DNA of 64,000 nucleotides. Source: Mizuhopecten yessoensis (lineage: Eukaryota). The notes under the pieces were generated by a model. The model was not told the DNA's origin. It made no database searches and worked only from the letters and a program-made list of their open reading frames with translations. A program made the position numbers and the translations under genes. Numbering within the stretch: position 1 is the stretch's first letter; each line of letters begins with the position of its first letter. Below are positions 1 to 64,000 of this stretch, piece by piece. The stretch covers positions 71,617 through 135,616 of the forward strand of contig NW_018408757.1 of NCBI RefSeq assembly GCF_002113885.1, given 5' to 3'.

Positions 1-445
1 ATAGGCCATGACCTAAGGGTGAACCAACAGGGAAAGAGATGGCAATGTATAGGTCATGACCTAAGGGTGAACCAACAGAGTAAGAGATGGTAATGGATTG
101 GCAATGAATTAAGGGTGAACCAACAGAGAAAGAGATTGTAATGGATAGGCCTTGACTTAAGGGTGAACCAACATAGAAAGGTATTGTAGTGAATAGGCCA
201 TGACCTAAGGGTGAACCAACAGAGTAAAAGATTGTAATGGATAGGTCATGACTTAAGGGTGAACCAACAGAGAGGGATTGTAATGGATAGGTCATGACCT
301 AAGGGTGAACCAACAGGGTAAGAGATGGCAATGGATAGGCCATGACCTAGGGTGAACCAACAGGGTAAGAGATTGTAATGGATAGACCATGACTTAAGGG
401 TGAACCAACAAAGAAAGATATTGTAATGGATAGGCCATGATTTAA
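1..445. repeat. Minisatellite, ~48-bp unit (ATAGGCCATGACCTAAGGGTGAACCAACAG...), ~9 copies, truncated by window start
   Basis: AAGGGTGAACCAACA recurs about every 48 bp. Confidence 0.95.
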
Positions 446-969
446 GTTATAGGCTAAACGGGACGTTTGTCATTTCTCCTATCGTGAGCTTTCCCTTTGT
501 TGGTAGTAACACCATTGCTTCAGCATGTCATTCCTGATAGATGTTGACTGCTGACGGACAAACAACACAAGGTTTCCAAAGATGCACGTTGATGAAGACA
601 ATGGACCAGTTTTATGGTCGTTATCATCATCTCATTGAAAATGAAAGAAGACTTAACTATCAATTTTATCCCTAGCAATGATCAGTCCAGTTCTTACTGA
701 GATTCAATGTCGGATGTTGTTGCTTTTAGATTTGTTGAGGAAGAAGGCAAGGGAGCTTAATCACCAATGAATAAAAATAGCAATTGTCTCTTACCTTTGC
801 ACTCAAGTTTACCTTCATATTTAACAATAGTGGGAATTACGTGACCTAGTATTCAGTTCACGGGGAAATGGCGGAAAAAATACACCTCGAGGGACATTTT
901 CAATCGCATATATCATAAACATAGGGCCAGGAGAGGAGGAGTATTTCCATAAAGGACATATTTTCTTCC

Positions 970-1310
970 TCGCAGAACTCCAATAAACCATGGGGAGTAG
1001 AAACTGTCCGTGGTTTAGTCTACGCGTTATTACTTTATCATTCAAGTGAGGTGATGCCATTGAATACGATACCGAGGAATGCACGGTCCATCACAATGAT
1101 ACACAGCACACAAGCAGTCAGCACACATGTGGAGGTACTGGCGTGGCGGCTTATGACCAGCAGTGAGCGCCTGATAAGGTAGATCCTGTGATGTCTCCAT
1201 ATTTATGAATACACGATTACAGTATGTATCTACAGATATGTATGCATTATTAAGCGTCTTAGAGTGACTTCTTCTCAGATATGACGCTGTATTAAATGTC
1301 GTATTTAGAT
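970..1310 (+). mobile_element. Decayed SINE-like element with L2-type 3' tail (second copy at ~20660-21040)
   Basis: Shares colinear motifs with 20660-21040: AACCATGG..GGAGTA, CATTCAA, GATACCG, GCAYGGTCC, AGCGCCTGATAAGG, TTAGAGTGACT, CGCTRTAT..AAATGT. The tail resembles the stem-loop end of L2-dependent SINEs. Confidence 0.6.
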
Positions 1311-1971
1311 ATGTTTTCCTTCCTCCAATTCCCATAATCAACGAGAGGGAAATGCAAAATACTAAGCTGGATTCGCCACTGCGATGTGTGTTTGAATCCC
1401 CCGGTATAAGGTCATAAAGAACTTTGTGTTTCTAGAATGTACAAATAATATATAGAGGTTTACGTCAGATTGCACCTATTGAATATATGCGTTATCAGAG
1501 CCAGTGTATGTCAGAGCGTAATCAAATCGTTGTAAAAAGTTAGAATGCGCTTTGTCACAATCTTAGGCAAGCAATATTGATCTAGAAATTTTCCCATAGA
1601 ACGGATCTTTGTTTGGTGTGATGACACACCTTGCCGCCAAGGTCCTCAGTTCTTTGTTATAATAAAACACTTGCCGTCACAACCGTCTGTCCTGTCTGAA
1701 CACATCTGGTCGTTTTGCTCTCGGCCCTGTTTTGTGGAGAACAACAAGACCGTCGACATTTGCTGTCCTGACTCGCTGTGAAAACAACTGGCAGTCTCAT
1801 CCCTAGGTCCTGTCTTTTGGTGAAGCACCTAAGTGGCCGACTCGGTTCTCTGTCTTATCATGAGGTGAAACGTTTAAGTGACCCACTTAGTCTGCACTAC
1901 CTGCCTTAGTACCATTTCTCTACACTAGACTGCGCTCTTTGATACTATATATACAGGATTTGGTTCAAAAA

Positions 1972-2056
1972 GTTCATTCATAACATATTTTATTGATATT
2001 AAACAGTCTCAAAGGGATTGTGCCCAAGTTTTCATAACTTACAAGGCCCTCTCCCG
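1972..2056 (-). mobile_element. 3'-terminal fragment of a CR1-type LINE
   Basis: Minus strand reads GGGAGAGGGCCTTGTAAGTTATGAAAACTTGGGCACAATCCCTTTG...AATAAAATATGTTATGAATGAA, a stem-loop plus AATAAA plus short repeat tail like bivalve CR1 3' ends (recalled, not searched). Confidence 0.5.
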
Positions 2057-2207
2057 CTTCTAAAATACAACGACAAGTCCAAAAAGAAATCTGTCCATTT
2101 GATTGGCTGACAGGCCAATCACTTACCAAGATGGTATTTGGCATTGGGTCGGTAATCATCGTTTGGTGTGGTATATATACTAGTACCATCGCATTACTAT
2201 GAACAAA

Positions 2208-2361
2208 TTACGTCCAATCATCGTAGACGTTACGTTACCTTCAATCATCGTAGACGTTACGTTACGTCCAATCATCGTAGACGTTACGTAACGTCCAATC
2301 ATCGTAGACGTTACGTTACGTTCAATCATCGTAGACGTTACGTTACGTTACGTTCAATCAT
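2208..2361. repeat. Minisatellite, 27-bp unit (AATCATCGTAGACGTTACGTTACGTYC), ~5.5 copies, built from CGTTA subunits
   Basis: Direct tandem repetition; gives the NHRRRYVTS pseudo-ORF. Confidence 0.95.
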
Positions 2362-2408
2362 TTACACATATATGCAACATTACTTAAGGAATGAAAGTTA
2401 TTTTTTCA

Positions 2409-2520
2409 ACATTCATGAGGTCATAACAACATTGTCTTTTTGGACATATTCCATGAATCGCGTTAGCGATTCTTGGTAAATATGTCCAGAAAGCCAATGT
2501 TGTTATGACCTCATGAATGT
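2409..2520. repeat. Long near-perfect inverted repeat (hairpin), ~54-bp arms, 4-nt loop; palindromic MITE-like
   Basis: ACATTCATGAGGTCATAACAACATTG...GAATCGC-GTTA-GCGATTC...CAATGTTGTTATGACCTCATGAATGT. Confidence 0.9.
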
Positions 2521-2981
2521 ATTTACATTTTTAAGTGCTTTGAATTTTGCGATGCAAGCATAAATAACAATTATTCCGGCATTGTAATTATATTTGTGCA
2601 TGGGGGCAACGCAGTAGAGAGAACAGCGTGTTTTCGCGGGAAATTAAAAAACTTCCGGTAGGGGTCCTACCAACAGCATGACAACAAAACAAACAGAATA
2701 TAGTTCTATTTTCAAATTTAATTTGTAGAACTAGCACACATCGGATATTATTATCATGTACCTTACACACCTCGATCATTTGAGAATTAAAATGAAGCCT
2801 ATCATGTTTAGTGTTAATCATATTAGCATAACTAAACTACACCTAGGACTGTTTCACGGCGGACGTGTAACAATAACGCCCTGTGCTACGTCATTAAAGT
2901 GTATCAATACGCAGTGATGAGGTCACCTGTGTTATGCAAAAATGAATGTCATTTTCGCCAATGGGTCCAAGCATACAGAAT

Positions 2982-3127
2982 GTAAATACTTAAGCATTGA
3001 ACTGTTTTTGTATGGTATTTATGATCTACTTGAATGACACAGCTTTGCAAGCTTGTTTGATTGCAAAGCTGTGTCATTCAAATATATCATAAATACCATA
3101 CAAAAACAGTTCAATACTTATATTTAC
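2982..3127. repeat. Long near-perfect inverted repeat (hairpin), ~68-bp arms, 10-nt loop
   Basis: TTGAACTGTTTTTGTATGGTATTTATGAT..TTGAATGACACAGCTTTGCAA / TTGCAAAGCTGTGTCATTCAA..ATCATAAATACCATACAAAAACAGTTCAA. Confidence 0.9.
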
Positions 3128-3519
3128 GTTTTCTCTGCCTCTTATGTTCTTTTTTAACTTATACTTTATATTTAAAATTAAAAATGACCGCCTTATCGAC
3201 AGTCCACACAATTTCGTTCAATAGTTCGATTTTTCCCCGGAACAAATTCTTGCATGGACAAATACAGTGAACACCGTAAATCCGACCTTGCCCTCCACGA
3301 GGGAGTTGTTTTTGGAAGTTAATTCGAACTTTTCTCTTTGCTCATTTTGTGAAGAATCCAGGCGTGAATGTATTTGTTGATTGTATGGGAACCTAACAAC
3401 AGTCGGTAGATTCTATAACAGACTCGTTATTTGACATGTCGTCAGAAACTGAGGAACCGTGGATACGAGACGCGTGAAACTGATAGCGTTTGAAGTGAGT
3501 GATCTTACGACGGAGCACA

Positions 3520-3635
3520 GGTTCGTTACAAATGTCTGAAATGTTTATGTGTGCTGTGACTCATATCAGTAGGTCTGTAACATATGTGTCCGTAGGTCTA
3601 TAGAAAATGTGTATTTCAGACATTTGTAACGAACC
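3520..3635. mobile_element. Small MITE-like element with 23-bp perfect terminal inverted repeats
   Basis: GGTTCGTTACAAATGTCTGAAAT ... ATTTCAGACATTTGTAACGAACC; no clear TSD. Confidence 0.7.
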
Positions 3636-4589
3636 CCTATTGATCAGTGCAGTGTAACAGACGATATTTCTGATAAATTGCATGAGCGTTAAAAATTGTT
3701 TCCATTGCCGGCATTGGTGATTTCAACCGATGTGCATTTTGTACGATATTGGAGACCTTGGTCTTGTTTTCTTTGTAATAAAGGTGTTTTTTTTATTTTA
3801 TTTTTTATTTTGCACATACACAATGACATTGTCAAATCTCACAATGCCCAGCGATATTTCAGCAGCCTTCATGTTTATTTATATTGGATATTGTAGTTCC
3901 GGTCAGTGTTGTATATAAGCTAAGAATTGTGTCTCGTGATGCAATTGTAATTAAAGTCCCATCAACGACACAGCTTTCAAAGAGGCTATATAGTGACAAT
4001 GCCATGCAAATGTAAATTTATAGTAGTATTATACACCTTTTCAACAAAAAAACCCTTCTTATTTACATTTAATCTTTATAAACTACTGTGTTAAAAAAAT
4101 ATGATGATTTTCCCCAAAACTCCTGTGTTTTACTAATATTCAAAATTAGATATACAAGGTACTATATTCGCCATTGTATAATTGTTCAAGTAGAGTCGAT
4201 GTAGCTTATACCTGCATATCTGTCATATAGTCCTAGGAAAAGGACAAAATATGAAGGCACGCGTCAGCTTAGTCACAAGGTTATGCTTCCAAATTAAGCT
4301 AGACGCCAGTGTGAAGATGTTTAGCTTTCACACAAGTTGATTTTCCGATTAATTTGATTTCTGTGGTAAGGAGTAGTAAATTGGAAGTAACAGTACAACG
4401 GATATGCCGTACATTACGCTATAGCGTCAAAATCCAATCAGATTACAATCAAATTACTCCAAGTGTGACGTGGACCAAACTTTAGAACTGACCCCAGACT
4501 CTGTCAGCACCGATCAATACAGAGTATCCAACAGGCTTCTCTTAAATATTCTCACTAAGTAGAGTTATAGTCGCCATGTCCGACTATAC

Positions 4590-4590
<1 letters not shown>

Positions 4591-4623
<33 letters not shown>
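4591..4623. repeat. (CAT)11 microsatellite
   Basis: Direct. Confidence 0.95.
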
Positions 4624-4684
4624 TATTCTGTATTGTTCAAATTACATTGGAAAGATTGATGACATTAGAGAAACAGAGCGTTAA

Positions 4685-5875
4685 AACATGACATTTTTAT
4701 CTTGATATAGTTTATAATTACACGCAGCATTAATGAGTAATACATGACATATTTACCTCGATGTAATTTATAATACACGGAGCACGAGCAATGCATGACA
4801 TTTAGCTCGATATACATTTATCATTTCACGGAGCACGGGTAATACATGACATTTATCTCCAGATGATTTTATTATTTCACGGAGCACGGGAAATACATGA
4901 CATTTACCTCGATATAAATTTATCATTACATGGAGCACGAGCAATGCATGACATTTACCTTGAAATAGTTTTATCATTTCACGGAGCACGGGTAATACAT
5001 GACATTAGTCTCCAGATAATTTTATCATTTCACGGAGCACGGGAAATACATGACTTTTATCTCGATATAAATTTATTATTTCATTGAGCACGAATAATAC
5101 ATGACATTTATCTCGAGATAGTTTTATCATTTCACGGAGCACGAATAATACATGACATTTATCTCGAGATAATTTTATCATTTCACGGAGCACGGGTAAT
5201 ACATACCATTTATCTAGAGATAATTTTATCATTTCACGGTGCACGAGTAATACATGACATTAACTCGAGATCATTTTATCGTCTCACGGAGCACGAGCAA
5301 TGCATGACATTTATCTCGAGATAATTTTATTATTTCACGGAGCAAGGGTAAAACATGACGTTTATCTCAAGATACATGTTATCATTTCGCGGAGCACGAG
5401 CAACACATAACATTTACCTCGATATATACATTTATCATTTCAAGGAACACGAGTAATACATGACATTTATCTCCAGATACATGTTATCATTTCACGGAAC
5501 ACAAGTAATACATGGCATTTATCTCGAGATAATTTTATTATTTCACGGAGCACGGGTAAAACATGACGTTTATCTCAAGATATATGTTATCATTTCACGG
5601 AGCACGGGAAATACATGACATTTATTTCGATATACATTTATCATTTCACGGAGCACGAGCAATGCATGACATTTAGCTCGAGATTATTTTATCGTTTCAC
5701 GGAGCACGAGCAATGCATGACATTTATCTCGAGATCATTTTATCGTTTCACGGAGCACGGGTAATACATACCATTTATCTCGAGATAGTTTTATCGTTTC
5801 ACGGAGCACGGGTATTACATGACATTTACCTCGGTATAACTCTATCATTTCATTGAGCACCAGTAATACATGATG
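4685..5875. repeat. Minisatellite, ~51-bp unit (ATACATGACATTTATCTCGAGATAATTTTATCATTTCACGGAGCACGRGTA), ~23 copies
   Basis: Tandem repetition; 17-aa periodicity in the overlapping pseudo-ORFs. Confidence 0.95.
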
Positions 5876-6028
5876 GGAGACACGAGGAAATCCAGATAGT
5901 TATGCTCAAACAAAAAAATAATCTGTTGTCCTTTTCGTTCTCAAACTGTTTTAATATAAGGCAGGTCACATGTACCATTTATTGGATTTTTAACTCTTAA
6001 ACAGTTGTCAATAACTTAATATACTCAC

Positions 6029-6669
6029 CATCCAACATACCACAGCTTTTCTCCATCTCTAAAATCTGCTCGATCTTCTGTCATATTCAAAACTTCTTCT
6101 AGAGTTTCAAACTCTGTTTTGTATGGAAAAAACTGACAGTCTTCTTCAACAGCATTTAAAGACCCGTTTATGGATTTGTAGAGATCCCTAAAGAACCTGA
6201 AACTGAAGGTTTCCATGGCCGTCCAGTGCTGGGTAGCGTCCTTCACCAGCACGGGCACGGCAGTGTAGGCATACTTCTGTAAAAACTTCTCGGTGGAAAT
6301 GTTGGTTTCAATAGGAACCGAAAGTAGATTTTCACAAATCTGGCAGTTTGTTTTTGGTCTGGCTATTTCCATCATAAATCCGTTGTTGTCTACGGCACAC
6401 CTCGAGCCTCTCACCAGCATCGTCATCTCCTCTTTCAGATCATATTGGTGTGCGAGAATGCCCAGAATAGTGCCAAGCAGAGCAATCATGATGACCAGAC
6501 ACCATGTCAGTCTAGTCATCCAAGGGTCCATTCCGGTTTCTACCCGTACAATTTTACCTTGGAATATTGCATGAATTACTTCCTTGTCCAACCCCTTTTT
6601 CCTCGCCTCTTTGTGAAGTTCACAGAATTTGTTCAATAATCTAACCTTAACTTCACTTTTTGCATCCAT
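6029..6669 (-). CDS. First coding exon of a single-pass membrane JmjC/cupin-like protein (C6orf89/bombesin receptor-activated protein-like family); gene continues leftwards
   Basis: Non-repetitive 214-codon ORF. It has a hydrophobic segment (LTWCLVIMIALLGTILGILA), then CxxC (NCQIC), KYAYTAVPVLVKDAT.HWTA (cupin-8/JmjC N-terminal-like), CQFFPYKTEF and WYVGW. It ends at a canonical donor TG|GTGAGT (phase 2). No downstream exon was recognised in 1-6000. Family assignment is from motif recall. Confidence 0.8.
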
Positions 6670-8099
6670 TTTGTGTTCAATCGGGACTCGTATGACTGTT
6701 TAATTAATACAGGATTCTGCTAATATAAACGTGTACACAGTTCTGGAACGTTGGACACCTACTACTGTAGTGGGTTCGCTACAGTGTCACAAAACTGGTG
6801 TTGAACCTGTGCCACCTGTTAATGGGTGACGTTTGGATGTCCGGTAAATGTCCAAGTGGTGAATTATTAATCAGTGTAAAGGCAAACACAGGTACGACAC
6901 TGGACTGAGTGTAAAGTCATCTCCTGTGTCACTCCATTGTTAAGGAAGTAAAACTATACCGTGGTGAACGTTGTTATAAACACCCATGTAAGGTACAGTA
7001 CACATTTACAGTTTTGTATAGTTATAAATAGAGCCGGTAGAAGATAAGCCACTCCCGTGCCATTGGCTGATCCCATCGACCGGATCAGACTTGTCATGTA
7101 CGTATTGCACCGTACAGAGAGAAATTAAAAAGCCCACGCTTTATCGCTACTTCAGTACTGTCATCACTAACACTACATAAGACACAATTACGGCAGATAC
7201 AATGATTATACATTCAGCCATGAACATAAGGTGACAATCTATTCATATATATCACATTATCCCTACTCATCATACAGTTAAAATACCACAATCGAAGTGG
7301 CTTTACAAAATGTTAGGAAACCACTGTCAAAAATTCTTATATATGATAGAACAGTCACTAAGCCTCATTTTAGTTTCAATAATTTCCCACGGGAAATTTT
7401 AACATTTATAGAGGGATAAAAAATAGATACAGAAAACAATTATTTGGCATGTGATCACTAAAAATTTGTAATTTTGTGTTACGGCCCATCGACAATGGAA
7501 GTGATTTAGGGCCAAGTGTCAGTTGAGTTGTTAATATTGTAGTTTATATAGTTAAACGTTTAATTAATTAGATCTTTATGTCTAATAACCCTATTGACTA
7601 CATAAGTATACAGCAGACAAAGGGACATGTTTTTTTTGAAAGTTGTACATTTAACGACAAAAATCGTTAAAGTTTCAAGATTAATACTTCTTTATGTAAA
7701 TGTCTTTGGAAATGAAATTTCCAGTTACTCGAGGTGGGAGAAAATTGTCGCAAACACAGAAAGACTGATTAGTAAGGTCTTAAAGTAATTAACCTAATTC
7801 CGTAGTGTTTGTGTGTGTTAGATAGAGTGAATGTATTTTTCATCTAAGTATTCACCATTCTAATCTAAATATACATAGTTTCTGAAATTTATTTTTACAA
7901 TGTACTACACATTACTAGTAGAAGTACTTTTAGCAATTCAAAATTGTATGTTGTGGCAGACCCGGAAAGTTCAATCCTTTAATTATTATCAATTAAATTT
8001 GTTGAAATGAAAAATACAGTGTGAAACTTACAGGTGGTTTTTCACCAACTTTTCTTAAATTATGCTTTGATGATGATGGTCAGATTTTATTCTAAAGAA

Positions 8100-8470
8100 T
8101 TGAGAACCCCTAGGTGCTCATAGGGGGTCACTTAGGGGAGTCGCGAAGCCAACAAAGGGCTGAAGTTGGCTAACATTTCAATAATCTTCTTCCTCAGATT
8201 CAGAGCGCAGGGACCTGAGAATTTGCTCCAGCTATATTTTGACCAAAGCTAAAGTCTTAAGAGTAATTTTACACGTTTTAGGTGTTTAGATACAAAAAAA
8301 ACCGCTTAGGTCCAAATATAGCTGTAACAAGTTAGCAGGTCCTGGGACTCGGAGTGCTAGATATGTGGTTTATAAAAAAAGCGAATTTCATTGATTCCCG
8401 GGTCAACCGTTTACCTTCTTTTCCCCCTGGTCAGGGAGTAATGTTAACGATGGTTTATATACGGAATTCA
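8100..8470 (+). mobile_element. Decayed fragment of a non-autonomous Helitron/Helentron-like (HINE-like) repeat
   Basis: AATCTTCTTCCTCAGATTCAGAG and related motifs resemble 54990-55620 (AATCTTTTCCTCCAGACTCAGAG). Confidence 0.4.
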
Positions 8471-9239
8471 TATTATTGAATAGGGCAGACTGGGGAAGGT
8501 CAGTCCCGGAGTAAGTCCGGCCACGGGACTTGAGCAAATATTGCCATTTAAGGATCTTAGTCGTTCACTTAACACGAAAAAATGGTGTGAAAACTCAGTT
8601 ATAAAAATACTATAAGGAAGAAAGATACATTTTGGAGAGTAGAAATTAAGAAAATCATGACCTCTCTCATTGTTGGATTTGCGTTGTTTCCGTAAACCGA
8701 ATTGCTACTTATTTGTGTCACAAGTGTAACACTGGCATCTTCACATGGTGGTATACATAGCTATAATATACGAATTCACTGGAATATCAATGTAAAACAG
8801 GTTTGGCCGCTAGCTGATACCGGGGTAGCACATGGAAAGTCGTGACCGTGGCGGGAAGATCTGACGTTACGTACTTTATGACGTCATACTGCCTGTCCGA
8901 TCTTGGCCCAAGACGGCCGGGGAATGTTCGGCCATCAAGTTGAATATTTTTTTAAACGCGGACGTGTTTGCCCTTTTGATATTATTTTAAGAAAGGTATG
9001 GGATTTCTCTTCCAAATGGTTTGTATGCATATTTTCAATAAATGTCATATTGCCCAAAACAATTTTAATAAAAATGGGCCGAATTAACTTGTCCCGTTCT
9101 CCCATAACACTATGTTTTGTTGATTTTCAATGCGATATAATTCTAACTTACTTGGCATTCTCATTGTGTGATGCAGTTGAACTATTCTTCTTTAGGGAAA
9201 CATTCTACTTTATTGCACTAATATTTTATCATTTAACTA

Positions 9240-10410
9240 ACACAGTATTATATTGAAAGAAGATGAGATCATTATAAGTGACCAAACTGAAGTCAGCAAT
9301 GTCTTGAACAAGTTTTATGTAAATATGGCCTCTGATATTGGTGACGATGGAGATTCAAAGACAAGTGAGAATGGCATCCTTAACAACATCAGAGGTCACG
9401 TTCCAGCTGACCCAAAGTTTGATTTTAACCATGTAACACCAGCTTTTATAGAAAAGGCTATTACTACAATCAATGTAAATAAAGCTATGTGTTGATGGAA
9501 AATCATCTAAATTGATAAGAGAATATTTTAACATTTTTGTAAATGACATTGTTTTTATATGTAAAGTCATCAAAACTATACAATTACGCTGATGACAACA
9601 CTGTAAGTGATACAGAGACCCTCAAGTTTTAAAATCAAATCTAGAAAAAGCTTGTGTACATTTAATGAAATGGTTTGGGCAAATCCTGAAAACTTTCAAG
9701 CTGTGCTTTGGAAAGAGATTTGTTAATGTTTGTAAATCTTTTAATATTGTAAATGTAAACCTTGAACCTGAAACAGTAGTAAACTCATTTGAGTACATTT
9801 TGACTCTTATGTTAAATTTTGAATTTCACATCTCTGAACTTTGTAAAAAAAAATCACGACAATTAGCTGTTCTGAAGCGCTTAGGACACTTTTTTAACGA
9901 AACAAGGTAGGAGTGTGATATGTAATACTTTTATTGTCTCAAATTTTAGTTACTGCCCTCTAGTTTGGCATTTCACCTGTATGAGGAGTATTAAGAAACT
10001 TGAAAAGATACAATTTAAGAGCGTACGTGTCCTTCGTTTTATCCACAATGATCATATATCTCCTCTTTTACTGAACTTTTAATATTGTTAAACGCAGATT
10101 TTTTACATGTAATAACACTTAAGGATTTCGGATGTGAACATTTTAAAATTCTGAACAAACTTTCACCTGATAACATCCATGATCTTATAAACATAAGTCC
10201 ATAAATTATAATCTATCGGACAGCCTAGAATGTAGCAGATGTGCCTAGGGTTAGACCAGTTAAAGTATGGACAGATATATTTTACTTTTGAGGCTGCTAG
10301 GGTGTGGAACACTCACCCAAATGAGTTCCGGAAGGTAGACACTTTTCCGGGATTCAAGATAATGATCCATACCTGGAGTGGACCCATCTGTAGCTGTTCA
10401 CTATGATCTA
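9240..10410 (+). mobile_element. Decayed, 5'-truncated and internally deleted CR1/L2-group LINE ORF2 (reverse transcriptase); 3' UTR probably runs to ~11140
   Basis: Frameshifted motifs in order: IISDQTEVSNVLNKFYVN, FDFNHVT..INVNKA, FNIFVND, NYADDNT (YADD at 9585-9596), LAVLKRL, SNFSYCPLVWHF, KLEKIQ, VWNTHPNEFR, terminal WSGPICSCSL*. Confidence 0.88.
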
Positions 10411-11399
10411 GTCCGGGATATGGATGAGTCCGGGCTAGCACCTCGAGATCTGCTGGCTGAAGTTTTAACACGTTTAGTGCTCAAAATTGGGTGTAACATT
10501 TTTAGGTAAACAGACAGATATTAATTTTTGAGATTAATATAATATTTCATTTGATGAATCACATTATACTATATATGTTAACTGTTAGTTCTTTACCATA
10601 TGAAATGCTGTTTTAATCCGCACTATGTTAGTGTATATCATGTCAATTTTTACCATTTGCTATATTATTAGCATGGATGTATAAAACACTTATACAGGTG
10701 TAGAGATAGCGTTTTAACATTCATCGTATTTTTTTTTATATCAATAACTTGACCAAAGTGTCAACTAAGCCTTGTGATATTATTAAAAAAAATGTGCAAT
10801 TAATTATCTAACCTATGGGACACTACAGTGTGTTTTTTCTGTAAATGTAAAAAAAAAGTCTGTTATAATATTTATAACTTATTACTACTATTACATTATG
10901 TTATTGTTAATTTATGTTGTGTTATTGTAGCAATAACAGCTCTCATCCAAGAGCTAATGTTCCATGTTAACACGTATGCGACTTTAATGTAACTAGCTAG
11001 CTGAATGTTAAATTGTTCACTCCTCAACAGTCAGAAAGATATCTTTTGTTATATTAAATTTTATTCTTTGTCACCCTTAGGTGACCGTTAAGGAAAGGCC
11101 CTTGTTTTATCTAGTATTTTTAAAGAGTCTGACCGGCGACGTTTCTTGTTGCTTGCTGCAAGAGTTATGTCCCGTTAATATATTTTTATCATTAATATCA
11201 TTACTCGTTCTTTACTCGATTTCTTGTTATTTGATTCGATCTATATAATAATTAAAGCAAATCAGACGTTAGAAAGACATTTGAACGAAGTAAACATATA
11301 TTTGTTTTTGTTTTGGTTGGTGATTTTACCCAGGATGCACCGCGTAAATAGTTTCAAAATGGAGCACATAGCAATGGTTTGAGACCGGAGAGCATCACA

Positions 11400-11413
11400 G
11401 TATCTAGGGAAAC
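11400..11413. promoter_or_regulatory. RFX X-box-like motif in the putative IFT140 promoter/5' exon
   Basis: GTATCT-AG-GGAAAC fits GTHNYY-N2-RRNAAC. A second X-box-like site GTTGCGTCTAAAGCAAC lies at 11541-11557, and candidate donors lie at 11461/11470. IFT genes are established RFX targets. Confidence 0.55.
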
Positions 11414-11930
11414 AATATATTTAAGGACATATTCCATGTTTTAACGTCATGCTTACATAGGTATATATGGTAGGTATTCAATCTATTGAACTATTTCTGT
11501 CAATAATCACGAATAATTTCTTAAGGACATAACACACGAAGTTGCGTCTAAAGCAACCCCCCCGCCTGTGATAACTTGTAGTACACATGTTTGGTGGTTC
11601 TAGTTATGTGTCCTCACGATTCATTTGGTTACCTAGAAAGTAAAGATACAATTTGGGCCAATTAAATTTCAAATATGTTGGACATTAGTCAGAAATGCAT
11701 TAATGACTTAATAAAATGTAACGGGTTAACTCCAGCAACTACTAAAATCAGTTCTACTGGATGTTTGCTTTTTGCTTCAAGAGATGTATCTGTGAAGTAA
11801 AAAGAATATTTTGCAAATTTGAGGAAGACACAGAAGTTGTAATTACAATATGTTTGAAAATCAAAACATTTTGAAGGCTATAGGACTTAATATGTGATAT
11901 ATAATGTGCACAAGCAAATGGTACTCCTAT

Positions 11931-12316
11931 TGTAACAGGGGAAGAAAAATGCACGTCCAGACCAGAATTCAAACCTGGGACCATTCAAACTCTAGATGGT
12001 TGCTCTATACCAATTAAGCTACCTGGTCGCTGACAATTGACCCAATCCAGTTCTGCTACATTCCTCCCTCCTTTTTCTAAGTCTTCGCCACCGAAAACAC
12101 AACTATTTACAACCCAGGCTCGGGTATCCCCGTGCCAAACATACACCAAATGCTTGAGACAAGGGTTGGTCACATGCACCACTGTAACAGGAGAAGAAAA
12201 ATGCACTGCCAGACAAGGGTTCCAACCCGAAACCCTCCAGACTCTAGACGGACGCTCTACCAATTGAGCTACCTTAAGCTTGTCGTCGACGATCGACCCA
12301 GCCCAGTTCCACTACA
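11931..12316 (-). mobile_element. TRIM (miniature non-autonomous LTR retrotransposon) with tRNA-derived Pol III unit in each LTR (biv-TRIM/Helenus-like)
   Basis: Direct repeats 11931-12060 and 12183-12316, both TGTA..TACA. 4-bp TSD CTAT at 11927-11930 and 12317-12320. On the minus strand, PBS-like TGGTGCATGTGACC follows the 5' LTR by 1 nt and PPT GAAAAAGGAGGGAGGAA abuts the 3' LTR. Each LTR has an A box TAGCTYAATTGG, a B box GGTTKGAA and a T5 run. Confidence 0.9.
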
Positions 12317-12985
12317 CTATAACATAAGATGCTGTTTGGCAGGCTGTTTTATTTTTATCGGAAGTTAATGATGTCTGTTTTTATGTAACCAAGGGTAAAA
12401 AGGAAATATTTTCTTATCAGACATAACTGTGCCGAATGCGACCTCTTCATTTCCAAAGCACTCTTTCTTTGATGAAATATGGCATGAACAACTCTCTTAA
12501 ATAATTCAAACTTCATGACAATGATCATGTAGTAACATTTATGTCATCACATGGTATCTTTCACTTTTTTTGTTTGGATATATTGTCTTTCTCATTTAGA
12601 AAGATAAAAAAACCTCATTATTATTATTATATTAATGACATTGACCAAAATTTCTTCTGAATTAAGAATGGATTTGTTGAAATGAATATTTATTGGACCC
12701 TGTTGAACTCAGAAGTGCAAGTAAATTAAAGATGCTATAATTTGTCCAGATCCGAACTTTGAAATTTTGATTGTCAGCATCAGGCAAATCAGCCATGAGA
12801 ATTTTGATAGATCTAAAGAGGTTACACAAGAAATCAAAAGATTTAAGTTTTCTACCAGAACACATACATCATTTTATCAACATTAAACAACTCCATTGTC
12901 TTTTTCAACTTTTAAGTGCATCTTTCAGTTTCAAATTAACATACATTTTCAGTTGACTGTTTTGTGAACATAAAGTGCCAGCAAC

Positions 12986-15900
12986 ATGGCTGTGTATTTT
13001 GATCACCGCCTGGAAACTGACCGATCTGGGATCAACACAGATGCGTCATGGTTCAGTGGTGCCCCAATGATCGCCGTCACATCATACAGTGATGAGAATG
13101 GTGGCACTGTCAATCTTTTTTTGGAAGAGGTAATATATATATATATATAGCATTTCAAATCAGTGTTTGTATTTCTATAAGTGTATGTATTATTTAAGAA
13201 TTGAACTGATAATCATTTTAGTCTTTTGCATATATGTATATAGGTAAACATGTAATTGCAATGGATATTTTTCACCCAAAATGAAGAGATGTGTGGAATT
13301 TAAGTTATAAAACGGCATCATGTTATATTTATATATATGTATATCATATGGGGCAAAGAAGTAATTCCAACAGTCTGGACAATCCGTTCCTTTATCAAGA
13401 CACAGTGAAACAGAACAGTTACATAACATACATATGCATCATATTACAAGAAGATGGAACTGATATACTATAATTGAAAATAAAGCTTATCATAGTTATA
13501 CTGCTGATATTTATGGAGAAAAAAAAAGATAAATCTAAGAATGATTTTAATAAGATATGAAAATAATTGAAAATCTTTATTACGCTATTCCGTTCATATT
13601 TTTTAGGGTGAGAAATTGTTGAATATTCCATTACATCGTGCGGGTCAAGCAACCTCTGTGGCATGGCACCCGACAAAGAAAATTGTTGCAGTTGGCTGGG
13701 AAAACGGAGAACTGCTGGTTTGGAATGAAGTTGACCATGAGTTATTTGAAGGTTTACCACTACACAAAACAGCCATCACAGTTTTACACTGGAGCTCCTC
13801 TGGCTCTCGACTGTCTTCTGGGGACAAGGTGAGATAAAAGATTTTATGTTTAAACTTTATTTTGTGCTTACAAGTACTTTGTAGCTGGTGTCTATGTGAA
13901 GTATAATATTTTGATAACCATGGCAGTACATGAGGTTTAAAGCGAATATCAATAACAGGGGCGTGTGGTATTTATAGTGTATGGTTGACTTTAAAAGCTT
14001 TATACTAACCTGTTGGCAGTGTGTACATTTTGATAGTTAGAGTACTCACAGGCAGATTTTGAAAAAAAAATGATAGTTAAAGCTGTATTATCCTTGTGAA
14101 TAATGAAATTGTTCAGTTACCCTGACATAAAAATCTACTCGCCCTGTGCTCTAGTTGGTTTGACCTGTTTATTGTCTATACAAATATGTTTTCTGTACAA
14201 TGACCTATTGACCTGCATATTGTAGAAAAAACTTGATTTAAGTAGAAAGTTTTTGTATTTTTGTGTCACCTTGAATGAAGTGCCAGTTAAGCTTATGGTA
14301 TGGTGTGTTGTCAGTCAACATTTTCTTTGGACAACTTCTTAAGAACTGCAGGTCCTATGGCCATGATATTTGGCTAGTAGGTACATGGGCTACAATGCTA
14401 CAAACAGTCGTCAAATAATTTACCTTGACCTAGTTTCAAGGTCACAGGGGTTAAATGTGTTAAAAACCTTTAAACAAATTCTTCTGAATAACCAAGAGAC
14501 CTAGAGCAATCATATCTGGTCAGTAGGTACCTGAGATGGACTGCTATAAACTTTCCTCAAATAAATTACCATAACCAGGTGTCATGATGTGAAATATATA
14601 AATATCTTTAAACAAACTCTTCTGAATAACCAGGAGGCTCAGAGTGATGCCATACCTGCCAACCCCGGATATACTGAAAGAGGGTGATGACCCTCTTTTG
14701 AAAATAAAAAAGAGGGTCATAGCGCGCGATGTCTTTTTTTCACAACAAATATAAGAAGAAAAGTATATGCAGATATTAAATCAGAACTTTAATATTTCAA
14801 TGTTGTAAAAGGTACATTCTACATTCATTGAACTATTCTTCCAGCAGATCTAGCTGATCCTCATTCACAATACCAGGTTCAAAGCTGAAAAATAAAAAAG
14901 TTTGTCAGCAACACAACAAAATTAATTCATAATAATAAATATGATACTGTGTATTCACAGGCATTTTTTATGTCAATTAAAATGGTCCTGACAATAACTT
15001 GTCAATAAGATGTCACATTCTTCTCATGTAAAATACCATTTTGTTTCTGTCAATAAAAATGGTCCTGACAATTAGAAGTCGCACACTACTACTCATATAA
15101 AATTTCAGTTTTATACGAGTAGGGTTTGAATTCTTATTGTCAGGATCATTTTGATTTACAGAAACAAATCATCAAATGCCTGTACGTGTTATTGGACGTC
15201 TAAGTAACGTCGTTTTTAGCACCAGATCCAACTGAAATATGTGATTAACAAAGAGTGCAGAATGGAGCGTTTGGTCCAAGACCGCCAGACTTTATCCACT
15301 ATAACTCATTTTCCTACGACATTTGATATACATGTGCACAATTATCTTTTCTTTTAGCATTTCGTAGAGTAGAATCTCCTAGTCCCGATAACGAATTCTT
15401 CCTTCAAGAAGACACACAAAATTACCTTCAAAATACAATCTATACTACGTAAATACTATTGTAAAAACAACTCAATTATTCATTAAAACACCTCACTAAT
15501 TACTTGTCGGTAAGTTCAGTAACAACAGTCTTTATATAAACATTTGTAAAAAACAGTTCTAGTGCGTATATAAACAACTTACAAGTTACCTGTCTGTGAG
15601 AAATGGAAACGGGAAATAGATCATCTTTTTTTTTATGACAAAGGATGCAAAAGTCTAGAGAATTCCGAGTGACTTTGGTAACTTCTAATATAAGAAAAGA
15701 TTCTGGGCAAAACAGGTGAAATGGACGAAATCCGGGGCAAAATCGTAACCCAGCGGGTGAAGGGCTAAAATCCCGGGTGTAACCCAACAAAATCGGGTTA
15801 CTTGGTAGGTATGTGATGCTACTTGGCCAGTAGCTGTATATAGGCACCTGGCATGAAGTGCTATAAACTGTTGTCAAATAAATGACCTTGACCTATTTTC

Positions 15901-18900
15901 AAGGTCACAGGTCAAATATGCAAAGACCTATAAAAAAATCTTCTGGGTAACCAGGAGGCCCAGGGTGATGATATTGGGCCAGTAGTTACCTGGGATGTAG
16001 TGCTATGAAGTTACCTCAACTGGATGACCTTGACATATGTTGAAGGTCACATGGGTCTAATACATGTATATTAAAACTTTTGAGAGACTTCTTCTGAATA
16101 ACTCCGACACATATGGTGGTGATACTTGGCCAGTAGGTATCTAGGATGGAGTGCTTTAAGATTTTTCAAATAAATTACCTTGACTTACTTTAAAGAGCAC
16201 AGGCATCAAATATATAAAAACCTTCAAGCAACTTCTGCTGAATAACCAGGATGCCCTTGGCGATGATTGTTGCCCAATAGGTACCTGGCATTGGGTGCTA
16301 TAAAGTTCCCTAAAATAAATTACCTGGACTTAATTCCAAGGTCAAATGGATCACTTATGAAAAAACCTTCAAACAACTTCTGCATTACCAGAAGGCTCTG
16401 GGTGATGATATTTGTCCAGTAGCATGTTTGGATAGCATAAAGTTCCATTTAGTCTGAAACACTCTAAGTCAAAGAGACTGAATATATGGAAATAATTGCA
16501 AAATTATTATGATTGAGAACGTTTTCCTGTGATTGCTCAAATATCCAGGTGAGTGGTACAGGCCCTCTGTGCCTCTTGTTTTAAGTTAATACCATGTTAC
16601 TGGAAGTGATATCCTTTCTTTCTAATTTCATTGCCTTTATCTTTATCTTAGGTTGTTGAATGCAATTTTTGCTGTAGTGGTAAATGATTATTTCTATTTC
16701 AGGCAGGTGTACTGATGGTGTGGAAGTCTGACGGCAAGGGTCGGCTACAGCAGAACCCATTGCACCAACACCATGTCCAGGAACCTCTTAGTAAAATATT
16801 GTACAGACCCATTCCTCCACCAGACCCGGAACAGTAGGTTATCCATTAAATTCTAACAATAAGTCTGTGACGTTATGAATGCTGGAAATATTTGCTGTCA
16901 TAATAAATTTGTGAATATATCTTGCCATGAAAAATATTGCCATGAAAACAATCTTGTAAAATACAGTATGTAGTGTACTCACTACAGTACAGTATAAATA
17001 CCTTGAAGGGAAAATTGAAGGTATTTGTATGAACCATGATATATATGTGAAACAAAATAATTGTTAGTATGTGATGTTAAATTTAAGAGGGGAAACAGGA
17101 GGGAGTATTTGTCCTTTATTTCTGTTTTGGCAAAGATGAAATATCTACATGTAAGGGAACAATATATTTTTATTTTTTTTATAATCCGAAAGATAATTGA
17201 ACTGAAAGTACCAGCTCATTTCCTCTTCAAAAAGACAACTTTGCTTAATAAAACAAATATTATTCACTTAATTGCTAGGGAAATAAAGCACACCATAACA
17301 ACCCCCATTGTCTAATGCATACACATATTTTATGCATGAAAAATTTGACTTTTTGAAATAGGATGTAAAGTGGTTTAATTGATTCAGGCCAAGTGACCAC
17401 ATGGTCTTATTGTTGAAGTCTTGAGATTTAATTTGGCCAGTTATTTTGTTGTTAGTGATATAGCAGCACTTGCTAGAGCTGCAGTCAGCGGGGACGAGAA
17501 AGCTTTAGATCTCTTCACGTGGAAATCCAAAGGCAAAGGCAATTCCAAGATGTCTTCCATGTTTGGTCCAACAGAAGCGTTGACTTTTTTTGTTGGTGGT
17601 GAAAGTGGTACGTAGATTTATTGTAATAAATGAAATACAGTTGGACCCACTAATTAATAGTGAAATGGATTATGTTTGAAAAAGGTTAAATCGAAGGTAA
17701 ATGGACTCCCCATTCACTTTCTTGCAATTTCTGTATTATTTGGTAAAACTTGATAATTTAGAAAGTGGTTACTTTGAAATATGAATTTGTTTTTGTATCC
17801 TGTGGATGTAAATACTTTTTTTGATAAAGGTTAAGATTTATACCAGTTGTTCAATAGGCAGGTAGGACCGTCTAGTTTGGTTGCACTGGATATATAAAAT
17901 CAGAGACATTTCATTTCCTCTATAACCATGCTGCCAAAACATTCTTCAGAAATGTTCAAGACATAATGTTAATCCAAATAATGTTTGTCTGAATTTTCAA
18001 TAAAATGTGCTGTTTTTGGAATTCTCATCTTCACTACACTGTAGTTTGTTTTGTTTCTTTATTTGAAATAAATTTTGCAGGCGGTGTGTATTATGTAAAT
18101 GAGAATGGTCAGTGTACACAAATATTTTCTGTGGACACTGCTATCCTTCGGTTCCTGTACTATGAAGAAAAGAATGTATTGATCACAGTCACAGAGAACA
18201 TGATGCTTACACAGCATGCCATAATGCCTGAGGGTGATGCTAAGGAGCTGATGAGGGTAAGTGTTTAAACAATAACACACAGAAAATGGGATGCTTTGCT
18301 CAACTTGTCATAATGCCTGAAGGGACCAAATAACATAATTGTTCCAACAAAATAATCTATATGAATTTTGTTTTATATTGATATTAACCTAAGATTAAAG
18401 CATTCCAGTAAGGCCTCAGCATATTCCAAGAAAAACATTTTTAACAGTGATACTGTACTACTTTTAACACTAACCCCTATGTTTTAGGTGAAGATGAGTG
18501 GCAGGGGAGAGAACCCTGTTATCTGTTGGGCTGGAAAAAGTATTGTAGCCACTGCTACAGGGGAGGGTGTTGTCAGGTAAGTCTGCAATAACATACACTA
18601 GAATTTTGCAGTTATTCTAATGAGGTGTTGTAGGCACATCATTCTTTAATAATTGAAAATATGCTGAGAAAAAATTAAAAAGGCATAATTCTAACCAAAA
18701 AATCTTTGTCAAGAATATTTGTTCAAATTAATAAAGAAATATCTTGCAGGTTATTGAAATATGGTTATATTTTGTAGGATGTGGGATCTAGACCACGAAG
18801 AAAACTATATTTTGTCATTAGATGGACATGGTAGCTACGACAAATCAGAAAACATCATGTGTATCAGCTACTGCGAGGAAAAGGGTAGGTCCAATGGACA

Positions 18901-21900
18901 GAAGTTTTATGTCAAGAGAAGTATTTTGGTTTTGTTCCGTTAAAACTGAACAGTCATAAATCAAGTCCCTGTTATTGTCACGTATTTCAAGTAAAAAAAT
19001 CAATTTGAGATCATACCAGTAACAGTTAATATACATTACATATTGTTGATATTGCATTTTAAAAAAGTTGGTCAGTAGAAAACTGACTTGGAAGAAGGAA
19101 TCTGATTTTTCCATCTCCGAATATCCATGGAAGATTCAAAATCACTTTCAGATACAAGGGATTTTGATAAACTTCTCAGGTACATTTGACATATTAAGTT
19201 TGATACTGGGCATAATTGATTGAATGTCAAAGTCAGTGTAACTAGAAATTTGAAGTCATTATTGGTCCAGACGGGTATTGGTAGCTTGCTTTCTCAGGTG
19301 GACAACATTTTGTTACCAAAGTGTCTTTGTATTACAGGAGTACTTGCTGGAGGCACTAACCTTGGGAATATAGCGCTGTGGAGGTATGCTCCGCCCCTAG
19401 GTAGTCGGCTGGTGGACGGGGAAAAGAAGTGGAAGCTTCAGGCACCAGCTACTGTAGAAGGCAGTATCCGACAACTGTCTGTGAGTTCATCTTGTATTTT
19501 TTTCATTTGTCACAATCATCAATTTCTAGTTCAGATAATTTTCTTTTTGAATAATATTCTTTAGTTTGTTTGACTCTCTTTATCTTGTTTTTTTTGTTAT
19601 CCTCGATTAAATATTTTAATACAGTTTGAAAGATTTTTTTTTGTATTTAAACAGTTTCAAATTTCATTTCCTTATATATAAAAAGAAAAATAATGTCAAA
19701 ATAATGTTTATACATTTGTGTTTATAGTATTATATGTATTATATTATTTAGGTTGTTAGAACATTACTAGGTACTTTCCTAGCTTTAAAACTGCATTATT
19801 GTTATATTTTAATTTAATTCCATTTTTACAATGATCTTAGTTTTAAGTCATTCAGGTAATGTTTTTGTATGTGATTTTCAGTGGGGATCAAAGAAGAACT
19901 TATTGGCTGTAAATACCATTGCAAATGTGTTCATGCTCAACGAACAGACAATGAGCTCGAGTTTTTCTGGTCAGGTATGTCAACTTATAACGACCATGCA
20001 ATTTACAAGTATTTTCTGCTGCAATGTTATTATAATTGAAATAACAAAAGTTCAGTTTAATTTTTCAAAATTTTACAATGTCCAGCCATTAACCCAGCTG
20101 GTCTTGGACCATTGGGGTTATGCCATGGTGCAGCATCTGTAATCCCTTTTTTGTTTTCTGTCAGTCTTTTCCTTTGAATCCTTAAGACTGGTGTCAGAAT
20201 TCTCCTTTACTACACACACGTGTCCCCAGCTGTAGATCACCCTGTTTTACTAGAGAGCAACAGCAGACACAATATTACGTATGTAGTGATAATGAAGTGC
20301 CCAATTATTTACATTTTTCCATTGTGAAGCCAACACTGTTACACAAAACAAATGGATCGCAACTTGAAAAATTGTAGGTGCTGGATCACGAAAACAGATA
20401 TATCTTTCTCCCAAAGTTAAAATTCATCAACTTCCGATATTAAAACATTTACATAGGACACTGCTTCGCAAGTTCAAAAATGGTCACGAATAAAATAAAC
20501 ATTCACTTTTGTTATATAAACTTTGTAAATGAGTGAAAAAGATTTAAGGATGGAAAACAAATAATGGAAAATAGTTTTGATTTCATCAAAATACACATAT
20601 GCTATGGCAGATTGGTTGAGTGGTAAACACACATGGAATATTCAGAGAAAGTGATTTTCTCAACTCCCAACAACCATGGTGGAGTATAAAATGGTCTGAC
20701 GTGGATGTTGCGGTATCTGTGCTGTAACATTCAAATGATGTGGCACTATAAATGATACCGTTGGAAGCATGGTCCCACTACAAACAGAACACAATACAAC
20801 TCCAGCACACACGCAAGCATACACATATAGGGAGATATTGGCAGGGGGCATAGGACTAGTAGTTAGCGCCTGATAAGGCAGCTACTGCAAATTCCTCCAA
20901 AAATATATTGATTAAATGTATATGCTTATTGTATTGATTGTATAAATTGTATATCTAGGTACTGTAAAGTGTTTTAGAGTGACTATTCTAGCTAGATAGG
21001 GCGCTATATCAAATGTTATATATTATTATTATTATAATATTATTTTATGGGGTATGGAAAATCAAAAACATTTGTATTTCCCTGAGGGGTCCTTATAATG
21101 TCATCAAGAGAATTTTGCAATCAATATGAATATGTTCATTCAAAGGAACAAACGTCACTAACTATGTTTAATATTCATTCAAGCTTACTTAAATAGAATT
21201 GTTGGACACTTAATACATGATGTAAAATATATTTGGTTTGATATTTGTATTGACAGACAGCTGTGGTGCAGTTTGGCCCTAGTTCCCTTGCCCTGGAGAT
21301 GTTTGCCACAGGAACACACCATGACCTCAAAACAGAGGTCCAGGTCAAAGGTGTCTGCACTACTAAGGTAAAGTCAGCCGTCCTGTTTATATATCAACAC
21401 TTAGATTGTAATATGGTCACAACCTTTGATTCTTATTAATAAAATGATCTTTTATTAAATGCTCAATCTAAATTGATCTATAATAGATTTATTTTTATAT
21501 TACAGGATACTTTAGCAGTGTGGAATGGCAGAAAAGTGATAACTTATGAATATTCTGAGGACAGAACTATCATTAAGGGTGCAGGTACATGTCTACAAAA
21601 AGGCTTATTCTTCTGTCTTTGGTACATTCGTGACCACTCTGGAAAGATCCTAAATCAAACTTGTGAATTTTATTACCCCTTGGTTACCCATTCCCCCCTA
21701 TGGAGGGAGTCAAACTTACTTTAAGTTATATTTAGTAATAATACTTAAGAGTTCATTTTGTATTTTGTAAGCAGATAATAGCTTAAACTTGGAAAGGTAT
21801 ATTATCATGTGACTGCAGTTAGATGGTATGAAAATGAAACCCTGACCCACATGTAGGGCTTAAGGAGAAGGGCCCTACAGTGTTACCATATCAGAAATCT

Positions 21901-24900
21901 TTTACATTTTTTTTATAAAAATTAAATTTAATGTATTGGTTACAGATCAGAATCTTTATGGATGAATAAAAGTGTCCAATTGTCTCGGACAACAGCTTTT
22001 ATCATGGACATAATTTTTCTGTTTTTTCTCCTAGGTATACATTTGTTCTGTGTAAATTGTATTTTTTTTGTACAGGAACATTTGCTACGGAGACAATGGA
22101 AGTGCGACTTTACGAACAGAATGTTTACTGTGTAGAAATCGGCAAGGTTCAGGTTCGCACCCACCAGGTAGGTCACTTTTTGGATTTTCAGAAATGACGC
22201 TCTGACAGTTATAGATATCAAGTAATCTTCTGAACTGTTAAAATTATCTTAAAGTACCTGGGGGGATATCTTCATCACATCTTTAGTTTATCACCCACTG
22301 AAAGTGTGCAGTATACCATAATTATTGTGTTACCATGGGCTTCACTTCAAAATGTTGTTAAATCCCGAAGTAATCTTTAAATATCTTTGCATGAATAAGT
22401 AGAAATAAGATAAATTTGACAGGAAAACAACTTTTCAGTGTACTGTAGAAAAGTGGTAGGGCTGTCTACCTTAAATATTAAGTTGAAAGATCCTTGGTAT
22501 TATGCTGTTCATAGACAAGCTAAGTAGATTACTTTGAAAGACTCTTTCTGTTATTACATATTCTGATCTAAATTGTGGTCTATTAAACATTACGCTATTG
22601 CAGTTGACATTTATGATTTTGTTGTAGGGTACAGTAAAGCAGGTCATCAACTTCTCGGACGCTGAGGGGCAGCCTGTCAGTTTAGATGTTTGTGGTACAT
22701 CACTAGTCATAGCCACAGACAACGGAGTGGTCCGTGTATATGATTTGTCAAGGAGGTAACTTCATTAGGATTGGCTCACTTAGCCTCACCAAATTTCAAG
22801 CAATTTGATGTGTATGAGAATTCTAAAATCTAAAGATATATCAAAACTTCATTGTCTACAAATTTGAAGTCCTTACTTTTGAATACAGAATTTCAAACAG
22901 AAAATATATTAAAAATCATAACAAAATATTTTAATTTTGTCAACCTATTCTCGTATTATTTCATGCTTGTAAAGTTGAATTTGGTTTCATTTTCACATTA
23001 TTATAAAGCATGGAAAATGGAGTCCTCAAAGAAAAGGAAAGAATTATATTTTTTTGATGATTTGAAACTGAGGCTTGTAAAAAACAGAATCCCTAATTAC
23101 AGGGAATTTCTTTCTCAGTGTTTTAAAGCCTTGCTCATTCACCCACCAATCTCCACTTTGACAAATGTCGCCGTATTTAGGGGGTTGAGTCGGCCATATT
23201 TGTTACCCATGACTACCCTTTCCCCGCATTGGATATCATCACATTGCAATTGATGGCTTAATTCCTCCAACAGTTTCTGATCAATGATCAACTTTGAGAA
23301 TACCTTGATGCATTTGTGCTGTAGGGTTCGAAGTTCAAGGGTATTGTCACTCATTATTTATAGAAAAAATCAACCAATTCAGTGTCATCATTCTACTTGA
23401 CTTGACTTCTAAACAGATTTTGATCAAAATTCATACATGTCAGTTTGAGAATACCTTGATTAAGTTTGTGCTTCACAGTGCCAGGTTCAAGTCCAAGGTT
23501 GCTGTTGTGTCTTAATTTATCATGTATGATAATACCCCAGATAAGTTTGTGTTTCAGTTTGCCATGGTCAAGGCCAAGGTCACTAGTTACTGAAGACGTT
23601 TCCTAGCTTCTCTGTGTAATATAATCTGTCATTACTCTAGTTTGTTATCTAATACATTTGTTTCTATATAGGAAATGTTGTTATGCATTCACCTTTTGTA
23701 TGCTTTTTCAGAGAAGCGAAGCCAACGAGCCAACCAAAGAATTTAGGGGATGTCATTCCTGGTTTTAATGGAATTTTATCTGCCAGGTGTAATTCAAATG
23801 GATCTAAAGTCAGTGTTCTTGTGAAAAATGTGAGTTTCTATGATTGCGAGGCTAGCAGTAAATATATTCAATAATAGGAAATGTAATAAAGGTTAGAAAA
23901 GAGGTAAGGGCTGTTCCATAATTTATCATATGGTGGAGGTGGGAGGCACATATATTAATATATTATGGGTGTTGGGGTTTAATCTATATCTGCCTACCAT
24001 ACCTTGTTAAATCACTCCAGATTTTATGGATCTCTGTAAAAGTGCCTCCCACCCCAACAGTGAATCCTGGAACAGCCCCATTGTATTTATAAAACAGTTT
24101 TTAGCTCACCTGCCCGAAGGGCAGCTGAGCTTATGCCATGGCGCGCCGTCCGTCCGGCGTCTGTCAACTTTCCTTTAAACGACTTCTTCTGAAGAACCAG
24201 ATGGCATAGAGTCATGATATTTGGCTGGTAGCTTCCTTATATGGAGCCCGACATCGCGTGCGAAAAAACCCAGAATTTGACCTACTTTCAAGGTCACAGG
24301 GGTCAAATATGTAAAAACCTTCAAACACTTCTTCTGAAATACCGAAAGGTTTAGAGACATGACAATTGGTAGGTAGCTTCCATGGAATAAGCCGAACAAA
24401 GTTTGCGAACAAAAATGGCCTCGACCTACTTTCAAGGTCACAGGGGTGAAATATTTCAACATTTTCAAAAAACTTATCTTCTGAAATACAGAAAAGCCTA
24501 GAGATATGAGAATTACCTGGTAGCTTCCTTGGTAAAAGCCAAACAAAGTTTGCGTATAAAAATGACCTTGACCTACTTTAAAGGTCATAGACGTCAAATA
24601 TCTCAAAACCTTCAAACGACTTCTTCTGAAATACCGAAAGGTTTAGAGACATTACAATTGGTAGGTAGCTTCCATGGAATAAGGCGAACAAAGTTTGCGA
24701 ACAAAAATGGCCTCGACCTACTTTCAAGGTCACAGGGGTCAAATGTGTTAAAATCTTCAAACAACTTTTTCTCAGTAACGAACAGACATTGGGTGAAGAT
24801 ATATGGCCAATAGCATCCTGGGATAAAGGGGTACCAAGTTTGTACATATGAATGACCTTGACCTACTTTCAAGGTCACAGGGGTCAAAATTTTCAAACGA

Positions 24901-27900
24901 CTTCTTCTGAAATACCCAAACGCCTTGTGACATCATATTTGGGTGGTGGCTTCCTTGGAATTAGCCAAACAAAGTTTGCGAATAAAAATGATGTTGACCG
25001 ACTTTCAAGGTCACCGGGGTCAAATGTGTTAAAATCTTCTTCAACTTTTTCTCAATAACCAACAGACATAGGGTGATGATATATGGCCCGTAGCATGCTG
25101 GGATAAAGGGGTACCAAGTTTGTTCATATGAATGGCGTTGACCGACTAAAATATTTTGTAATATCAAATTGATATATTTTCCCTTGAATTACAATGTAAA
25201 CTTTGGTTTAGAAGTAGTTAAATGCCAGAAGTGTTTTTTTAAGTAACTGTTATTGTTATTGTATTTTGTTACCAATGAAACCTACTCACCTAAATTTTCT
25301 GTAACACTAAACCGTTTTTTCCATTTGTCCTACTGAACTGAGTCTGACTATAAATAAAATAACCTTATAATAAACATATCTTTACAATTGTCTTAAACTG
25401 TTTTCCCCAATTGTGTCATTGAAATGGATGTTAACCAATTTACCCCTAAAACCACATTTGAACTTCTGCAAATCAAATACTTGGCAAGTCTACTTTAAAA
25501 ATGTAGGGGTGAATTGTGATGCTATATTTTGACTTGTGCAAGTCTAACCGTCTCGCATCGGTGCTTCAAGGGAATAGTCAAATTGATCACATGCTCTGTT
25601 CCAACGCGATTGAGGTAAGGGAAGAGAAGGTGCCATTTTGGCATGTATCTAAAACATTATTTATAAGTCTAAGCAACGTATATATTGCATTCCAAGTAGT
25701 TGTTTTGTTTGATGGAATGTTCAACAGCTATTTGTTAGTTGATTAGCGATTGTAATATTTTCAATCCTTTGAAAAACGTGTAGTTCGCACATTCTGTACT
25801 CTGGCGAGAACTCGACGAGAATCAGCGAGACATGGATCTAGTGAACTGCTAACTATATAGCTATAGTCGCAAACTTTAGTCGATACCAGTCGCAAGATCG
25901 GCAGATCGCTCCAGTTACATGTATTATCGTTTCTTTTTTCTTATAATATACAGAATGTGTTGTCATATGCGTTGTGTTTGTCTCCCAACTGTTTTGAATG
26001 CATATGTACGTCGACAGGGACCGTCGAACTCCGTTACGTCACCTGTTTTGTCGTATTTCTCTGTCGTCGTTTCTAAATATTTTCAAATGTAACACGTCGT
26101 ATTAGATTATCTGCAATGCAATAGTATTGTGTATTGCGCCACAGTTGATAATGTATATGTCTATTTCACCATGAATGACGATTATTTAGATGCTGCCGTT
26201 TCCGACATTTCGATACGCTGCCAGAAATTCACTCTATACACTGCGATGCGAGTAACCGATTTTGACGATCATCAAGATCAATCTTAAAACATATAAAATG
26301 GCACAAATAAAAATTACTAATGTCTGAATATGAAATTAAATATAATTCATCCATTTAAAATGTACATTTATGGACTTAAATATTATTTTACTGTTGTACA
26401 AATCATGTTTGTTTGAAGTATTATTAGTTGAAGTAGCTACACCATGATTCATAATATTGTTTTTTCGAATTTGCTAGATTTATTCATTGTGTTCTGTTGT
26501 GATTTCAACTAGAGCACTAACTGTGGTGATAAGGTGTAGTACAATATAATATCTAATGAGAATATTTGCTATGACTGCTTAAATATTCAGGTGAGCGATA
26601 CAGGCCCTCTGGGCCTCTTGTTTTTAGTAGCTATAAAGATTAAAGGAGAGGTATTAATGCATTTATAAAACAGTGCTTCTAATAGCTACATATCCTGATC
26701 AATTCCTACATTGAAATTGCTGAAATGATGCCACCATCAAATTATGTACAGTAAAGCGGAATTAATGACATGTGACATCACTTTTCAGAATTCCAGCCAT
26801 GCCGATCCTAAGCTGTACTTTTGGGATGTGGAGTCGGATGTTGTTTCTTACTTTAACTTTGAGAGTGGGCGTGGAGAGCAGGATGACTTCCCCCCAGAAC
26901 AGATAGAGGGTGTGGAGGGGGATACAAATGATGCAGAGAGGTAGGCTTATGGTCACACAAGTCATAATATATTTCAGGAAATTCTAGACATCAAAAGTTA
27001 TTTTGTTCTTTATATATTCCTAATGCTGTGGAGGTTTTGAATTCATCTTTTGGTTGAATTGTCTTTTTATAGTAGTTTGGAGATGTAATTTCTGCTCAGT
27101 AAATTCATAGATTGTGAACCTTTTTACAACAAATCTCGTCAAGTTTGAGCTTCTAGAATTGTGATATGAATGTATGTCTGTAACTTAGGGGCAAGAATCA
27201 GGCTGCTAAGGACATAGCTGGCCGGTACCCTATGACCCACCACTGGGACCCTCACGACACCAAGCTGATTGTCTGTGAGGCCAAGGTGATGGCTAGTGCT
27301 GTGGAGAAGAAGGAGAAGGAGGAAAAGAAGCGCCACTCTCTAACTAAGGCCGTAGAGGAGGGACCAGTAAGTCCACCATGTTAAATTAATCACGAGGCAT
27401 TTCATTAACCCATGTGTTCACAGTCAAAGGATGTAGAAACCATTGCTGTAATGACAATCTTATTGACTGTTCAGCAGAGTGATGTGGGAAAGACAATAAA
27501 TGTGCTTTACCATTAATATTTTCCAACCGTTAAATTGGAGAATGTTAGCAGGAGCTCATCCTGACTAATTGTCTTTGGGCAGGATGAGTGAGTAAGTCTG
27601 TATTCAGCATTAACTAGGCTTCGTTTCTTGTTTCATCAGTTTGGTTGTTTTACTAATGGCTATTTCATTAAAGGTGGAGGTTATGGTGGTGTCCCTGTTC
27701 TGTACACCAGAGAACGGCATCCTCATCCAGGACAGCTTCCAGATGCCGGAGCAGTTTCAGGCCCTACTTGGCATAGAGGTGCCCTACTACTACAACATTA
27801 AGAAGGTAAGACAGACGATAGAGATTATAGGTTTATATATGTATATAAAGTGTCTTGTTTCTGTAATGTGCTGAATAGTCCCGCCCCCTCTCCCCAAATA

Positions 27901-30900
27901 AGTAGGGTGAAGTGTATCCATCCATCTGTAGTAAAAGCTTGTGTACAATACATCTAACTTTACACCATGGTGTTTAAACACCAAGCTCTGTACCTTATAC
28001 AATAGTTTGGTAATCATTGATTGAGATTACTCTTGACAACTCGTTTGGGTAGGGTTAGGTGTTTGTATCTGTTTCTGATTGTTGTTTAGTTGTATGAAAA
28101 ATCATAGTGTAATCTCTGTTTGTTAATCAAGCGAATAGTAAAAGGTTCATCATAATAATAAAGGTATCAAACTTAAGCATAAAAAGCAGTTTTGTGTCAT
28201 TGTGACAGGTTAACAGCATGATCTATTGTTTTTGTTTGACAGTCTGAGAATCTTAAAGAGGAAGAGCAGGAAAAGGATGACACACCACAACCGGAAAATC
28301 TCATTAAGTCCGACACTGTAATACAACCAAAACTGGTGGCCAGAAAAACCATGCGTGACTTTGTAGGTCTAGAAAACAGCGACAAGAACACGAGAGAGGC
28401 TATGATGAACTTCAGCTACTATCTCACCATTGGCAACATGGACGAGGCATTTAAATCCATCAAACTCATTAAAAGGTAAGTACTGCTACTAAATAGCCTA
28501 CTATGCTTTGTGCTTTATTGTTCCTATGATCTGAAATGTATCCGGTAATTGTTTTTGTTAGTTAAGTTACCATCACAAAGAATTCTATTTAATACTTCAC
28601 ATTGAAAAATAGAAAAAAGCACAAATCAGTTTAAATGTTACAGTTAATTATATAATTAGTCACCACAGCACAAAGCAAACTTTGATAATATCTATATAAA
28701 ACATAAGGGTGGGTTTGCCATAGTAGCTTTATACAGGGATTAATGTTTCTTCTCTGTTAGATTCTTACTATAGACCTGTTAAGGTGAGACACATGGCGCA
28801 CTTTGTTTTGTAAATACACGATGCTATGATTTTCAATTCATTTTCCTTTTGTCTTCATTCAATTTATCACCTTTACTTGCTTATATTTCTTTATAGTGAA
28901 TCTGTGTGGGAGAACATGGCCAAAATGTGTGTAAAAAGCCGACGTTTGGATGTGGCTAGTGTTTGTCTAGGCAACATGGGTCATGCCCGTGGTGCTAAGG
29001 CCCTCAGGGAGGCCATGAAAGAGCCGGAGCTGGACGCCAAAGTCGCTGTCCTTGCTATGCAACTTGGACTCAAGGTAAATTTGTTAATACAAGACTTTCA
29101 TCAAGTCATAGTTGGCACTAAAACAGCTAAATTTGTATAATCTTTCTTTGTTGGTTTTGCAACCTAACACATTTTCATGTGCATGCATTTTTAAAACAGT
29201 GATAATTCAGGCAAAAATGTATTACACTTGTAATACAACGGGTCTTTTTTTGTAGTTTGAATATTAAAAACCAGTCAAAATATACAAGTGTAATGTTACA
29301 TATTCATAAAACATTGCTATTGTAGCAAGTCTTTATATTGATGAGTTAAGTCCACTCTGTACAATCACAATTTTATTCTTGGCCAAATTTTTCTGGTGTG
29401 AAAAGCATTGAAATAAGATTATTGCTTACATATGTAGAGTAATTAAAGAATCCTTCCGCTAAGTACTAAAGCTCTGTGTTTATGTTATTTATGTAAAGTG
29501 TCAATCCTCCCACTAAGTACTAAAGCTTTGTGTTTATGTTATCTATGTAAAGTGTCAATTCTCCCACTAACTCCTAAAGCTCTGTGTTTATGTTATCTAT
29601 GTAAAGTGTCAATTCTCCCACTAAGTACTAAAGCTCTGTGTTTATGTTATCTGTGGAAAGTGGCAATCCTCCCGCAAAGTACTAAAGCTTTGTGTTGATG
29701 TTATCTATGTAAAGTGTCAATCCTCCCACTAAGTCCTAAAGCTCTGTGTTTATGTTATCTATGTAAAGTGTCAATTCTCCCGCAAAGTACTAAAGCTTTG
29801 TGTTTATGTTAGCTATGTAAAGTGTCAATCCTCCCACTAAGTACTACAGCTCTGTGTTTATGTTATCTAGTAGATGTAAAGAGTCAATCCTCCCACTAAG
29901 TACTAAAGCTCTGTGTTTAATTATCTATGTAAAGTTTCAATCCTCCCACTAAGTACTAAAGCTCTGTGTTTCTGTTATCTATGTAAAGTGTCAATCCTCC
30001 CGCTAAGTACTAAAGCTCTGTGTTTATGTTATTTATGTAAAGTGTCAATCCTCCCACTAAGTACTACAGCTCTGTGTTTATGTTATCTAGTAGATGAAAA
30101 GTGTCAATCCTCCCGCTAAGTACTAAAGCTCTGTGTAAATGTTCTCTATGTAAAGTGTCAATCCTCCCGCTAAGTACTAAAGCTCTGTGTAAATGTTCTC
30201 TATGTAAAGTGTCAATCCTCCCGCTAAGTACTAAAGCTCTGTGTTTCTGTTATCTATGTAAAGTGTCAATCCTCCCGCTAAGTACTAAAGCTCTGTGTAA
30301 ATGTTCTCTATGTAAAGTGTCAATCCTCCCGCTAAGTACTAAAGCTCTGTGTAAATGTTATCTATGTAAAGTGTCAATCCTCCCGCTAAGTACTAAAGCT
30401 CTGTGTAAATGTTATCTATGTAAAGTGTCAATCCTCCAGCTAAGTACTAAAGCTCTGTGTTTATGTTATCTATGTAAAGTGTCAATCATCCCGCTAAGTA
30501 CTAAAGCTCTGTGTTTATGTTATTTATGTAAAGTGTCAATCCTCCCACTAAGTACTACAGCTCTGTGTTTATGTTATCTAGTAGATGAAAAGTGTCAATC
30601 CTCCCGCTAAGTACTAAAGCTCTGTGTTTCTGTTATCTATGTAAAGTGTCAATCCTCCCGCTAAGTACTAAAGCTCTGTGTTTCTGTTATCTATGTAAAG
30701 TGTCAATCCTCCCGCTAAGTACTAAAGCTCTGTGTTTCTGTTATCTATGTAAAGTGTCAATCCTCCCGCTAAGTACTAAAGCTCTGTGTAAATGTTATCT
30801 ATGTAAAGTGTCAATCCTCCCGCTAAGTACTAAAGCTCTGTGTTTCTGTTATCTATGTAAAGTGTCAATCCTCCCGCTAAGTACTAAAGCTCTGTGTTTC

Positions 30901-33900
30901 TGTTATCTATGTAAAGTGTCAATCCTCCCGCTAAGTACTAAAGCTCTGTGTTTATGTTATTTATGTAAAGTGTCAATCCTCCCACTAAGTATTAAAGCTT
31001 TGTGTTTATGTTATCTATGTAAAGTGTCAATTCTCCCGCAAAGTACTAAAGCTTTGTGTTTATGTTAGCTATGTAAAGTGTCAATCCTCCCACTAAGTAC
31101 TACAGCTCTGTGTTTATGTTATCTAGTAGATGTAAAGTGTCAATCCTCCCGCTAAGTACTAAAGCTCTGTGTTTATGTTATCTATGTAAAGTGTCAATCT
31201 TCCCACTAAGTACTAAAGCTCTGTGTTTATGTTATCTCTGTAAAGTGTCAATCCTCCCGCAAAGTACTAAAGCTTTGTGTTTATGTTATGTATGTAAAGT
31301 GTCAATCCTCCCACTAAGTACTAAAGCTCTGGGTTTATGTTATCTATGTAAAGTGTCAATCCTCCCACTAATTACTAAAGCTCTGTGTTTAATTATCTAT
31401 GTAAAGTTTCAATCCTCCCACTAAGTACTAAAGCTCTGTGTTTATGTTATCTATGTAAAGTGTCAATCCTCCCACTAAGTACTACAGCTCTGTGTTTATG
31501 TTATCTAGTAGATGAAAAGTGTCAATCCTCCCGCTAAGTACTAAAGCTCTGTGTAAATGTTATCTATGTAAAGTGTCAATCCTCCCGCTAAGTACTAAAG
31601 CTCTGTGTTTATGTTATCTATGTAAAGTGTACGTATCAGCTCTACATTCAATACAAAGATAATAATTTACAACTTCCAGATGAATGGAAATAGCCAATGA
31701 TTTGACTTATTCAATAAATAGGAGGTAAAGTTGTTGTGTTGGAATATTTTCTTAAATAGGTATTCTAGTGTTTTTGTAAATAAAACTGAAAATCTTGCCT
31801 TGCAGTTGAATAACTATGACATGATTGTTATGTATACTCTGCAAAACTCTTAGACCTTTCTAGACTTGATCTAAATCTAGCTCTATGTATATGATTTTTT
31901 GTTGTGGATTTTTTAGGAAGATGCAGAGAGATTACTGAAGAACTGTAAACGATATGATTTACTGAATGAATTCTACCAATCATCTGGCCAGTGGATTAAG
32001 GTATACACATAATTAGACATTATTAGTCACTTTATAGTCGGTATTCATTAAAAACAAGATACATGATTAAGTGCATTTCTAGACTAAAGAAATTGTTCAG
32101 TAAGAAAATGGTGAATATGGTAAAGTTTGTTTTGAGTGACAAAACACGTCTCTTTGCAGGCATTAGAAACAGCAGAAATGTATGATCGTATTCATCTCAG
32201 AGCCACCTATTATAACCATGCAAAACACTTGGAAGTCAAGGGGGACTACTCTGATGCGATACCAAAGTAAGTTTAGCTAAGTTGAATGACAATGCCCTGG
32301 GCCTGTTCATTTATGCTGACAAATAGGTACATCTATATTCAAATGTGATATTTCAGGGTAAAAGCCACAGAGATCTGCAAATGTTAATCAGTCTTGAAAT
32401 TCTTTGCCAAGACTATCCAGAAAGCAACATCAAATCACTAGGTCTGTCCCAAGTTAAGGTTCGACTGATCTGACCGTTTGGAATGCAATAAAACACCTTT
32501 GTTATAATGCTTTCAACTTGTTGGAACAATTTCTTTGATGAATGACTTAGTGTTTTGGTTTATGTTAAAAACCATATTTCTACATGCTTTTGACCATTTT
32601 TGTAATATCTATGTACAGTTCTACTAGTAATGGAGTAAATATTATAAAACTGATGTAAAACCCATACTTAAAATTAATTTGATATTAAAACTTAGATGTG
32701 TAATTTTGAACACTCTTTATCATTTTCCTGACTTTGGCATCATTTTAAGGATTATAATTTTGCCCTTTGATAACAACGGCTTTTATGATTTTAAGTCCAT
32801 GTCCTCCTCTGTGATTATCAGTAAATTGTTTACTTAATGTTTCATTGTAGAATTTTGAGATATATTACTCTTCTTTGTCCTTTGCAAAAATCACATTGAT
32901 TTTTTTTGTGATTGATGTTTTCTGTTACACTTTCAGCTATGAGAAGTCGGACACTCATCGCTTTGAAGTTCCAAGGATGTTATTTGATGAACCTGAAGCG
33001 TTAGAACAATACATTAGCAGGCATAAAGACAAGTATGTTCATACTATTTTGTCTTATGCACTGTTGTGTACCTTCTTAACCAGTTCTTACAAAACTCTGT
33101 TAATCAATATTTTGTTTAAAAAGTCTTTTCCTTTTGAACAAATTTGATCTAAATTTAGCCTGAAGCACCACTGAGCGATGGGGAATCAAAATTGTATAAA
33201 ACAAGGGTGACCCCCACTTCCATGGGCAGAAAGGTGTGGCCCAGTAGGGGAAATGGATCTTATCTGAAACATCACTGGGCCAAGGCAACTTAATGTAGGA
33301 TAAACAAAAAGGGGTTAGAGGAAATAGATATAAGTCTACTATCTGTAGGATAAACAAAAAGGGGTTAGGGGAAATAGATATAAGTCTACTATCTGTAGGA
33401 TAAACAACAAGGGGTTAGGAGGAATAGATATAAGTCTTCTATCTGTAGGATAAACAAAAAGGGGTTAAGGGAAATAGATATAAGTCTACTATCTGTAGGA
33501 TAAACAAAAAGGGGTTAGGGGAAATAGATATAAGTCTACTATCTGTAGGATAAACAAAAAGGGGTTAGGGGGAAAAGATATAAGTTTACTATCTTAAGGG
33601 GGCATGGCAACTTAATGTAGGATAAACAAAAAGGGGTTAGGCCAAATAAAATTGATTACTTAGTTCTGGGGCCATTTTCTTTTTTAAAGAGATGCGGCAG
33701 GGCATTTTTTTTTTTTTCATTTTACATGGCAATTATGAGACGAGGGCGATTTTTTTTTATTGTGTAGTTTGTAAAACGTTCATTGTGGGCATTACCTTGC
33801 CTTTTTATAGTTGTGTAGAGACCCGTCATAGAACAAGCCTCCGAAAATCCCCCCACGATGTTCCAGACGAGAATCACGAACACCCACCCCCCATTCCTTA

Positions 33901-36900
33901 TTTGTACCGAAATGAGCGGCATTTGAACACAAGACTAATAAGTCATAATCATTTTAACGCTTGCCTGTATATCAATCCTTATATTTATTCAAACGTTTTC
34001 GGGACTTGGGTGACTAACGTGTAAAAACGACATGCGGACCAATTTTCTGGAATTTTTTAAAGACTGCGACTGGCGCATCCACAATTTTTTTTATTACTTT
34101 CACCATAAAATCGGCAATGCAGTGCCCTAAAATGAAATGTGCGCGGGCCTGAGAACCAAGTAATCAATTTTTTTGGCCTTAGAGGAAATAGATATGTCTA
34201 CTATCTAAAGGGGGCAAGGCAACTTGATGTAGGATAAACAAAAAGGGGTTAGAGGAAAATTTATTCTTCCGCTTTCCGCCCGACACTTTTCTCAGAAACT
34301 GTAAGTCTGATCTTCACCAAACTTTGAGGAATTATTACTGATAGCCTCTAGATGTGCAAACACTTTTTTGTTTTTCCGATTATCATCCAAGATGGCCACC
34401 ATGAATTTTTGAAATTTTTGGGAACTTAAAAATTCTAAAGGTGTTCGTTTAAGATAGCCAATGTCACCTATCCTATTTTACATGTTTTATAGATATTTGC
34501 CAATGCATTCCAAATTCGGCATGTAGGTGTATGATGGAACTGCGAATTCAACCATGACATCCGTTTTCTAATTAGATAAAATGACTGCCATATACTGGTT
34601 ACTGATTGGTCGAAACTCCGTTATTGTTCGATTTCGTTCAAATTTAGTATGTACGTGTAATATGGCATTGCACTCTCAACTGCAACATTTGTTTTCTAAT
34701 TTGACAAAATGGCCACCATATACTGGGTTCTGATTGGTCGAAATTTAGATATTGTTCGATGTTTGTGAAAATTGGCTTACAGGGGTATTAGGGGACTGCG
34801 AATTCAATCGCATAGGATATGTTGCCATATCAACCACATGCATGGAGGCTTCTGATTGATCGAAATTTAGATAGTGTTCGATTTTGATGACAATCGATAT
34901 ATAGGGGTATTAAAGGACTGCAAATTCAATCGCATACCTTCGTTGCCATAGCAACCACACAGAGGCTTCTATAATTGGTCACAATTTAGAAATTGTTGGA
35001 TTTCACTCAAATTTAATATGTAGGTGTATAAAGGCATTGCGATCCTTTTCTGATTATCTTTGCGACTATGGGGGCAGTTTGGGGGACTTCTGTAATGTTC
35101 CCCCATTACAATTAGTACTTGTTTGCTATTGCTTTTAAACTTCTTAATTAAATTAATCGCACTTTGTGACAGTTTGACCAAGCACTTCCTTGCAGAACAG
35201 ATATCTCATTATATGATATAATAAATGAAAGAGAAAAATGGTTCTTTTTTCAAGAATGATTGATCAAATATCTCTAAACAGATATCTGATAACAGTTCTA
35301 GCAGTTTTGATTTACCTTGACAAACTGTTTATTTCAGGGCACTACATAAATGGTGGGCCCAGTACATGGAGAGTACAGGGGAAATGGATGCAGCCCTGCA
35401 GTACTACGAGACTGCCCAGGATTTCCTCTCTCTGGTCCGAGTCTACTGCTACTGTGGCAAAATGGACAAGGTACAGTGCCTTTTATTGTTTATTCTTAAT
35501 TTGGATGTTTTTTATCTCTTGATTTGACTAAAACCTTGATTTGGATTTTAAAAAAGACAAAGGAAAAGTATTTATAAGGTATATTTTAGAAAAGGATTAA
35601 CTATAGCTGCAACAGAGTAACAGATAGCAATGCGACCTTTGTAAGGGCTGTTCCAGATATATATTTATATACAGTGGGGAAATGGACAGGCAGACACTTG
35701 TAATATATCGTGTATGGATGATTAGAATTCTTTATTGTTTGATTAATTTTTTTTTGTTTTTCGCTCCAAAGGCTTCAGAAATCTGTAATGAGACAGGTGA
35801 CAGGGCTGCCTGTTACCACTTAGGTCGGCAATATGAAAACCAAGACTTGATCAAAGAAGCCATTCACTTTTTTCAGCGAGCACAGGCATATGGAAATGCT
35901 ATTCGACTGTGCAAGGTAAGCAAACTTGCACTTTAGATAACATATTGCTTGTGTAAGGTGTGTATATACCTGTTACATGTTTACAGGGGCTAGGAGAGAC
36001 GTATGATGTGTATATACCTGTTGCATGTTTACAGGGGCTAGGAGAGACGTATGATGTGTGTATACCTGTAACATGTTTACAGGGGCTAGGAGAGACGTAT
36101 GGCGTGTATATACCTGTTACATGTTTACAGGGGATAGGAGAGCCGTATGGTGTGTATATACCTCTTATAAGTTTACAGGGGCTAGGAGAGAAGTATGGTG
36201 TGTATAGACCTGTTACATGTTTACAGGGGCTAGGAGAGACGTATGGAGTGTATATACCTGTTACATGTTTACAGGGGATAGGAGAGCCGTATGGTGTGTA
36301 TATACCTCTTATAAGTTTACAGGGGCTAGGAGAGAAGTATGGTGTATATATACCTGTTACATGTTTACAGGGGCTAGGAGAGATGTATGGTGTGTATATA
36401 CCTGTTATATGTTTATAGGGGCTAGGAGAGACGTATGGTGTGTATATTCCTGTTACATGTTTACAGGGGCTAGGAGAGAAGGATGGTGTGTATATACCTG
36501 TTTCATGTTTACAGGGGCTAGGAGAGACGTATGGGGTGTGTATACCTGTTATATGTTTATAGGGGATAGGAGAGACGTATGGTGTGTATATACCTCTTAT
36601 AAGTTTACAGGGGCTAGGAGAGAAGTATGGTGTGTATAGACCTGTTACATGTTTAAAGGGGCTAGGAGAGATGTATGGTGTGTTTATACCTGTTACATGT
36701 TTACAGGGGCTAGGAGAGAAGTATTGAGTGTGTATACCTGTTATATGTTTATAGGGGATAGGAGAGACGTATGGTGTGTATATACCTGTTTCATGTTTAT
36801 AGGGGCTAGGAGAGACGTATTGTGTGTATATACCTGTTTCATGTTTACAGGGGCTAGGAGAGAAGGATGGTGTGTATATACCTGTTTCATGTTTACAGGG

Positions 36901-39900
36901 GCTAGCAGAGAAGTATGGTGTGTATATACCTGTTACATGTTTACAGAGGCTAGGAGAGACGTATGGTGTGTGTATACCTGTTACATGTTTACAGGGGCTA
37001 GGAGAGAAGTATTGAGTGTGTATACCTGTTATATGTTTATAGGGGATAGGAGAGACGTATGGTGTGTATATACCTGCTATATGTTTACAGGGGCTAGGAG
37101 AGACGTATGGCGTGTATATACCTGTTACATGTTTACAGGGGCTAGGAGAGAAGGATGGTGTGTATATACCTGTTTCATGTTTATAGGGGCTAGGAGAGAC
37201 GTATGGCGTGTATATACCTGTTACATGTTTACAGGGGATAGGAGAGCCGTATGGTGTGTATATACCTCTTATAAGTTTACAGGGGCTAGGAGAAAAGTAT
37301 GGTGTGTATATACCTGTTACATGTTTACAGGGGCTAGGAGAGACGTATGGTGTGTGTATACCTGTTATATGTTTATAGGGGCTAGGAGAGACGTATGGTG
37401 TGTATATACCTGCTATATGTTTACAGGGACTAGGAGAGACGTATGGTGTGTATATACCTGTTATATGTTTACAGGGGCTAGGAGAGATGTATGGTGTGTA
37501 TATACCTGTTATATGTTTATAGGGGCTAGGAGAGACGTATGGTGTGTATAGACCTGTTACATGTTTAAAGGGGCTAGGAGAGACGTATGGTGTGTTTATA
37601 CCTGTTACATGTTTACAAGGGCTAGGAGAGACGTATTGTGTGAACATACCTGTTACATGTTTACAGGGGCTAGCCTGTTACATGTTTAAAGGGGCTAGGA
37701 GAGACGGATGGTGTGTATAGACCTGTTAGATGTTTAAAGGGGCTAGGAGAGACGGATGATGTGTGTATACCTGTTACATGTTTACAGTGGCTAGGAGAGA
37801 CGTATGGTGTTTATATACCTGTTATATGTTTATAGGGTCTAGGAGAGACGTATGGTGTGTTTATACCTGTTACATGTTTACAGGGGCTAGGAGAGAAGTA
37901 TTGTGTGTATATACCTGTTACATGTTTACAAGGGCTAGGAGAGACGTATTGTGTGTATATACCTGTTACATGTTTACAAGGGCTAGGAGAGACGTATTGT
38001 GTGAACATACCTGTTACATGTTTACAGGGGCTATGGGAGACGTATGATGTGTGTATACCTGTTACATGTTTACAAGGGCTAGGAGAGACGTATTGTGTGA
38101 ACATACCTGTTACATGTTTACAGGGGCTAGGAGCGACGTATGGTGTGTATATACCTCTTATCAGTTTACAGGGGCTAGGAGAGAAGTATTGTGTGTATAT
38201 ACCCCCTACATGTTTACAAGGGCTAGGAGAGACGTATTGTGTGAATATACCTGTTACATGTTTATAAGGGCTAGGAGAGACGTATTGTGTGTACATACCT
38301 GTTACATGTTTACAGGGGCTATGGGAGACGTATGATGTGTGTATACCTGTTACATGTTTACAAGGGCTAGGAGAGACGTATTGTGTGTTTATACCTGTTA
38401 CATGTTTACAGGGGCTATGAGAGACGTATGATGTGTATATACCTGTTACATGTTTACAGAGGCTAGGAGAGACGTATGGTGTGTATATCCCTCTTATAAG
38501 TTTACAGGGGCTAGGAGAGACGTATTGTGTGTTTATACCTGTTACATGTTTACAGGGGCTATGGGAGACGTATGGTGTGTTTATACCTGTTACATGTTTA
38601 CAGGGGCTAGGAGAGACGGATAGTGGGTATATACCTGTTACATGTTTACAGGGGCTAGGAGAGATGTATGGTGTGTATATACCTGTTACATGTTTACAGG
38701 GGCTATGAGAGACGTATGATGTGTATATACCTGTTACATGTTTACAGGGGCTAGGAGAGATGTATGGTGTGTATATACCTGTTACATGTTTACAGGGGCT
38801 AGAAGAGACAATCATTAGAGGGATTTAGAGTGAAATAAGGGACATCGATTTGATTTTAAGATAGTGACAAAACAGTACCAAATAAAAATGGCAAAAAAAG
38901 CAAACCTTTTCAGTCTAATTACACTTTTACGTGATAAGTTTGTTTTGCATGTTACTTTACACTCTGGAAGGTTGTACTCCTAGCATTTTAGTCGTGTTCA
39001 TTTACACACTCAGCAGGCTGTGTTAAAACAAGTTCCATCATGCACTTTTCATCCTCCTTATCAATTGATTCATGTTTACAAAACTTTCCAAGCGAGCTCG
39101 AGCTCTTGTTGTATGAGACATATTAAATAACAGCTTCCAGAAGTTAGTGACAACAACTGGACAAAAATACCAATGTGAATTAATCGTTAGAATTAATGCT
39201 GCCAAATAGCCAAAATCATTTGTAACATTTATAAATTGTCATAACAAAGACTTATCCATAGTTTGATATTTACTTTTCTATATCTGCTTTTCTGAGCAAT
39301 GTAGCCCTAATATTTTCTATAGGAACATGGTTATGAAGACCAGCTGCTGAATCTGGCATTACTCGGCCGTCCTGAAGACATGATGGAAGCAGCTCGCTAC
39401 TACGAACAGAAACAAGGGTCTGAGGACAAGGCTGTCATGCTGTATCATAAGGTACATTGGATTGAAGAGTGACCGTGTGTTAGTTACTGATAGTGGCTAA
39501 TTATAAAAACTCTGACCCAGAGAAAAAATATATATATTAGTGTAGTTTTTGATCTCCCATAGACAACATTTTCAGGTCAACAGTAGGAAATCTGTATGCA
39601 TTAAAATCTCCACAAAATATTCGTTTGTTGATTCAAATTATGTATTATAGGATTAGTGGAATGTAATAATTAAAAGTAAATGTTTCCTTTTTCGACAAAA
39701 GAGTATTTCCATAAAAATGTTTTAAATTAATACTTTTTATGAATAACTTCCAAATGGCTTTGGATTTATTTAAGTAAATGTATTTAATTGATGAATTCCA
39801 GGCAGGAAACTTCTCCAAAGCATTGGATCTGTCCTTCCGATCCAAGCAGTTTGGAGCTTTGCAGATGATTTCTGGGGACTTGGACGAGCGAGCAGATCCT

Positions 39901-42900
39901 GAGTTATTGCAGAGATGTGGTGACTTTTTCATGGACAATGGTCAATATGATAAGGCTGTGGATCTCCTCGCCATCGGCAAAAAGGTGTGTTTCACTCGAG
40001 TGGGCAGTGCATGTAGATCATAGTTTTATGCACAACACAAGAGCCTGACTAAATCATTTATTATCCTGGAAAATACAAATGACAAAGACATCTGATCAAA
40101 TACACAAAATACACTCCTATTCCTTCAAATAAGTTGTATGGTTCTCTTGGAGGCTACTCACTGTAGACAATAACATAAATATAATACAAAATATCCTAAA
40201 GAGAGAATATGATGTAACAGATATGTCTTTGATTCAGACTCAGCATGGGAACAAGAACTGGGAGAGATTGTACTTACATCTACATTTTGATTCTCAAACA
40301 AAGTATGCATAAATCACCCATAGAATTAAGCTCATTATAAGCAAGCTTGAATCTGGCCCATTTGTACTTGTTTCACACAATTACATAAAATACATTACTG
40401 AATAAATAGTCACGACATACTACTGCTTATTTCAGTACTGGGAAGCTCTGAAGATTTGTATGGACCAGCATGTGGAGATAACTGAAGACCTGGCAGAGAA
40501 ACTCACTCCGAACAAGGACGACATGGGCATTGATACAATGGAGCGGGTAAAGATCCTGGAGGCCATCGCTGAGGTGTGCATGCATCAAGGCCAGTACCAC
40601 CTCGCTACAAAGAAGTTTACTCAGGCTGGTAACAAGATCAAGGTCAGTGTTTAAGCTTCCATCATTTCTATGTATTTAGATTTGTCTTCACTTCTCCAAA
40701 ACAGCTGCTGTATGTACAGTATAGTAGGTCTAACACATGTCGTTTTATGGAGTGATGTTGGAAACTGGTATAATTGAACGTTCAAAATTCAAACAACCAC
40801 CAAATACATTTGAAGATTTAATGATACAATTGATGGATATATTAACTTTGTTAAAGTAAATGGTCTCTTTTGTTCTTGGTAAGATTTGCAGTGTTTGCAA
40901 TGTCACTTACTTACGTGGTGTATGTTTTAGGCTATGAAAGCGTTGCTGAAATCTGGAGACACTGAGAAGATAACGTTTTTTGCTGGTGTATCACGGCAGA
41001 AGGAGATTTATGTAATGGCCGCCAATTATCTTCAGTCTCTGGATTGGAGGAAAGACCCAGAAATCATGAAGAATATTATCGGCTTCTATACTAAAGGAAG
41101 AGCACTGGATTCTTTAGCAGCATTTTACGATGCTTGTGCTCAGGTAAGCAGGAATTTATATCCTGCCATTTTGTATGGCACATATGGTGTTATCCATTTC
41201 TGTTCTGTCATGTCCTGTCCCATCCGAAGTTAGTGTCATTGCTCCAGGGACTTCCTAGCTATCCTATTATATATTAATCAGACTTATTTAAGTCATCTAG
41301 TACATTTAAATACAAGGTCAAGTATGAGAACACATCAAATAGTTAATGTTTTAGCGTTCCAAGGTCAGTGTTGCTATTTATAGAAAGTATTATACACATT
41401 TTGTTTTATCACTCAATAAAATATTTCATTTCTAAATGGTTTTTGATATAACTGTACACAATTTTTTGAACAAAACTTCATACAATGAATATGAAGGAAG
41501 ACATGAATGTTTTGTGTCAGAAAATGTGTTGTATGGATTAGTTTTCCTTGAATGGAAAGAAGCTGGGATGTGCAAGTTTTTCATCTGAAAAAAACCCACT
41601 TTGGGATATAGCAGTCACGCAGCTGTAAGTCATGCTGATGCTAATTTCAGAAAAATAATCACACAACGCCGATACTTGACCGAAGGAAGAGAAAGACCCC
41701 TTTTGATTTTGGGTCTTGTTTGTCAAAAGTGAAGGTCATTGTTAACCGGTACTAAAAAAAAAAAAAAGAATTTTCCATAACCTAACTATTGAAAAGCATT
41801 TCAAACTATCAATGCAATAGCTAACATTTAACAAGTATAGTCCTTTTCTGATGAAACGTTTTATGTATCTGCAACACGTGGTGCTCAGGGGTTTTATGGG
41901 TGGCTGTGCTATTCCTAGTGACTCTCACGTTTATATTGAAATATTATAAAATAGATTCAATCACAACAGGCGAAGGAGCAATAAGTTATGCTTGTAGTTT
42001 ATTAGAAGTGTCGACCAATTTCGCCCCTACAATGTGCTTCTTCAGGACAAAATTATAGGATATTGCCTTTTTTTGAAATATTAAATGCAGACATATAGGT
42101 AATGTGTAATTGCAATTCATCAGTTGCTTTAATTAAAAGATGTGAATGAGTGTATTTTGTGTGTTACAGGTGGAGATAGATGAGTACCAGAACTACGACA
42201 AAGCCTTGGGTGCTCTGGGTGAGGCCTACAAATGTTTAAGTAAGACAAAGATGAGCGATGAAATGCTACAAGAGGAAAAGCTGTCACGTCTCAAGAACAA
42301 GATCACTCTTATTAAGAAGTTTGTGACTGCTAGAAGGTAAGTTTGAACATAAGATATATTTCGTGCTCACAATCATGAAAATGAACTTTTACCCTGGTTG
42401 TCATCTCTTGTTCTACCTGACTGTGTAAGCGATGACTTTGGTTATCTGTCATTGGATCTAATTTGTGAACTGTGACCCTGTGATATCTATTCTTGTTCCG
42501 ATGTATGATCTTTGACCTTGAATGTCAGTCCTTGATCAAATGTGTGTGAACTTCGACCTTAGAACGATGTCTGTCATTATACCCCCAGTTGAGTGGTGGT
42601 TGGGGGTGTTGTTCGGGTATACTAATTGCTTGTCTGTCATTATACCCCCAGTTGAGTGGGGGTTGGGGGGGGTGTTCGGGTAAACTAATTGGTTGTCTGT
42701 CATAATACCCCCAGTTGAGTAGTGGTTGGGGGAGTGTTCGGGTATACTAATTGGTTGTCTGTCATTATACCCCCAGTTGAGTGGTGGTTGGGGGGAGTGT
42801 TCGGGTAAACTAATTGGTTGTCTGTCATATACCCCCAGTTGAGTGGTTGTTGGGGGAGTGTTCGGGTATACTAATTGGTTGTCTGTCATTATACCCCCAG

Positions 42901-44979
42901 TTGCGTGGTGGTTGGGGGTGTTGTTTGGGTATACTAATTGGTTGTTTGTCATTATACCCCAAGTTGAGTGGTGGTTGGGGTGTTGTTTGGGTATACTAAC
43001 TGGTTGTCTGTCATTATACCCTCAGTTGAGTGGTGGTTGGGTTTTTTGTTTGGGTATACTAATTGGTTGTCTTTCATTATACCCTCAGTTGAGTGGTGGT
43101 TGGGGGAGTGTTCGGGTATACTAATTGGTTGTCTTTCATTATACCCTCAGTTGAGTGGTGGTTGGGTTTTTTGTTTGGGTATACTAATTGGTTGTCTGTC
43201 ATTTTACTCCCAGTTGAGTGGTGGTTGGGGGTGTTGTTCGGGTATCCTAACTGGTTGTCTGTCATTATACCCTCAGTTGAGTGGTGGTTGGGTTTTTTGT
43301 TTGGGTATACTAATTGGTTGTCTGTCATTTTACTCCCAGTTGAGTGGTGGTTGGGTTTTTTGTTTGGGTATACTAATTGGTTGTTTGTCATTATACCCCC
43401 AGTTGAGTGGGGGTTGGGGGGGGTGTTCGGGTATACTAATTGGTTGCCATTCATCGCTAGTTAAGAGAGCTTGTTCACAAGATAGATCATAAACACCCTG
43501 ACAGGTTTAGTTCACGTGATCATATCGTATCATCACGTTCTATACCTGCTTGATAGAATTTGGTGTATGTTGGTTAAGGTAAAGGGTCAAAAGTCACACC
43601 TTACCACTTTAGAGGTAAGAAACAGGTGTATAAGATCCCATGCCACTCAGATAAGAACCAGGTGTATAAGATCCCAAGCCACTCAGGTAAGAAACGGGTG
43701 TGTAAGATACCATGCCACTCATGTAAGAAACGGGTGTATAATATACCATGCCTCTCAGGTAAGAAACAGGTGAATAAGATACCATGCCACTCGGGTAAGA
43801 AACAGGTGTATAAGATAACAAGCCACTCAGGTAAGAAACGGGTGTGTAAGATACCATGCCACTCAGGTAAGAAACAGGTGTATAAGATACCATGCCACTC
43901 AGATAAGAAACAGGTGTATAAGATACCAAGCCACTCAGGTAAGAAACAGGTGTATAAGATACCATGCCACTCGGGTAAGAAACAGGTGTATAAGATACCA
44001 TGCCACTCAGGTAAGAAACGGGTGTATAAGATACCATACCACTCATCGAAATCTTAACTCAGTTTGACCATGTTGGACAGGGCGTATGATGAAAATCCAG
44101 AGGACGCCATCAAACAATGCCAGGTGTTACTGGAGGAACCACATCTAGATGATTCTGTCCGTATGGGAGATGTGTATGGCCTCATCATTGAGCATTATGC
44201 AAGGAGAGAACGCTGGAAGGCGGTAAGCTGAGAAAAGTTTATTACACAAACCTAAATGTGCACTTCAATAAAGAAAAAAAAAATGAGTTTATTCACTGCT
44301 GAATTCAGTGACCATGAAAACATTGATTGACCCAAAAAATACCCTAGTTACTGTTAATTTTCCATGATTTTATACAAAACTACTGGTAGTCTAACAGCCA
44401 TTAAAGGGTTCCCAATTGATGGGATTTCCATGGGTATCTATGTGTACAATTATTACTTCTAATGGATTACATTTTTTCTAATGAATGAATTGATTTCATA
44501 TACTGTAGTGATAAGATGCTAATGTCTCGACTAATAAATTCATTATTAATATTACCCTGGTAACCTTAAATTAAATATGATTGCGAAGTTTCTATTTAGT
44601 GTAAGGTTACTGTTAAAGTAGAATTTAGTTTCCATGCAACAATTGAAACCTTGTACAGTATTTTTTAAATATTTTATTTTTCTCATTGTGCTAAATAGAT
44701 TTGTACTGTTCATATTTCATTTTTATTGATTGTGATGTAATACAATTCCAGGCCTATGCTGCAATGGAGGAGATGAAGAGTCGGATACCGGCACTCAACA
44801 TGGCGTACTACGTTAACATGAGGACGATAGAGTCTGTGCACCGGGCACTGGACATCCCTCTGAGTAGGACTATCACTAGTAAGATGAACGGCATGTATGG
44901 AGGGGGTGGGGAGGAGGAGGATGGTGAAATAGTGGAAGAGGAAGTGGACCAAATGTACACAGCTGGAGATGATGTGTGA
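12986..44979 (+). CDS. IFT140: Intraflagellar transport protein 140 (IFT-A core; N-terminal WD40 propellers, C-terminal TPR solenoid), 31 coding exons, 1496 aa
   Basis: Hand-spliced GT-AG exons, all phase-consistent: 12986-13129, 13607-13828, 16703-16833, 17456-17607, 18081-18256, 18488-18576, 18778-18884, 19338-19480, 19882-19974, 21257-21367, 21506-21584, 22076-22167, 22628-22755, 23712-23829, 26789-26940, 27189-27366, 27674-27805, 28243-28475, 28897-29074, 31917-32000, 32160-32266, 32937-33032, 35338-35470, 35772-35915, 39323-39451, 39802-39984, 40436-40642, 40931-41143, 42170-42336, 44081-44222, 44752-44979 (4491 nt). Diagnostic peptides: [127 protein letters not shown]. Confidence 0.98.
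14261..16580 (+). mobile_element. Non-autonomous Helitron/Helentron (HINE-like) element with internal ~145-bp repeats, in an IFT140 intron; interrupted by a nested DNA transposon
   Basis: 5' TTTTGTGTCACC (decayed TTAGCTCACC). Recurrent CCTTGACCTA..TTCAAGGTCACAGG. 3' CAGGTGAGTGGTACAGGCCCTCTGTGCCTCTTGTTTT (subterminal IR plus hairpin), as in the copies at 24101 and 49491. Confidence 0.85.
14651..15813. mobile_element. Non-autonomous DNA transposon with short TIRs and 6-bp TSD, nested in the HINE
   Basis: TGATGC|CATACCTGCCAA ... TTGGTAGGTATG|TGATGC. Removing it restores the host repeat AGAGTGATGCTACTTGGCCAG. Confidence 0.85.
20660..21040 (+). mobile_element. Decayed SINE-like element with L2-type tail ending in (ATT)n
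   Basis: Homologous to 970-1310. Tail TGTAAAGTGTTTTAGAGTGACT...AGGGCGCTATATCAAATGTTATATATTATTATTATTAT. Confidence 0.65.
23908..24078. mobile_element. MITE (PIF/Harbinger-like ends)
   Basis: TAA|GGGCTGTTCCA ... TGGAACAGCCC, with internal IR GGTGGGAGGCAC/GTGCCTCCCACC. The same left end recurs at ~35642. Confidence 0.7.
24101..26622 (+). mobile_element. Non-autonomous Helitron/Helentron (HINE-like) element with ~146-bp internal tandem array and ~1.4 kb of extra internal sequence
   Basis: 5' TTAGCTCACCTGCCCGAAGGGCAGCTGAGCT plus (GTCC)n. About 6.5 copies of a unit containing GACCTACTTTCAAGGTCACAGGGGTCAAA (24180-25140). 3' CAGGTGAGCGATACAGGCCCTCTGGGCCTCTTG|TTTT. T-rich flanks, no TSD. Confidence 0.9.
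29450..31630. repeat. Intronic minisatellite, 54-bp unit (AAAGTGTCAATCCTCCCRCTAAGTACTAAAGCTCTGTGTTTATGTTATCTATGT), ~40 copies
   Basis: Direct; 18-aa periodic pseudo-ORFs. Confidence 0.97.
33293..33639. repeat. Intronic minisatellite, ~50-bp unit (TGTAGGATAAACAAAAAGGGGTTAGRGGAAATAGATATAAGTCTACTATC); resumes at 34179-34260 after a MITE insertion
   Basis: Direct. Confidence 0.93.
33640..34178. mobile_element. MITE with ~28-bp imperfect TIRs and TTA TSD (Harbinger/Zator type) inserted into the minisatellite
   Basis: TTA|GGCCAAATAAAATTGATTACTTAGTTCT ... AGAACCAAGTAATCAATTTTTTTGGCC|TTA. Excision restores GGGGTTAGAGGAAATAGAT. Confidence 0.88.
34261..35125 (+). mobile_element. Helitron/Helentron-like non-autonomous element (second family)
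   Basis: TTCTTCCGCTTTCCGCCCG head, internal ~120-bp repeats with CTGATTGGTCGAAA, 3' GGGGGACTT plus hairpin TGTAATG-TTCCCC-CATTACA plus CTTGTTT. Confidence 0.65.
35958..38810. repeat. Intronic minisatellite, 48-bp unit (TGTATATACCTGTTACATGTTTACAGGGGCTAGGAGAGACGTATGGTG), ~59 copies
   Basis: Direct; 16-aa periodic pseudo-ORFs on both strands. Confidence 0.97.
42569..43450. repeat. Intronic G/T-rich minisatellite, ~62-63-bp unit (GTCTGTCATTATACCCCCAGTTGAGTGGTGGTTGGGGGTGTTGTTCGGGTATACTAATTGGTT), ~14 copies
   Basis: Direct. Confidence 0.95.
43613..44045. repeat. Intronic minisatellite, 36-bp unit (GGTAAGAAACAGGTGTATAAGATACCATGCCACTCA), 12 copies
   Basis: Direct. Confidence 0.96.
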
Positions 44980-46079
44980 TACACATAGCGTATAACTGTA
45001 TGTCACAAATTCATTTAGAGACAATTCTTTTATGTTGTTTCTGCAGAAAATGTTATGGAAATGTCAGGAACATTGTATTTTCTAGATAACAGATACTCTC
45101 TCGCAACTTTAGATCTCTAGTTTCTACTTTAAAGTGAATGACTCAAGCTTAACTTCTTTAAAATTTAACTTAACTGAAGGTATTTTGGGAACAAATGATG
45201 AGGAAAGTTTACTCATGTTATCCCAACCTTTCAAAACCACTTGGTTTTTACTGACTTGTCTATTAATTGTTAATAGAGGTCTGCTAACACATACTTTTAC
45301 TGACAGAGTGAAATCTGGGGACAATGTCGGCTTCATGATTTATGTCATTTCAAGACTTATAACAAAGCAAAGAAATAACAGCATTGTAAGATCCAGTTTT
45401 GGAACAAGAAAAGATAGAATGGAATCTTCAACACCTATTAGGCAAAGATTTTAATATTAAACAGCTCTCTTCTAATTTCTAAGCCCTAATAAGAGTTTGT
45501 AACCTTGGCTCTTTTGTACAAATTTAATGCTCAACAGAGGCTCTGTACGTATGTAAGTAGATGTAGGGAATATGGGAATTCAACTGGGATAAATATGTCT
45601 CCTTAATACACCGACTATATCTGGTGAAGTGATGAATTGTTTTATGATCTGATCCATTGATAAAAATTTTTAGTCTCAACATATGAAATTTTTACTTTAT
45701 CTCTTTAAGAAAAGGTTATGATGTCAACTATGAATTGGTATGTACACAAATGCATTGAGGAAATTATTTTAAGATCTGAATTGTCTTCGATAAAAATGAA
45801 TCTGGTTGATTTTATGATGTATGATTCCGTGGTTAAGATATGTTAGTTGTATCACTGTGACATTAGCCGACTGGAAGACTTTGATCTGGAGATATGTAAC
45901 TCTGATGTGCTGTTAGACCGAGAACTAATTAGAAAAGGTCTGAAAGTGGGACAATGTGACAGTTCAGGATCACTGAGTGGTTGTGTAGTTACATATCTTT
46001 TGTCAACATTTCAATTTTAAATGTGTAAATCATGTGATGCAAAAGAAAAAGCCATACAATCTAACTGTGATGTAGAAGC

Positions 46080-46139
46080 AATAAAGTTGGTGTAAACTAA
46101 ATGATAGCATTGTGTAAATTATTTTTAATAAATAATAAA
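46080..46139 (+). promoter_or_regulatory. Candidate IFT140 polyadenylation signal cluster
   Basis: AATAAA at 46080 and AATAAATAATAAA at 46127, ~1.1 kb after the stop, followed by GT/T-rich sequence. Confidence 0.45.
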
Positions 46140-47345
46140 CTGTAAATTGTACATTCCAAATAACTATTACTGTAAAGTGTTTAATTTGAATCATTTGTAA
46201 GCACTTTACCCAATATTTTTTTTAAAGCACAACATAAAAAAAGGTAATCACTAAATATAAAACCACTTAATCACTACATGTTACACATATGTTTAGTGCT
46301 ATACCGTGATGTGTGTCACTTGGAAATTGTTGCGGATGTGTAGAAATATGAATTTGCTATTATAGGTTTAAATTGTTAACAGTATACATTAGTATTGGGT
46401 ACTTACATATGTAAACTACTGTTGTTATTTATTTTCTAACTTAGGCATTATGTAATCAGTAAGTACAAGGTGTAAGATTGTGTCTTGTAAATAGTCAAAT
46501 TTCATTTTAAGTTTTTTGAAAGATAATGTTAGTTCTGGCTATGAAAAGATTTTTTCTGTGAATAATTGATGTATTTAAAAGTCACACTAAAAGAATAGTT
46601 TATTGGCTTGTGTGGTGTAAACAATTGTCATTGGTTGGACTTAGTGCTGTTGGCTTTACTGAACTAGACAGCACATATTGTAAAATGTCGCTAATTGATC
46701 TAATTTTAGATCAGTTATCTGGGCCCAGTTGTTCAAATGTGATTAGCTTAATAATCAATGATAAGCACAAATTTTATTTTTTGTGTATCATTAAGACACA
46801 ACCATTGAAATAGTTAATACTTTCCAGATAGCAAATAATTACGAGTTTTACCTTGTATATTGACGAAATATTAGAGGTTGAAAAGAGTCGTTTAACAGTG
46901 ATTAGGCTTAACATGTTTTGAACAACTTGACCCTGTTTGTCATTTGTGGTAATTAGTAGATAGCTGTGTGAATATTTGAATGGACAAACGGAGTTATGTA
47001 GGAAACAGTGTCTGAATGAGGAATGTTTAAGTACAATACCACGTTTATATCTGAAAAAAGTCTCCATCAAAATTGTCATAATATTTCCTTTTGTTTCAAT
47101 TTATTATTCATATCATAAAAAGAATAACCCCACCTACTTACATTTCTTTGCTTTAAGTTAACCATTTCTTGTAAAGAAAACTAATGTCAATTAATTCACT
47201 ATTGAAAGTAATGTGAAAATGTTCATAATGGTTGTATCGTTATAAAATAACATTATGATTTCATTTGTTTATATCATGGTTTACTTCACTGCACTGCCGT
47301 CCACAAGTCTCACTATTCTTATGCACATATATCATTCGACGTCAG

Positions 47346-47920
47346 ACTGGGACATAGACATCCTTCTACCCTACTGGGACATAGACATCCTTCTACCCTA
47401 CTTACCCTACTGGGACATAGACATCCTTCTACCCTACTAACCCTACTGGCACATTGACATCCTTCTACCCTACTGGGACATAGATATCCTTTTACCCTNG
47501 GGACATGGACATCCTTCTACCCTACTGGGACATAGACATCCTTCTACCCTACTTACCCTACTGGGACATTGACATCCTTCTACCCTACTAACCCTACTGG
47601 CACATTGACATCCTTCTACCCTACTGGGACATAGATATCCTTTTACCCTACTGGGACATAGACATCCTTCTACCCTACTGGGACATAGACATCATTCTAC
47701 CCTACTGGGACATAGACATCATTCTACCCTACTGGGACATAGACATCATTCTAACCTACTGGGACATAGACATCCTTCTACCCTACTGGGACATAGACAT
47801 CCTTCTACCCTACTGGGACATAGACATCCTTCTTACCTAATGGGACATAGACATCCTTCTACCCTACTTGGACATGGTCAGCCTTCTACCCTACTGGGAC
47901 ATAGACATCATTCTACCCTC
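47346..47920. repeat. Minisatellite, 27-bp unit (TACTGGGACATAGACATCCTTCTACCC); contains an assembly N at 47499
   Basis: Direct. Confidence 0.95.
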
Positions 47921-48748
47921 CAGGACTATTAGCCCCACCTCAGCCTGTGATATATACTGGTGCCTTTGAAGTAGTACTGATAGCGCTGCCACAAATACAT
48001 GTCATCATAATGTTTCATTAATGAAGAAATTTTCTGGAAATTAGATTTTAAAATAACTGGTAATATAAATCTGTTTTGCAGTAATTAAGGATCATTAGAT
48101 GGGAATCCTTCGTGATTTTTTTAATTACATAGATAATTAGTGTCATCACTTAAACATCATTTTCTCAATCATGAGTTGAAGTGTTTGCCAACAAAACCTA
48201 TATTCCTAGTTAGTGAAGTTCTCACAAAAATACACTGATTTACAGTACTTGCTAGAGTATAATGTTATGACACATTTCAGAACTCAATACATTTTAGGCT
48301 TGACATATTCACAACTCTGAAGACAGAAAAGAATGTGATGTTTTTACCTTTCTCCTCTAAGAGTGCTTTCTCTTGAGTACAAATAGTCAATACACAACCT
48401 ATATATCAGTACCTACACACCAATTCTCGGTTGTGATGATCTTTTGAGTTGTCAGACTTTACAACTGTGTTATAAAGCTAAATACTGAAATGTTTGTATA
48501 GTTCTATGATTAATGTGTATTTGGAACAAGGATGACAAATTGTATACAACATAATTTATTATCATCTCGTCAGCCGTCCAACTTTTAAATTGTTGTGAAA
48601 TGAATGATTTCCAATAAACTGGAAAAAATATTTTCATTGTTTTGTTTATGTTCATACTACGGTCCATTTGATATTATTGTCTGATCCACCAATACCGGTA
48701 TATGTTTATGTATAGTAAATAGTAAAATATAATCATATAACTAATCAT

Positions 48749-51557
48749 TTGACATTTTGACACCCCTCCCGATGTATTATATTAACATTTTGACACCCTT
48801 CCCTACGTTATGAGATTGACATTTTGACACCCATCCCGATGTTATTATATTGACATTTTGACACCCCTCCCGACATTATTTGATTGACATTTTGACACCC
48901 CTCCTGACGTTATTATATTGACATTTTGACACCCCTCCAGACGTTGTTAGATTGACATTTTGACACCCCTCCAGACGTTGTTCGATTGACATTTTGACAC
49001 CCCTCCAGACGTTATAAGTTTGACATTTTGACACCCCTCCAGACGTTATTAGATTGACATTTTGACACTCCTCCAAATGTTATTAGATTGACATTTTGAC
49101 ACTCCTCCAAATATTCTAAGATTGACATTTTGACATCCCTCCAAACGTTATTATATTGACATTTTGGCATCCCTCCCGACATTATTAGATTGACATTTTG
49201 ACACCCCACCCGATGTTATTAGATTGACATTTTGACACCACTCCCGACGTTATTAGATTGACATTTTGACACCCCTCCCGACGTTATTATATTGACATTT
49301 TGACACCCCTCCGGACGTTATTAGATTGACATTTTGACACCCCTCCTGACGTTATTAGATTGACATTTTGACACCCCTCCCGACGTTATTAGATTGACAT
49401 TTTGACATCCTTCACGACATTATTAGATTGACATTTTGACACCCCTCCCGACGTTATTAGATTGACATTTTGACATCCCTCACGACGTATTATTAGCTTA
49501 CCTGGTCCGAAGGACCAAGGTGAGCATATGCCATACCGTGGCGTCCGTCGTCCGTCCGTCAACAATTTCTTTAAATGACTTCTTCTTAACCACTGATTGG
49601 AATTCAACTAAATTTTACTGGAAGCATTCCTAGGTGGTGGGGATTCAAAATTGTACAAATGGTGGGGCTGAGGGGCGGGGCCAAAAGGTGACAATTTGGT
49701 TATATTGCTACAAACGACTTTTTCTGTAGAACTATGCACTGGATATCAATCATATTTGATCAAAAGCATTCATGGGAGGCAGGGATTCAAAATTGTACAA
49801 ATGGTGTGGCTGACCCCCCAGGGGGCTGAGGGGCAGGGCGAAAAAGGGTTATTTGGCTATACTGCTTTAAGCGACTTCTTCTCTGGAACTAAGTGATGAA
49901 TGTCAACCATACTTGACTGGAAGCATCCCTAGGTGGTGGTGATTCAAAATTGTACAAATGGTGGGGCTGAGGGCGGGGCCAAAAGGGGGCAATTTGGCAA
50001 TATTGCTATAAACGACATCTTCTGTAGAACGATGACATGGATATTGATCATATTTGTTTGGAATCATTCATTGGAGGCAGGGATTCAAAATTGTACAAAT
50101 GGTGGGGCTAACCCCCCAGGCTTAGGGGTGGGGCCAAACAAAGTTTATTACTTGGAAATGGTCAAGATCCCTAACATATAACCATATATACAATTGCTGA
50201 GTATAAAGAGAAGAATGCACATTTGCTTCCAGGTTGGCCCTAGGGTCTGGCCCCACCCTTGGAGACATAGTCCCTGGGTCATAACTTTGAAATGGTTGAG
50301 ATCCCCACCCCAAAACTATATATGCAAATGCTTGGCATAAAGAGACGAATGCAGTCATAATATTAGAATAGACCATAGGGTCTGACCAAACCCCTAGGGA
50401 CCTAGTTTCTTAGTCACAGATTGGAAACAGTTGAGATCCCCACCCTTTAACCATATATACAATTGCTGAATTTAAAGAGATGAGCCAGGATGGCCTTGGG
50501 GACAGCCCCATGGAGAATACCCCTAGGTCATAACTTTGAAATGGTTAAGATCCCCACCCCAAAACTATATATACAATTGTTGAGCATAAAGTGATGAATT
50601 CAGTCATGATATTAGAATTGACACCAGGGTCTGCCCCACCCTTGCAGACTTAACCCCTGGGTCATCACTTTGAACAGGTTGAGATCCCCACCCCAAAACT
50701 ATATATACAAATGCTGGGCAAAAAGAGACAAATGCAGTCATGCTATTAGAATTGATCCTGGGGTCTGGCCACAACCCTAGGGACCTAGGTTCTGAGTCAC
50801 AGCTTGAGATCCCCACCAAATAACCAGACATAAAATTGCTGGACATGAAAAATCTTAATACAGATATGCTACAAGGATTGACCTTGTGGTCTGGCATATT
50901 ACATTGGATCTCATTTGAGGAATATTTTGCCATATTTGCTTAGATATCCAGGTGAGCGATACAGGCCCTCTTGGCCTCTTATATTGACATTTTGACACCT
51001 CTCCCGATGTTATTATATTGACATTTTGACACCCCTCCCGACGTTATTAGATTGACATTTTGAAACCCCTCCCGACGTTATTAGATTGACATTTTGAAAC
51101 CCCTCCCGAAGTTATTAGATTGACATTTTGACACCCTTGCCGACGTTATTAGATTGACATTTTGACACCCCTCCAAATGTTATTAGATTGACATTTTGAC
51201 ACCCCTCCCGAGGTTATTAGATTGACATTTTGACACCCCTCCCGACGTTATTAGATTGACATTTTGACACCCCTCCAGACGTTATAAGATTGACATTTTG
51301 ACACCCCTCCCGACGTTATTAGATTGACATTTTGACACCCCTCCCGACGTTATTAGATTGACATTTTGACACCACTCCAGACGTTATTATATTAACAGTT
51401 TGACACCCCTCCAAATGTTATTAGATTGACATTTTGACACCCCTCCCGACGTTATTAGATTGACATTTTGACACCCCTCCCGACGTTATTATATTAATAT
51501 TTTGACACCCCTCCCGACATTATTAGATTGACATTTTGACACCCCTCCAGACGTTAG
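48749..51557. repeat. Minisatellite, 34-bp unit (GACGTTATTAGATTGACATTTTGACACCCCTCCC), split by a HINE at 49491-50980
   Basis: The same unit lies on both sides of the insertion. Confidence 0.96.
49491..50980 (+). mobile_element. Non-autonomous Helitron/Helentron (HINE-like) element inserted into the 34-bp minisatellite
   Basis: 5' TATTAGCTTACCTGGTCCGAAGGACCAAGGTGAGC plus (GTCC)n; two kinds of internal repeat; 3' CAGGTGAGCGATACAGGCCCTCTTGGCCTCTT. Confidence 0.9.
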
Positions 51558-53132
51558 TGGAGGTATACTAGACTCAGCTTGTCCATCTTTCTGTCATGCA
51601 TTTGTATGCCCATGGATAAAAGCTTGTCTGAACAACTCCTCATATCCATTAAAACGATTTGAAGAAAACAGTATATGCGTACTATTTTTCTGCTTTGACT
51701 TCCCCCTTTCTACATTTAAGATGGCTGCTTTGGCAAATGATTGGATGATGATGCTTTATTGGCGACTACATGTATTAGTTAGGGGATATTGGTAACATTC
51801 TTTGTTTCAAACTTTTGTATATTTGGACAACAGTCAACATTGTATTGGCCTTAATGCAATTTCACACCCATGCTCACAACTTGATGTACATTACAAAATA
51901 TTTTTGACCATTTTCATGGCGGAGCGGAAGTATAAGCGTTTGGCTTAAAGTCGGAGTTGTGTCAAAATTAGAGTAAATAAGTGTCAAAGACCAACTGGGA
52001 CCTCATTGGAGATACCAATAGAAAACAACTGTGGAGACAGGAAAACCCGTCAGGAACCCCACAAAAGTAGTGAGAAGAAGTAATCACAGTCCCAGTTGGT
52101 TATCTAAATCTGAAAAACGATTCAAAAAAATACAACATCTTTAAAATAAGATCCATCAAATACCAACATGGGGAATCTTCTACTAAACTCAAGATCTCAA
52201 GAGAAAAGCTATAGCACACAGTGAAAGGTAGCAGAATGGCACCAGAACATACGAGAAGTGATCAAATACTGACATATCAAGGGATAGAGAGAAAACATAG
52301 AGAAATAGAACTTGACAGACATTGGATGTTCAGGACGATTTGCTTTCTAACGGTGGAATTAACACAATGTCACAGTAATAAGGCACATGTCTCTTGTTTA
52401 ACATAAAAGGGACATTTCGCCTTACGTAATGGTAAGTACATACAATCAACTCGACCTTCAGCCCTTGGTGTCTAGGAGTAATAGATAACGGCTCGGTATT
52501 CCTTGGCCGGTACAGGAATAGATCGTTTCGTGATACGTTGGGGCTTGGGTCAAACGTTACATGCATATAACGTATGCTCAGACCAATAGAATAAAACATT
52601 TAACCAGTCCATCCTCATGTCGCCTGTAAAAACTAAAGCCAATGTGGAAGTACAATTGACGGCTTACTATTTCAGGTACCACTTCAACCAATAATGGATC
52701 ACGTGTAAATCATTTGTTGACGTTTATTGATAACACTAGAAAAAGCTAGAAAAAGCTAGAATTCTACTTCTAATTGACTAGCATGTAAGCTGTATATATT
52801 GATTTCAGAAGATGTTCACAAGTACATAACTTCGTTTATATGCCCAATCCCTATAAAGTTCCTCCGCTAGAAAGACAATCAAATCTTGTTATATAACCCA
52901 CCTGACTTAATGGCATTAATTCAACCAACAAAAACGCTTCAATAAATCACGTTACTGTTTAATCCTGATACTAAACCCCTTTGAAATTGGGTTCTAGTTG
53001 TATGTGTGTTGATTTGAATCTTTACTGTTAGATTTAATCCTTGTGTTAATAGCAGGGACGTTTTCTGTGTTATCTCCAACACCATTCCAAGACTCGCCCT
53101 CCTCGTGCACCGAACAGACACCAGCTAACGAC

Positions 53133-56100
53133 ATGGTTGACAGATTATTGTATTTTATCTCCATTTCAGTGTTTTTTCATCAAGGTAAGTTGATGTAGAT
53201 ACACACGTGCTTCACATGAGATAGTTAATATTGGGGTAATCTCTAGTAACACCACGAGATAATAGTGAATACGATTGTATGATAATAGTTTCACATACAA
53301 ATGGGATGGTTTGATATCACTTGATACAAATCCTTTTCCTATCATTAAGATACTTATTTTAATGTGATTGAATAAGACTCAAGTCACTGTAATATAGAGA
53401 CAAAGGTTATAATGGCCTTTTCTTATCTTTAGAGAGTACAACCGTGCTATATATATATATACACTATGTAATACCTATACTAGGGCAATCCCATTTTGAT
53501 GACTGTACATGTACATCTAAACCAAAGACTTTTCATAGAATTAATAATCATGTTTGAAACATTATGTAGACACAGTTGCTGGACCTCCAGGTTTATCTAT
53601 ATAAACAAATTTATTTATAAAGGACTTGCTGGACCTCCAGGACTACCTATATAAACATTTTTATAAAGGACTTCCTGGATCTCCAGGTTTACCTATATAA
53701 ACATATTTATAAAGGACTTGCTGGACCTCCATGTTTACCTATATAAACATATGTATAAAGGACTTCCTGGATCTCCAGGTTTACCTATATAAACATATGT
53801 ATAAAGGACTTGCTGGACCTCCAGGTTTACCTATATAAACATATTTATAAAGGACTTCCTGGATCTCCAGGTTTACCTATATAAACATATTTATAAATGA
53901 CTTGCTGGACCTCCAGGTTTACCTATATAAACATATATATAAAGGACTTGCTGAACCTCCAGGTTTTCCTATATAAACATATATATAAAGGACTTGCTGG
54001 ATCTCCAGGTTTACCTATATAAACATATTTATAAATGACTTGCTGGACCTCCAGGTTTACCTATATAAACATATTTATAAAGGACTTCCTGGATCTCCAG
54101 GTTTACCTATATAAACATATGTATAAAGGACTTGCTGGACCTCCAGGTTTACCTATATAAACATATATATAAAGGACTTGCTGGATCTCCAGGTTTACCT
54201 ATATAAACATATTTATAAATGACTTGCTGGACCTCCAGGTTTACCTATATAAACATATATATAAAGGACTCGCTGGACCTCCATGTTTACCTATATAAAC
54301 ATATGTATAAAGGACTTCCTGGATCTCCAGGTTTACCTATATAAACATATTTATAAAGGACTTGATTGTCCTCCAGGTTTACCTATATAAACATTATTTA
54401 TTTATAAAGGACTCGCTGGACCTCCAGGTTTACCTATATAAACATATTTATAAAGGACTTGCTGGATCTCCAGGTTTACCTATATAAACATATTTATAAA
54501 GGACTTGATGGTCATCCAGGTCTACCTATATAAACATATGTATAAAGGACTTGCTGGACCTCCAGGTTTACCTATATAAACATATATATCAAGGACTTGA
54601 TGGTCCTCCAGGTTTTCCTATATAAACATATATATAAAGGACTTGCTGGACCTCCAGTGATTTCTGTGTCAGTTTTTGTTAAGAGATTTAGACATACTTC
54701 TAGTGATTTCTGTGTCATTTTTGTTAATAGATTTAGACATACTTCTAGTGATTTCTGTGTCAGTTTTTGTAAACAGATTTAGACATACTTCAAGTGATTT
54801 CTGTGTCATTTTTTGTTAATAGATTTATACAAACTTCTAGTGATTTCTGTGGCATTTTTGTTAATAGATTTAGACAAACTTCTAGTGATTTCTGTGGCAT
54901 TTTTGTTAATAGATTTATACAAACTTCTAGTGATTTCTGTGTCAGTTTTTGTAAAGAGATTTAGACATACTTCTAGTGATTTCTGTGTCAGGGCGGGGCC
55001 CCAAAGGGAAATTTGACCAATATTTCAAAAATCTTTTCCTCCAGACTCAGAGGTACTAGAGTCAATTTTTCTGCATGGGGATGGAAAGATCATCATGAGC
55101 TTTGTTTAAATTGCAAATTTCAGTATTCCCGAGCCATCCGTTCTCCTTTGGGGAGGGGGTAAAATTTACTATAGTTTATATAGGGAAATAACACTTTTGG
55201 GTATATTTTGTCCATTTTCAGCAGGAAAATATTCAAACTTGGTTGGAATGATTATGATGCCAGATGGCACTTAGATGGCATAAGAAAATAAGATCCTGCC
55301 CCATTCACAGGGACTGGAGGGGTGGGCCCAAATGGGGATTATTGTTAAAAGATAAAAAATCTTCATCAGACTCAGTTACCTTAATTACCTCAATTGTAAA
55401 TTCCATTATCCCCCAGGTCGTATGCTCTCCCTTGGGGAGAGGGTATACTTTTCAATAGCAAAATAATTTATTTGAATAGTTTTTTAAGTTCTTATCCTTT
55501 GGACACTGACATGACAATTATTGTATTTCATTTTGTTTACATGTTGTTTTCCACATTTCGTACATCCCAACAATGAAATTGAGCTACCAGTACCTATAAT
55601 ATAACTCAGGTGATTTTCAAATCACTCGCTTGCTTTTGTATTAACATTCATTTTCCATAACCCGGGACCGATTAGTATCTAGACTCGTCTTAGTTGACAG
55701 GAAAAAATAATGAGAGGCTAGAACACCTATAGTGTAATATTGGAAATGATACACGCCATACCATCCATTTTTGTCTGCTTACTTAATCTTTAATTTCAGC
55801 AAAAACACATTTCATCTAATTGATATCATACCATAAGCTGAAGTAACATTTCTGGTAGTTAAAAGTGACGGCTGTTATACGTTTCCGTAATGGCGTTATC
55901 AGGACTGGTTTTGTTTTTAAGCTGACAGTACTGTTTCCTGTGGAAGACCTACTGTCCAGCCACATCAAGTGAAGATCGTGGGAGGCCGACCAGCCATGCA
56001 AGGGTCACTGCCATGGATGGTATGGTTTTAATCATTCGATCGTCTAGGTATCGGTATATTGTTCATTACTAAAAATTGACAAGATTTTAAGATGATTAAA

Positions 56101-59100
56101 TATTTCTTCCTTATCATAAACTGCCTTATCTGTATAATTCTATTTTTTATCAGAAAACAACACTGTTAAATATATACTCAGCAAAAAAAGAAATGTATAC
56201 GTATTAACATATGCCTCACCAATAAGGTGGCTCCACCCTTTCGCAATTAGCCAGCAGAATTCAATGAAAGTTTCACATAATGGTTATGTCAATATGTAGA
56301 GATGATTTTATGAAAATCAAAGCATTCCGATAAACTGTGGATTTTTTTTGCAAAAAATACCGAAAAATTGAATTTTGTGAGTGTGTGGCATTGTTCAAAA
56401 CTATTACAACAATATAATAATGAAAAGAAACATTGTTAATCAACCCTACACATATTTTATTTATCATAAAATATCTACAACATTTTACAAAAAGCGTTTT
56501 TTATTGAAATTGTATGGATAAAAGTTGCTAAATACCAGCTAAAAGCAAATAGGACAAATAGTTTCATACAAAAAGAATGAAAAATTGAATCAAATACTCA
56601 CAAAGTCTTTATAATTCATTTATTTTACTTTTTACAATAATTTTGATCCTGTTGAGAGTTGTCTACCTTGAAAAAAATCGGAACTTTTTTTCAGAGGGAT
56701 AGATAAATTAATAATAAATTAAGTTACTACATTGTATATTTAATTGTCAATTTACTGTTCTTTTATGGAACAAAATTAAATTGATCTCAATCATGTACTC
56801 TTTGGACATCATTCCATAGCCCCCTTACGCATGGTATATTTACATGTCAATACATATGTAACCATAGGGCATAGGCTATCGCATGGTATGTCGTTATCAC
56901 GTGCACGCACATACACTTGCACTTTATAGGGATCTTGATATTTTACAAACCACTATTTTCACAGAGTTATTGTAATAGCATTTGTGAAACGATTTATCTG
57001 ACAGAGCGTAACTCGCTCGACAACACTACCGTTAGCACGTGATACGTACAGGTGAGGTCGGTAAACAAAACACATCCGTCTGCATTCCATGCGCCTCATA
57101 TACGACCTTCTTGAAGTCGTCTGATCTCATGTCAGTGTCTTCCCGTGAGTTAATTAATGTCACGTGTGGTTACAAATTTTCAAGTTAAGTCTCGATATCG
57201 GGTGTTGACATATCATCGTCACGCACGTGTACTGTTGTTTACCCGGTGTACGCACGTGTACTGTTGTTTACCCGGTGTACGCACGTGTACTATTGTTTAC
57301 CCGGTGTTACTATAATTTAAACTACGGTAATGGAATGCCCGATACGCAATACGGAAATGACGACACGAAAATACGACAAGAAAAACATGTGTATTACGAA
57401 GGGTGGAAAGTCCTTAACTCTATGGAAAGTCAGGACAGTCATCGACAGATACGATAGCCGCCATCTTGTTGTTGTCGTTTGGTTCATGCAGGCAATGATT
57501 AAAGACATCCAGAATAGGGAGGGAAGTTCTTACTTTTGTATACGAATGTTCTGCACATACAATTAGAGCATTTAACTGCATTTAACAGTTGTCGCCTGGT
57601 TACATTTTTAATGGAGACCATTGTTCGGAAAGTTTTCGGTCCGATAATGGCCGTCTGCGGCTTGTCCAAGAATTGGACCCGTGAGGTTTTGCGGCAGCAG
57701 GAAATACACATTAAGCTCATCCAACTAATTAATAAAAGACTGGTCGTATACGGAAATGTAAATATAACGATTGGACGTCTGTCAGATTGCAGTTACAGCC
57801 AATATGAATACAATCTGGGCGACAGATGAATAATCATGACGTCATTCTATTTATCTGTCACCTAGATTGCATTCATATTGGCTGTAACTGCAATCTGACA
57901 GACGTTCAATCCTTAAGTTACCTTGCAGAACAGCAGAATATTGTTGATTATAAAAATGACGTTTTAGTGGCTAGTGATTTTGGTAGGAATATCTGTATCG
58001 ATTAGCAGTGTTTTAAATTAAATCAGTCATGCATGAAATTCGCCGATCACAAAGTACCCCCAAACAGATTTGTTTACTTTTCTCGTAGGGTTGACGCAAC
58101 GTGAAGTTGCGAGACATTTTGATTTTAGCTTAAAACAGTAAACCAATTACTGCAACATTTTCACACGACGGCGTCCACGTCCGACCGTTCAAGAAGCGGT
58201 AGACCACGAGTTACCACCCCTCGTGAAAACCGCCGGATACGTCTGCAGCATATTCGTGACCGGATTGTTCCTGCAGCTATGACGACAAGAACATTAAGTG
58301 ACAACACGATACAAAACCGTTCACAATCGCCGTGGCTGGGCTCGAGCACACCACGGATGGCCGTAGCTGGGCTCGAGCACACCACAGATGGCCGTAGCTG
58401 GGCTCGAGCACACCACAGATGGCCGTAGCTGGGTTCGAGCACACCACAGATGGTTATTGCGGCAATGGAATAACGTTTTGTTTTCGGATAAGTCGTGATT
58501 TTGTTTGATATATGGTGATGGGAGGCAGCGAGTCTGGCGACGCCGTGGTCAACGCTTCGCAAACTGCTGTGATGCTCAACTCGACAGGTTTGGCGGGGAG
58601 CGTCATTGGGGTGGTATTTCCGGTGGTAATCGTACCAGGTTAGTGATGGTTAATAGCAATTCAAATGCGGCGCGATATTGCGATGAAATTTCAACACCTG
58701 TTGTAAGGATCAGGGAGCGGCGGTCATTCCCAGCATGACAGCTACACCCCATATGAGTCGTGTGAACAGGACCTTCCTGCAACAAAACAATGTTCACGTT
58801 TTGGATGAGCTGCACAATCGCCGGATTTGTTTCCAATAGAGCACATTTAGGACGTTATTACCTGTGGCGTCGTCCACATCAGCCCTCCAACCTCCAGGTG
58901 CTCGCCCAGGCATTGGTTGGGGAGTTGAATGTATAACATGTTCCAGATATGGGAAACGTATCACTTGTCTCTTATCAAAACCCTTTTTAATATTTTTCTC
59001 GTAATCGTGTATATTCTGCGTTGTCTCTCCGATGCACTAGCAGGTCCTGAATATGATATTATGTCATCCAAAAGCATTGATATTGTACAACACACGGCCC

Positions 59101-62100
59101 GTAGTATGAAAACAACAATGTCTTTTCACGAACATTGAATGGTACAGTATTAATGTTTTGGATACCATACCACGAGCTGTATGTATTATACAATGTTTTG
59201 GATATCGTACCACGGGCCGTATGTACTATGCAATGTTTTGGATACCATACCATGGGCCGTATGTACTATACAATGTTTTTGATACCATACCACGGGCCGT
59301 ATGTACTATACAATGTTTTGGATATCGTACCACGGGCCGTATGTACTTTACAAAGTTTTGGATACCATACCACGGGCCGTATGTATTATACAATGTTTTG
59401 GATATCGTACCACTGACTGTATGTACTATACAAAGTTTTGGATACCATACCACGGGCCGTATGTACTATACAATGTTTGGGATATCGTACCACGTGCCGT
59501 ATGTACTATCCAAAGTTTTGGATACCATACCAGGGGCCGTATGTACTATACAATGTTTTTGATACCATACCACTGGCCGTATGTACTATACAATGTTTTG
59601 GAGATCGTACCACGTGCCGTATGTACTATACAATGTTTTGGTTATCGTACAACGGGCCGTATGTACTATACAATGTTTTGGTTACCGTACCACGGGCCGT
59701 ATGTACTATACAATGCTTTTGATACCATACCACGGGCCGTATGTATTATACAATGTTTTGGATATCGTACCCCTGACTGTATGTACTATACAAAGTTTTG
59801 GATACCATACCACGGGCCGTATGTACTATAGAATGTTTTGGATATCGTACCACGGGTCCTATGTACTATACAATGTTTTGGAGATCGTACCACGTGCCGT
59901 ATGTACTATCCAAAGTTTTGGATACCATGCCAGGGGCCGTATGTACTATACAATGTTTTGGAGATCGTACCACGTGCCGTATGTACTATCCAAAGTTTTG
60001 GATACCATGCCAGGGGCCGTATGTACTATACAATGTTTTGGTTACCGTACCACGGGCCGTATGTACTATACAGAATTTTGGATATAGTACCACGTGCCGT
60101 ATGTGTTATACAATGTTTTGGATATCGGACCACGTGCCGTATGTACTATCCAAAGTTTTGGATACCATGCCAGGGGCCGTATGTACTATACAATGTTATT
60201 GATACCATACCACGGGCCGTATGTACTATAGAATGTTTTGGATATCGTACCACGGGTCCTATGTACTATACAATGTTTTGGATACCATACCAAGGGCCGT
60301 ATGTACTATACAATGTTTTGGTTATCGTACCACAGACCGTATGTACCATACAATGTTTTGGATATCGTACCATGGACCGTATGTACTATACAATGTTTTT
60401 GATATCGTACAACGTGTCGTATGTACTATGCAATGTTTCGGATATCGTACCACGTGTCCTATGTTCTATACAATGTTTTGGATATCGTACCAGGTGCCGT
60501 ATGTACTATCCAAAGTTTTGGATACCATGCCAGGGGCCGTATGTACTATACAATGGTTTTGATACCATACCACGGGCCGTATGTACTATAGAATGTTTTG
60601 GATATCGTACCACGGGCGGTATGTACCATACAATGTTTTTGATACCATACCACGGGCCGTGTGTACTATACAATGTTTTTGATATCATACCTCGGGCCGT
60701 ATGTACTATACAATGTTTTGGAGATCGTACCACGTGCCGTATGTACTATCCAAAGTTTTGGATACCATGCCAGGGGCCGTATGTACTATACAATGTTTTT
60801 GAGATCGTACCACATACCAGGGGCCGTATGTACTATACAATGTTATTGATACCATACCACGGGCCGTATGTACTATACAATGTTTTGGATATCGTACCAC
60901 GGACCGTATGTACTATACAATGTTTTTGATATCGTACCACGTGTCGTATGTACTATGCAATGTTTTGGATATCGTACCACGTGTCCTATGTACTATACAA
61001 TGTTTTGGATATCGTACCACGGGCCGTAGGTACTATACAATGTTTTTGAGATCGTACCACGTGTCGTATGTACTATACAATGTTTTGTATATCGTACCAC
61101 GGGCCGTATGTACTATACCATGTTTTGGATATCGTACCAAGGGCCGTGGGTACTATACAATATTATGGATGTCGGACCACGGGCCGTATGTACTATACCA
61201 TGTTTTGGATATCGTACCAAGGGCCGTATGTACTATACAATATTATGGATGTGGTACCACGGGCCGTATGTACTATACAATTTTTTGGATATCGTACCAC
61301 TGGCCGTATGTACTATACAATATTATGGATGTGGTACCACGGGCCGTATGTACTATACCATGTTTTGGATATCGTACCAAGGGCCGTGGGTACTATACAA
61401 TATTATGGATGTCGTACCACTGGCCGTATGTACTATACAATTTTGTATATCGTACAACACGCCGTATGTACTATACAATGTTTTTGATATCGTTCCACGT
61501 GTCGTCTGTACTATGCAATGTTTTGGATATCGTACCACTGGCCGAATGTACTATACAATGGTTTGGATATCGTACCAAGGGCCGTGTGGACTATACAATA
61601 TTATGGATGTCGGACCACGGGCCGTATGTACTATACCATGTTTTGGATATCGTACCAAGGGGTATGTACTATACAATGTTTTGGTTATCGTACCACATGT
61701 ACTATACAATGTTTTGGATATCGGACCAAGGGCCGTGTGTACTATACAATATTATGGATCTCGTACCACGGGCCGTATGTACTATAGAATGTTTTGGATA
61801 TCGTACCACGTGTCCTATGTTCTATACAATGTTTTGGATATCGTGCCACGTGTCCTATGTACTATACAATGTTTTGGATACCGTCCCACGGTCCGTATGT
61901 ACTATACAATGTTTTCGATATCGTACCACGGGCCGTATGGACTATACAATGTTTTGGATATCGTTACACGGGCCGTATGTACTATACAACGTATGTACTA
62001 TACAATGTTTTGTATATCGTACCACGGGCCGTATGTACTATAGAATGTTTTGGATATCGTACCACGTCCCGTATGTACTATACAATGTTTTCGATATCGT

Positions 62101-62849
62101 ACCACGGGCCGTATGTTCTATACAATGTTTTGGATATCGTCCCACGGGCGGTATGTACTATACAATGTTTTGGAAATCGTACCACGGGCCGTATGTACTA
62201 TGCAATGTTTTGGATATCGTGCCACGTGTCCTATGTACTATACAATGTGTTGGATATCGTACCACGGGCCGTATGTAATATACAATGTTTTGGATATCGT
62301 ATCACGGGCCATATGTACTATACAATGTTTTGGAAATCGTACCACGGGCCGTATGTACTATACAATATTATGGATATTGTACAACGGGCCGTATGTACTA
62401 TCCAATTTTTTGGATATCGCACCACGGGCCGTATATACTATACAAAGTTTTGGATATCGTACAACGGGCCGTATGTACTATACAATGTTTTGGATATCGT
62501 ACCACTGGCCGAATGTACTATACAATGTTTTGGATATCGTACCAAGGGCCGTGTGTACTATACAATATTATGGATGTCGTACCACGGGCCGTATGTACTA
62601 TACAATATTATGGATATCGTACAACGGGCCGTATGTACTATACAATGTTTTGGATATCGTACCACGGGCCGTATATACTATACAAAGTTTTGGATATCGT
62701 ACAACGGGCCGTATGTTTGAGGGAGAGTCATGTGTACTACAATGTCTTTGTTGTTGCTAGGCCATGTTGGTGGAGCTTGGTGACCAGGTGTGTGGCGGCA
62801 GTATTATAGCTGACAACCTCATCCTCAGTGCAGCACATTGTTTCGAGGA
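53133..62849 (+). CDS. Secreted trypsin-family (S1A) serine protease zymogen, exons 1-3 (partial; continues beyond window)
   Basis: Exons 53133-53184 (G|GTAAGT), 55922-56019 (|GTATGG) and 62761-62849 (GA|GTATGA) splice in phase to MVDRLLYFISISVFFHQADSTVSCGRPTVQPHQVK-IVGGRPAMQGSLPWMAMLVELGDQVCGGSIIADNLILSAAHCFE. This shows a signal peptide, CG propeptide, K|IVGG activation site, CGGSII and the catalytic-His motif SAAHC. Confidence 0.93.
53576..54656. repeat. Intronic minisatellite, 46-bp unit (GGACTTGCTGGACCTCCAGGTTTACCTATATAAACATATTTATAAA), ~23 copies
   Basis: Direct. Confidence 0.96.
54656..54990. repeat. Intronic minisatellite, ~45-bp unit (AGTGATTTCTGTGTCAKTTTTTGTTAATAGATTTAGACATACTTCT), ~7 copies, directly abutting the previous array
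   Basis: Direct. Confidence 0.93.
54991..55620 (+). mobile_element. 5'-truncated decayed HINE-like element
   Basis: GGGCGGGGCCCCAAA and AAATCTTTTCCTCCAGA motifs as in 49491-50980; ends near ACTCAGGTGA. Confidence 0.55.
57220..57307. repeat. 29-bp tandem triplication (ACGCACGTGTACTGTTGTTTACCCGGTGT)
   Basis: Direct; each unit carries an E-box CACGTG. Confidence 0.9.
57765..57915. repeat. Long near-perfect inverted repeat (hairpin), ~70-bp arms; palindromic MITE-like
   Basis: ACGTCTGTCAGATTGCAGTTACAGCCAATATGAAT... / ...ATTCATATTGGCTGTAACTGCAATCTGACAGACGT, centred on ATGACGTCAT. Confidence 0.9.
58081..58960 (+). mobile_element. Decayed Tc1/mariner (Tc1-type) transposase pseudogene in protease intron 2
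   Basis: Frameshifted motifs: GLTQREVARHF (HTH), DRSRSGRPRVTTPRE, WNNVLFSD, DGRQRVWRRRGQRF, WGGIS, NAARYCDEI, QHD..PH, SPDL.PIEH. An internal ~31-bp tandem repeat lies at 58335-58452. Confidence 0.9.
59150..62717. repeat. Intronic minisatellite, 40-bp unit (GATATCGTACCACGGGCCGTATGTACTATACAATGTTTTG), ~89 copies
   Basis: Direct; exact 40-bp register over the first 1.6 kb. Confidence 0.97.
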
Positions 62850-62867
62850 GTATGACACTATTTTAAT

Positions 62868-63853
62868 ATATAATACCCGGCTGTCATCATGTTATAATAC
62901 CCGACTGTGATCATGTAATAAGACCCGACTGTAATCATTCTATAATACCCGGCTGCACTCATGTTATAATACCCGACTGTAATCATGTTATAATACCCGA
63001 CTGTAATCATGTTATAATACCCGACTGTAATCATGTTATAATACCCGATTGTGATCATGTTATAATACCCGACTGTAATCATGTTATAATACCCGGCTGT
63101 AATCATGTTATAGTACCCGACTGTGATCATGCTATAATACCCGACTGTGATCATGTTATAATTCCCGAATGTGATCATGTTATAATCCCCGACTGTAATC
63201 ATGCTTTAATACCCGACTGTAATCATGTTATAATACCCGCCTGTGATCATGCTATAATACCCGACTGTAATCATGCTTTAATACCCGACTGTAATCATGT
63301 TATAATACCCGCCTGTGATCATGCTATAATACCCGACTGTAATCATGCTATAAAACCCGCCTGTAATCATGTTATAATACCCGACTGTGATCATGTTATA
63401 ATTCCCGAATGTGATCATGTTATAATCCCCGACTGTAATCATGTTATCATACCCGACTGTAATCATGTTATAATACCCGACCGTGATCATGCTATAATAC
63501 CCGACTGTAATCATGTTATAATACCCGACTGTGATCATGCTATAATACCCGACTGTAATCATGCTATAAAACCCGACTGTAATCATGTTATAATACCCGA
63601 CTGTAATCATGTTATAAGGCCCGACTGTGATCATGTTATAATCCCCGACAGTAATCATGTTATAAGACCAGACTGTAATCATTTTATAATACCCGACTGT
63701 AATCATGTTATAAGACCCGACTGTAATCATTTTATAATACCCGACTGTTATCATGTTATAATACCCGACTATAATCATGCTATAATACCCGACTATAATC
63801 ATGTTATAATACCCGGCTGTAATCATGTTATAAGACCCGACTGTAATAATGTT
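62868..63853. repeat. Intronic minisatellite, 24-bp unit (TATAATACCCGACTGTAATCATGT), ~41 copies
   Basis: Direct; 8-aa periodic pseudo-ORF MITVGYYN. Confidence 0.97.
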
Positions 63854-64000
63854 AGGCAGAGAAAATGAATCGAATGAAATGATTGAATTTTCCCTTCAAG
63901 TTTACAATATATATCTTCTAAAATACATGTTTAATCGACAATTTGTGATTACCCTGTAGGACTCTGTAGAATCATGTCTAACTTTGCCGCTGACCAACAT

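What the first reader, a model, noticed from the sequence alone, without database searches (positions are those of the whole stretch)
11927..12320. Miniature LTR retroelement whose LTRs are tRNA-like Pol III genes (SINE/LTR hybrid), antisense just upstream of the IFT140 start
Seen: a 386-bp element with two ~130-bp direct repeats (TGTA...TACA), a perfect 4-bp TSD (CTAT), and a 122-bp non-coding core. On the minus strand the core starts with a PBS-like TGGTGCATGTGACC and ends with a PPT, GAAAAAGGAGGGAGGAA. Each LTR folds as a tRNA: GACCAG..CTGGTC acceptor-like stem in the 3' LTR, D-arm/A box TAGCTCAATTGGTAGAGC, 7-nt loop CTAGAGT, B box GGTT(T/G)GAA, then TTTTT. Known: Cassandra TRIMs carry 5S sequence in their LTRs, and tRNA-carrying TRIMs (biv-TRIM, Helenus) have been described, so the class is not wholly new. 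Inference: it is transcribed by Pol III yet reverse transcribed and integrated by a Gypsy-like partner (4-bp TSD). The PBS loosely resembles the complement of the tRNA-His 3' end. A T5 terminator inside the 5' LTR raises the question of how a full-length template is made.
Basis: partly seen in the sequence, partly recalled or inferred. Interest (0 to 1): 0.8.

Follow-up and report, generated by a model that had tools for sequence, protein, structure and literature searches.

The report
Old Helenus tRNA-LTR mini-retrotransposon copy
This is a worn-out 387-base copy of Helenus, a class of tiny non-coding LTR retrotransposons with tRNA-like repeats that was described in 2024, lying backwards in the first intron of a scallop IFT140 gene; it is ordinary, although its particular family is not in the published list for this species.

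Summary
Window 11931-12317 (sense = minus strand) is 5'LTR (135 bp), core (122 bp) and 3'LTR (130 bp), flanked by CTAT on both sides. The core begins with a PBS-like site and ends with a polypurine tract. Each LTR carries a tRNA-like module followed by T5.

It belongs to a large old family in this genome. At least 580 cores were found, and 42 copies I examined all have the same layout. Of 32 simple copies, 10 have a perfect 4-bp target duplication and 12 match at 3 of 4 positions; shifted controls gave no perfect match. LTRs of better-kept copies pass Rfam's tRNA threshold.

This is Helenus (Kojima 2024), already reported from bivalves including Mizuhopecten yessoensis. It is not biv-TRIM, which has no described tRNA module.

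This family is not among the four listed for the species. Its LTR matches Helenus-2_PeMa and Helenus-1_ArIr. Its core is of the tRNA-His type instead of their tRNA-Lys type.

The window copy is a fossil. Its LTRs are 76% identical to each other, and both B boxes and the PBS are mutated. Spliced RNA reads place it inside the 5'UTR intron of IFT140, not in the promoter.

Pol III transcription and mobilisation by a Gypsy partner remain inferences; no partner was found.

The parts
11927..11930 (.). Target-site duplication, left copy (CTAT on +; ATAG in element sense)
   Evidence: It is identical to 12318-12321.
11931..12060 (-). 3' LTR (130 bp, TGTAGC...TGTTACA in element sense)
   Evidence: It is 77-83% identical to LTRs of other copies.
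11954..12028 (-). tRNA-like module of the 3' LTR. The A box carries a 2-nt insertion (12021..12002). The loop is CTAGAGT. The B box is decayed to GGTTTGAATTC (11975..11965).
   Evidence: Rfam RF00005 scores it 28.9 bits over model positions 1-71, against a gathering score of 29.
11945..11949 (-). T5 run of the 3' LTR: putative Pol III terminator and inferred R/U5 border
   Evidence: A run of at least four T stands at this position (19 nt before the LTR end) in 95% of 77 LTRs of the family.
12061..12077 (-). Polypurine tract GAAAAAGGAGGGAGGAA, directly before the 3' LTR
   Evidence: GGAGGGAGG is kept in 67% of 42 cores.
12081..12098 (-). Hairpin just upstream of the PPT (7-bp stem, G-rich tetraloop; typical form GTCTTCG-GGGG-CGAAGAC)
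   Evidence: It appears in the minimum-energy folds of the core. By eye, the stem covaries among the published Helenus consensus sequences.
12061..12182 (-). Non-coding internal region (core), 122 bp
   Evidence: It is 87-95% identical to the cores of other copies, so it is better kept than the LTRs.
12168..12181 (-). Primer-binding site, mutated here to TGGTGCATGTGACC (family form TGGTGCCTGTGACC)
   Evidence: Host tRNA-His(GTG) ends ...TGGTCACGGCA, to which CCA is added. The family PBS therefore matches 7 nt, has one extra T, then matches 7 more nt.
12183..12317 (-). 5' LTR (135 bp, with a 6-nt insertion at the acceptor-like stem)
12211..12274 (-). tRNA-like module of the 5' LTR. The A box TAGCTCAATTGGTAGAGC is intact (12271..12254). 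The loop CTAGAGT is at 12247..12241. The B box is decayed to GGTTGGAACCC (12227..12217).
   Evidence: Rfam RF00005 scores it 17.8 bits, a partial match.
12197..12201 (-). T5 run of the 5' LTR
12318..12321 (.). Target-site duplication, right copy (CTAT)
11469..12951 (+). Host context: intron 1 (5'UTR intron) of IFT140, which contains the whole element in antisense. Exon 2 starts at 12952 and the ATG is at 12986.
   Evidence: A splice joint 11468>12952 (GT..AG) is seen in 2 reads of RNA run X19, 8 reads of X24 and one 786-nt contig of X1. The exon translations match IFT140 residues 1-48 (E 0.032) and 60-124 (E 1.7e-15).

Best explanation
The stretch is an ancient, inactive copy of a Helenus-type TRIM (class 'TRIMp3'). 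This is a non-coding LTR retrotransposon of about 380 bp whose LTRs carry a tRNA-derived module with A and B boxes, followed by a T-run. The window copy inserted into what is now the 5'UTR intron of IFT140 and made a 4-bp duplication (shown).

How the family most likely worked is inferred, not shown. Pol III starts at the tRNA-like module of the 5' LTR. A fraction of transcripts reads through the first T-run and stops at the T-run of the 3' LTR. That gives an RNA of about 340 nt in which the tRNA-like module is the terminal repeat R. Host tRNA-His primes minus-strand synthesis at the PBS, and the PPT primes the plus strand. A Gypsy-type reverse transcriptase and integrase supplied in trans do the copying and the insertion.

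The family combines the LTR lineage of the published Helenus-2_PeMa and Helenus-1_ArIr with a core of the tRNA-His type. The window copy can no longer do any of this, because both B boxes and the PBS are mutated and its LTRs have drifted to 76% identity.
For: Layout and TSD.

Family size: 3400-4064 first-look candidates and 580 PBS-region 22-mers with at most 2 mismatches.

tRNA nature: 15 of 20 LTRs in 10 loci score 31.5-52.1 bits against Rfam's tRNA model, gathering score 29. ARAGORN calls many of them tRNA(aga) of 72-75 nt. An A-box pattern is present in 86% of 77 LTRs, a B-box pattern in 64%, and a run of at least four T in 95%, at a fixed distance from the LTR end.

PBS: host tRNA-His(GTG) genes were found and confirmed.

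Class: Helenus is defined by tRNA-like LTRs, a PBS, a PPT and 4-bp TSDs in animals. It is reported from M. yessoensis, and several bivalve families use tRNA-His (PMC10886601).

LTR and pre-PPT homology to Helenus-2_PeMa and Helenus-1_ArIr was read by eye from Data S1, at roughly 85-90% for the LTR.

A tRNA-Lys version with the same LTR exists in this genome. LTR identity between the two versions is 0.78-0.81, against 0.82 within the family. The first 50 nt of the cores are unrelated, at about 0.48.

Age: the best copy-to-copy identity is 89% and mean identity within LTR pairs is 0.834.
Against: No transcript of this or any other copy was shown to start at the tRNA-like module. RNA reads on the element fit it only in part and come from other copies.

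The PBS does not pair perfectly with host tRNA-His. Every copy carries a 1-nt insertion, and no tRNA with a perfect complement turned up.

No autonomous partner was found. The three candidate loci I could read were sub-variants of the same TRIM.

The comparison with the published consensus sequences was made by eye, not computed.

I could not query Repbase or Dfam, so the family may already be deposited under some name.
Confidence: 0.9

Rival explanations
1. The element is a Helenus-type TRIM, but the template RNA for reverse transcription is made by Pol II, from host read-through or an unrecognised LTR promoter. On this view the tRNA-like module yields only short dead-end Pol III transcripts that stop at the T-run.
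For: A run of at least four T follows the tRNA-like module in 95% of LTRs, which would stop most Pol III transcripts inside the 5' LTR. RNA-seq runs, including one polyA-selected library, hold reads of family members. Kojima states that Pol III use by Helenus has not been validated experimentally.
Against: The A box, B box and T-run are conserved between families of different scallop genera. That is hard to explain without a Pol III role. The total length of about 380 bp fits Pol III. For Cassandra, transcription is reported to start and end within the 5S module of the LTRs (as cited in PMC10886601).
Confidence: 0.2
2. The stretch is two independent tRNA-derived SINE insertions that happen to flank 122 bp of unrelated DNA.
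For: The two repeats are only about 76% identical, no closer to each other than to other copies.
Against: The same 122-bp core sits between the same repeats in all 42 copies examined, and at least 580 cores exist. The TSD flanks the whole unit. The core starts with a PBS and ends with a PPT. The repeats have no A-rich or simple-repeat tail.
Confidence: 0.01
3. The tRNA-like modules are working tRNA genes, so this would be a tRNA gene expansion carried by a mobile element.
For: Some copies elsewhere score up to 52 bits against Rfam's tRNA model and fold as cloverleaves.
Against: In the window ARAGORN finds nothing, and Rfam scores are below the gathering score. The anticodon AGA would read serine codons, but the module lacks the long variable arm of tRNA-Ser. 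Kojima takes this kind of isotype disagreement as a sign of non-function.
Confidence: 0.02
4. The fossil copy has been co-opted as a regulatory element of IFT140, for example an intronic enhancer or a TFIIIC-bound insulator.
For: It lies in the 5'UTR intron, 669 bp before the ATG. SINE-like Pol III modules are known to be co-opted in other genomes (general knowledge; discussed in PMC10886601).
Against: There is no sign of constraint. It is the most diverged LTR pair of the 32 simple copies (0.757), both B boxes are lost, and CpG observed/expected in the 3' LTR is 0.32. No RNA starts there.
Confidence: 0.04

Closest known systems
Helenus (TRIMp3), Kojima 2024, PMC10886601; nearest published LTRs are Helenus-2_PeMa (Pecten maximus) and Helenus-1_ArIr (Argopecten irradians)
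   Same: It is a TRIM of about 350-390 bp with LTRs of about 130 bp running TGTAGC...CCTGTTACA. The tRNA-like module has A and B boxes and a downstream T-run. The hairpin before the PPT and the PPT (..GAAGACTT..GGAGGGAGG) are shared, as is the 4-bp TSD. By eye, LTR identity to a natural copy here is about 85-90%.
   Different: Those two families have a core of 90-93 bp with a tRNA-Lys PBS (TTGGCGCCCAAC). The window family has a 122-bp core with a tRNA-His-like PBS. The tRNA-Lys version also exists in this genome, at lower copy number.
tRNA-His-type scallop Helenus families (Helenus-4_MiYe, Helenus-2_MiYe, Helenus-3/4/5_PeMa, Helenus-4_ArIr)
   Same: The PBS begins TGGTGCC. The core carries the motif GAACCTGGGTTG, then a hairpin and a PPT. 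The core of Helenus-4_PeMa is 120 bp, against 122 bp here.
   Different: Their LTRs are 153-174 bp, with a different sequence upstream of the tRNA module (..ctagcttc..gggaatttccctttagctca..). None of the four families listed for M. yessoensis has the window's LTR.
Cassandra (plant TRIM with 5S rRNA in its LTRs)
   Same: It is a small-RNA-gene module with a Pol III promoter and terminator inside each LTR of a TRIM. It also forms tandem arrays, and it raises the same puzzle of a terminator inside the 5' LTR.
   Different: Its module is 5S rRNA, not tRNA. It is found in plants, is 565-860 bp long and makes 5-bp TSDs. Rfam gives no 5S match here.
biv-TRIM (Satovic et al. 2019, PMC6934838)
   Same: It is a bivalve TRIM with solo repeats and tandem arrays.
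   Different: Its terminal repeats are 202-218 bp and its core 77-80 bp, with PPT GGGGAGA. It has no canonical PBS and no described tRNA module, and it was not detected in M. yessoensis. Its conserved TGATCCCAAAGGAC is absent from the window.
tRNA-derived SINEs (SINE2)
   Same: They have a tRNA-derived Pol III promoter head and are short, non-coding and present in high copy number.
   Different: SINEs have no LTRs, PBS or PPT, are mobilised by LINEs and make TSDs of variable length. Here the tRNA module is duplicated as part of the LTRs and the TSD is a fixed 4 bp.

Membership tests
Helenus (TRIMp3) | TRIM architecture: two short LTRs (TG..CA) around a short non-coding internal region, within the published length range of 311-1263 bp | tested here: met
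   The parts are 135 + 122 + 130 = 387 bp. The same layout is seen in 42 copies.
Helenus (TRIMp3) | tRNA-derived sequence with box A (TRGCY..YGG) and box B (GGTTC) inside each LTR | tested here: met
   At family level, 15 of 20 LTRs pass Rfam's tRNA gathering score. An A-box pattern is present in 86% of LTRs and a B-box pattern in 64%. In the window copy the A box is intact in the 5' LTR, both B boxes are decayed, and the Rfam scores are 28.9 and 17.8 bits.
Helenus (TRIMp3) | PBS next to the 5' LTR, complementary to a tRNA 3' end | tested here: inconclusive
   The host tRNA-His 3' end predicts the PBS TGGTGCCGTGACCAGG. The family has TGGTGCCTGTGACCAAC, which matches 7 nt, has one extra T, then matches 7 nt. 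The window copy adds a C>A change. No perfectly matching tRNA was found.
Helenus (TRIMp3) | Polypurine tract directly before the 3' LTR | tested here: met
   GAAAAAGGAGGGAGGAA stands at 12077..12061.
Helenus (TRIMp3) | 4-bp target-site duplication (animal Helenus) | tested here: met
   CTAT flanks the window copy on both sides. Of 32 simple copies, 10 are perfect and 12 match at 3 of 4 positions. Shifted controls gave 0 perfect.
Helenus (TRIMp3) | Transcription by RNA polymerase III from the LTR module | not testable with these tools
   RNA reads on the element match only in part and come from other copies. No starts or ends were resolved. This step is also unvalidated in the literature.
Helenus (TRIMp3) | Mobilisation in trans by a Gypsy-superfamily element sharing the PBS region | tested here: inconclusive
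   A pattern search for the PBS outside the Helenus LTR context gave 27 places. The three I could read were TRIM sub-variants.
biv-TRIM | Terminal repeats of 202-218 bp, a core of 77-80 bp and the conserved core segment TGATCCCAAAGGAC | tested here: not met
   The sizes here are 130-135 and 122 bp. The segment is absent from the window even with up to 2 mismatches.
Cassandra | 5S rRNA-derived module in the LTRs | tested here: not met
   An Rfam scan of 11000-13500 at E up to 10 gave tRNA matches only and no 5S match.
tRNA-derived SINE | Single tRNA-derived head with a LINE-type tail, no LTR/PBS/PPT, and TSDs of variable length | tested here: not met
   The module is part of a duplicated LTR, and a fixed 4-bp TSD flanks the whole unit.

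The most novel reading that the evidence does not exclude
The window's family may be an uncatalogued Helenus family, and possibly the most abundant one in this scallop. It would have arisen by a modular exchange: the LTR and the hairpin-plus-PPT end of a tRNA-Lys-type lineage (Helenus-2_PeMa-like) joined to the PBS and leader of a tRNA-His-type lineage. That would be a concrete case of a TRIM switching primer, and presumably Gypsy partner, by recombination.

A related point is the short hairpin with a purine-rich tetraloop just upstream of the PPT. Its stem covaries among published bivalve and nemertean Helenus families. It may be the cis signal through which the Gypsy machinery recognises these TRIMs.
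Probability: 0.35. Interest if true: 0.4.

Novelty: new member of a known kind. Interest (0 to 1): 0.22.

Why it matters
It matters little for biology at large. The class, its structure, its 4-bp TSD, its presence in this species and its presumed dependence on Gypsy elements were all published in 2024.

There are three modest points of value. First, annotation: hundreds to thousands of these LTRs look like tRNA genes and will inflate tRNA predictions in scallop genomes. This family appears to be missing from the published list, although by a comparable count it is commoner than a listed one. That count was 580 hits for its 22-mer against 223 for the 29-mer of Helenus-4_MiYe, each with at most 2 mismatches.

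Second, the same LTR occurs with two unrelated PBS/leader modules in one genome. That gives a clean handle on how TRIMs change primer and partner.

Third, the conserved hairpin before the PPT is a testable candidate for the recognition signal.

Tried and rejected
1. Host tRNA with a perfect complement to the family PBS. The pattern TTCRA-N7-CACAGGCA gave 93 places against 32 in the control. None looked like a tRNA: they were another repeat plus one deleted TRIM copy.

2. Autonomous partner. I searched for the PBS with positions of the Helenus LTR end excluded, which gave 27 places against 2 in the control. The three loci I fetched (L086-L088) are diverged sub-variants of the same TRIM. I did not try to read them by another route.

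3. Young copies. A second search seeded with a better-kept natural copy found nothing above 89% identity.

4. Expression of this copy. RNA reads on 11996-12343 fit only in part (0.87-1.0 run on into unlike sequence) and have zero depth in both flanks. They therefore come from other copies, and this says nothing about Pol III use.

5. The Cassandra paper (PMC2311327) is not held. I used only what Kojima reports about it.

6. Pfam on three short ORFs at 9.6-10.4 kb gave no family.

7. The two-row majority line that DNA alignment printed was not used.

8. I did not compute identities to the published consensus sequences, because that would have meant typing long sequence. Those comparisons are by eye.

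9. Two independent SINE insertions and a functional tRNA gene were both considered and rejected (see rival explanations).
Full report
**What is there.** In element sense (the minus strand), window 12317..11931 reads as follows. The 5' LTR is 135 bp (12317..12183). A single G comes next, then TGGTGCATGTGACC. The whole core is 122 bp (12182..12061) and ends in GAAAAAGGAGGGAGGAA. The 3' LTR is 130 bp (12060..11931). CTAT stands immediately outside both ends.

Each LTR runs TGTAG...TGTTACA. Each contains a tRNA-like module with an A box, a 7-nt loop CTAGAGT and a B-box-like GGTT(G/T)GAA, followed by T5. Rfam's tRNA model gives 28.9 bits for the 3' LTR, just under the gathering score of 29, and 17.8 bits for the 5' LTR. 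ARAGORN calls nothing. The two LTRs are only about 76-79% identical.

**Is it more than chance, and is it one element?** The window's own genome (987,588,634 bases in 82,659 contigs) gave 3400-4064 first-look candidates. Dozens of scored matches were full-length, at 80-89% identity. In 42 unique copies the order is always LTR (about 128 bp), core (about 122 bp), LTR.

Among the 32 simple full-length copies, the four bases outside the two ends are identical in 10 and match at 3 of 4 in 12. Controls shifted by 4, 8 or 12 bases gave no perfect match. A 5-bp reading is not supported, because it also fits in only 2 of the 10 perfect cases. The 22-mer at the PBS occurs 580 times with at most 2 mismatches, against 1 in the control. 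Some loci are arrays of the form LTR-core-LTR-core-LTR, for example C3184:820843-821468 and C5570:78797-79673. This rules out two independent SINE insertions.

**The tRNA-like LTR.** In better-kept copies the module reads GACCAGG-TA-GCTC-AATTGGTA-GAGC...CTAGAGT...CCGGG-TTCGAAC-CCCGG-TCTGGCC. Fifteen of the 20 LTRs in ten loci pass Rfam's tRNA gathering score, at 31.5-52.1 bits. ARAGORN calls many of them 'tRNA-Ser(aga)' of 72-75 nt. That is a type-I length without the long variable arm of a true tRNA-Ser, so they are pseudo-tRNAs.

Across 77 LTRs, an A-box pattern is present in 86% and a B-box pattern in 64%. A run of at least four T is present in 95%, almost always 19 nt before the LTR end.

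**The primer-binding site.** The host has at least 14 exact copies of the searched tRNA-His 3' end, and ARAGORN confirms tRNA-His(GTG) at the loci I checked. The gene ends ...GGTTCGAATCCTGGTCACGGCA. With CCA added, the expected PBS is TGGTGCCGTGACCAGG. The family has TGGTGCCTGTGACCAAC in 23 of 42 cores exactly over the first 14 nt. That is seven matching bases, one extra T, then seven more matching bases.

The window copy has a further C>A change. I found no host tRNA with a perfect complement. 'Loosely resembles tRNA-His' is therefore accurate. Pairing would need a one-base bulge, or only a 7-nt PBS is used.

**What it is.** Kojima (2024, PMC10886601) defined Helenus as TRIMs with a tRNA-derived sequence in the LTRs, a PBS, a PPT and, in animals, 4-bp TSDs. 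The paper groups Helenus with Cassandra and Ajax as 'TRIMp3'. It reports 51 families in pteriomorph bivalves, among them four in Mizuhopecten yessoensis (assembly ASM211388v2). It also reports that bivalve families use tRNA-Lys, His, Ile, Pro, Glu or Ser as primer, and that only Gypsy elements resemble their PBS regions.

The window genome is that species or a very close relative. A 29-mer from the published core of Helenus-4_MiYe occurs 25 times exactly and 223 times with at most 2 mismatches. From memory, the assembly size and contig count also fit.

None of the four listed M. yessoensis families has the window's LTR. Their LTRs are 151-159 bp with different sequence upstream of the tRNA module.

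By eye, the window family's LTR is homologous along its whole length to Helenus-2_PeMa-LTR (129 bp) and Helenus-1_ArIr-LTR (130 bp). I counted about 14 differences in 130 positions against a natural copy. The last ~40 nt of the core are shared too (..GTCTTCG-RGGG-CGAAGACTT..GGAGGGAGG).

Those two published families, however, have cores of 90-93 bp with a tRNA-Lys PBS. The PBS side of the window family instead resembles the tRNA-His group (Helenus-4/5_PeMa, Helenus-4_ArIr, Helenus-2/4_MiYe). The shared features are TGGTGCC... and the motif GAACCTGGGTTG.

The tRNA-Lys version with the same LTR also exists in this genome, with 26 junction matches (L082-L085). Its LTRs are 0.78-0.81 identical to the His-type LTRs, against 0.82 among His-type copies. 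The last 45 nt of the cores are 0.65-0.79 identical. The first 50 nt are unrelated, at about 0.48. So one LTR lineage carries two different PBS/leader modules.

I could not query Repbase or Dfam, so 'not catalogued' refers to the 2024 paper only.

**Not biv-TRIM.** Satovic et al. (2019, PMC6934838) describe terminal repeats of 202-218 bp, a core of 77-80 bp, PPT GGGGAGA and no clear PBS. They describe no tRNA module and found no hit in M. yessoensis. Their conserved 14-mer is absent from the window.

**State and age of this copy.** Identity within LTR pairs averages 0.834 across the 32 simple copies. The window copy is the lowest, at 0.757. Identity between LTRs of different copies averages 0.816, and no two copies exceed 89%. 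The family therefore amplified long ago from a fairly uniform source, and I saw no young copy. Only the best 40 candidates are scored per search, so rare young copies cannot be excluded.

In the window copy both B boxes are lost (GGTTGGAACCC and GGTTTGAATTC). The 3' A box has a 2-nt insertion and the 5' LTR a 6-nt insertion. The PBS is mutated. CpG observed/expected in the 3' LTR is 0.32. It is a fossil.

**Host context.** The ORF starting at 12986 aligns to residues 1-48 of human IFT140 (E 0.032, weak but in register). The next exon aligns to residues 60-124 (E 1.7e-15).

RNA reads join 11468 to 12952 across GT..AG. This joint is seen in 2 reads of run X19, in 8 reads at 6 start positions in X24, and in a 786-nt contig of X1 that continues through 13127>13605. 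The element therefore lies inside the 1,483-nt 5'UTR intron of IFT140, antisense to the gene and 669 bp before the ATG. It is not in the promoter.

Reads laid on the element itself fit only in part, and depth is zero in both flanks. They derive from other family members.

**How it most likely works.** This applies to the family and is inferred. If Pol III starts at the tRNA-like +1 and the T-run is its terminator, the tRNA-like module is the R region. About 33 nt upstream of it would be U3, and the last ~14 nt of the LTR would be U5.

A template of about 340 nt then requires read-through of the first T-run and termination at the second. The conserved T-run argues that termination there matters, because it defines R/U5. 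Kojima's paper does not address it for Helenus.

tRNA-His priming, PPT priming and integration with a 4-bp stagger by a Gypsy-type integrase follow from the anatomy and the literature. No partner was identified here.

**Verdict.** This is a decayed member of a known kind, from a family that appears unlisted for this species. Another window of this scan in the same genome reached the same reading (finding s1-507916). Interest is low.

Noticed in passing
window 12081-12098 (minus strand); published Helenus cores in PMC10886601 Data S1: A short hairpin with a purine-rich tetraloop sits 2-15 nt upstream of the PPT. By eye, its stem covaries among published bivalve and nemertean Helenus families: GTCTTCG/CGAAGAC, GTGTTCG/CGAACAC, AACTCG/CGAGTT, GAGATTTCTTA/TAAGAAATCTC, GTTGTG/CACAAC and GGTCACG/CGTGACC. 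The loops are AGGA, GGGG, AGGG or GGGA. The 2024 paper does not mention it. It is a possible cis signal for the partner's machinery.
   Followed up: partly
L082:62-415, L083:66-340, L084:120-406, L085:185-270: The same LTR type occurs with a different core of 90-102 bp carrying a tRNA-Lys PBS (TTTGGCGCCCAAC). This looks like the counterpart of the published Helenus-2_PeMa and Helenus-1_ArIr. It is also not among the four families listed for M. yessoensis. There were 26 junction matches with at most 2 mismatches.
   Followed up: partly
G000:C3184:820843-821468 (L002/L005); C5570:78797-79673; C5253:31314-31867; C1185:528316-529765: These are tandem arrays of the family (LTR-core-LTR-core-LTR). 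At C1185 there is a satellite-like array in which the PBS 14-mer recurs every ~104-150 bp.
   Followed up: partly
window 11469-12951 and 13128-13604: IFT140 has a non-coding first exon ending at 11468. Intron 1 is 1,483 nt and intron 2 is 477 nt, both GT..AG and both supported by spliced RNA reads. The ATG at 12986 lies 34 nt into exon 2.
   Followed up: yes
window 13301-13474: A multi-copy repeat lies inside IFT140 intron 2. Raw-read RNA depth there is up to about 25 per strand column, several times that over the neighbouring exons, and summed contig depth exceeds 10,000. Almost all of it comes from reads that match only in part, with sharp edges near 13346 and 13382. It is AT-rich with imperfect inverted repeats around it. 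Its identity is unknown.
   Followed up: no
G000:C5519:1315-7883: Five copies of the tRNA-His(GTG) 3' end lie in a head-to-tail array, with start-to-start spacings of 1,477, 1,477, 1,478 and 2,115 bp. ARAGORN confirmed the first two as tRNA-His(GTG) genes. Further clusters are on C1454, C1908 and C5399.
   Followed up: no
G000:C1298:254341, C2966:342939, C5349:254500, C76737:735968: An unrelated repeat contains the same 14-mer as the PBS, in the context AAGATTTAAACATATGGTGCCTGTGACC. A related repeat, in diverged form, is seen twice in L085.
   Followed up: no
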